Positions 1-64,000 of a stretch of 64,000 nt of DNA are shown here, in pieces. Below the pieces are notes generated by a model, which saw nothing but the letters and a program-made list of their open reading frames with translations, was not told where the DNA came from and searched no databases. The DNA comes from Asterias rubens. Its lineage: Eukaryota. The DNA lies in the NCBI RefSeq assembly GCF_902459465.1, contig NC_047083.1, forward strand, positions 992,001 through 1,056,000, read 5' to 3'. The stretch's first letter is position 1; every line of letters starts with the position of its first letter. A program made the translations under genes and the position numbers.

Positions 1-317
1 CTACAGGGACTGTGGCACAGACATTAGTCTCAAAATCATTTAAAAAAAACCATTTGACTAAGGTCATGGTTGAATGAAAGTGGTCGCTGCTTGCTCTAGC
101 TAGTGCCACTAGAAACACTTGAGGCTACACATGAAGCGCAACAGTTGACGAATCTGAATGATCAGACCAACCATTCTATGAAGGGGGTATTTACGTAAGA
201 GTACAAATATTTTTGTGATTGGAAGGGTAGTTAATTTTAAACCTTAAAAAGTGCAATTAAAAGATTTGCTTTCTGATTTTTTTCTTTTTAAAACAGGACG
301 TTCAAAACATAGAAAAG

Positions 318-1391
318 ATGAAGCATCAAACGGAAGAACGTCCAAAAGAGAAATCTTTTGTTTGTGATATTTGTGGCAAATCCTTTCAGCGTCAAGTTCA
401 AATGACCAATCACCAGCGTGTCCACACTGGAGAGAAACCATTTGCCTGTGATCTTTGTGGAAAAGCCTTCTCACAAAAACACAGCTTGACATATCATCAG
501 CGAGTCCACACGGGCGAGAAACCATTTGTTTGCAATATTTGTGGCAAAGATTTTTCACAAAAAAAGAACCTAAGCACTCATCAGCTGGTCCACACTGGAG
601 AGAAACCATTTGTTTGTGACATTTGTGGAAGAGCTTTCTCTCATAAACATACCCTGACCGGTCATCAGCGTGCCCACATTGGAGAGAAACCATTCGCATG
701 TGACGTGTGTGGAAAAGCCTTTTCACGTAAGAAGACCCTTACTAGTCATAAGGATGTCCACACTGAAGAGAAACCATTTGTTTGTGACGTTTGTGGGAAA
801 GCCTTTAAGCGCAAAGGGCAAAGGACAATCCATCAAAGTGTCCACACTGGAGAGAAATCTTTTGTTTGTGATATTTGCGGGAAAGCTTTCACGCATAAAC
901 ATCACTTGACGAACCATCATCAAGGCGTGCACACTGCAGAGAGACCCTTCGTTTGTGATATTTGCGGAAATAGTTACAAACAAAAAGGAGATTTAAAAAA
1001 TCACCAGAGATTTCACACTGGAGAGAGACCATTTGTTTGTAATGTTTGCAGGAAAAACTTCTCAAATAAACCGAACCTTATTGCCCATCAACTTGTCCAT
1101 TCTGAACTGAAGCGTTTTGCTTGTAATATTTGTGGAAAAGCCTTCAAACGTAAAGGCCATTTAACAATTCATCAGCGAATACACACTGGAGAGAAAAGAT
1201 TCGTTTGTGACCTTTGCGGAAAAGCCTTCTTAAATAAGACTAACCTAACCACCCATCAGCTTGTCCACACGGAAATGAAGCGGTTTGTTTGTAACACATG
1301 TGGAAAAGCTTTTAAACGCAATGGCCAGTTAACTGTTCATCAGCGTATGCATACTGCAGCCAAACCATTGTTTGTGACATTTGTAGGATAG
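318..1391 (+). CDS. ZNF-1: C2H2 zinc-finger protein, 12 tandem fingers
   Basis: 12 CxxC-x12-HxxxH units with TGEKP-type linkers. Acceptor tttttaaaacAG at 295-296 is in frame (DVQNIEK-M), so an upstream coding exon is possible. The ORF ends through an apparent 1-bp deletion in a 13th finger. Confidence 0.92.
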   Translation: MKHQTEERPKEKSFVCDICGKSFQRQVQMTNHQRVHTGEKPFACDLCGKAFSQKHSLTYHQRVHTGEKPFVCNICGKDFSQKKNLSTHQLVHTGEKPFVCDICGRAFSHKHTLTGHQRAHIGEKPFACDVCGKAFSRKKTLTSHKDVHTEEKPFVCDVCGKAFKRKGQRTIHQSVHTGEKSFVCDICGKAFTHKHHLTNHHQGVHTAERPFVCDICGNSYKQKGDLKNHQRFHTGERPFVCNVCRKNFSNKPNLIAHQLVHSELKRFACNICGKAFKRKGHLTIHQRIHTGEKRFVCDLCGKAFLNKTNLTTHQLVHTEMKRFVCNTCGKAFKRNGQLTVHQRMHTAAKPLFVTFVG

Positions 1392-1729
1392 GCTTCTAAC
1401 TCATCAAATCATTCTATGCAGAGAGCATCCACTCTTGAGAGAAACCCTTCGTTTTAAAGGGTCTGCAGCTGGTTTCACGAAACGCTAGGATTAATCCTAT
1501 CTTGAGTTAGGACAAGTAACTCGTCCTAACTTTGGATGGGTTCAATGCGTCGTAGCGTCTATGGATTGGGAACTTAACTCATCCTCAGTCCTAAGATTAA
1601 TCCTAAGTTAGGAAGAGTTTGGTGAAATCAACGGCTGGGTACTTTTTGTAGGACACAAAACACAATGTCCACAGATTTACATCAAACTCACACAGTTTGA
1701 AGCAAATAATGTTCGAAAGCTTCCTTTAA

Positions 1730-2034
1730 AGGCACTGGAAACTATTGGTAATTGTCAAAAAGACCAGTATTCTCACTTGGTGTATCCTAACATATGAAAT
1801 GCATAAAAATAACAAATCTGTGAAAATTTTGATTCAATTGGGCATCAAAGTAAGTTGCTAGAGAATAATGAAAGAAGACAAAAAACATTACAGAACTTTG
1901 TGTGCTTTCAGATGCATAATAAACAGCTTTTAGCTGTTGTCACAAACTTTTATCAACAGCTCTCCATTGCTTGTTACAAAGTAAATTTTAATGCCACCAT
2001 TATTTTGAGTAATTACCAATAGTGTTCAGTGCCT
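1730..2034. mobile_element. TTAA-TSD MITE family K1 (Kolobok-like)
   Basis: TIR AGGCACTGGAAACTATTGG...CCAATAGTGTTCAGTGCCT between TTAA sites; inserted into a K2 fragment (1637-1725). Confidence 0.8.
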
Positions 2035-4593
2035 TTAAGCGACAATTTAAACAGAAATGATGATGCTTGAATCTATGCATGGTGTGCATAGAAATTACTA
2101 TAACTAGTAAACTTGCAGGCTTATACAACCATAAGTTTAGCCTCTTTCGAGAGGAGTGTGTGGTCTGAAAAGAGCCTGTGTGGTCTCAATTGTTTTGAAC
2201 AGTTGAATCTACTTCTCCTGAAGACGAGCAGAGTATAAGTCTGGAATGAAACATCAAGACCGCACCAGCTGTGGTATTTGCCCAAAGTTCTTGCTTGTAA
2301 ACTCTGAGTTATATGCCTACATCTTTGCAAGACGTTCTAAATTTATCAGCCATTGAAACAGTAACCTTTGTGTTTAAAAGAACCAACATAATATGTCTTT
2401 ATTTAGTTTTGATTTTTTTCTTTAAACTGGTTGCAGAGTGATGCATCTATTTTATTATTACACATGTTTTTATATGTCATTCTTCATGAATTGCTTAGTA
2501 GTATTTTGCTATCATTAGTAGACTTAATCTTCACAGTTTTAAATTTTTACTAAATACTACAAAGTGTTGTTTTTTGTAAACAAAACAAAGTCTATGGTGC
2601 AGAAAAATTTGCCCTCTGTCACTAAACTTAATTTCTGCCACAATCTTTGCCATGTTTCCGGTATTCAGTACCAGTAATAAATGATAATACTCATTTCACA
2701 AAAAAAGAACCAGACTCTTTGTTCTTTCAGTCTCAGTTTGATTACACTTAATTGGATTGGAGTACAACAAGATCCAAGATGTTAAATGGTCAAGATGGGT
2801 TTTCCTACTGGAAAATTTACACGTTTTTTATGTCGGGTTGTGCTCAGTGGTCATGGGTAGTTGCGGCTGGCTGCCAAATGCACACTTGATCTCATCCTAA
2901 ATTTCCCATTGATTAGAAATCTTGAAAACATTTCTTATTCTTATACTTTATTTGAATCTGAGAAACAATTCATGCATGAATTCTTTTTCAGATTTCTGAG
3001 GATTGAGGTCCAGGCATTAATGCTGTGGCTACTGATGCAGTTTGTACACTCTTTTACCTTGCTAAATATGAAAATACCGGGACTTTTTTCTCTCTGTGTT
3101 CTCAGCAAATCAACACTGTTTTCGGTTGAACCTTCCACATGTGACTTGTATTTTTACTTGATATTTTTGCTAATAAATCAGAATATCATTAGCAAAAAAC
3201 AAATGGTCTTTATGTTTTTTGTAAATTTGTGTTTTTGGTTTTTTTTTGGAGCAATGTTCCCCATATAATTTTGAGCAGGGACAAACGTTCAATTTCTTCC
3301 AAAAACTTTTAAAGTGTGTATATTTTTATGTCCAAAGTTTTTTTTTTTAGCATTTTGCATTATTTACTATTTGCGAGTTGATTTATTGGTAGCGGCGGGT
3401 GCACCTCGCCCCATTGGGGGTGTTTGCCTGTCTTCAAGGCGTTCATGGCGGCATCAGCGGTTTCTGAATGGTTCCACTTTATGCATGCAATAGGTAGCTT
3501 TTAAAAGGGGTCTTTTAAATTTCCTTTCTTTGATGGTTGTCTTTGGCACCCCCCCCCCCCCCCGGATATTTCGTTGACGCTCTTTTCTTCTTCGTCTTCC
3601 GGTTGTTGCTAAGGACTCTTAATGCACCCCCCCCCCCCCCCCCCGATCCCTCGCCGCACAAAAAGTCATAGAGCTATCAATAATGCACAAAGTGCTTACT
3701 ACTAAACCTCTATTACTTTACGCCAGTTCATTTGCATGCATTGTATTATAGTACCAACTTCTATGCGAGCTTATCCACATACGTACAGAGGATTTTAATT
3801 GGATTATCGACCCTGTGTGACTCAATGGTTTATAATGTTTTGGCGGGAGTGGTGTGTTTTGACTTGCATTTTGTAGTCGGAGCAGTTTCCCCTTCTATGC
3901 TGGGAACACATTCATGACCGACATGACAAGCAATATTTCAGTCGATCCTACAGCGCCGTTGATCGCCGGCCGACCATCATCCTGCTAAAACAATAAAAGA
4001 CACTAAAGGTACGTAAAGTACACGTGGTGACCCAAGTAGACCGGGGAGAGGAAAACGGTTAGATATTTCCTACATTCACTCGTCTTGTTTCAGAGCAAGG
4101 TGCGACTATAAATATTAAGTGCCAAGTTACACCGTCCGGTTTGAGCTTCGTGGTGGATCAGTGGATGATCTCTGGATGATCTCTGGTACCATTGAGGGAA
4201 CTCCGTGGTGAGAGTACACAAATTAATAGAAACAATCCTGGGCTGGGTGTGCTATTATGCTGAGTGGCATACGCACACAGTGGACTTCACTGATGTAGAG
4301 CTTTTCACTCCTCTCCCAATCTCATCACTGTTCTGTCAGCATATCTTCACGGTCTCAGATAGACATGATATGATAGAGATCTTATTCTCCCTGCTTTTTA
4401 ATTGCATTTATGGGATTACTGTGACGGATTTTTAGGAAATTTGGGCAGACAGGTATTTCCCTGCCCCTCCAAAATAAAAACTGACTGAAAGTTTCAAACC
4501 TAAAATTGCTTAACAGCAAGAAAAAAGGTTTTAAATTTTTGGGGCCATTTCTGGAAAATTTGTCGACTATTGACGACTTCAGTTTTGAAAAAT

Positions 4594-6306
4594 ATGGAGA
4601 CTGGAAAAGAATTTGTTTGTGATGTTTGTGGAAAAGCCTTCTCATATGAATCCAAACTGATCACCCATCAGCGTGTCCACACTAAAGCGAAACCATTTGA
4701 CTGTGAAGTTTGTGGTAAAAGCTTCGCATCGAAAGGGTCAGTGACAGTTCATCAACGTGTCCACACTGGAGAGAAACCATTTGACTGTGACATATGTGGA
4801 AAAGCCTTCGCGGTAAAATCTCATGTGACAACCCATCGTCGTGTTCACACTGGAGAGAGACCGTATGCTTGTGATCTTTGTGGACAAGGTTTTGCGACGA
4901 AAGGTAACCTGCAACTTCATCATACGCGTAACCATACTTCAGAGAAACCGTTTGTTTGTGTTACTTGTGGCAAATCCTTTGCTGAAAAAATCCAACTTGT
5001 TAGACATCAGCGTGTTCGCACTGGAGAGAAACTGTTTAGTTGTGATGTTTGTGGAAAAGCATTCGCTGAATCTAAAGCTTTGAGAATACATCAGCGTATC
5101 CACACTGGAGAGAAACCATATATTTGTAATGTTTGTGGAAAAGCTTTCAGACAAAGTGGTTCCTTGAACACCCATCAGCTTGTCCACACTGGAGAAAAAC
5201 CATTTGACTGCGACGTTTGTGGTAAAGCCTTCTCGATAAAATTACATCTAAGACGCCATCAGCGTATCCACACTGGAGAGAAACCATTTGGTTGCGATGT
5301 TTGTGGAAAAGCTTTTCCACGGCAAGATGCTCTGGTAAATCATCAGCGTGTCCACACTGGAGAGAAACCATTTGGTTGTGATCTTTGTGGACAATTCTTC
5401 AAATGTAAAGCTTATGTGACCACCCATCAGCAGCTAGTCCACAATGGAGAGAAAGATTTTGCTTGTGAATTTTGTGGGAAATGTTTCGGGAGTAAAAGTT
5501 ACAGGGACATCCATCTGCGTCTTCACACCGGAGAGAAACCATATTGTTGTAACGTTTGCGGAAAAGCCTTCCCAATCAAAGGTAATTTGATCTCTCATCA
5601 GCGTGTCCACACAGAAGAGAAGCCTTTTGATTGTGATGTTTGTGGACAATTCTTCAAAACACAAGCTTATGTAATCGCCCATCAAGAGCGTGTCCACAGT
5701 GAAGAGAAAGGTTTTGCTTGTGAAATTTGTGGGAAATGTTTTGCTGATAAAACCCAACTTGTTAGACATCAGCGTGTTCGCACTGGAGAGAAACTGTTTA
5801 GTTGTGATGTTTGTGGAAAAGCATTCGCTGAATCTAAAGCTTTGAGAATACATCAGCATATCCACACTGGAGAGAAACCATATATTTGTAATGTTTGTGG
5901 AAAAGCTTTCAGACAAAGTGGTTCCTTGAACACCCATCAGCTTGTCCACACTGGAGAAAAACCATTTGACTGCGACGTTTGTGGTAAAGCCTTCTCGATA
6001 AAATTACATCTAAGACGCCATCAGCGTATCCACACTGGAGAGAAACCATTTGGTTGCGATGTTTGTGGAAAAGCTTTTTCACGGCAAGATGCTCTGGTAA
6101 ATCATCAGCGTGTCCACACAGAAGAGAAGCCTTTTGATTGTGATGTTTGTGGACAATTCTTCAAAACACAAGCTTATGTAATCGCCCATCAAGAGCGTGT
6201 CCACAGTGAAGAGAAAGCTTTTGCTTGTGAAATTTGTGGGAAATGTTTTGGAAGTAAAATTTCCAGGAACACCCATCACAAAATCCACGCTAAAAAGAGA
6301 CCATAA
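4594..6306 (+). CDS. ZNF-2: C2H2 zinc-finger protein, 20 fingers (two with the second His replaced by Arg)
   Basis: First ATG at 4594 (the ORF track starts at TTG 4570). The frame is open back to an acceptor at 4515-4516. Candidate 5' exons have donors at 4009 and 4208 (low confidence). Contains near-identical internal duplications. Confidence 0.92.
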   Translation: METGKEFVCDVCGKAFSYESKLITHQRVHTKAKPFDCEVCGKSFASKGSVTVHQRVHTGEKPFDCDICGKAFAVKSHVTTHRRVHTGERPYACDLCGQGFATKGNLQLHHTRNHTSEKPFVCVTCGKSFAEKIQLVRHQRVRTGEKLFSCDVCGKAFAESKALRIHQRIHTGEKPYICNVCGKAFRQSGSLNTHQLVHTGEKPFDCDVCGKAFSIKLHLRRHQRIHTGEKPFGCDVCGKAFPRQDALVNHQRVHTGEKPFGCDLCGQFFKCKAYVTTHQQLVHNGEKDFACEFCGKCFGSKSYRDIHLRLHTGEKPYCCNVCGKAFPIKGNLISHQRVHTEEKPFDCDVCGQFFKTQAYVIAHQERVHSEEKGFACEICGKCFADKTQLVRHQRVRTGEKLFSCDVCGKAFAESKALRIHQHIHTGEKPYICNVCGKAFRQSGSLNTHQLVHTGEKPFDCDVCGKAFSIKLHLRRHQRIHTGEKPFGCDVCGKAFSRQDALVNHQRVHTEEKPFDCDVCGQFFKTQAYVIAHQERVHSEEKAFACEICGKCFGSKISRNTHHKIHAKKRP

Positions 6307-7617
6307 TTTTTGTTAAATAAAAAAAATTATGGTCTCTGTTGTTGTGACGTTTGTGGAAGAGGGTTGGCAACTAGTGGTTACTTGGGGTCTCATCGGCGTG
6401 TCCACACTAGAAAGAAAACATTATGATTTTGACCATTTAGTGGAGAAACCTTTTCTTGTTGATAGTGTAACCTAACATGTCATCAGCAGCTTGTCCACAC
6501 CTGGGTCCAATTTCATGGCTCTGCTTGCCGTTAGCACAGAACCAGCGCTAATGGAAGCAGAGAATTTTGTATACATGCAAGCGTATTTCACAAGCAGCTA
6601 GTGGCGATTTTTGGCTTCTGCGCATGTGTACTAAACATTACTAGGCATTCTACGCTTACAAGGCTAGTGCAGAAATTCGGCATAGACACACAGAACTCTG
6701 AGATTGGATAATGGTGTCAAATCCAAGTTTTTGGTTGTTGTATAAATAAAATTTATTCACAAGTCTACACTTCTGAGAGATAATTTCTTTCTGACATTTT
6801 CTGGAAACCCCTTTAGCAGACCGTAACTCACAATTTAAGAATTTCAGGAAACTTAAAAGGCAACCCCAAAACAGAGACAATTTTTGACATTTGTGGGCTA
6901 AGCTTTTACAGGAAGAATTGTTGCAACTACCAACCAGTCAGGAGGCCATTATTGTCCAGAAATATTGTCATATTGATATTTTCTTTGAGTTAAAAAAAAA
7001 AAAAAAAAAATCCAATACAGTCAAGAGAGTCTTTTTGTTCGATGTGACATTTGTGGAAAAGCCTTCTCTTGACGACCACAAAGGAGAGTTCATACCGAAG
7101 TCAAACCTTTCGTGAACAAATACTGTATTATTTTTTCACTGGGGAGAGATAATGTCTTTGTGACTTTAAAAGCTTTTACACATTAAAACACAATGAAGAC
7201 CAGCAAAGGATCCAAACAGAAGCAAAGTTTTGATCCGATCAAATAAAAAAAGGTGTTTGTTGACCACAGTAATTTTTTGTTTGTTGATACATTTCAACAA
7301 AATGGCATAATCTATGCTTTAATTCGTTTAAACCCTGTGCTGATACCACTTTTGGTTACTAAAGTTGTAGACAATCTAGATGTGCAAGTGAATTAAACTG
7401 GGAAAAGAGGTTTTGAAGTCACTGTTAATTGACCACATCAACACCTTTTCATTATTTGTTAATTTTAACCCTTTTTTTTAAATATGTATTAGGTTTTGGT
7501 ATAAAATAATAATTTTGTCATTTAGGCCTAACTGTACATTTTTTTCTTTCTCAGTTTAAACTGTGTTGGCCTGTATTTCAAAGACTCATTTAGCTTGATC
7601 ACATCACATTTTCTTAA

Positions 7618-7945
7618 ACACACTGGACACCCTTTTGGTAATTGTCAAAGACCAGTCTTCTCACATGGTGTATCTCAACATTATACACAAAATAACAAAC
7701 CTGTGAAAATTTGAACTCAAGTGGTCATCGAAGTTTCAAACAAAATGCTTGTCACAGTAAGCTTTGTGCTTTCAGTGGTCTTTAAATCAAATTTGTGGAA
7801 AATAACTTCTTTCTCGAAAAATACGTTTCTTCACAGGGAGCCGTTTCTCACAAAGATTTATACTAGAAACTCTCAATTGCTCGTTACCAAGTAGGTTTTT
7901 ATGCCAACAAATATATTCAGTAATAACCAATAGTGTCCACTGCCT
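7618..7945. mobile_element. MITE K1 (Kolobok-like)
   Basis: Same body and TIRs as other K1 copies; TTAA on both sides. Confidence 0.8.
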
Positions 7946-8820
7946 TTAAGTGAAATCATGTGTGACTTTATTTTAATGAGCTCTATTTTTATATGTAGTG
8001 TGTAAGATTTGTGGAAACCATTGACTGTATTTTTGACCCCATGAGGGCGCTTTCAATGAATTTCTGTGCTTTTTGATGGTAGTTTTATCTAAAGGCCTGT
8101 CCGAACTGACGGCTACAGTCTACATGTACATCTAGTAGGAATTTGGAAGCACAAGGGAAGAGTGAGAAAAGTAGCTGAAACAATAGACTTGATGACAAGA
8201 AATTATCACTGCCCCCCCCCCCTCCCCCCAAACACATGTTGCGACTGACTCACACACATACTGGGATCGAGGGTGTGTGTACCGTCCCCGTAACCACTCC
8301 GCGCTAAACAATTACCGTCTTGACTTCAAGACTACTGAAACTAGAGAGCTAGGACACAAACCTCTGCAAGGGTCAAAACATCAAGCCTTAAACTTTTATT
8401 TGCTTTATAAATGTAAAATGTCATTTTGGTTAAGGGTAAGCGGTTTGCAATAACTAAATCTGTTTTCTTTTCTTTTTTTAAAGGAGTACTGTGTTATTTG
8501 TGTTAACTTGTATTTTAGTTTAGCTTTAAGTGCTTTCGGGTAATTTGATGTGTCGTTTTAACTGATAACATTTGTAGCAATTTAACTTTTGTACTAGAAA
8601 TACTTTTTTGAGTGAACCAAAAACAATAGTAGTCTAGTTATCCTGTGAGGATTTGTTTTGAAGAGAAATTATTTGTAATATAAAAGATGTCAGTAATTTT
8701 GACAAAGGAGACAGAAATAAAAACAATAGGATCAGGACTGACCTTTGTTCGGACTTTGATTTGTTTTGATGATTTAGACAAACCTCAGTATGAGGTGGGA
8801 AGGGAAGACTAATCTTGCTT

Positions 8821-9020
8821 GCCCCAATTTCAAAGAGCTGCTAAGCACACAAAAGTTTGCCTAGCATGAAATTTCTTCCTTGATAAAAAAAGAATTACCA
8901 ACCAAATTTCCCACAGATATGCAACATATAGAAATTTGATGGGTAATTTTGTTTTTATCAAGGAAGGAATGTCATGCTAAGGACATTTTTTGTGCTAAGC
9001 AGCTCTTTGAAAATGTGCCC
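8821..9020. mobile_element. MITE family P4 (GGCCCAATTTCA-type TIR)
   Basis: Inverted termini GCCCCAATTTCAAAGAGCTGCTAAGCAC / GTGCTAAGCAGCTCTTTGAAAATGTGCCC. Related copies start at about 6503, 22017, 57201 and 58561. Confidence 0.7.
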
Positions 9021-9533
9021 TCTGGTCTCTATTTTGTGATTTGAAAACCAGTACTCATCACTTATAGCATACAGGGAACGTGACACAGAGTAAGGTATAG
9101 AAATCAACTTAAAGAGTTTACGATGTAATGATGAATTTGAAGTTTTAGTGGACAATGCAATGTCATTATCAGCCTTCATTGTTTTGTTTTTCTAGCACTC
9201 TTTATTGGTCAGTTGTAAAGAACCTCAGGCCTTTAGATGGGAGTCCACATAATTAAGAAATAATTATGCACTAAACACAAACAGCTTTGTCAAAAATCTG
9301 TCAAGTAAAATTGTTGGCTCAAAGATAAAAACTGCATGTATTTTCCAAACTCCAGAGTCTCCACCAGGATATATCATCATCGGATGGTGTTTTTTCCTGT
9401 ACATATTATGTACCATCCTCAAACAAAATGTTCCCGATGTTTTAAATCGATTCATAACACAAAAGTTACCCATTGGGCGTATGCACTGTCTCCGCCCCTT
9501 TTATTAATTTCTCACTAAACGCAGAAATGCATA

Positions 9534-9654
9534 GAGGGCGCTGCTGCAAAGAGCTCAATTGATTAGAACGTTCTTTTTGTGTGTGCGTCGAGAAAGTGAT
9601 TGGTGGACTTGAAAACTTGTATTTTTCACACGTCTGTCGACAAGAATGGTAAGT
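9534..9654 (+). promoter_or_regulatory. ZNF-3 promoter / non-coding exon 1 cassette
   Basis: GAGGGCGCTGC at 9534, AGCTCAA at 9552, donor GTAAGT at 9649. Same order and similar motif-to-donor spacing as the ZNF-4 and ZNF-5 cassettes. Confidence 0.6.
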
Positions 9655-10798
9655 TATATTTTACAATGAAGTGCATAACTTTAAAAATTTTAAAACCGTG
9701 GTTTCTACTCGTTGATAGGCGTAATCAGTTGACTTTGATTTGAAGAAGAACGTAAAAATATGAACCGTTTTTTTTTTGTACGGTGGGAATATGCTGTACA
9801 TCATATTCCATAGAGGAAGGACTGTATTGTCACTTGTGTAAAGACAACTCGTCAGTCCATGGAGCGGTCAGTCGGCGGACAACTCGACGGTTTAGACAAC
9901 TCGACCTTCGATACAACTCGACGTGTGTATATTAGTTACGTCATCACATAATATTGATAGATAGAGTCCTAGCCTAGCTAGACTAGTTTCCAGTAAAAAA
10001 TTAATCTCATGTCAGACTCGAGTCAATGTGCTTAGTTAATTAAAGTTTACATTTATTTACATTATTTAATAATTATTATTAGTATTATAAATATTAGGGC
10101 CTATAATAATATATATGTCATGATTTAATTTTTGCGTGAACCTCCTCAAATTAATCAGAATTATTCAAGAGCTCAAAAACTCATCTAAATCTCTCAAGGT
10201 CAAGCACTCATTTTTGACGTGAAACTGAAAACAGTCCACATCCAACCATGGTCGGACATGATGGAGGGTCCATGATCCAACCAACATTCAACAACTCCAA
10301 ACCATACCAAAGGCTTAATAGCTTGACATTGTCATTTGTTCAAATTTGGGGAGAAATTCTACAATACAAGTTAAAGTAAGACTGCAGTTTGTTTAAATAT
10401 TTACTGGACCAATCATGTTTTTTGCCAGAGACTTGGGGGTCCATAGCCCCACTTGTGTGGCCAAGGATAGCTGAATCCTTAGATCCTTGCCCACACAAAT
10501 GGGGCTAGGGGGTCCAATATCACTAGTTAATTGTTGCCTACTCCTAGAACTTCTGGTTTTGTCCGGCTATCGTCTCCCGTACGGGAGACGATAGCCGGAC
10601 GAAACCGAAATAGTTCTAGTAGTAGTTGTTGCCCTCCTCCTTCGTCGGGTCTTTGTGAAACCCGTCCCTGTCTACCTAAACATGACAATACAGTCATCAA
10701 GTTTCCATTGAAAAAAAAAAACTTTACAAGTGGCTTCCAGAAAATTATTTGTCACCCATTTGACCAGTTCCGGACTGGTTGATTACTCTATGATTCAA

Positions 10799-10971
10799 TA
10801 GACCTTATGCACAGGACGTCATTTCAGAAGGGCGCCCTCACCTAGAGGTCAAAAGCAGGTTGTTCATTGGCCAAGTCTGTGCGCCGCGCGTACAAATCTG
10901 TTTGTTTCGATTGTTATGTCACCGTTTTACCTCTAAGATGTCAGCTGGATGACGTCAACGCATAAGGTCTA
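10799..10971. mobile_element. TAGACCTTATGC-TIR MITE in ZNF-3 intron 1
   Basis: TIR TAGACCTTATGC/GCATAAGGTCTA; inverted copy at 63273-63438. Confidence 0.75.
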
Positions 10972-11232
10972 TTCTCAACAAATTCTAAGATGAACATTTT
11001 ATTTTATTACAAAGAAGATTACAGGTTACAAAAACATGTAAAATTATCAAAACTAAACTAGGTTTATACTGTACCAACATATTCCATTTTGTATAGTGTA
11101 CCTTGATGACATCATTTTTAATATTTTTAATATTAATTACTATTTTAAATTTCCTTTCATTTGTACAGCTGGCAATACTTTTCCTCAGACTTTAGAGCCT
11201 GGCTTGACACTGAGTCTGTAAGACTAAGAGTT

Positions 11233-12666
11233 ATGAACAATAATGAAAGGATGGACAAGTTAGAAAGTGACATCCTGCTAGAAAGCGAATCAAGGCGTTG
11301 TCTGGTTGTGAACTTGGGAACCAAATTGAACGTTTCTGACCTTTGCAAAAAAGAGGAGAAAATGAATAATTTGCCTGGAGAGAAACCATTTGTTTGTCGT
11401 TTTTGTGGAAAAACCTTTTCACTCAAAGCTGTCCTGATAAACCATCATCGTATCCACACTGGAGAAAAATCGTTTGTTTGTGATGAATGTGGAAAAGCTT
11501 TCTTACGAAAAGGTAACCTGACAGTCCATCAGCGTATCCACACTGGAGAGAGACCATTTGTTTGTGATGTATGTGGTAAAGCTTTTTCAAATAAGAACAG
11601 CCTGGCACGTCATCAGGGTATCCACATTGGAGAAACAAAAATTGTTTGTGAACTTTGTGGTAAAGCCTTCTCAAAGAAAAACTACTTGACACAGCATCAG
11701 AAAGTCCATAGTCAGGGTAGAAAAAAAGCATTGAACTGTAGCTTTTGTGAAAAAGCTTTTTCAGCTAAATCGGATCTGAGGCGCCATCAGCTGGTCCACA
11801 CTGGAGAGACCAAAGAAGATCAGACAAACAATCATCAGGATGTCGAAACTGGAGCGAAACCACCTGTTTGTGATGTTTGTGGAAAAGCCTATTCAAGTAA
11901 ACGTGTCCTGAGACGCCATCAGCGTATTCACACTGCAGAGAAACCATTTGTTTGTGATATTTGTGGAAAAGCCTTCACACGAAAAGATGATCTGACAGTC
12001 CATCAGGGTACCCACACTGGGCTGAGACCCTTTGCTTGTGATATTTGTGGAAAAGCTTTCCTCCTTAAGTACAAGCTGGCACGCCATCAGCATATCCACA
12101 CTGGAGAAAAACCATTTGTTTGTGAACATTGTGGTACACACTTCTCGGCCAAAAGTAGCTTGAAAAGCCATCAGCGTATCCACACTGGAGAAAAACCATT
12201 TGTTTGTGACCTTTGTGGAAAACCTTTTTCAATGAAAAGTGACTTAACACGGCATCAGCAAGTCCACAGTCATAGAGAAAAACCCAAACCATTTAACTGT
12301 AGCTTTTGCGAAAAAACTTTTTCAGCTAAATCAGATCTGAAACGCCATCAGCGTTCCCACACTGGAGAGAAACCATTTAAATGTGACATCTGTGGAAAAT
12401 CATTCTCCGTTCATCCTAACTTGGTACGCCATCAGCGTTTCCACACGGGGGAGAAACCATTTCTTTGCGATGTTTGTGGAAAACACTACTCACGAAAAAG
12501 TAACCTGATTGGCCATAAGCTGGTCCACACTGGAGAGAAGCCATTTGTGTGCGATATTTGTGGAAAATTCTTTGCAAAAAAAAGTAACATGACGAGCCAT
12601 CAGCGTATCCACACTTCAGAGAAAACATTGCTTTTTGTGATTGGAGAAGAGCCTCCGCCTTTATAA
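11233..12666 (+). CDS. ZNF-3: C2H2 zinc-finger protein, 14 fingers, with N-terminal 34-aa module shared with ZNF-4
   Basis: Acceptor ttgtacAG at 11167-11168; first in-frame ATG at 11233. One finger core is deleted (TGETKEDQTNNHQDVETGAK). Non-coding exon 1 has donor GTAAGT at 9649. Confidence 0.92.
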   Translation: MNNNERMDKLESDILLESESRRCLVVNLGTKLNVSDLCKKEEKMNNLPGEKPFVCRFCGKTFSLKAVLINHHRIHTGEKSFVCDECGKAFLRKGNLTVHQRIHTGERPFVCDVCGKAFSNKNSLARHQGIHIGETKIVCELCGKAFSKKNYLTQHQKVHSQGRKKALNCSFCEKAFSAKSDLRRHQLVHTGETKEDQTNNHQDVETGAKPPVCDVCGKAYSSKRVLRRHQRIHTAEKPFVCDICGKAFTRKDDLTVHQGTHTGLRPFACDICGKAFLLKYKLARHQHIHTGEKPFVCEHCGTHFSAKSSLKSHQRIHTGEKPFVCDLCGKPFSMKSDLTRHQQVHSHREKPKPFNCSFCEKTFSAKSDLKRHQRSHTGEKPFKCDICGKSFSVHPNLVRHQRFHTGEKPFLCDVCGKHYSRKSNLIGHKLVHTGEKPFVCDICGKFFAKKSNMTSHQRIHTSEKTLLFVIGEEPPPL

Positions 12667-13356
12667 ATAAACTAGACCTCTCTTCTACATGGTTTATTTT
12701 CAGATTGTGACGTAATCTACGTTTCAAAAGGTCATAACTTTTGAACCAATAAATAAATCTTGTTGTATGCTCTTTTTCAGCTAGGTATAAAACCCACCAA
12801 GTGTTAGAAATGGCATCATTTCGACATTTTATACCTTAAATTTGTATCCAAGTTTAAGACTTTTTTGTAAGTGATGACTCTCACCCCTGCATATAAAAAC
12901 CCAAACTGAAGCCAAGACAAAATTACAGTTTATGAACAAACCATCATTTAGAGTAAGTAAATCATCATTAAGAGACAGTTAAAATTCTTGCATCAAACTT
13001 TTGGCTGCTTGTACATACATTGTAGTTCACAATTAATGCACTGAAATGTTTCAACTTTTAAATGATATTTAATTTATGTTCTCCATTTGCATGTAGTGTG
13101 TAAGATTTGTAAAAACCAATGTTTGTATTTTGGACACACGAGGGCTCTTTGTATTTTCAAAAGCAAACTACTGGAGTGCTTCTGAATATTTGTAGCTAGA
13201 GCTGCATTATGGCTCTGGCTAGATGACATGGCATTCTGCAGTAATGTGAATTCTTATAACAACAGTCAAAGCCACTCTGGTAGCTACCAATAAGCCATTT
13301 TTGCATGTTACATATTTTAAAATGTTTGTTACAATGAATGTTTGGTTACAACAAAT

Positions 13357-13565
13357 TTGAATTCCTCAGACTATCGAGATACATGTTGCATGATTAGGCG
13401 CAAGCTTTTGCTTAGTTGCGTAAGAGACCGTGAACACCTATGGATGATTCTGAATTGATGCGTATGGCACAGCGGTACCATGGTCTGCTTATCTGGAGGT
13501 TGCTATACAAAGCTTGCCCCAAAACATTTGACATAGCAAATGTCTCTATAGTCTGAGGAACTCAA
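13357..13565. mobile_element. MITE with TTGAATTCCTCAGACTAT-type TIR
   Basis: Terminal inverted repeats of about 22 bp (TTGAATTCCTCAGACTATCGAGA / TCTCTATAGTCTGAGGAACTCAA). Confidence 0.6.
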
Positions 13566-14261
13566 GATGTAAGATATACATTGTGTTTAAACAAGTCATT
13601 CAAGATTAACGTGCAAATGGCTCATTCAGATACTACCGGGTGCGTACATGTAACGCTCTTGTATCAATGATAAAAAGTTGTTCTAATAATAATAGTGAAA
13701 AAACATTATTTGTTATAAAATGAAGTTATTTTGGATGAGTTGATAAATAATGAGTCGGAAATAAAACCAATGGGAATCAACAGAAAAAACTTTTGTTTGG
13801 ATGTTGCTTGGTTGGATTCTGAAAGCATGGACTAGTCTGGTCTCTAGTTGTGTTTTGAAAACCAGTATTCATCATTGATGTACCAAACGGGGAACATGAT
13901 TCTTACAGAGCATATAAACATGAACTTTTTCTGAAAAGTGAAGCCTGGTTTATACATCCTGCAAACGCGAAGCAAATGTTGGATGTCACTAACTCGCAAT
14001 TAGTCATATTTTGCTAGATTGAGTGTTGCTCAACTCTCTTGGGAATTCGCATCGAAAACAGAGTTTTGACGTCACTTTCACGTCAAATTTGATGCGCATC
14101 TGTATTTGCGTGAAGTTAAAAACCGGGCTTAGCGTTGTCAGATGCTTCTCTTAAACTTTGGTTGGATGGGGAGAAGGAGTCGAGTCATGCATCCCCTGGT
14201 AATTGAAAAACATAGGCCGTAGCAATGTTTTTCTTTCTTTTATAGCGTCCAGGTTTATGGG

Positions 14262-14600
14262 TCCAGCCGTCAATTTCACCAAACTCTTCCTAACTTAGGA
14301 TTAATCTTAGGACTTAGGACGGGTTCAGTTCCGTATCCAAATACGTAGGACGCATTGAACTCATCCCAAGTTAGGACGGGTTACTCGTCCTAACTAGAAT
14401 TAGGATTGATCCTAGCGTTTCGTGAAATCGGCTGCAGGGGTGGATTTCACAAAGAGTTAGGACTAGTCTTATCTTGAGTTGGGACCAATTACTTGTCCTA
14501 ACTTAGGACTATCCATGCAATTTGTATATCTCCTAGGACTAGTCTTAAGTTATGACTAGTCTAAGTTTGGACTAGTCCAAACTCTTTGTGAAATCCACCC
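14262..14600. mobile_element. Adjacent MITEs P2 (about 14262-14434) and P1 (14438-14600)
   Basis: P1 has TIR GGGTGGATTTCAC/GTGAAATCCACCC with CAG on both sides. P2 is an inverted copy of 1466-1638. Confidence 0.78.
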
Positions 14601-15050
14601 CAGGCACTAGGAGGGATCACAGAAAAGTTCCTGTATCCTGTCTTGACTTTTTTCATTTGTTTTGAAATGAAAAAAGTGTTTAATTGATATTAATTTTTAT
14701 AACAATTTTGTGAAAATGGTGGCTGGATACTGGCTGGAATGTTTCCCGGGATCAAACCATAGAGCAAGAACCAAACAAACCCCATAATTAAACCAAACAA
14801 CTTTGTCAAAAAAACTGTCCCTTGGGCTTATTTAAGCTGGGGCAATTATTTTCTAAACATGTCCTGACACGCCCCCTCCACCGATCCTAAAACCTCTCTC
14901 ATCTACCGTGCAACCAACCTCGTCACCATGGTTAACTTTATTTTTAACCATGCATGAAACAGATATTGCAGTACTGCTCGACCCTCCATGTGGACGAGGT
15001 TGCCGCACGCCATGTCGTCCGTGTCGTCACGTCAGCATATACCATATATA

Positions 15051-15173
15051 GAGGGCGCTGCAAATCAAGAAGCAAGATCTTGTTTCAGTGAGCTCAACTT
15101 ATAATATTAGCAGTCTCCTTTTCCCTTGAAAGACACAATTCGGGATACAGTGTATAAACATCTAAGGGTAAGT
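15051..15173 (+). promoter_or_regulatory. ZNF-4 promoter / non-coding exon 1 cassette
   Basis: GAGGGCGCTGC at 15051, AGCTCAA at 15091, donor GTAAGTTCAGTTTCTC at 15168. Confidence 0.6.
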
Positions 15174-16378
15174 TCAGTTTCTCAACAACTTGGTGCATAG
15201 CATAAAACCCTTTGAAAGTTTGATACTGTTGTCATCCTTTTATCCTATCTATCTAGTCCTAGCAAGGGAGGTAGAACTAAAGTTTCTAAAGAAAGGGATA
15301 ACTTTCCGTATGCCAATGGCGCCACCACTTTTTCACTCTTTTTTACAAAAAGGGATATCTCATTGAGGTAAATTAGATACTGGGTTTGTTCGTTCAGCTT
15401 CCCTGGGTCGACCCCGGTGTGTAGCGGTTTTTTTTTCTAGGACGAACGTGGGTTGTTAATATTATCTGCACACGTTCGTCCTGAAAAAAACCGCCACACA
15501 CCGGATTCGACCTGGGGAAGCTAAACGAACGCACCCTATATTATTTCATATCGGATGAAAAAGTGGTGGCGCCTTATGGAAACTTTTCAGAAAAGAGGAG
15601 GATGAGGGCCTTAAGCCCTTACCTAGGCCTATTTATAGACCCAGTAAAAGTGCAGTCACTGGGATGGGGCGCTGTACTCCTTTTTCAAAATTTTGACATT
15701 ATCTGTTGTATGACCGAAAATGTCAAAATTCAAAAAAAGGAGTACAGCGCCCCAGTAATACTGGGTGCCTGGGTCTAGCCTATTTACTATTTTCAAGATG
15801 GCTGCTTAGTATTTCAAATCAAACATGCCACCAGTCCAATTATTTAGTTTGAACCCATCGCAAACTTGTTTTATACCCGAGGAGCTGTGTTAACACTAAA
15901 AACCTGACTACACCAGGGTCGGATTACACTAAAAAAGATTTGCTGGTCATGCTGGTAGGCATTCACTACTTCTAGAAACTATAAAGGCTCCTCACGGGGA
16001 GCCTTGATATTTTCTAGAAGTAGGCGTTCACTAAATATTGTTTCATGAAACAGACGGTTACAAGTGTTTGAGAGCATTGCGTTAGATTTTCTTTTGTTTT
16101 ACAAAAAACGAAAGATAACACATAATAAAAAAAAAAGGATGCAGACAGGGAACGGGGACGATCAACTGTTTTTTATTTTATTTGGCTTAACCTGTAACTG
16201 TTATCTCTTCCTTGGTCCATCTTGCTCTAAGGTTATGGTCATTATTTAACCTGCAGGCGTGAATTGCCATGAAGCAATTTAAGTCTGTCAAAAGAAAAGG
16301 CTTTTGAACTTTTAAATCCCTTTGTCTACCCCTCTGCAGGTTAATGGTATAGTCCAGGTGTTGCTTGAGACAAACGTG

Positions 16379-17608
16379 ATGGAGAAGTTAGCAAGTGACA
16401 TCTTGCTAGAAAGCATTCAAAGGCGTTGTCTGTCCGTGAGCTTAGGAACAAAATTGACCGTGTCTGAACTTTGTAGAAAAATAAATCAGACAGACCAACA
16501 GCATGACCAAACTGGACCCTTTGTTGGTGATCTGTGTGGAAAAGCTTTCCCAACTGAGGCTAAGAGGACAGTCCATCAGCAAATCCACACTGGAGAGAAG
16601 CCATTTGTTTGTGATTTTTGTGGGAAATCCTTCTCACGCAATAGTAATCTAACACAACATCATCTGGTCCACACTAATAAGAAACCTTTTGTTTGTGACA
16701 TTTGTGGAAGATTCTTCTCACAAAAATGTAACCTGACCACCCATCAGCTGATTCACACTGGCGAGAAACCTTTTGTTTGTGACATTTGTGGAAAATCCTT
16801 CCCACAAAAAATTCGCCTGTCATACCATAAGCTAGTTCACACTGGAGAGAAATTTTTTTGCGATATTTGTGGAAAATCCTTCTTTAAAAAATGTAACCTG
16901 ACACGCCATCAGCTGGTCCACACTGGCGAGAACGAGAATCCTTTTGTTTGTGATGTTTGTGGAAAATCCTTCTCGCGTAAATGTTACCTGACCAGCCATC
17001 ACGTGGTCCACACTAGCGAGAAACCTTTTGTTTGCGTCATTTGTGGAAAATCCTTCTCACGAAAAAGTAACCTGACATACCATAAGCTGGTTCACACTGG
17101 AGAGAAGCCATTTGTGTGCGACATTTGTGGAAAATCCTTCGCACGAAAAAGTCACCTTACATGCCATAAGCTGCTGCACACTGGAGAGCAGCCATTTGTT
17201 TGCGATATTTGTGGACAATCTTTCTCACATGAAAGTAACCTGACATGCCATAAGCTGGTCCACACTGGAGAGAAGCCATTTTTTTGCGATAAATGTGGAA
17301 AATCCTTCTCACGACAAAGTAACATGACACGCCATAAGCTGGTTCACACTGGAGAGAAGCCATTTGTGTGCGACATTTGTGGAAAATCCTTCCCACGAAA
17401 AAGTCACCTGACATGCCATAAGCTGCTTCACTCTGGAGAGCAGCCATTTGTTTGCGATATTTGTGGAAAATCCTTCTCAATTAAACGTAACCTAACACGC
17501 CATCAGCTGGTCCATACAGGAGAGAAGCCATATGTTTGTGATATTTGTGGAAAATCCTTAGCAAATAAATATAATCTAACACGCCATCAGCTGGTCCACA
17601 CACATTGA
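16379..17608 (+). CDS. ZNF-4: C2H2 zinc-finger protein, 12 intact fingers plus 1 degenerate (C to G), with shared N-terminal module
   Basis: Acceptors ctgcAG at 16255-16256 and 16338-16339; first ATG at 16379. Exon 1 donor GTAAGT at 15168. Confidence 0.92.
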   Translation: MEKLASDILLESIQRRCLSVSLGTKLTVSELCRKINQTDQQHDQTGPFVGDLCGKAFPTEAKRTVHQQIHTGEKPFVCDFCGKSFSRNSNLTQHHLVHTNKKPFVCDICGRFFSQKCNLTTHQLIHTGEKPFVCDICGKSFPQKIRLSYHKLVHTGEKFFCDICGKSFFKKCNLTRHQLVHTGENENPFVCDVCGKSFSRKCYLTSHHVVHTSEKPFVCVICGKSFSRKSNLTYHKLVHTGEKPFVCDICGKSFARKSHLTCHKLLHTGEQPFVCDICGQSFSHESNLTCHKLVHTGEKPFFCDKCGKSFSRQSNMTRHKLVHTGEKPFVCDICGKSFPRKSHLTCHKLLHSGEQPFVCDICGKSFSIKRNLTRHQLVHTGEKPYVCDICGKSLANKYNLTRHQLVHTH

Positions 17609-18798
17609 GATATTTAAGCCATTCGTTTGTGACTTTTGTTGGAAAAGCCTTTACGAGTTGAGTAAAAGTTATTCGACAATCCATCAGCGTATCCACAGAT
17701 TGTGAACTATCTGATTGTGAGGTGTGAAGAGAATTCTTCTCATTTAGAAATCACATGATCACTTATAGCACGTCAGCACTTTAAAGAAAGAGTTTGAGTT
17801 TGCCAACACCATCACCAAGTCCACTCTCAGAAAAAATCATGTGGATATCGCTTGGTGGAAACGACTTGTCAAATGAAAATAACTTCTTTCATCAGCTTTC
17901 TGGTGTTTTGAAAACCAATATTTATCATTGATGTAGCACATGGGGGACATAAAGATCCACTAGTTATTAATTTAAAGCCTGCCTGAAAATCCGACGCCAC
18001 AATTCACGTATAACATTCCCCTATTACTCTCCCCCCCCCAACCCATCCAATCGCCCCCTACAACCCCCCCCCCCCCCCCCCCCCCCCGAACACACACACA
18101 CACCGAGCGTGCCGACCAGGTCCTAGTGGTTAGTCCACTCTTATGTAACAACTCCCCAAACCTTTCATCAGCATTTGAGAGAAACAATTTTGTATTGTTT
18201 TCTTTGTAAAAAAAACTTTATTAACAAATTGTAATTTCTACTGTGATGTCTTCGAGTCCCCATTTGAGAAAGCCATTTGTATTCAGCCCTTCACACCAAA
18301 GTCACACATGTTTTCAGCTGAGGTCTCAAAATCAATTCAATTATTTTTAGTGCGAAATTACTTTTCAAAAAAATACGTTACTTCAGAAGGAGCCGTTTCT
18401 CACAATGTTTTATACTATGAACAGCTCTCCATTGCTGGGAAGTGTTTATGCTAACAATTATTTTGTGTAGTTACCAACAGTGTCCACAACGCAAATAGAG
18501 TTAGTTAAAGGCACTATAGACTCCAGTGCCAACGTATTCCATTTGTGTTGTTTTGAACTTGTAAACTTTGTAAAAATAGTAAGATGATTAACTTTAAAGA
18601 GAAAGTATTTTGTTATAGATTGGAGAACATTTGATGATTTCACAAAATAAATAAACAATTGGGAATCAACCTTATACTTTTTTAAAAAGATTTTCATTGT
18701 GTTTATTTTTTCACCAAGCTTTAAATGAGGCTGTTGAAGTGGGGGTATTCTGGTCTTTATTATTTTGTGCTTTTAAAACGAGTATTTATCTTTGATGT

Positions 18799-19051
18799 CC
18801 CGCGGCCATTGGTGCGTCTTAAACCGGTTCAGTACAGACGCAGGGCCGTGCCGCAGCAGCCTACACAAATGGGGCTACCTTGCATCTCCACTTTGTGATT
18901 GTGGAGCACCACAGACGATGCGCCACATGATAGATGACTGCCCACTCTCTCACCTTGATGGTGGCATCAAAGCCCTTCACCTGGCTGAGGACTTGGCCGT
19001 AAACTGGCTTATGGACTTTAAAACGAGATCTACATAGCATACGGCATCATC
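18799..19051 (+). mobile_element. 5'-truncated non-LTR retrotransposon, probably Ingi/Vingi-like (I group)
   Basis: ORF2 C-terminus WCVLNRF...LHKWG...CDCGAPQTMRHMIDDCP (CCHC knuckle), short (CAT)n tail, 11-bp TSD ATCTTTGATGT at 18788-18798 and 19052-19062. Confidence 0.8.
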
Positions 19052-19532
19052 ATCTTTGATGTAGCACATGGGGGACATGATGAACTTGGAAGTTAAAAGT
19101 AAATTTTGTCATTGCCAGTCTTCATCGTGGGTTAAAGTTGCCAGCAATGATGAAAGGTCAGATGCCTGGATCTCTGGAAGGGTCTGGATATGATATGAAC
19201 GGTTACCCATTTAATTACTTTTGTTTATGATATGAAGGGTTACCCATTTAATTACTTTTGTTCAACCATGGGTTCAAGCTCCAAAAAATCGCTCTGCCCC
19301 AAAATTTGAAAACACAATAGCAGTCGACTTTTGATTGGAAATTATTCTCTAAATTCCTGTCAGAAACCAAGATTCACAAGGTATTAGTTATCCCCGTAAA
19401 CATATATGCTTCATATGCTGTGCGACCCCATATCCAATCCCCCCACCCCCCGCCACCCACATCCAACCCCCCTCCAAACCCGCGGCCCCTGCATGCTGCG
19501 CGCCGTTTGTTGTCAGGTTTACATAAACGCAT

Positions 19533-19659
19533 GAGGGCGCTGCAAAACCCCTAGAAGAAAAAAAACAATAGCTCAAATTTTTAGCAGAAGACGTCCTTAT
19601 TATTTGCACCACTTTGTGGTCGAGAAACTTGTTCCTTCAAGTCTACCAGAAAGGTAAGT
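19533..19659 (+). promoter_or_regulatory. ZNF-5 promoter / non-coding exon 1 cassette
   Basis: GAGGGCGCTGC at 19533, AGCTCAA at 19570, donor GTAAGTTCAGTTTCTC at 19654 (16 nt identical to the ZNF-4 donor region). Confidence 0.6.
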
Positions 19660-20964
19660 TCAGTTTCTCCACATTTATTTATAGTGCATAACTTTTCCAG
19701 TTTCCATTGGTTGCATGGCATTGGAAATGTTGGATTTGTTTCCTTATTTATTTTTTACCCAAGACCACGTTTACGGATTAGTCGTCAGATCATGGTCATG
19801 CAATCTATTTCTTCCTCCATTGGTACTAGGTAGATATTTCGGGTTTCTACCTCCATTTTTGGTTTAGTGAATTGTGAACTTTAGGTTACCTTCCATCATC
19901 ATCATGTCATTGTTGTTCGTGAACATCACAGCCATGCATGGTCCATGACTTTATTTGTGGGATCACTTTCTAGACCACTTCCAGTTGTAAAAAGGAGAAA
20001 AATCGACTAGCTGTTAAGAGTTGTCAATGAAATGTGGTGAAATGTCACTGAAAAATTTGTGAGTATTTTGTGCTCTCTTTTTTATCCATAACCTGATAAC
20101 TTAGAATAGTTACAAATAAACACCTTCTTAACTGAAGTTTCACAATGGGCCTTCCTAATGAATCTGTTTTTAAGAGTCTGTAGCGGTAAGCCTTATTTAA
20201 GTATCCAATGACTAATGAGAATGTGAAGCGAATGTTGACGTCACAAATAATTCGTCAAGGAATAATTTGCAGCAGTTGAGAGCTGTGCTCAACACTTTCG
20301 AATATTCGCAGCGAAAACAGAGTTGTTTCGTCAAATTCATGCTAAATTTTCTTAGCATTCTCATGAAGTATAACCTGGGCTTCACTCTGTTTGACTGTTG
20401 GTGTTAGAACTAGATAGAGTAAACTAGGTTTTTATACAGACGCTCAACTGTTTATAACTATTTCCCATCCATTTTATTTTACTTACACAGCTGGAAGTAA
20501 ACGACTCCACATTGAAGAAGAAAGTTTGTGCAAGAAAGTTTTGGTAACACTCCTTCTTTTTGCTTAATCTTTACAAATGTTGTGATAAAATTGAACTTAC
20601 TGACAGAAAATTTGAATCTAGAAGTTTTTGCACTGCAGGAAACGACTCGAGAAAAACTATTTTTTGTGCAATGTCAACCAACTCAGATTTATTTCCATTC
20701 GATCGAAAATTCGTGTCTGTGGCCTGCATGGAAATAAACTTTCAACTGGAAGAGTTTTTTGAAAGGAGTTGATCCTATTCCTTTCAGTGAAAATTGTTAA
20801 GAAGAAATCGAAAAACAACGCTGCCAATCTGCGTGAGAGATTTAGACATTATAAAATAAACCAAAATAGCATGAATGAGTCCACGTTTGTTTGTGACATC
20901 GGTATAGATCATAGATCACCCATAGCAAAGAAGTCTTAAGGAGCATCTTCACTCAGACGGCAAG

Positions 20965-21753
20965 ATGTTTCACTGTGACATTTGTAAAAAAGACTTTGCA
21001 TGCAGAAACAACCTAACAAACCATCAACGAGTCCACACTGGAGAGAAACCGTATGTTTGCAACACTTGTGGGAAATCCTTCGCTCAGAGCAGCTCCTTAA
21101 GGAGGCACCAGAACGTCCACAGTGGAGAGAAAACTTTTGTTTGTGAAGTATGTGGGAAAGCCTTCTCAAGTAACACTATACTTACACAACATAACAGTGT
21201 TCATAGCGGAGAAAGACCATTTGCTTGTGATATTTGTGGAAAAGCATTCTGTTTTAAAGATGCTTTGGTAAAACATAGGCGAGTCCATACTGGAGAGAAA
21301 CCATTTATTTGTGGTACTTGTGGAAAAGGTTTTTCACAGAAAAACAACCTGTCTCAACATCAACGGGTCCACACTGGAGAGAAACCATTCGAGTGTGACA
21401 TTTGTGGGACATTTTTTTCACATAAAACCAATCTCGTCCAACACCAGGTTGTGCACACTGGTGAGAAACGATTTGTTTGCGGCATTTGCGGAAAAGCCTT
21501 CCAGCGCAAATCCATCCTTGCAGATCATCAGAGAAACCATACGGGTTCTTATGTGACAGAGAAAACCTGCGTTTGTGAGATTTGTGGGCGGGCTTTTACT
21601 CAAATATACACCCTAAAGAAACACCAAAAGATCCACACAGAAGTGAAACGTTTTGTTTGTGGTATTTGTGGAAAATCCTTCGTATTGATGGCTTATCTGG
21701 AACAACATCAAAGAGTCCACCCTGCAGATTTGAAAAGCCTTGGTACTGATTAA
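20965..21753 (+). CDS. ZNF-5: C2H2 zinc-finger protein, 9 fingers; N-terminus looks decayed (possibly truncated or pseudogenising)
   Basis: 9 canonical fingers. Exon 1 donor at 19654, acceptor acacAG at 20489-20490. About 470 nt with several upstream ATGs and a frameshifted finger precede ATG 20965. Confidence 0.8.
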   Translation: MFHCDICKKDFACRNNLTNHQRVHTGEKPYVCNTCGKSFAQSSSLRRHQNVHSGEKTFVCEVCGKAFSSNTILTQHNSVHSGERPFACDICGKAFCFKDALVKHRRVHTGEKPFICGTCGKGFSQKNNLSQHQRVHTGEKPFECDICGTFFSHKTNLVQHQVVHTGEKRFVCGICGKAFQRKSILADHQRNHTGSYVTEKTCVCEICGRAFTQIYTLKKHQKIHTEVKRFVCGICGKSFVLMAYLEQHQRVHPADLKSLGTD

Positions 21754-22990
21754 GAGTGTTACTTTTGAACTTACTACCTACCCTTCTTTGTAAAGGAAGA
21801 AGCACTGATCTGGTCGTTCAGCTCAGTGACTTTCAAAAACTCTGTTGTAGGAAAACACTTCGAGACATCAACTGTGTGACCTTTGTGGAAAGGCCTTCTC
21901 ACTCAAAACTGATTTAAATGGTCATCCGTTAACCCATGAGAAAGAGAGAGAAGAGCCGTTTATTTGTGACTTTTGCGGCAAAGCATTCTCAAATAAAACC
22001 AGACAAGGCAGTACTAGGGCCCAATTTCATAGCGGTGTTTATTGGTAAGCAACTTTTTGTGCTTACCGTAGCTAAACAATTTGCTACACTGCTAGCGTAT
22101 ATTGCACAGGTTCAAAGAAAAATTACGCCGCCATATTGCGCGTTCACAAAGAATTTGCATTGTTGTTGCAGTAAGCACTAAGCACCGCAAGGTTAGCACG
22201 CCATTTCGTGTACTTTCAGTTAGAAATTGCATTGTATCCAAAGCCATTAATTTTGAGCGCTTCTGATCATTTAGTCTATCTTTATGATCTACCATAAAAC
22301 TGATCGACCTCGCAATGGTGTCCCGGGAAACATTTTTCAACACTCCCTAACTGATTAAAGAAGTCCTGGGCAAAACGCTGATGGGTGACAAGAATATACA
22401 AACTACCCAATTGGAACCAAAATCACAGATTACATATGTGTAATATTCCACATTTTTATTGCAGAGTACAGTTGAATACAAAATATTAACAAATCTTCCT
22501 TATAATCCAACCATTTTGATGAATGTATCAAAGAAATTTGTGAGGGGCGACAACAAATTTCCCCCACTATTATTTGGTTGTAATGGATTATATATTTTTT
22601 GCAAAGAGTACTGTATGTGTTTTTAAGCTTTGCATGGTGGCATGAATCAAGTACATTAATAACCATTAGCCCATGTGACAAAAATGATGATTCTCGTCCC
22701 CTCCTGTTTTCTTTGCGGATAATGGCTCCTGTTTTTAGTAACTGAAAGTTTACAAATTGCCCATTTGGAAAGAAAACAAAATTATTACTAAAAACCTCTC
22801 TACCATGTATAAATTGCTGTCAATGCAAAAGTTTGTATAATTTGTTTCCATCATAATCCATACACCAAAAGGTTCTACTGCGCCAAGCTGTTTTTGTATG
22901 TCGCCCTCTCTTGAAGGAGTTTATTTTAGACATGATTCTTGTGTAGCTATAACACTTGTTGTAGCCCTCAGGATTGTGCATTTATCTTAA

Positions 22991-23357
22991 AGACTCTGGA
23001 CACTATTAGTATTTGTCAAAAACCAGTCTTCTCACCGAGTTTCTCACTTGGTGTATCGCACAAATGCATAAAATAACAAACCTGTGAAAATTTGAGCTCA
23101 ATTGGTCGTCGAAAGTTGCGAGATACTAATGAAAGAAAAAACACCCTTGGCACACAAAGTTGTGTGCTTTCAGATGCTTGATTTCAGGACCTCAAATTCT
23201 AAATTTAAATTTGTGGGTAATTACTTCTTTCTCACATAACTTCAGAGGGAGCCAGTTCTCACAACGTTTTATACTATCAACCTCTCCCCACTACTTGTAA
23301 CAAAGTAAGGCTTTATGCTAATAATTATTTTGAGTTATTATCAAGTGTCCACTGCCT
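22991..23357. mobile_element. MITE K1 (Kolobok-like)
   Basis: Full-length copy with TTAA flanks. Confidence 0.8.
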
Positions 23358-23724
23358 TTAACTAGAGAAAGATGCTATTCCAAAACAATGATGTACTGTA
23401 CTGTCTTAAAGGTCCTTTAAATATACCCATAAATGAAAAATATTTGATATTTTTGTACACCACATTTTTTCTCTAATTTTATTGCTACATGTATCTATTC
23501 ATAATATAGGCCTAAATTTAAGTTGAAAAATCTCTAATGCCATGAAATCTCAGTCTAGAACATACCAAAGGCATTTACACTTTCATTTGTTAAAAATATT
23601 GTAATGCAATCAAGATAAAATAAAATTGCTTTGAACGTTTCACAAATGAGTCCAACCACGCTGCACATTTTCAAACAAGTGTTTCTGGCCTCTTTGATGA
23701 AGAACAATATTTGTTATTTCCATA

Positions 23725-23965
23725 TTTGCCGGGAACTGTTTACGTACCTATGATCAACCTATATCGCACCTGGTCTTCTGGAATCCTCCTGGCGGACATC
23801 CAAACCGCGGCAGGAGGAAAATAAACTACGCAGACACCATCACCAGAGACACTTATCTCGGTCCAAACGAGACTCAACAACTCATGAGGGACAAAGCAAC
23901 CTGGCACCACTTCATCAATGCTACTTCTATTATTCTGTCCACGGACGAAGGAAGATGATGATGAT
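23725..23965 (+). mobile_element. 5'-truncated RTE-clade LINE fragment
   Basis: Start-less frame missed by the ORF track: FAGNCLRTYDQPISHLVFWNPPGGHPNRGRRKINYADTITRD...LMRDKATWHHF, ending in a (GAT)n tail. Typical RTE C-terminus. Confidence 0.75.
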
Positions 23966-24207
23966 TGCGTGCAAGGCCATTTGCATTTTGCAAAGCCTGG
24001 TACCTCTGTTGCCAAATCTTGAAGTCTATAAGGAAACTTCTGTAGGAGCACAGAGGCTAGGGCCCACTGAATCTACGGCCATCGAGTAAATCAACACTTG
24101 GGTTTGGTTACATTGACATGAATAGAAGAAAAAACAAATTGGCCGCACCTCTCTACATTGACAACTTACTGAAATATTTAACACACACAAATCTAAAAAG
24201 ATTAATT

Positions 24208-27200
24208 TTAGGAAGAGCTTTTTGGCATTTCTACAGGTTTATCGTCCATTAATGATTTCAGCTGCTGTCTGGCGCTTTCTAGGAATAAATCCAAACTCGC
24301 AAACGAACGATGTCTCGAAACGGAGTCCAACTGTAAGAAAAGAGAAAAATGTTCAGTTTATTTGAAAACCACTAACCACAACATTTAAGAGTTATTTTAC
24401 TAAAACTGAAATTGCTACATTGTCTTCTTCCTTCTCGTTTGGCTCTAATAGTGTTGAGAATATCTGTTTTTCTAGCCTATTTCACCCCACTGCAGGAGGA
24501 AGCCTCTTCACTGTTTCACTCTATCCTGCGTTGTCTGTTGCCAAGCAATGCCCCTATGTACTAAGACTTAGTAAAAAACATAAGACGGAGAGATGAACTT
24601 AGTCTAAGTTCATCTCTCCGTCTTATGTTTTTTTCTCCCTCTTTATTTTGTCTGGTTTCTTGGATTTTATAAGGGAGTTGAAAATTTCTGTTTTTCTAGC
24701 CTATTTCACTCCACTGCAGGAGGAAAGCCTCTTTACTAATTCTCCATCTCACTCTATGCTGCACTGTCTGTTGCCAAGCAATGCCCCTGTATGTACTTAG
24801 TTCATCTCTCCATCTTCTGTTTTGTTGCTTTGTTTTTCTTTTCTTGCCCACCTGTTGCCATACCTCCTTCCTGCCCATCTCCACTTTTGGAGACTTTTTT
24901 GAGAATATAATTATATTCAAATCCCCCAAAATTAACAACACAGTATAAGTTGGTTTGAGGTAACACCATTTGTGTATCTACTTGCCAGGTAGAGTTAGTT
25001 CTTCAGAGAATTGTCTTGCTATATATTTTACTACTGCGGAGTAGATCTATAGGATTTTACGGGAGATTTCTCAGTTTTGAAAAGAACTGTCTGCATAATA
25101 TATGCACAAACCATGAATAAATTATAAAACCTCACCCTCTTTTGCTCTGCGTTGTATTCTTCCATTGCTTTCCTAGAATTGACAGAGGCTTCTTCGATGG
25201 CCTCTAGGTGGCGCTTTCTCTCTTCCTCAAGTGCATTTTTTATCGCGACCTTTCATAAATGAATCAGAAAGAAATACTGACTCATTACTTTAAAGGGGAT
25301 AAGAAAATCGAACATCAAATTATGGAAAAAAGAAAGTGAACAGGGTACAGGAAAACACTCGATGTTCAAGAGAAGCATCTTGTTGAAACAGTGTTATACA
25401 AATAACTGGCCTTGAAGATTTTGCTTTAAAGTTATTCTGCATTTAAAATGGTTTCATTCTAGCAGATTCTTCTGAGGTACATAAGGTTACACCAGTGTGC
25501 CAACAGGAATGTTTTTCTTTTTTGCTGAGACTTTTGAGCCGTTCTGTTACTGCTTTTGTTAGCATTGTTAGGTTTTACCTTTACCAAGGCTAAGGGAAAA
25601 CTACTATGTTTTTTCCGCATTGCATTTAATTCATCAGTTGATTTTTTAATTATTCGTTATTTTGTGAGGTGATCTTTACTTTGCTGTTTTGTCGTTCCCT
25701 CTCTAACTCCGTTTGTAACGTTTCCCGATGGCACTTCTGTTCTTCCTCCAGTGATCTTGCCGCCTCGGATCTCTGTATTTCTAGCATCTCCTTGCCCTTT
25801 GACCTCTCCTCTTCTAGCGCCCTCTGGAGTGCTTCCTGATTAGTAGTTTGCATTTCCTGTCGAAAGAAGAGATTTGGTGATAGCACTCTTTGTATATTTG
25901 AGCCTGGTGCCCTTCAGGAAAGTTGTAATACATTGGTTCATCACGGATGACCTGAGGATGGTTGGCAAATTAAGTTTATTTTCATGGTTGTCAGCAGGGC
26001 TAGTAACTCAGAAGTTTTAGTAGCCCTGAGGAGTGAATGTGAAACCAGACTATTTTATACCAAGCCTCACTTTCGGCCTAATAAACTTGCATTCTAGAAA
26101 ACAAAAATGGTTGCCTTGTGGCCGCTACAAAACATACCTCAGTTGCTTTTTTGAGTTCCGATTTATTCTTATCTTGCTCTTCTCGTAAACACGTCTGAAG
26201 CATTGTCTTCTGAGTTTCTAGTTGTTCTTGCAACGCTTCTTTTAATCTGTCCTCGTTCTTCTGTCTCTCCTCGTCTAGAACATTTGCTAATCTGTCGTGC
26301 TGTAAAATGAATAACATCAACAACATTTATTATTGTTTTCTAGTCCTGTGGGAACCAACTCATGGGGTGATGGACGGTGATGGGCAGGACAGAGAACGAG
26401 CTATGTCAGTGTTCTCTGGATTGATGCTGGTGCAAGGACCATCAGAGCTGTATGCCTTAATATGGAATACAGAAGATTGGACATCCAGAATTGCCGGCAA
26501 GCCAACTGGTTCTGTGGGAACCAACTCATGGGGTGAGGGTTATGGACAGAAAGAGAATGAGCTTTGTCAGAGTCCCAAGGATTTATGCTGGTGTAGAGAC
26601 CATTAAGAGAGCTGTCTGTCTCTGAACAGAGAAGAGTGGATTTGTGGAAGGACGTTCCGCCTGCTGCCAGGCGACATAATTATTTTGATACAGCACAATA
26701 CATCTTGTTGTTTTTGGGGGTTTTTTTTCGGGGGGGGGGGGGGGGGGTTATAAAGTGAGACACTTCTCTTTACCTGACTTTTGAGGATTTCTTGACAGCG
26801 TTCCGTTTCCTTGGTGATGGCCACCTGCAGTTGTTTCTCACTTGCCTCTTGTTGCTGGAGGACTGCACATTTGCATAATTCCTGCATAAATTTGAATACG
26901 TAATAAAAGAATTTCAACAAAGAAAGAGCAAAGCGTACAGGGGCATTCTGCTGGTTTTTTTTTGTTTTTTTTTAATCTTCCATGTTTGCCCCCCAATAGA
27001 GAATAATACCTTGTACTCTTCAACAATGATGGCCAATGCATCATGCCCAGCCTTGCGTATCTCGTCCATTTCTAAAGCATGCCTGGCTTGGACTTGCTCG
27101 TAGCGTTGCTTCTGCTCGGCTGTTTCTTGACGGTGACCTTCAACCTCTTGTTCCAGGGCTTCTAGTTTCTGGGTCAGTTCATCTCTGATCTGAATATATA

Positions 27201-30200
27201 AATTGTATCGCCTTTGAATTAAGATTATACCCAATAACTCGGCAATGTTCCACAACTTTTTTTAAAACTTTCCTTCAGGCAAAAGACCTGAATTACCACC
27301 ATCTGTAGCTGCCTGCTTGTTAGTTGTACTCTTTGAAGGGAAGCAATTTATGGTAAAACATTCAAGTGAAGTCAACAAGCAATCAAAGTAATTTAAATAA
27401 AAAGCCTAGCAATAATCCATCAAAACTTGGTTGATTTGAACCATCTTTACAGATCAACAATAAGCGACTCATTTTGACCACTATTAATTTCTTCATTCTA
27501 GTATTTTAAACACCTAAACTTGCTTTAGAAAAGTTTTCACTGACCCTCTGTAAGCGACTTTTTTCTCTGTCTGCGGCTGACAGGCGATCTTCCAACCTTC
27601 CAACTTTTCCTGTCATCTCTGCTGCGAAGACTTCCACCGATGATGAAGAGCGTTGGACAAGGCGTTGACCTGCTGGAGAGTCTGCTGGGTCCTGGAAACG
27701 GTCGCCCTCTGCTGATGACGCTGCGTTGTGATTCTCAACAGGGAGAGGCCCGACAGCACCCTAAAGAAAAAGAAAAAATGCTGTTGATGAAGTCGTAATG
27801 CGAGAGTGTTCCATGCGTTACTATTATATTGAATATTTCTGTAATGAAATCAAGGATGCGTTATAAGTGAACATGATCACTGTAGCTTGCAAGCCTGAGG
27901 ATTTGTAACAAGGGTGCTTGCCATGAACATCAGGGTTAACCACTACTCTTCCTTGACAAGTGTTGTGGGTTCTTTTACGTGATCTACCAATCCTTTTACA
28001 CAGTACCTTTGGCTTTAATGCTTCGACTAAAGGACAAAGCAACGATGGTAAAGGACACAAACGCTACGACCGGGATTCAAATCCACACTCTGCCGATCAG
28101 AAACACAAGAACTTCCGTCCGGTGTTCACAACCGCTCGGCCAAGGTTCTTGAGTCCCTGAAATTGAAGAGACTTACCTCTACTCCGGCCAAGCCATCATG
28201 TAGGTTAACATCAACATCATCTAGATTATTATTGATAGACTGATTCTGCAAAGGGGCCACAGCCTGCTGTGCCTAGAAGAAAAGTATGATATTCAGTAAT
28301 ATTTCTTGACTCTGGGGTTTATTTCACAAAGATAGTCCTAACTTAGGACTAGTCCTGAGAGTTATTAAAAACTTAAAGGCAGGGGACACTATTGGTAATT
28401 ACTCAAAATAATTATTTGCATAAAAGCTTTCTTGGTGACAAGTAATGGGGAGAGGTTGATGGTATAAAACATTGTGAAAAACGGCTCCCTCTGAAGTGCC
28501 ATAGTTTTCTAGAAAGAAGTAATTTTCCACGAATTTGATTTCAAGACCTCAGGTTTAGAACTTGAGGTGTCGAAATCAACCATTTAAACGCACACAACTT
28601 CGTGTGACAAGGGTGTTTTTTTCTTTCATTATTATCTCGCAAATTCGATGACCGATTTTGCTCAAATTTTCACAGGTTTGTTATTTTATGCATATGTTGA
28701 GATACACCAACTGTGAAGGCTAGTCTTTGACAATTACCAATAGTGTCCACTGTCTTTAAGGCTAGTTAGGACAAGTGATTCGTCCTTATTTGAGATAAAA
28801 AGACTAGTCTTACATGAACTCTTTTTGAAATCCACCCCAGGGCACTTAAGAGCATAGAGACGCTTCAAGGTTCCTCGCGTTCGCTTAACAAATTGGGCCT
28901 AAATATTTGTATGCACGCTAGGCCTTCACACAGGCAATGGAGGCAAGTGCCCCTTGTCATTGCCTTGGTGCACTTTGAAAATTCAAATAGAAATTTACAA
29001 TTTACTCATATTAATTTTGTTTTTTACCCATACACCGATGTGTGTTAGCACTGTATACTCGGTACTTTCCCGAATCCTGTGCAAAAATATCACATGCATG
29101 TTACTCAGGTTTGATTCGAACCAACGACTTTTGCAATTTGAGAGCAGTGTCTTACCAACTAGACTACCGAGGTTGCCTGATAGCTAGAGGCATAGATGTG
29201 CCTTCATAGAGGTGCCTATTACTTAAGAGAGAAAGACTGCATCATTGTGCTGAAGTACAGGAGATGGAGCAATCCTACACAAGTGAATACGGGCATTAGT
29301 ATTTGTATTTGGGGCCCAGTCTATGGTAAAGTTAGCTCATTGGGTGAGTTAATTAAGCCGTTAGAAGTTGGTTGAGGGGGTTGGGGGACCTGCAAGCTAC
29401 ATTTACCTGAGCTTGCTGTCTGGAAGCCTCTGCTTGTGACGTCAGTTCAGGGGGTGCGGCAGCAACCATCTGGGGTACAGGGTCGGCAAAAGGGGGGTCA
29501 ATTTGTGGCTGGAGGGGCGGCTGGGTCTGGGCCATTAGGAGGTCTGGTTGCCCAGCTGCTGGGTTTTGAACGGAAGCTGCGGGAAAAACAGGTATTGTTT
29601 CGAACAATATGAAATATGTAACAAGGGGAAACATGCATTATGCCCCAACGTTGCTGAGCAGAAACAGAATACCAAGTGTGACATCATGTAGTAGTTTCGT
29701 TGCCAAATGCCTCTCTGCAATATTTTATGCTATAAAGCAGAGTATTAAGTAGATCAATATTTGCCGATGAACAGCTTTTCACAATTGGGAACTGATGAAA
29801 AAGCTGTACTTTAATTAAATACTGTACTTTTTTTCTACACGGGATTCAAAATATTTAGACTATATAGACCCCTTTGCATAGATTGGGGGCCCTAAATTCC
29901 ATACAAAACTTCTGAGCCAATATGAGAATTATCAACCCTTCTGAAATATTTGAGTGTTTTTGTTTCAGCGACGGATGCTGTGACGGTAATGATGACAATA
30001 GGTGTCATCTGCGCATGCGTCAGCTTTGAGGATGGTCATCCTTTAATTTCTAAGACAGTACTTGGGATGAATCTGCGAAAACGACAAAGTTTGGCTGAAA
30101 ACTACTAATATCGTCACAGAACAATCCGTCATTGAAAACAAAAACCCTCTATTGGGAATGGGACGGAGACGGGTGAAGTATGAGTTACCGATAGCAAAGG

Positions 30201-31442
30201 AGGCCCATGGTGAAGGGCTGGCCTCTACCCCTGGACCAGGCACCTGGTGGCCAAGCTCTGGAGGGGGTGGTGCTGCCTCCTCAAACCCCCCAAAGTCACC
30301 CCAGTCATCGTCAATCTCTCCTCCTGCTGCACCCTGAAGTCCAAATGATAAGAAAACATCAAATTACAATTGAAAACTAAACTGTGACAATTTAGAAGAA
30401 TGAACAAATCAATATGAGACTTCGGAACGCTAGTTAGCAGCAGACTTACCAGGTAAATTTCCATTGTTTACGTAGTTCTGAGCATGTGCACATTATCAAG
30501 AACGATTGTTTTTATGTGGTAAGTCTGCTGGCACCAAGCGTCCCGAAAGTTCCCTATAATTATTATAGTTGTCACAATTTTAACCTGCCTTCTTGATGTT
30601 GACTGCTCTATGATCTATCTAACATCCCTATGTTCCAACATCCCATGTTCAGACACCCCTAGTTTTGACAATATTCCCCTTATTTCCACTTGTGATCTAC
30701 TAGTTGTGATAACGTAACCCTCCTCCTTGCGGCCGTCGGGAGGAGGGTAACGTTATCGCAACTAGTGATCTACATGCTAGGATCAGGTTTAGGGAATTAT
30801 TGGAACGGCTCGGAACATCATTGTGACATTCGGATTCCCCAAATGGGGACTGCTAAAAAAGGAAGGTAGCTTCCCTTCAATGTAAAATATAGATTGTAAT
30901 TGTATTACTATTAAAATGCATACACCGCAAATTCCTCCCGACGGCGAAGGAGGAGTGTTACGTTATCGCAACTACCTTCAAAGTTCATTGCTAGTTCACA
31001 AAAGTAACTTGAGACATAAAAAAACACAATTTACATACAATGGTTGATTGATATTGATTGATTGAGTCAAGGAGGTAGAAAACGTTATAATTGAAGTTGT
31101 ACCTAAAAACTACTAGTATTAAAAATTAACATTTTATTTTCAAAGAAATTGATTTTAAGAAAGATATTAGTTAAAGTTAACGTTATTCATGTTATTTATA
31201 ATTCTTATATTATTATTCCAATATAACGATACATAAATAAATACGAATTCCACAAGGTTAGTTCATTCCTTTCCTCATTGTTCCTGAAAAATATTACCCT
31301 GAAACATTACAACTTAACCACATCTGACGGACCATGACGGACCAGGACCAGGAGAGTAGCCTACCTGAACTTGCGCCTGGGCCGCGGCCGCCGCTGCAGC
31401 CTCGGCCGCAGCATTCGGGAAGTTTGCCCAGTTGTCCGCCAT
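24208..31442 (-). CDS. CCDC91: Coiled-coil domain-containing protein 91 (GGA-binding partner p56), 10 coding exons, 490 aa
   Basis: Exons (-): 31442-31365, 30333-30189, 29576-29407, 27760-27545, 27189-27010, 26881-26774, 26299-26138, 25856-25680, 25249-25136, 24330-24208. All GT-AG with consistent phases. Hallmarks: DDDWGDFGGFE (cf. human DDDDFGGFE), RKAGHDALAIIVEEYK (cf. RKAGHEALSIIVDEYK), LDSVSRHRSFASLDLFL (cf. LDQVIRQRSLSSLELFL). Confidence 0.93.
28020..28150 (-). mobile_element. tRNA-derived SINE fragment (third family)
   Basis: On -: GGCCGAGCGGTT ... GGATTTGAATCCCGGTC, followed by non-tRNA body. Confidence 0.55.
28377..28755. mobile_element. MITE K1 nested in a P1 MITE (about 28315-28838)
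   Basis: TTAA flanks. The host halves GGGTTTATTTCACAAAG... and ...TGAAATCCACCC lie on either side. Confidence 0.8.
29005..29185 (-). mobile_element. tRNA-derived SINE family S1
   Basis: On -: A box GGTAGTCTAGTTGGTAA, B box GGTTCGAATC, then a body shared with 42695-42812 (+). Confidence 0.7.
30701..30764. mobile_element. 64-bp hairpin micro-MITE with 9-bp TSD
   Basis: TAGTTGTGATAACGTAACCCTCCTCC...GGAGGAGGGTAACGTTATCGCAACTA flanked by GTGATCTAC at 30692-30700 and 30765-30773. Relatives at about 30925-30974, 62045-62096 and 63235-63254. Confidence 0.75.
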
Positions 31443-34400
31443 GTCTACTTCAAATCAAACTTCCCTTTCTTTCTCAGCCGATAGTACCGTCTCGACGGCC
31501 AATTAACAAATTCCACACACCCAGGGTGTCGAAAGATGTCAAGCGTGACACTGGATAAGCTTCGAAATTCCTGCGACGCAAAGTTTCCCAGTGCCACTAT
31601 TTAAAATGTACATTTGCCATGTCCATGGAAGCAGCCATTTTTTTTTGTGGGTGTGTGTGTTGTTTCAAAACTCAACTAATTGCCGTCACAGGCCAGCTGG
31701 GCTATGCGCCCGCGCACCCGCGCACCCGCGCGCCCGGCCCGGCATCTTGGCGTGGATTTTAGCATGGGCAATAAATTGTTTGTTTATTTTTTTTAACAAA
31801 GCAGACTTTGCAATTTTTAGAGCTTTAGCTTTGCTGTGGATAGATTGTAATCAATGTTGCAATTTCATTTTAACTTAGTAAAACAAAAACTTGAGACACA
31901 ACAAAACAAAACAAAAACCCGAATGGGTCAACCCACATTTGTTTTTATCATGTTTTTGCTGGAACTAGCTGTCAATGTCTGGTTTTGCACATAAATTTGT
32001 GCTCAATTTTGTTTTGTACATTTTTCTAATTTATGGTAATTGACTTTAACGTAACAAACTACAGTTTGCATTGATAGAGTAGGTCTCTAAAAATAGTGTA
32101 GATTTTTTCTATTGCTTTCTAATTATTCATTGCAGGAGTGGTCACTTCCCTTTCCAAATTTAGTATGTGTTTTTTTTTGGGGGGGGGGCAAAAAAGGTAG
32201 ATGGCGCTATCTCTTTATGATTTATTTATTGTTTGTCATTCAACCGATTCCTTCAAAGTGATTTTTACAGTCACAATACATTCCTTTTGTTTTCCAATTC
32301 AGAACTTCCCACCGTAATTAAAACCATTATTGTTTACACTATTATTCAAATGAATAAACTTGCAAAAATAAAACAAGAAAACGCCAAATGACTGTTGCAA
32401 GTTTATTAAGTCTGACATAGTGTAGTCTGATACCAATGATGATGTCTCTGCCACATGGAAATTCAACGCTTTGACTTCCTCAGATAAACCGGTAGGTTGC
32501 TAGGTACCAGATGAACACCTGATGTAAAATTCAGCATTGTATTTTAACGGAGCACGCACGTTGCACGCACTCTCCATCCATCATCGTCTAGCTAGCTCCG
32601 TGTGTGTCGCCAGTATCTTTGGTGTCACCCTTTCGTGTATTGTGGTAATATGTATTCACCGTTAATATTTTGGTAGACGCTCGTACGGACGTACGTGTGT
32701 GGAGACAGAGTGGAAAGACACGGTAATTTTCCAGTTTTGTGAGTTTTATTATAAATAATGATAACGTATGTGTAATTATTAGAATGAAATGCACATGTGA
32801 CATAGTGTGCAAAATGCAGAATACGCAGTGGGTGGATAGATAGCTAGAGTAGAGGGGTACATACAGACAGTATGAGTATATAAAAAAATAAAAAAATAGG
32901 GATTGCTTGACGTGTCCACATGACCGGTGACCGTACCCACACACAGACTGGTGACACAGACAATGGCATTTGGAAGTTTCAAAAGGGATAACGGGTAACT
33001 TTCCGTACGAGGCCACCACTTTTTCGCTAATTTTTACAAAAAGGGATATCTCATTGAGGTAAATTAGATACTATATTATTTCATATCGTATGAAAAAGTG
33101 GTGGCGCCATACGGATACGGAAACTTTTCCACAACTTACACTTACTAAGACTTACACTTCTCCATGACTACAGTAAGGAAACTAAGACCTAATAACCCAA
33201 AATACCAGTTGATCGTCCGGATTTTTCAAAAAAGAGGAGGATGAGGACCTTACTATTTACTATTTACTATTTACTATTTTTTTCAAGATGGCCGCTAAGT
33301 ATTTCAAATCAAACAGGCCACCAATTCTTCAGTTTGAATCAACCGCAAACTTATTTCATGAGGATGTGTTAACAATAACACTAACAGGGTCGGATAACAC
33401 TCAAAAGATTTGCTGGTAGATGAAACAGACGATTACAAGTGTTCGAGAGCATCAAGTTAGATTTGGGAAAAGCTCCTAGGCCAGTCCTTTTGAAAAGATG
33501 GATAAAAAAAATATTTAAAAAACTATTTTACTGGGTCTAGAATTGAGCCACCCCTCTTCATGGTTGTGCTGCACGTACAAATCATGGACTCAGTGGGCTT
33601 TCTTTGTAATATTTAATAATGTGATGTCAAACTTACAGAGGTCACATGTTCTATTCACGAATTGAGAAACCTGTGGGATCGCCACCTTGAGTTTGAGCAA
33701 ATCATTTGCATTATTATCTTTTTCCGTTCCTAAATACAGATTAAGATCTTATCATATTTAGCCCAAGCTTAAGAAACTTCATCCTTTTTTAAGCTTCAGC
33801 ATTGTTACATAACTTTAATCAAACATCTCTAAATAATCAATACTTATCTATGGGTCAAAGAAAGAACATGACTTAGGAATTAAACAATGTATTTTATCTA
33901 ACATTGTTACTATAAAAAGAATATTCGCAGCTAAATTTAGAGCGTCTAGGATCTAAATTGAGAATTGTAAATATAATGTTTTAAATAAAGCTTCTTAATA
34001 TTTTCAGCAAATTGGCGGGTTGATAAACTTTTAAAATAAATGAAGGTTGCTACCAGTATAAAATTGTTTTATTTTTGATGGTCATCAAAAACATGAGGGT
34101 AGTCAAACACAATGCTCAGCAGCCCCCCGTGATCTGCTGGTAAATTTTGCATATTCTTTTAATAAAAGCAGTAAAAGTAGCTGTTGAAAAATGCTTGCCT
34201 GCCAGAATGCCAAGGCCAGACATTGACCATAGAATAAACCTTCTTTTGGGATACATGGCGCCACAACACACCTGAACAGGATCTTAAGTGTACATCAAGT
34301 AGTCTGGTGGAACAATTATCATCTTGGCCTAAAAAACGTCGGGGTCGAAACGTCAGGCCGTTAAAGGAAAGGTACACCTTTGGTAATTGTCAAAGACCAG

Positions 34401-35225
34401 TCTTCTCACTTGGTCTATCCCAACATTTAAGCATAAAATAACAAGACTGAAAATTTTTGCTAAATTGGTTAAATCGAAGTTGCGAGAAAATGATGAGAGA
34501 AAAAACACACTTGTTGGACGAATTAAGACTTCTGGCTAGAAGTCATTTATTATTTTAGTGAAAAATTACATCTGTCTCAAAATCTATGCTACTTCAAAGG
34601 GAGCCGTTTCTCTTAATGTTTTATACTATCAACAGCTCTCCAATGCTCGTAACCAAGTCGGTTTTTAAGTTAGTATTTGTTTTGAGTAGTTACCAAATGT
34701 GTACTGTTTTTTGGGGTGGCTTTTCATTTTTTTTTTAGTGACACATTCAAGTTGGACTCTGAACAAGCTGTCAATTGATTGTACTGTTATATCCTGTGTC
34801 GCAATGACTGACCCACAAAAGTTAACGCAAATATTACCAAGATACATTATCAATCAGGTATTGTTGGGTATTGAAAACTTAATCCACTGAAGTAGCCGCC
34901 CTCCCATGTGAATTAATTACTAGCACAAATACAAAAACATAGACTTGTCTAATTTTTGTTAGTTTGACCTGCCAGCTACCTCCATGGTTTAATAGCATGT
35001 TGTTTCCTGTTTTTTTTTTATGATTCTGAGCTTGCGACAATTCTTCGGTAATACATAATACAGTAATAAATTATTTGTGAACAAATTAACGTTGAAGCAA
35101 ACTTAACACTTCAGACGAAGATTTAGGAATCCCATATGCCACTTACCTATTTTACCGTAATATGTTGCAAAGCAAAACGTTACTTTCCTAACAAGAAGAT
35201 ATAATTTTTAAATAAACTATGTTAA

Positions 35226-35698
35226 AGCCATTGGACACTTTCGGTAATTAGTATTGTCCAAAGGCCCATACTTCGTGTATCACAACTTATATATTAAATA
35301 ACAAATCTGCGAAAATTTAGGCTCAATCGGTCATCGGAGTCGGGAGAAAATAACGGGAAAACCCACCCTTGTTTCCGCACGTTTCGCAGTGTCATGACAT
35401 GTGTTTAAAACAAATCCGTTATCCTCGATATTGAGAATTGATATTGTTTTACTGTTTTCTTAAAAAGTAAAGCATTTCATGGAATAATATTTCAAGAGAA
35501 GTCTTTCACAATTACCTTCTGTAAACCCTGTAAGTTATTTGTAAATCTGTGAACTTTTTTTTTTTTTTTTTCTGTTCCGAAAGTGTCTTTAAAGCCATTG
35601 GACACTTTCGGTAAACAGTATTGTCCAAGTCCCACACTTCGTGTATCACAACTTATACATAAAATAGCAAACATGTGAAAATTTAGGCTCAATCGGTC
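35226..35698. mobile_element. TTAA-TSD MITE family K3, one full copy plus a head-to-tail partial copy
   Basis: AGCCATTGGACACTTTCGG start at 35226 and again at 35593; the two copies share the TTAA at 35589-35592. Confidence 0.7.
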
Positions 35699-35721
35699 GA
35701 GGTACAGGGGTTGGATTTATG

Positions 35722-36960
35722 CAATTCTCCTGAAAATATTGCTAAGATTTGCACTTTTTTTCCCCCATAAAAACTTGACGATTTAGCTTAAACGTTCTAC
35801 TTGTAAGTATATGCAATGAGGTATCAAAACCCTATTGCACAGCAAATCAGATATTTATTTAATAGCCGGAAAAACCTATAAAATACATGTACCGCAACTC
35901 TCCTGAAAATATTGCTATGTGATTTGCACTTTTTTTTCCCCCCATAAAAACTTGACGATTTAGCTTAAACGTTCTACTTGTAAGTTTATGCAATGAGGTA
36001 TCAAAACCCTATTGCACAGAAAATCAGATATTTATTTAATAGCGGGAAAAACCTATAAAATACATGTACAGCAACTCTCCTGAAAATATTGCTATGTGAT
36101 TCGCACTTTTTGTGAAAATATTGCTATGTGATTTGCACTTTTTTTTTTCCCCCATAAAAACTTGACGGCTAAGCTTAAAGGCAGTGGACACTATTGGTAA
36201 TCGTCAAAATCCAGTCTTCTCATTTGGTGTATCTCAACATGTACATAAAATAACAAACCTGTGAAAATTTGAGCTCAATTGGTCGTCGGAGTTGCGAGAT
36301 AACTATGAAAGAAAAAACACCCTTGTCACACGAAGTTGTGTACTTTCAGATGCTTGATTTCGAGACCTCAAGTTCTCAACTTGAGGTCTCGAAATCAAAT
36401 TCCTTCTTTATTGAAAACTACATCACTTCAGAGGGAGCCTTTTCTCACAAGGTTTTATACTATTAACCTCTCCCTATTACTACTTACAAATTAAGGGTTT
36501 ATGCTAATAATTATTTTGAGAAGTTACCAATAGTGTCCACTGCCTTTAAACGTTTTACTTGTAAACATTTATTACAGGGAATCATGTATTGGCCCAAAAC
36601 TTTACGTATGCAATGACGTATCAAAACTCTTTACATAGCAAATCAGACATTTATTTATCAGCCGGAAAAGCCTATACAAAACATATAACTCTCCTGTGAT
36701 TTTCACTTTTTTCCCCATGAAAACTTGACGGCTAAGCTTTTACGTTCTACAGGTAAAAAGTATAGGGGGGCCTGTAATAGGGATTCATGTATTGTCCAAA
36801 AACTTTTTTATATGCAATGAGGTATTAAAACATTTTTTTAACAGCCAATAAAACCTATAAAAAACGTGAAACTCTCCTGAAAGTATTGCTTTGTGATATT
36901 CACTTTTTTCCCCCATAAAAACTTAAGCTGAAACTTCTACAGGCAAATACATTATATTCT
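35722..36960. repeat. Tandem satellite, ~173-185-bp unit, about 5-6 diverging copies
   Basis: Unit starts (AACTCTCCTG) near 35722, 35895, 36072, 36687 and 36869; interrupted by K1 at 36179-36545. Confidence 0.85.
36179..36545. mobile_element. MITE K1 inserted in a satellite unit
   Basis: Filled site agcTTAA-[AGGCAGTGGACAC...GTGTCCACTGCCT]-TTAAacg; sister units show the empty site agcTTAAacg. Confidence 0.88.
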
Positions 36961-37524
36961 TGATTCAAAATTAGTAGGGATGCATGATGTCGTGGCCAGA
37001 AACTTTGTGCAATATGTCTCTTAATTGAGTTAGGTCACAGGTTTTAGGCGCAGCCCCTGCAAGTGGTGGTGGGCTTGCACCTATAGCCTCATTTTGGGTA
37101 AGAATTATCATGCATGAATATTAAGAGAAGCGTATAAGGAATCAACACCTTTTATTCGTAAGTCGGATTTTCTAAAAACCATCAAACTTCATTTTTAATA
37201 GCCGGAAAAGCCTATAAAAACTTATGTACCTTGTCCACTTTTTTTTTTTTCTAATGACTAATACTTGACTTCTTGACTCTACATTCTAGATCTGTCAACT
37301 AAATTGCTGGTATTCATAAAAAAATCATAAAAACAGCTGAAAACCCATTGCTGCAATTTGACAACCTTACATTGGACTCAAGGGCTTGTCAGCTGAGCTG
37401 TGTATGCAAACAAACACTGCAGTGACTTGGTCAAGTCTATGTTTTTTTCATGGATGTAATATGGTGCTTTATATTTCTATTGGTCTAAATGTGATTGATA
37501 GACAGCTGGAGGGAGGGCTCTGAC

Positions 37525-38106
37525 TATAAAACCCGAACCTAGGAAGCAAGGGTCTTTAAACCAGTTTGTCTAGCCGCTTGGGGGTACGCCATTGTTCTAG
37601 CTTGGTACGGATCACTTGACCGATATTGAAATAGTTACGACACAACGTTTCAAAAGTATGATGAGGTGATTGTGTTGCAAGGCTGTTTGTAGACACAGCT
37701 AGTGAATTCATATGTGAGGTGATTGTGTACGGTTTTTCGCGAGAGAGACTTTGGTGGTGTTAACTTGACTTTTCGTCAACGGGATTTTGTTATCGTCGGA
37801 AGAACTTGATCATCAGTAAACAATTTTCAACAGAACGGTGAAGTTGCCTTTTGGTCCGTTGATGAAGCTTGTAAAGTATCAATAGACTTGACTTGGTCAT
37901 CATCCTAGAAAGTCTAGTAGTCGTCTGATCAATTTCTATCAACGAACTGTTTTGCGAGCAAGGTACAACTTTGCTTGAACTTTCTTTCTGAACTTTGTGG
38001 AGACAGTTCTTTGAGAATAATGCCTGCATTTGCTGAGGGAGATGGTTCGGTTGGGAGTAAAGACGTTTCCGTGCGAAAAAAGGAGATTAATAGCAGTTGG
38101 GACATG
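37525..38106 (+). other. Candidate FAR first exon with TATA box and in-frame 29-aa N-terminal extension
   Basis: TATAAAA at 37525. ATG 38020 is open to a strong donor ATG/GTAAGT at 38107 and is in phase 0 with the exon starting at 38471. Confidence 0.55.
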
Positions 38107-38274
38107 GTAAGTGGTGCTACGAGCAGCTGTGAAGTTTTGTTGCGTGAGTTTGGTTGGGAAATTATGAGAGGATCTCGGACCATTTCACACCAAACCAATC
38201 TTCAGAATATAAGGCAATGACTTTGGGGGTATGGAGGCAATCACCTTTATTGCCTCCAAGAAGTATTGGTGCTC

Positions 38275-38418
38275 TATTTTACAAAGCAATAAAATCTGTC
38301 GTAAGACAAATTTTCAGTATCACCATATAGTGAATTGTATTGTGACATCACACTTTACTAAGCAACTATGATTGATTAGCAGTTAAGATCAATCTTAGCT
38401 CTTTGTGAAACCGACCCC
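38275..38418. mobile_element. MITE family P3 (GGGCCGATTTCACAAAG-type TIR)
   Basis: Colinear with the copy at 52206-52353; related TIRs at about 60492-60692. Confidence 0.72.
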
Positions 38419-38470
38419 AGGCCTAAGTTGAATTTTATGCTTAAATTTCTTTTTATTCCAATTTTTACAG

Positions 38471-41400
38471 ATGGCAAATAACAACACAATGCCCTCCATT
38501 GCGGAGTTCTTTGCTGACAAGTCCATCTTCGTCACGGGAGCTACCGGTTTTATCGGGAAAGTCTTGGTTGAGAAGCTTCTTAGATCTTGCCCAGCGGTGA
38601 AAGAAATCTTCCTCCTGGTCCGGCCGAAGGCGGGGCAGGCTGCTAAATCAAGAATTGAAGATATCACTTCTTGCAAGGTAAGAAAGTAAACTAGCACATT
38701 CATTTTTTTTCAAGAATCAATATTTTCGGTTTGAACAAAGGAAAGTTGAGTGGAACGGGACTTGAACCACGACCTCCTATTGACGCTGGCAAAGAAAGAC
38801 AAAACAAATCAAAATTGATACAAGTTTTTGTACACATCCCTTGGGTTGCGGATAAAACCACATTTGATATTAATGTAGAATAATTGAGTGTAGAATTTAA
38901 GGATCGTGTATGTATTCACTGCTTGGAGGATGTTGAAGGGGAAGTTAATTTCACTTGTTTTTGCTAATGTTTACTGTATTAAAGGCTGTGGACACTATTG
39001 GTAATTACTCAAAATAATTATTAGCATAAAACCTTTCTTGGTAACGAGTAATGGGGAGAGGTTGATAGTATAAAACATTGTGAGAAACAGCTCCCTCTGA
39101 AAAGATGTAGTTTTCAATAAAGACGTAATTTTCACGAAGATTTAGAACTTTAGGTCTTGATTTAGAACTTGAAGACTTAAAATCAAGCATCTGAAAGCAC
39201 ACAACTTCGTGTGACAAGGGTTTTTTTTCTTTCATTATTTCTCGCAACTTCGATGACCGATTGAGCTCAAATTTTCACAGGTTTGTTATTTTATGCATAT
39301 GTTGAGATACACCAACTGTGAAGACTAGTCTTTGAGAATTACCAGTAGTGTTCAGTGGCTTTAAGAAAGAAATTGTATGATACCATGGGTCAAAGTTACA
39401 CAGATTTTAGTATGCTAACGGAGAATGACATTACATGATTTGTGTTGCGAAGTACATATTTTCTGCTTTTAAGTTAAATGAAAGCCAAACATAAATTAAT
39501 ATTTGTTCTTGCTAACCTTTCCTTCTTTGTTGTGTTATAAATTTAATTTTTGTTATTGTTGTACATGTAACCATTCCCCAGGAAGAAAAAAATTGAGACA
39601 ATACAAATTTGATTTATTTTGATTGTGTAATTTTTCAGATGTTCGACAAATTGAAAAATGAACAGCCGGACAGCTTGAAAAAGCTGGTGGTTGTAGAGGG
39701 CGACATTCAGGAGCCGAATCTCGGTATTTCAGAGGAGGATACTGCAAGACTTCATAATGAAGTATCTGTCGTATATCACAGCGCCGCAACCGTCAAATTT
39801 GATGAAAAACTAAGGTGAGTTTTAGTCCGATTTTTGGCTGATTTGACCCAAAAATTAGATTGCAAAATAGAAATTTTTTAAAGACACTGGACACTATTGG
39901 TAATTGTTAAAGACCAGTCTTCTCACTTAATGTATCTCAACATATGCATAAAATAACCAACCTGTGAAAATTTCAGCTCAATTGGTCGTTGATGTTGCGA
40001 GATAACTATGGAAGAATAAAATACCCTCATCACACAAAGTTGTGTGCTTTCAGATGCTTGATTTCGAGACCTCAAGTTCTAAATCTTCGTGGAAAATTAC
40101 ATCTTTATTGAAAACTATGTCTTTTCAGAGGGAGCCGTTTCTCACAATGTTTTATACCATCAACTTCTCCCCATTACTCGTTACCAAGTAAGGTTTTATG
40201 CTAATAATTATTTTGAGTAATTACCAATAGTGTCCACTGCCATTAACTAATGAAAGATATTTAAGCTTTCATTGACCTGTCAAAACTTGCAGTTCTTTTA
40301 ATCTACACTCAAAAACCAAACAACATTCTTTATCCTGATGCAAGTTTAACATCTTGTAATTGATGTCTGGGATTTTTATGTTTTTGGGTTTTTTTTTTTT
40401 TTGGGGGGGGGGGGTTGTTTCTCACTTCAGTCTACCGTGCACCCAACAACCCTGAAAGACAAGACGTAACCTCGAAAAAGTTATTTCCCAAAATGAGCCT
40501 ATCAATGTTTGGCTTCTAGATTAGGATAAAATTATTGATTGTCAGTCCTATATTTAGAAGCCGGGTAACATTAAACAAATTTGGTTATCAGTGGTTTTTT
40601 TACTTTAATCTATGGGATTAAAAACAATATCTCAAATAGTTATCTCATAAAGCCATCACCGCTGCTTAACTGATGACTATGTACAGGCGTGTGAGCTTCC
40701 TTTTTGAAAGGGCAAGGGCACCAAGGCATTTTTTCCTTGGTAAAGGGCACCCTATAAGGAAAGTTTAAATTTCTACTGTAGCATTTCAAGGGCACCAAGG
40801 CAAGGACCAGGGGGCATGGAGGCAATCGTCTTCGTTGCCTCGTTGAAGTATCAAGCCTGTATGTATCTTGTTTAGTTGAGTTGCTCAAAAGCTTCTAAAG
40901 TTTTGTTTTTTGAAATGTTTCTGTAAAAGGTTGTTCTTAAGCAGCTGTAAATTAGGCAGGGATTTTAAACTTTAATTCCAGATTCTCCTTTAACCCCCCC
41001 CCCTGCACAAGAGCCATAATAACATATTTGTAACCAATTGCCTGTTGTTCAAATGATCATCATAAACAGTTGTTCCGATTTTTAGTTTACTTGTTGTAGA
41101 AGTCGAGAGGAAAAAATTGACTCTTAGTTCTGTTTTGGAAGTTCAACTTTTTGCTTAATAGAGTTTTCTGCTTTCTCTTTACAGCCTTGCTTTGAAATTG
41201 AACGTTGGTTCTGTTCAGAAGATGGTTGCGCTTTGTCACGGCATGAAGAAACTTGAGGTAGCTATTTCCAAGTTTTATTTCTGTAATCCTTGAGTGATTT
41301 CTCCCCTTTTAGGTTTACCCTTCTACTCAAGGATTCACTTTAGAATTCACTTTAGAATTCACGACTGAATCTTTTCGATTTAACTCTTTCTTTTTGTATA

Positions 41401-44400
41401 CTAAAAGTCACTCGTGGTAAGACTACAAGAGAAAAATCTCCAGAAGACGATCAGAGCATACTGATCGAAACGTCGAGTTGAAACCAACAATTCTTTTCAG
41501 AACCACCCCAACTCATTAGAGATAGTCATTACATGATGTTACCGCAAACCTTTCTATATGGTATTTCCACCATGCAAAGTTTCAAATCCTACTTAAGAGA
41601 AAAAATTGGTGCACTAAAGAATTCATGGCTTGAACTTTTCTATTTTTGCCCTCATTCTGTTTTTGCTTAGGCCACTATTGGTAAAAGCCACTACAAGAAA
41701 AAACATCTTTGGTTAATAATTACATTAAGCTTTTTTTTTTAGCTTCAAATTTGCATCTTGAAGAGTTCCTTATTTTGCTTTTTGAGGCACCTGTGTACTC
41801 CTAGGCGAAGATAAGCAATTAATGCTGTATCTTGCCCAAAGGAAGAAGCATATTAGACCTTTATCATGATGCGACCATCTTGATTTTTTCCCATTCAAAT
41901 CAGTGTAACCAAACCAAGGTTGGAAGGAGAAAACGTCTGGTTCCTTTTTGTACAATGAATGTTGCATCATTTATAATGCTATAGGATACAAGAAACACGA
42001 CAAGATGGTGGCCGGGTGATAAATATCTATTGCCAAGATTCAAACCCAAACACACTCCTTTGTCTCAATAAACTTAAACCAAATGTTTGTGATGTTTGGG
42101 CTCAAGAGTTGCCGATACTATGTCAATGACTTGTCAGGGGAAATGGGCTTGAGTTTTTTCTTCTTATAATCCTTTCTGTTTTTTTGATAAACTAAAGGTT
42201 TTGGTCCATGTGTCCACGGCCTACGCAAACTGTGACCGAAAGCACATAGAAGAGGTAGTCTACCCACCACCTATGGACCCCTATAAACTCATGAACACAA
42301 CTGAGTAAGTAACCATGGCAACTTTTCTTCTTCTCATTTTGTCTCAGAAGGAAGAATGTAAGACCCAACCTTATCATTGTTTGAGTTTACATTTTTCTTC
42401 TAATTTTTTTTCTTCCAGATGGATGAGTGAAGAAATGATCACATCTATTACAACTAAGATCATAGGGAACCGACCCAACACGTACACCTTCACCAAGGCA
42501 CTAGCTGAGTATGTCTTGATGCAAGAAGGTGAGGGCCTACCCTTCTGCATCGTCAGACCGTCCATCGTCGGAGCTGCCTGGAAAGAACCACTGCCGGTAA
42601 AGAAATATTATTCAACCTAAAATGTTTATTGGTCGCAAATTTTTCGACTAGCCTGCTCTAGTCAGCATCAGAAAAAATATTTTGTAAACGATTTTTGTTT
42701 GTGGGTTCGAATCCCATCCGAGTATAAGCCTGTGATATTTTTTCACAGGACTCGGGGAAAGTACTGGGTATACAGTGCTAACACACATCGGTGTATGGGT
42801 AAAAGCCAAAAATTACTTTAAATTTCTTTCTTTTTCGTCAATCAGGGATGGATAGACAACTTTAATGGACCAAGCGGTCTCTTCATTGCAGTGAGTATTT
42901 TATTATAAAATTCTGTTAAAAAAAAAATGAATTTAAATAAACTGGTTTTTTAAATGTTTTTCTATTTATAGTGTTGGAAATGTTAAATAAATTGTGAATG
43001 CATTAGATCTCAGAAAGTATTCATTTTCTGTACCAAAACAAACCATTTTTTGGGAACACCCTTTTCTTTATCATGGAAATTTGTTTTGATTGGATTTAAA
43101 AACTTTTTTATTCAAATGTTTTTCTATTTATATAAATGTTTGTAATGTTCACAATTGATTGTTGTAATCCATGGCTACTTATCATTGAATTTTGTATTGA
43201 ATGAATTTAAAAAAAAACTGTTTTAAAAAAATGTTGTTTTATTAATAATGTTTGATATGTTTATAATTGATTGTTATAATCCATGTCTGCATTTCTACTT
43301 CTATTTGAATTTCACTTCTTCTTAATATTCTCCTCTTTATGTGTTGTTTTCCTAAAATCTTTATTGGATGATGTTATAACAACTGGTATTTTTAATTTGT
43401 ATTTCCTATTTTTAATTTTTTAATATTTAATAAATAACTTTCTTCTATCGAAGACTGGCCTAATTTTTACTTCTATTTTAATTCTACTTTTTCTAGGGTT
43501 TTACCTGCATGTGTTATCACATAATTATTGGCCTTAAAGGGGGTCAGATTGTAGTTCATATTCCTGTATTTAACTTTTTACTACAACAAAACAAAATTTA
43601 AGTAGCTTTTGCAAATTGCTTACCATCCAGGACATACAGTATAAGTGCAAAAACTAGGTAATGGTCTGACGTTGTCGACCATAGCAGGCTTAAAAATTGT
43701 AGTCTTTGAGAAAGACCAGGGTCAAAATGAAGGCCCATCAACTGTTTGTTGGTATTTATTAACTAATTAATTAACTATTTATTTATATATTTTTATGGGA
43801 ACACCTTTTTCTTAATCATTGAAATATGTATTGAATGAGTTTAAAAAACAAACTGTTTAATTCTAATGTTTTTCAATTTATAATGTTTGGAAATGATCAT
43901 GTCTTTTTGAGGTTTTAATTTTCTTTTTCACTTCTCCCTCTCCCCCCCCCCCCCCCTTCCCCGCCACACCCCTAGACTGGGATTGGAATGCTCCGATCCA
44001 TGTTAGGTAACATAGACGGTCTTGCGGACATCTCCCCAGTAGATTACGTCTGCAACCTGCTTATCGCTGCGTCTTGGCATACAGGAGTACACAGGTATGA
44101 ACCATCATTTGCCCCGTGAGGGCGCTCTTTTATTCGTTTGATACATTGATGACTAGCTCAACCCACAGCACACACAGCAACTGCTCTGGAAGCTTCCGAT
44201 ACACATTTACATTTTCCTTGATTTCGAGACATCAAATTCTAAATCTGAGGCCTCAAAATCAAATTCGTGTAAAATTACTTCTCTCTCGAAAACTACATTT
44301 ACTTTAGAGGGAGCCGTTTCTCGCAATGTTTTGTACTATCAACAGCTCTCCATTACTTGTAGCCAAGTAAATTTTTATGCCTAAAATTATTTTGAGTAAT

Positions 44401-54300: not shown

Positions 54301-57300
54301 TCGATAGTCCGTTTGTTGGGATTGGATTAAAGCTGTTGTTGTCACATTCAGTAATGGTCCTCCTAGCTGGTGTGCCAGGGGTGTGCCTACTCGGCGTTGG
54401 GAGGCGGGAAGGAGGGTGTGTGTCGCTGATTTTAACAGCCGATCCCCGTTGAGCCGGTGTGCTGTTCTGTGTCGGCATGTGTAATCCTTCAGATTGAATT
54501 GGTGTCTTCACTCTCTTAGCAGGGGTGTGGTGTCCGCCAGTACCTTCTGGAAGCATTGGTGTGTTGACTCTCTTAGCAGGGGTGCCACGGTGTCCGCCAG
54601 TACCTTCCGGACGTATTGGAGTGTTGACTCTCTTAGCAGGGGTGCCAAGGTGTCCGCCAGTACCTTCCGGACGTATTGGAGTGTTGACTCCCTTCGCAGG
54701 GGTGTGGTGTCCGACGGAACTCCGTCTTTTCTTCTTCCTTGGCGACCTTGAGGGTGCTTTATCAATGAATAACAAAAAAACGAGCAAAATGGATATTTAG
54801 AAAATCAAAAGAGCAAATGTGTTGTGATGATTTTGGGGCTTCGAGCCTTGAGGGTAGATGGACATCTTATCTAAAATATCAACCACAGGAGACAAAAATT
54901 TGTCAAAAAGTGAATGAAACATTATTTGGTATAGTTGTGAAACTGGAGCATTTGGTTCTCGATGAGGCACTCTTTCGTGTCTTTATTGTATGCTTGGAAT
55001 CTCAGAGAAATTGTTTAGAGGTTTTCAGGGAAGTATACTTCTTAAAGATGAAATAGTGTGTAGGATACCCTCAGCCAAAATCGGGCTTGGTATAAGTCGT
55101 AGGTCTCTGACAGAGAATTAGCCTGGCTCCTTTAATCTGATTATAAGCACTTTGTTTGCACTGAAATACACAAGGAACCAAACCAAGATTGCTCCAGTGA
55201 ACTAGAACTAAAGAGTTCTACCTTTTGGAGTAGAGTCAACACATTTCATGACAGGGAGGAGTAGTAGGTAGTTCAAATCAACCCCTGCTGCGGCGGCAGA
55301 GTTGGGGTTAGAGTCTGCGACCTCTGACATGCTCTGGTCAGCCCAGGCGACTTCTCGGTCTCCCTCAACTTGTTTCTGTAAGGCTTCGAAGTCTGTTGTG
55401 ACGTCGGTGGTGGCGAGTCCGGAACCCTTCAGGAGGAAGTACTGCTTACGAACCATGGAAATGAGGTTGACAATCAATCTGTGATCACAAGGGAACGAAA
55501 GATTTGTTGTTGGCATGAACATTTTAACTGTATGGTGTCCTCCAAACTGTTGTCATCCAAGAGTTTTGAAAAAAAGGGAAGACATCTTAACTCAAGACGA
55601 GAAGACACCAATCTTATGAAGACAACCATTAAAGCAGACAATTGTTCTAATGACAAACACAGTAAGCTCAGGAATTAGCAGTTTTCAACACGATCTTTAT
55701 TATCTGATCGAAAATGCTTCTGCATCTCTCCTGCGGTCTGTCTGTCTTTTAGACAGACCCTTTTTCAAACCCTTTTTCTACAAGCGTATAAAGAACTTTC
55801 CATGTTTAAAAAAACTGTTTGAGTATTTTGTTTTGGGTCTACCTCTCAGAGCTTTGTTGATGGCTGTCCTGATGTCTGGCAAACCTCTTCAGATGTTTAA
55901 TCTGCCGTCTGCAATCCTTCAACTCAATCTCAAGATGTCTTGTCCGCAAACACTCCTGTAACACCTGAAAACATATTTTTTGGAAACAGTTAAATTTTAC
56001 AAGTTGATTTTAATGCTAGTCTGCCTCGCCATATATAAACTCGGTAGTAACTGGAATAACAGAACACCCATATGTGTTTAATTTTGTTGTGTCTGTTTTT
56101 TTTTTTTTTTTTTTTGAACACCCAGGAGGGTGCGCATTACAAGTCTTATCAATCTTCTTATCATTATTATATCTAAAATCGCCTGTACTATTTGTTCTTA
56201 AGAACACGCCATCACATTGTCTTGGGACCCATTCTGGGCCCTGAATAGAAGTCAAGTTAACATAATATCTTTGACTCCATAACCTATTTAGGTGTTGTTC
56301 CGTGAAAGGATCTTAAGCCAGATGAAAGAATTTGCAAATATCAAAAAGCGTTTGATTCTTTGCAGTATATTGGCAAGTGTAAAAAATGGCAGTTCAAGCC
56401 ATGTTTTGAGGAGAACTCGGACTCCTGTTCTGATTAACATAAGCTCACCTCTTGAACTTTGAGGCCAGCAAGGGTTTTTAAACCCTTGCTGGCCTCAAAG
56501 TTACTTTTCAAAGGTGAATTCTAAGGAATTTGACAGTGACAAAAACAAATCTCTAAGAAAACGAAAGTTTCTCAAACCTCAGAGGTCTGCCCGTCTCCTT
56601 GCTCCTCCCCTCTTATCTCTAATTGAACTTTCTCCAGCTCTGCCTCGTTGTTCTTGAATCTTTCCTCCACTGCGGGTTTCCGTTGTCGGAGTCGAGCTTG
56701 TCTGGCCTCTGACGCTGCGATGACTCTCTCAAAACGTCCCATTGTCTAGGAAACAAACATTGACAGATGAAGAACATTTATTCTTCCGAATCTTAATTTT
56801 TGTGGACAAATTTTTTTTAAATAAAATGTTCACATTTAAAAAAAAATCAGTAACATTAATTGACTATTGACCCTGTGCACGCTTGTCACACATGGCGATG
56901 TGCCATGCTCACCATTGTGGTGGTCAATTTGTTAACGAGTATTAAAACGAGGTTTGTTGCCCCTTACCTTATCCCCCTGAGCAGACCCTCCATGTATTAA
57001 CCTCAACCTCTCCACCATTAGATGTTTGCGACTGATCTTTATCGTCAGGTCACGATCCGACGACTCAAGCTCTAGGAGCTCCTTACGGATGCTGCCACGC
57101 TGGACGAACACCTTGTGAAGCTCTAACTGCAATCTGAGATGGTTAGAAGAATCAAAGTGGACAGATTGGTTGAGATTCACAGAACATACTTGACCACACA
57201 GGCCTCATTTCATAGAGCTGCTTAAGCAGAAAATATTGTTTGGCGCATTTCTGAAAGGCAAAAATGAGCAGTCACGTACATGTGACGTGGTAGTTTGGCT

Positions 57301-60300
57301 TGAAACCTTATCTTGGTAAGCATAAATTATGTTGTGCTCTGCTGCTTTTTTGTGCTTACCTGTGGACTTGCTCATCATTTGCATCATTACGGGGAGAAGG
57401 TTGTGGATTGCTCACTTTCAGTGCACCTGACTCGTAGCGTTGAAGTTTAACCTTCAACTCAGAAACCTACAAAATCAAACATTATTTATTTAGGAATTTA
57501 TTTATTTATTTGGTGTTTTCTTCCAACAATAGACAAGCAAATCCTTGATTTATATGAGTTACTATCTTAAAATAAAATATGTTAGACAAGTTTTGTTAAT
57601 TCAGTTGTCTCATATTTTGACATTTGTCTCGGAACAATTGTCTCAGTACAATTCGAACATTCCAAAGAGAATGAGTCAGTAAATTCTAGAAAGCTAAAAT
57701 GTCTTTGAGAAAGACTCTCTAGAGTCGAAACGTCAGACCTTCACCTACTTTATTTTGCATAACAATTATTTTGAAAGAAAAACTAAACTATCAAAAAACG
57801 TTCTCCATACCTCTGTTCTTAATTCTTCAACGATCTGTGCATACCGACTGATGTGAAGGTCCACACTGACTACATTCTGTTTCAGCTGTCAAAGAAATGA
57901 AAACAGAAACAACATTAACTTATCAAACTACTCAATTGAGGGTTGGCTCTTACATCCTGCGAATGCGGAGCAAATTTTGGCGACGCAATAATGGGTTCGT
58001 CTTTTCATCTTGGTTTTAAAAGCACTACTATGCACTCTGGTGAATTCTTAATAATGGCATTTATCCTGAAGATTGTTTGTGTACCGGTATTTAATCAAAA
58101 GTAAAAAATAAAATAAAAATGTTTTAGCGTATTGCGCAATAATTTGCGCGTATCTCGGCCTGATATACTAGCTTGTGTATATGGGGCAATCCCTGTAGTC
58201 AATTATAGTCATCCTTCAAACTCAGTGAGGGCGCTGTTTGATCTTGTGATGTCATATTTTAAGTCTACAAATCAAAAACACCGAATGAAACAACAAACGG
58301 AGACACTTCTAGTACTTACAGTGGTGCGTATGTTTTTAGCTCTGTTGGCGTATTTGAGCGTGTTGAGAGTGTCTTCATAGGTGAGACTAGACGGACTGAT
58401 GGCTGCGATCATGACCGTCCGGCAGTTACCTCCGAGGGAGTCCTTCAGTAACCTTGTCAGTTTGCTGTTTCGGTATGGAATGTGCTGGCCTTTCGCCTAC
58501 AAGGGAAAGGAATGAAACATGAAATTAGAAAAATGAAAAGATTTAGACATTCCTTTCTCCAGGGCCCAATTTCATCAACCCAGTAAGCATAAAAACTTGC
58601 TCAGCACAGGAAAAAACAGAAACTGGTTACCAGCCAAAATTCCATGGTTAACATTCTTGCAAATGGTGTCCCACACATTTTTTGCTAAGCAAAGGAATTT
58701 GTGGGTGTTTTTTTCCCCCTACTGATAATAAAAAATGCGTTCAAGTGAAGTCTTTTCTTACCCTTGTGGAGTCGGCTAAAGCATTAATGCAATTTCCAAG
58801 AGCCAACAGGGACCGATTAATATTAGCGCCCTCACGAAACCTCGCGCCTCTGTTTGTCGTCACGGTGGCCCTCTCTGAACCCGCCAGATCAATCAGCGAC
58901 ATCTTTGCGATGCGGAAGTCCGTGCTGATGTTCGCCGTACGGTCTTTTTGTCGGACGAAAACCTGGAAGACGGCGTGCGATCGCGAGGACTGGGCGTTGG
59001 CGTCGGTGGGATGCTGAGTCCGGTTTCTGTTCCCGTATTCCAACATGCGAAGTAATTCATCTGCACTTCTTGGCTACGAAAAAAAAAGGCACCCCAAAAG
59101 TTTTAAGGAAACGTTAGGTTTGTGTTTGACAATCACTCTTGAAATGAATGACAATAACTTTTGATATAGAAGCTTACAGCAGCTTTCGATAGGCATTTTG
59201 AGAATGATATTTCCCAAGAAGTGTAGTCATCTTTAAACAAAATTGCTTAGCCCTCCGAATTTGAATCTGAGACGTACTCCTGTCAGCATTTCTCAGATTG
59301 GGTATTCCAGTTACAAATTATTCTTTGTGCAAGGAACGCAAAGAAGACATAACCGCTCTGGCGATATCTCAAAAACATGACCACCTTTTGAAATGCAATT
59401 TGTTATAGTTTTATTGTATGCTACACTTACAATATGACTAAAACAATCAAACTGTTGCAAAAACAAAAGCCTTTAAACAGCATTGTTCTAAAGGTTGGTT
59501 TGTTTCTGCGTTAAAAGAAAAATAGTTTCTTCAGCATAGTGAAAAATTACCTTGTGGAGGGAAAGACCGCTGACTACGACTCCTTTCTCTGGATCTTCCC
59601 GGACGGCAAGGAGACCAGATGGTGCCAGAAGGTCACGAATATTCTCATTGTAGACCTAGAAGTAAAATATAAAGAGCGACAAACTCAGGGCCTTGTTGTA
59701 CGAGGCAATTTTGAGGCAACCATATCTGCAGTGTATGCTACCGGACTTAATTGGCAATAAGTTGGCAACAGCACAGAGTAATTCTTCAAACAATGTCTGA
59801 TGATCCCTAAGAAAAAATATTCAAATGTGACTGCCTTGTCTTCTTGGAGATTGCCTGCAACTGATTGCCTGTAAATTGAAAGCCTAGTTGTTTTAAGGGT
59901 GTGACAGGGGTGTTTTTTCTTTCATTATTATCACGCAACTTTGACGACCGATTGAGCTCAAATTTCCACAGGTTTGTTATTTAATGCATATGTTGAGATA
60001 CACCTCAAAATTACCTCCAGATACGACACTGCGACATCACACAGCTTCTCATTGCTGATCTCTCCAATACGTCTGTAGAGATCAACCATGGTTAGAAAGA
60101 TGACCCCTGGGCAGTCAGGGGCCCCTAGCATGGTGAAAGTCTTGCCTGCTCCGGTGGCTCCATATGCAAACACTATGTATGAATCAGAGAAAGGTTTTCA
60201 AAATACTAGTAATAAGGGAGTCTGAGCCCAAATAAGGTCAAGATTATTAAGTTGAAGGCAAATTAGTTCTGTCTGCTGAAAATACTTGGGAGTAAATAAA

Positions 60301-61866
60301 CAACAGAAAATTACTTAGTAACACTTTGTGTTCTCCCTTTATAACACCAACAGTGGTCTGCTCGCCAAATGCCAGTTAAAAACCAGAGAGGACCAGTCAA
60401 AATTCTCTCCAAGTGGTCCGGCTGGTTAATTCATTGTTGCAAAGCATCCCTGTTGAATATGAAATATGGACCACTAGAATGGCAAGTTAACTGGGCTCAA
60501 GTTCACAAAGATGGATTTGCAGTTGAGATCAATCTTAGGCCGTTTCCGCATAAGTGGCTCTGCCTGCAGCTACGACCGTTGCCTGGGGTGTTGCTAAGGG
60601 CGTCCTATACTTCAATGCATGACGACGCGGCGATTCGGCCGCAGCCGTAGCTGCCAATTCGGATACGGCCTCAGCTCTTTGTGAAATCGAGCCTTGGTCC
60701 TGTTGGCTCGTCACTGGAAATGTTTTTTTTTTAATTGTCTAATATTCCCCAATTGGAGTAGACTTATTCAATTTTTCTTTTCAACTCACCGCTAGCATTG
60801 TACCCAGCTAGAACGTTATCAACGATGGTTTTAGTAGTGTTCTCGTACACGAACTCCTGCGTTACTCTCTCACCAAAGACGTGATCAAACGCAAACTTGA
60901 TATCCTTGTTCTTCCTACGCATGAAGTTCCTCTTAGCGACACGGCGTCCATGGAAGTAGCTGGGGAGAGATTCTTCCTGTGTTTCACAAAAAAATATTTT
61001 GCAAAATTGATTTAGAAGTCAATGGCTATAGAAGGTAACTTTTCATGGCTAATCTATTGCACTTGAACTCTTGATTAGTGGATATACAGTGCCAGTTAAG
61101 TGGGTTACACTTTGACACCCCTGTAGTGTTTCGACATCCGATTGAATTGTCCTCATCCTAAACTAAGCCTTGTTCATACTTTACACAAATGCACAAGCGA
61201 AATTTTGTGACACATTGAATCAATATGCGCTGTTTTTGCAATTGTGACCCAAGCAAATTTGCTTCACTTTCACGCGAATTATGAACAGTTGTGAAAACCA
61301 ATGAGCACAATGAGGGGCTTATCAAAACAGAGTTGTAAGAACATCTATGGGGTGTCGGAACACACAGCAATCATTCACCCAAGAAATTGGCCCAAAGTTT
61401 TACTTTGCTACACTTGGCAGAGTCCATTTCCATTTGGAATTTAAGCCAGGAAGTAAACACCAAGAAGCATTTATTTAAGAGTTTATTTCAGTGTCTTGCT
61501 CTATCAAGGACACAAGTGCCAGGACTGAGACTTAGACCCACATTGAGATGACTCGGCGTCAGCCACTAAATGCTTTTAGTTCAGTCATGGAGTTCCTCCA
61601 TGTTCAGTGTGCTCAATCGCTCAGAGTCGGAGGCTAAATCACGAGTTCCTTACTTTTGGATCAAAGACCAGAAGTTTTTCATCCAGCATTTGAACAACAG
61701 GTCTTGATCCTGATCCATTTTCTAGCTCAGCAGCATTTGGAGGTCGTATCCGAACAACCACACGGATGTTGGTACTGTTGTTCTGATCATTGTTGTTTCC
61801 TAATGATGCTGTGCCTGATGATTGTCGACGTCCACCTCGACTACTCCGCCGACGTGCTGTTGACAT
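51350..61866 (-). CDS. KIF18A: Kinesin-8 motor KIF18A/B-like, 17-18 coding exons, about 1156-1174 aa
   Basis: Exons (-): 61866-61654, 60976-60790, 60172-60015, 59655-59551, 59073-58762, 58496-58320, 57885-57811, 57466-57360, 57133-56968, 56745-56578, 55964-55843, 55478-55222, 54756-53863, 53754-53574, 53358-53192, 52709-52631, 51927-51829 (or read-through to stop at 51825), candidate 51407-51350. Motifs: [25 protein letters not shown] (P-loop), [38 protein letters not shown], tail [15 protein letters not shown]. Confidence 0.93.
54488..54712 (-). repeat. Coding 57-60-bp tandem repeat in the KIF18 tail, unit [20 protein letters not shown] x ~4
   Basis: CTTAGCAGGGG/CTTCGCAGGGG recurs at 54515, 54572, 54632 and 54692. 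Confidence 0.92.
57701..57738 (+). ncRNA. Minimal type I hammerhead ribozyme motif (Penelope-like-element type, U3-A8 core variant)
   Basis: GTCT-TTGAGAA-A-GACTC(tcta)GAGTC-GAAA-CG-TC-AGAC: stem I GTCT/AGAC, stem II GACTC/GAGTC, ACGT palindrome in place of stem III, GUC cleavage triplet. Confidence 0.6.
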
Positions 61867-62594
61867 CTTAAAACATGAACTGCAAAAGTTTATGACGTAA
61901 AAGTAAAGATTAAAATTATAATTAGATCAAAATCTAATAGAAATAATAAGACTTAACAAAAACATGGCAAATTTTGATAAAAATTTGTTTTTGTTTCTAC
62001 CGACTTACCGTTGACGGCTTCACTGTAAAATCATCCAAACCAAATAGTTGCGATATAACGTAACCCTCCTTGATCCTCCTGACGTTATCGCAACTACCAA
62101 ACCAAGGAAGTACTATTTTGGTGGGAGATAACAAACTTTCAAACTTATTTATAAAATCTCTTTTTTCCAACTTTTTGTCTTTTTTACTGTCTTTTTGTGT
62201 GTGAATCTCAATTTTTAAAATTTATCTTTTTTAAATTAAAATTAAAGAATGGTCATGACGTTTTCATCCGTTTTTAACCTACGCCAAAATATTCAACAAC
62301 CCGAATAATGCTGAGTGTGCTCAGTCAGTCAATCATAGTCGTTACTCGATCCCATCATCATCCGGCGTTTCGCCGTGGTAGCCAAGTTCCGGGTTCGTAA
62401 AATCAAAAACGTAAACGTTAAAAATTAACAATGTCAACAATTAACAAAAGTCATCTTTTTAAGGTCTGAAACTCTGAGATTATTGCTCTAAATTATGAAA
62501 GAATTAATATTACCTTTGAAGGAATCGTTAATTCGGTTTAACTTCGACGATCTGCTTCTTGATTTCCACTCTTTATAGCACGAAAGTTTTCTCT

Positions 62595-62790
62595 CACATT
62601 ATTTAAATGCCCACTACTTCTCGGCATTTATTTTCAGTCATTCGAATATTGCCGTTGTGTTATCGTTCACTGATTGGTCATTCGTTTCATTGCTTCTTGC
62701 TGATTGGCCAAACTCTCATCACTGGCGAGCACATCAAAGTATGGAACGCCACTTGTATTAAATTAAAAAGCACCGCAGTTTTGAAAGGGC
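62595..62790 (-). promoter_or_regulatory. KIF18 promoter: two CCAAT boxes plus CHR-like elements
   Basis: ATTGG on + at 62673 and 62703 (30 bp apart), TTTAAA at 62602-62607, TTTGAA at 62780-62785. Candidate 5'UTR exon with donor at 62513. Confidence 0.55.
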
Positions 62791-63272
62791 GCCCTCGAGA
62801 GATCATCACTCCCACATGGCATGCATGCATGCTGCACGGGGTTGAGAAAAGGTAAACACTTTCTTCTGATAAAACCGGTAGTGAAACTTGTTGATTGGGA
62901 AATGTTAATTTGAATGAAAATGTAAATAGGGGAAAATGCCATATCCTACAACCAATAATTTAAAGAAGGTTAGGATTGGTACATTCAAAACTGCCCATCA
63001 GAAATGGCTTTGCTTTGCATTTTTGTTTCATGAATTTGCATGATTTGTTGGTTTTTGCACACTCTACACTCTACAGTACAATCTACCAATAATTTGTTAG
63101 TGTTTGTTGCAATCTGCACTGTAACATTTTACAGGAGTTTCCAATAGTTTTTTGGTATTTTCTGATATTTACTGGTATTTTAAAGTATTTTCGGTGTATA
63201 ATTAACCTGATAACCCCAATGCGAAAAAAAAAGTTGGTAACGTTATCGCAACTAAAACAGCTAGCCTTATTA

Positions 63273-63438
63273 TAGACCTTATGCATTGACGTCATCCAGC
63301 CGCCATCTTTGAGGTCAAACGGTGACGAAACAATCAAAATGCACATAGATTCTAATGATAGATTGACCAATGAACAATCTCCTTTTGACCTCAATGCGGG
63401 GGCGCCGTACTGAAATGACGTCATGTGCATAAGGTCTA
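63273..63438. mobile_element. TAGACCTTATGC-TIR MITE upstream of KIF18
   Basis: Same TIRs; carries TGACGTCA twice, GCCGCCATCTT and CCAAT. Confidence 0.75.
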
Positions 63439-64000
63439 TATATAATTAATTAATAATAATAGGCCTAATACTAGTATAGTAAACAAAATTGGATGTTTTT
63501 ATCAACAGCCTCTTCTTCGAGTTTCAACCAAATGTAAAAACTACAAGCAAAACAAAGTGATAGCCTACAGGCTGCCGTGAATTCTTCATTGAAGATGGGG
63601 AGAGTTTTCTTCCACCGTTGCCCTACTAGTAGTCTGCTGCCCTCTCTGTTGACACTTCACGGGAGGCCCCTCTCTGTGTCCGCTTCATTGTTTAACCCAA
63701 GAGGAACAAGGACAAGGATATCAAGTAGGTCTTGTATGGATCTTTGCTAGCCGCTTAGAATTTAGACCAGTTTGTTAGAAAAGTAAACAAATGCACCTAC
63801 AGCAGCAATGGACCCTTCCCTTCCCATGAAATATGTAAATTGCACAAAGTGCGTGCGCACTTACATTTTGCTTGGCAAAATGAGGGAACATCGCGCTGTT
63901 TTGTACATGGCTATTGAATGCGTGATGCAGGCGCGATTGCGCGCCTGCTAAGTGAACAACTCCTGTATTGTCACAAATCCATACATAGTAAAAAAAATCA

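Follow-up and report, generated by a model that had tools for sequence, protein, structure and literature searches.

Zinc-finger genes and their common start

The window analysed here is a stretch of 64,000 nucleotides of an Asterias rubens contig. It contains five zinc-finger genes, and only two of them, ZNF-3 and ZNF-4, carry a full copy of the module described below; the three others are without it. Both are C2H2 poly-zinc-finger genes with tandem fingers and TGEKP-type linkers (Pfam zf-C2H2, 1.8e-78 and 1e-67; zf-H2C2_2, 1.6e-101 and 6.7e-85). The features are listed in Table 1. The region is rich in very high-copy repeats.

Table 1. Features of the ZNF-3 and ZNF-4 genes (positions in the window)
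Feature	Position	Strand	Remarks
Splice acceptor AG, ZNF-3 finger exon	11167..11168	+	exon from 11169; preceded by pyrimidine tract and CAG
ZNF-3 exonic leader	11169..11250	+	open in frame; extra in-frame ATG at 11233; unlike the ZNF-4 leader
Module copy 1	11251..11352	+	opening 34 codons of the ZNF-3 ORF, counted from the conserved ATG
ZNF-3 spacer, module to first finger	11353..11394	+	short; cannot be aligned with the ZNF-4 spacer
ZNF-3 finger array	11395..12666	+	14 C2H2 fingers in blocks of 5 and 9, plus stop codon
ZNF-3 mid-linker, site of relic module	11800..11868	+	30 extra bases after 11806 in the sister species
Splice acceptor AG, ZNF-4 finger exon	16338..16339	+	exon from 16340; preceded by pyrimidine tract and CAG
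ZNF-4 exonic leader	16340..16378	+	cannot be aligned with the ZNF-3 leader
Module copy 2	16379..16480	+	opening 34 codons of ZNF-4
ZNF-4 spacer	16481..16516	+	Gln/Thr/Asp-rich; collinear with the ZNF-3 mid-linker
ZNF-4 finger array	16517..17608	+	first finger with Gly for the first Cys, then 11 regular fingers and stop codon

The module copies are identical at 83 of 102 nucleotides and 25 of 34 amino acids, with no indels (tblastn of one against the other, E = 5e-13). Fourteen codons differ, five by synonymous changes only and nine by non-synonymous ones. The similarity opens 2 nt 5' of the ATG and stops at codon 34, and the flanks look random in alignment. When the entire upstream regions up to each ATG were compared by blastn, only two short, distant blocks aligned. 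Two intergenic non-coding islands of 61-65 nt have the same identity as the module, 82-84%. A search of the window with nhmmer found no third full copy; contigs from the sister species hint at additional ones.

The first-pass annotation had described this match, and its translations and counts of identical residues and synonymous differences were reproduced exactly. The flanks on either side are indeed not alignable. The fingers have diverged, as it had said: there are 14 in one gene against 11 regular ones in the other, with a non-synonymous difference of 0.12-0.31 in the best-matching pairs. For finger pairs the median identity is 67% and the synonymous difference is 0.52.

Exon structure and start codons

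In both genes the module and the fingers lie on one exon, and both copies sit within a spliced exon, which corrects an earlier reading. Contigs from three RNA runs match ZNF-3 from 11168, after 59, 62 and 29 unmatched bases. For ZNF-4, one contig of the sister species matches from 16339, after 103 unmatched bases, and two further contigs match from 16369, directly 3' of another AG. Thus 82 (ZNF-3) and 39 (ZNF-4) exonic bases stand before the module ATGs, with one or more further exons upstream. Whether the conserved intergenic blocks could be the first exon was also considered, but the idea was not adopted: they share no conserved donor site, and one of them is part of the 3' transcript of the gene before.

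Both start codons are in strong contexts (A at -3 and G at +4 in ZNF-3, G at -3 and G at +4 in ZNF-4), and both modules are in frame with the fingers despite spacers of unequal length. RNA contigs span ZNF-3 from the acceptor at 11168/9 onward, and those from two runs of the same species cover the module with 0-1 mismatch. For ZNF-4, a publicly available gene call and a record in the ESM Atlas (409 aa) begin exactly at the module ATG, and the sequence before the ZNF-4 fingers contains no other in-frame ATG.

The situation in ZNF-3 is less clear. In public data, one gene call runs for 1100 aa from a point upstream of position 6379 of the window to the ZNF-3 stop codon and makes the ZNF-3 copy internal. 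It could not be reconstructed, as two-exon models gave no solution and three-exon models gave 201. Exact matching found no record of the ZNF-3 product, read from either of its ATGs, or of the two upstream zinc-finger products. Since the gene call merges upstream sequence, the N-terminal position of the ZNF-3 module is not secure, and of the two N-terminal placements given in the first-pass annotation, that in ZNF-4 is the better supported.

A relic third copy within ZNF-3

The 30 extra bases in the ZNF-3 mid-linker are present in both runs of the sister species. They encode the C-terminal end of the module and match the 3' end of the ZNF-4 module in frame at 18 of 19 nucleotides. The match is followed by short collinear matches between the ZNF-4 spacer and the mid-linker, and the deleted piece is bordered by direct AGACC repeats. 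This is a relic partial copy, which ZNF-3 of Asterias rubens has lost through deletion of 30 bases. It follows that ZNF-3 probably arose when two units, each with a module, were fused, and the relic indicates that the module was part of the ancestral gene unit.

Searches for relatives and structures

No Pfam family matched the peptide, and no relatives were found in the 90% cluster collection. Word-indexed protein searches returned nothing on the module region with either a full-length or a 105-aa query; in one full-length search vertebrate zinc-finger proteins crowded the results, and the gene's own model was not among them. A profile search of 1.84 billion representative proteins produced one spurious repeat protein only, although these representatives are clustered at 50% identity and could hide module-bearing finger proteins. 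Scans of metagenome and viral contigs yielded nothing, and the neighbours in the ESM Atlas were generic zinc-finger clusters with scores at chance level. We found no paper on N-terminal domains of sea-star zinc-finger proteins. The peptide is thus unrecognised in the protein, metagenome and viral contig collections searched, in agreement with the first-pass annotation.

A single-sequence AlphaFold model shows a weak hairpin and a short helix, with pLDDT of 52-61 over the module, too low for a fold search. The RNA of the island folds no better than shuffles (z of -0.13 and +0.40) and is not overlapped by any Rfam family; thus an RNA element is unlikely.

A putative leader peptide from an old tandem duplication

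The peptide reads in frame into the fingers from a suitably placed ATG; it is both transcribed and spliced, and no relative of it was detected elsewhere. The reading that we consider the best, and moderately probable, is that it is a translated, lineage-restricted leader that stems from an old tandem duplication and has a putative function. In this view a gene unit of a sea-star poly-zinc-finger cluster was duplicated in tandem long ago, and the island would be where its coding sequence begins. In the ancestral unit an intron would have separated an upstream exon, probably non-coding, from a single large one, on which a short leader was followed by the ATG, the 34 residues of the peptide, a spacer rich in Gln, Thr and Asp, and the fingers. 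The unit would have left three traceable descendants, the starts of ZNF-3 and ZNF-4 and the relic within ZNF-3, which itself would be two units fused. The peptide would then be translated as the N-terminal leader of a small subfamily, under at most moderate purifying selection. Most likely it is a short, partly hydrophobic peptide with a putative contact or localisation role rather than a folded domain.

This reading is favoured by the sharply bounded island beginning at the ATG, the strong start contexts and the preserved frame. It is also favoured by the RNA coverage, the gene call and Atlas record beginning at the ZNF-4 ATG, the relic copy, and dN/dS values below one in two comparisons. It is weakened by the fact that these values are not significantly below one, by a dN above that of the fingers, by the presence of full copies in just two of the five zinc-finger genes of the window, by a possible start codon in the upstream exon, by the 1100-aa gene call, and by the low confidence of the structural model. 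In tandemly duplicated families, paralogues diverge less where the coding sequence begins than in untranslated regions and spacers, and the module is set apart from subfamily-specific N-terminal leaders in general only by its very sharp boundaries and the relic copy.

Constraint on the peptide appears weak. Between the paralogues the module has 81% identity, a synonymous difference of 0.30 and a non-synonymous difference of 0.16; compared with the values for finger pairs, it has been kept about as well as the best of them. The dN/dS comparison proposed in the first-pass annotation was run between the paralogues and gave 0.47; between species the ratio is 0.54, and neither value is significantly below one (binomial p 0.07-0.21). 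In the ZNF-3 finger array the ratio against the sister species is 0.18-0.33. The differences between paralogues are distributed by codon position as 4/7/8, with no bias. Between species, six of the 102 nt have changed, and four of these changes alter the residue (E13G, C17R, T24I, L31H), so that the sister species has replaced C17, T24 and L31, all three common to both paralogues. The dN of the module is 0.052 against 0.019 for the fingers: it changes faster than the fingers, at about the pace of the untranslated leader.

These data are also consistent with the less probable possibility that the island has no function of its own and is the slowest-decaying or last-homogenised piece of an old tandem duplication. 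In this case the flanks might have been scrambled by indels and by turnover of mobile elements, or the island might be a short gene-conversion tract between the paralogues. Non-significant ratios, the lack of codon-position bias and the loss of residues shared by the paralogues speak for it, as does the faster change than in the fingers; the two intergenic islands keep equal identity without coding for anything, the third copy was deleted without harm, and the surroundings are full of very high-copy repeats. However, in both genes the island has its edge precisely at the ATG and remains in frame with the fingers, and the non-synonymous difference is about half the synonymous one, as low as in the best-kept finger pairs. 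A conversion tract would in addition need to end at the start codon by coincidence.

Another possibility, rather unlikely in our estimate, is that the ZNF-3 copy is an internal linker of a longer protein, with the upstream zinc-finger gene (4570-6306) spliced on, and that only the ZNF-4 copy is a true N-terminus. The 1100-aa gene call is of this kind. Joining 4594-6253 to 11189 produces an uninterrupted frame of 1045 aa, no in-frame stop codon intervenes between the acceptor and the ATG, and the relic shows that fusions have occurred here earlier. The quicker protein change in the ZNF-3 copy also fits a lost N-terminal function. On the other hand, in three RNA runs the contigs are spliced at 11168/9 and not at 11189, and joining 6253 to 11169 shifts the frame and leads to a stop after 17 codons. 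The contigs hold only 59-62 upstream bases, and their ends are 3 bases apart between runs, as at the end of a transcript. Finally, the three substitutions in the ZNF-3 leader against the sister species would all be non-synonymous if read in frame, as expected of untranslated sequence.

The LxVxL motif

At residues 18-22 both copies have an LxVxL pentamer, LVVNL in ZNF-3 and LSVSL in ZNF-4, as had been noted before. Both paralogues and the sister-species orthologue retain its core L18-x-V20-x-L22, though neighbouring residues have changed. The first-pass annotation had taken it for a variant of the motif binding the HP1 chromoshadow domain, and such binding is documented for LxVxL in KDM2A (PMC5388433). 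Basic residues (Arg15, Arg16, Lys25) lie near the motif, a possible further likeness to KDM2A and the extended HP1a code.

A KRAB-independent effector recruiting HP1 or another co-repressor through this motif nevertheless seems improbable. The pentamer has the required hydrophobic-x-[VI]-x-hydrophobic core, but LxVxL occurs in 7-11% of composition-matched shuffles, and the bare HP1-binding pentamer matches more than 50% of a proteome (PMC12526061), so that the motif is too short for specificity. Of the 14 positions of the extended consensus (PMC12526061), 13 fit, as judged by eye and against a consensus for Drosophila HP1a, which is not decisive. Position +4 fails, being Thr, or Ile in the sister species, where the consensus wants K, R, L or N. 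HP1 binding is a candidate property, and direct recruitment of HP1 through LxVxL is possible and the least supported step of the scheme. Of the earlier interpretation as a candidate effector, several parts stood: the module is unrecognised, at or next to the N-terminus and ancestral, and carries a documented type of motif. No support was found for the effector or co-repressor role, given the frequency of the motif in shuffles, the non-significant dN/dS and the replacement of C17, T24 and L31.

Comparison with KRAB and FiNZ

In clustered poly-zinc-finger genes the KRAB A-box serves at the N-terminus to recruit partners, and it has its own exon upstream of the fingers. The idea that the peptide descends from the C-terminal half of the A-box (the MLENY..LVSLG..KPD part) and has since degenerated is close to refuted. 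A profile of 28 vertebrate KRAB domains does align with residues 7-41 of ZNF-4 at 4.3 bits, reached by 12 of 2000 shuffles, but ZNF-3 scores only 2.2 bits (123 of 2000), the hhalign probability is 0.6% with 43 of 300 column shuffles scoring equally, the Pfam KRAB profile (PF01352) has no match in the N-terminal 73-80 residues at E up to 10, nothing corresponds to the first half of the A-box, and the peptide lies on the finger exon rather than on one of its own. The faint likeness to the MLENY..LVSLG end is not significant.

A closer precedent for a leader peptide is FiNZ, a 28-aa, lineage-restricted N-terminal peptide on poly-C2H2 genes of cyprinid fish, which occupies a separate exon, shows high conservation in hundreds of genes and is implicated by knock-down in the silencing of mobile elements (bioRxiv 10.1101/2022.11.29.518450). 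By description the module resembles it as a short N-terminal peptide in tandem clusters without similarity to known domains, most clearly in ZNF-4, where the gene call starts at the module ATG. The module differs from FiNZ in its position on the finger exon, in the number of copies found (two full ones and one relic), and in its apparently weak constraint.

Implications

KRAB and FiNZ are N-terminal modules of tetrapods and carp-like fish, respectively. To our knowledge, most poly-zinc-finger expansions of invertebrates have no recognised effector domain. By analogy with KRAB and FiNZ, sea stars might have evolved their own N-terminal effector peptide tethering the fingers to HP1 via LxVxL, but we regard this as highly improbable. 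If true, an effector peptide specific to sea stars would add an independent solution to how such arrays act on chromatin, alongside KRAB, ZAD and FiNZ, and an HP1-tethering one would offer a one-step route to heterochromatin without a TRIM28-like adaptor. As now seen, the peptide is probably a small, weakly constrained leader of two genes, with one relic. Its main value is that of a marker for duplication and fusion of cluster units, and of a cheap candidate for a repression assay.

Module copies in neighbouring zinc-finger genes

The neighbouring poly-C2H2 zinc-finger genes ZNF-3 and ZNF-4 (plus strand) each encode a copy of a 34-residue peptide ahead of the fingers, called the module here. 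The translations of both copies in the first-pass annotation were reproduced exactly. As described there, the copies are identical at 25/34 residues with zero indels; at the DNA level they agree at 83/102 bases. Of the 14 differing codons, five carry synonymous changes alone and nine change the residue. By codon position the differences number 4/7/8, and tblastn aligns the copies at E = 5e-13. The similarity has sharp bounds, starting 2 bases before the ATG and ending at codon 34. The flanks indeed do not align, looking random in alignment; blastn of the whole upstream regions up to each ATG yields two short distant blocks only. Neither tblastn nor a nucleotide profile found a further full copy in the 64-kb window, which contains no N and has five poly-zinc-finger reading frames.

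A partial third copy, the relic, was found in the ZNF-3 linker that separates fingers 1-5 from fingers 6-14. Both runs of the sister species, a related sea star known from RNA runs, have 30 extra bases after 11806. This insertion is in frame and codes for the C-terminal end of the module; aligned with the 3' end of the ZNF-4 module, it agrees at 18/19 bases. Downstream of the relic match there are short collinear matches to the ZNF-4 spacer. The site of the piece deleted from this genome (11806/11807) is bordered by direct AGACC repeats. The mid-linker position of the relic suggests that ZNF-3 probably arose by fusion of two neighbouring module-bearing gene units. The second module would have been truncated at the fusion, and its remnant would later have been deleted in this species. 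With three copies traced, the module was thus already part of the ancestral unit and predates the split of the three units.

Two non-coding islands of 61-65 bases (82-84% identity) occur in the same order upstream of ZNF-3 and ZNF-4. A shared 3' UTR or regulatory elements of the duplication unit could account for them.

Features of the zinc-finger region (window coordinates)
Feature	Position	Paired copy	Remark
Upstream zinc-finger gene	4570-6306
Internal tandem duplication of this gene	4739-5497	5501-6259	87% identity
Non-coding island pair 1	7993-8053	13091-13150	within 3' transcript of preceding gene
Non-coding island pair 2	9021-9083	13836-13899
High-copy repeats	10720-10950, 14263-14600, 15397-15521, 15662-15759
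ZNF-3 finger exon start	11169		preceded by pyrimidine tract and CAG
Module	11251-11352 (ZNF-3)	16379-16480 (ZNF-4)
ZNF-3 fingers	11395-12666
Site of the relic module (sister species)	11800-11868		ZNF-3 mid-linker
Candidate upstream exon of ZNF-4	16064-16231
ZNF-4 finger exon start	16340		preceded by pyrimidine tract and CAG
ZNF-4 fingers	16517-17608
ZNF-4 first finger	16517-16600

Gene structure and start codons

In both genes the module lies inside the large finger exon, away from its 5' end. ZNF-3 RNA contigs from two same-species runs and one sister-species run begin to match at 11168, after 59, 62 and 29 unmatched bases, and one sister-species contig matches ZNF-4 from 16339 with 103 unmatched bases ahead. 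Therefore both genes have at least one upstream exon. The region 16064-16231 is a candidate upstream exon of ZNF-4: bases 16064-16222 are covered by a short RNA contig of the sister species, a possible donor AAG/GT lies at 16231/16232, and a frame opened by an ATG in this region would continue in frame into the exon at 16340.

The start contexts of both module ATGs are strong (A or G at -3, G at +4). The ZNF-4 module ATG is the sole in-frame ATG ahead of the fingers, and both the public gene call (assembly GCA_902459465.3) and the ESM Atlas record begin with it. The exonic leaders (82 bases in ZNF-3, 39 bases in ZNF-4) are mutually not alignable. The ZNF-3 leader differs from the sister species by three changes; in the reading frame all three would be non-synonymous, the pattern expected of untranslated sequence. 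The first ZNF-4 finger has Gly in place of the first zinc-binding Cys and so is probably non-working.

One public gene call, 1100 residues long, has its end at the ZNF-3 stop (12666) and its start upstream of window position 6379. It merges ZNF-3 with upstream sequence, probably the upstream zinc-finger gene; the full-length search of the protein collection did not return the gene's own model, which fits such a merged call. An open frame of 1045 residues results if 4594-6253 is joined to 11189. The RNA contigs use the acceptor 11168/9, not the in-frame 11189, and joining 6253 to this acceptor breaks the frame after 17 codons. The ZNF-3 module is probably N-terminal. In the upstream gene, an internal tandem duplication of ~760 bases doubles a block of about nine fingers.

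Relatives and constraint

The module was reported as unrecognised, and at E up to 10 Pfam gave no match to the N-terminal 73-80 residues. Neither a long nor a short query turned up relatives in the 90% cluster collection, and there were none among 1.84 billion representative proteins or in metagenome and viral contigs. These negative results carry little weight, since clustering can hide module-bearing finger proteins. Several distinct sister-species contigs align with the ZNF-4 module region (90-95% identity), and the match of two of these begins only at 16369, a hint of further module copies or an alternative acceptor.

Rates were estimated by the Nei-Gojobori method. For the module, dN, dS and dN/dS are 0.175, 0.376 and 0.47 between ZNF-3 and ZNF-4, and 0.052, 0.096 and 0.54 between this species and the sister species. 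For the ZNF-3 fingers the between-species values are 0.019, 0.056-0.105 and 0.18-0.33. Both module ratios are below 1, but the difference from 1 is not significant (p 0.07-0.21). A remnant without function is a serious rival reading. Divergence from the sister species is ~3.4% over the exon (27 mismatches/800 bases); within the module, four changes are non-synonymous and two synonymous. C17R, T24I and L31H affect residues common to both paralogues and are assigned to the sister lineage because of the comparison with ZNF-4. For ZNF-3/ZNF-4 finger pairs the median identity is 67% and the synonymous difference 0.52, against 81% and 0.30 for the module, which at a non-synonymous difference of 0.16 is on a par with the best-kept finger pairs. 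Therefore the module is better kept than its flanks and is about level with the finger scaffold. These substitution patterns point weakly to protein-level selection.

Possible functions

The first-pass annotation saw the module as a candidate KRAB-independent effector that could recruit a corepressor through LxVxL (residues 18-22; LVVNL, LSVSL). Nearest in kind among known systems is FiNZ, a domain that is lineage-specific, 28 residues long and N-terminal in cyprinid zinc-finger genes (bioRxiv 10.1101/2022.11.29.518450). FiNZ has its own exon, strong conservation across hundreds of genes, and functional evidence. The single-sequence AlphaFold model of the module has low confidence (pLDDT 52-61). 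A role as effector is possible but unsupported.

LxVxL is a genuine HP1 chromoshadow-binding variant, in KDM2A (PMC5388433). It is present in both paralogues, as claimed, and is kept in the sister species. The motif occurs in 7-11% of composition-matched shuffles, and pentamers of this type match more than half of a proteome (PMC12526061). The extended HP1 consensus from the latter study fits at 13/14 positions and fails at +4, although it describes Drosophila HP1a and is not decisive here. Recruitment of HP1 is a remote possibility.

Resemblance to the end of the KRAB A-box is not supported: a 28-domain KRAB profile scores 4.3 and 2.2 bits, equalled by 12 and 123 of 2000 shuffles, and the hhalign probability is 0.6%. 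An RNA structure element is unlikely, as neither copy folds more stably than its dinucleotide shuffles (z -0.13 and +0.40); no Rfam family overlaps either copy. RNA depth on the ZNF-3 module is single-copy-like, unlike neighbouring repeats, so this copy is outside any mobile element.

The short repeats nearby have a very high copy number (summed RNA contig depth 10^4-10^5). Some of them resemble hairpins and match unrelated miRNA precursor families below threshold, as is seen with miniature inverted-repeat elements. One contig links 10899 on one strand to 14439 on the other, which suggests that a single element is present in inverted copies.

Constraint on the module is at most moderate. On the best reading, it is a lineage-restricted, translated leader peptide belonging to a zinc-finger gene unit that underwent tandem duplication long ago.
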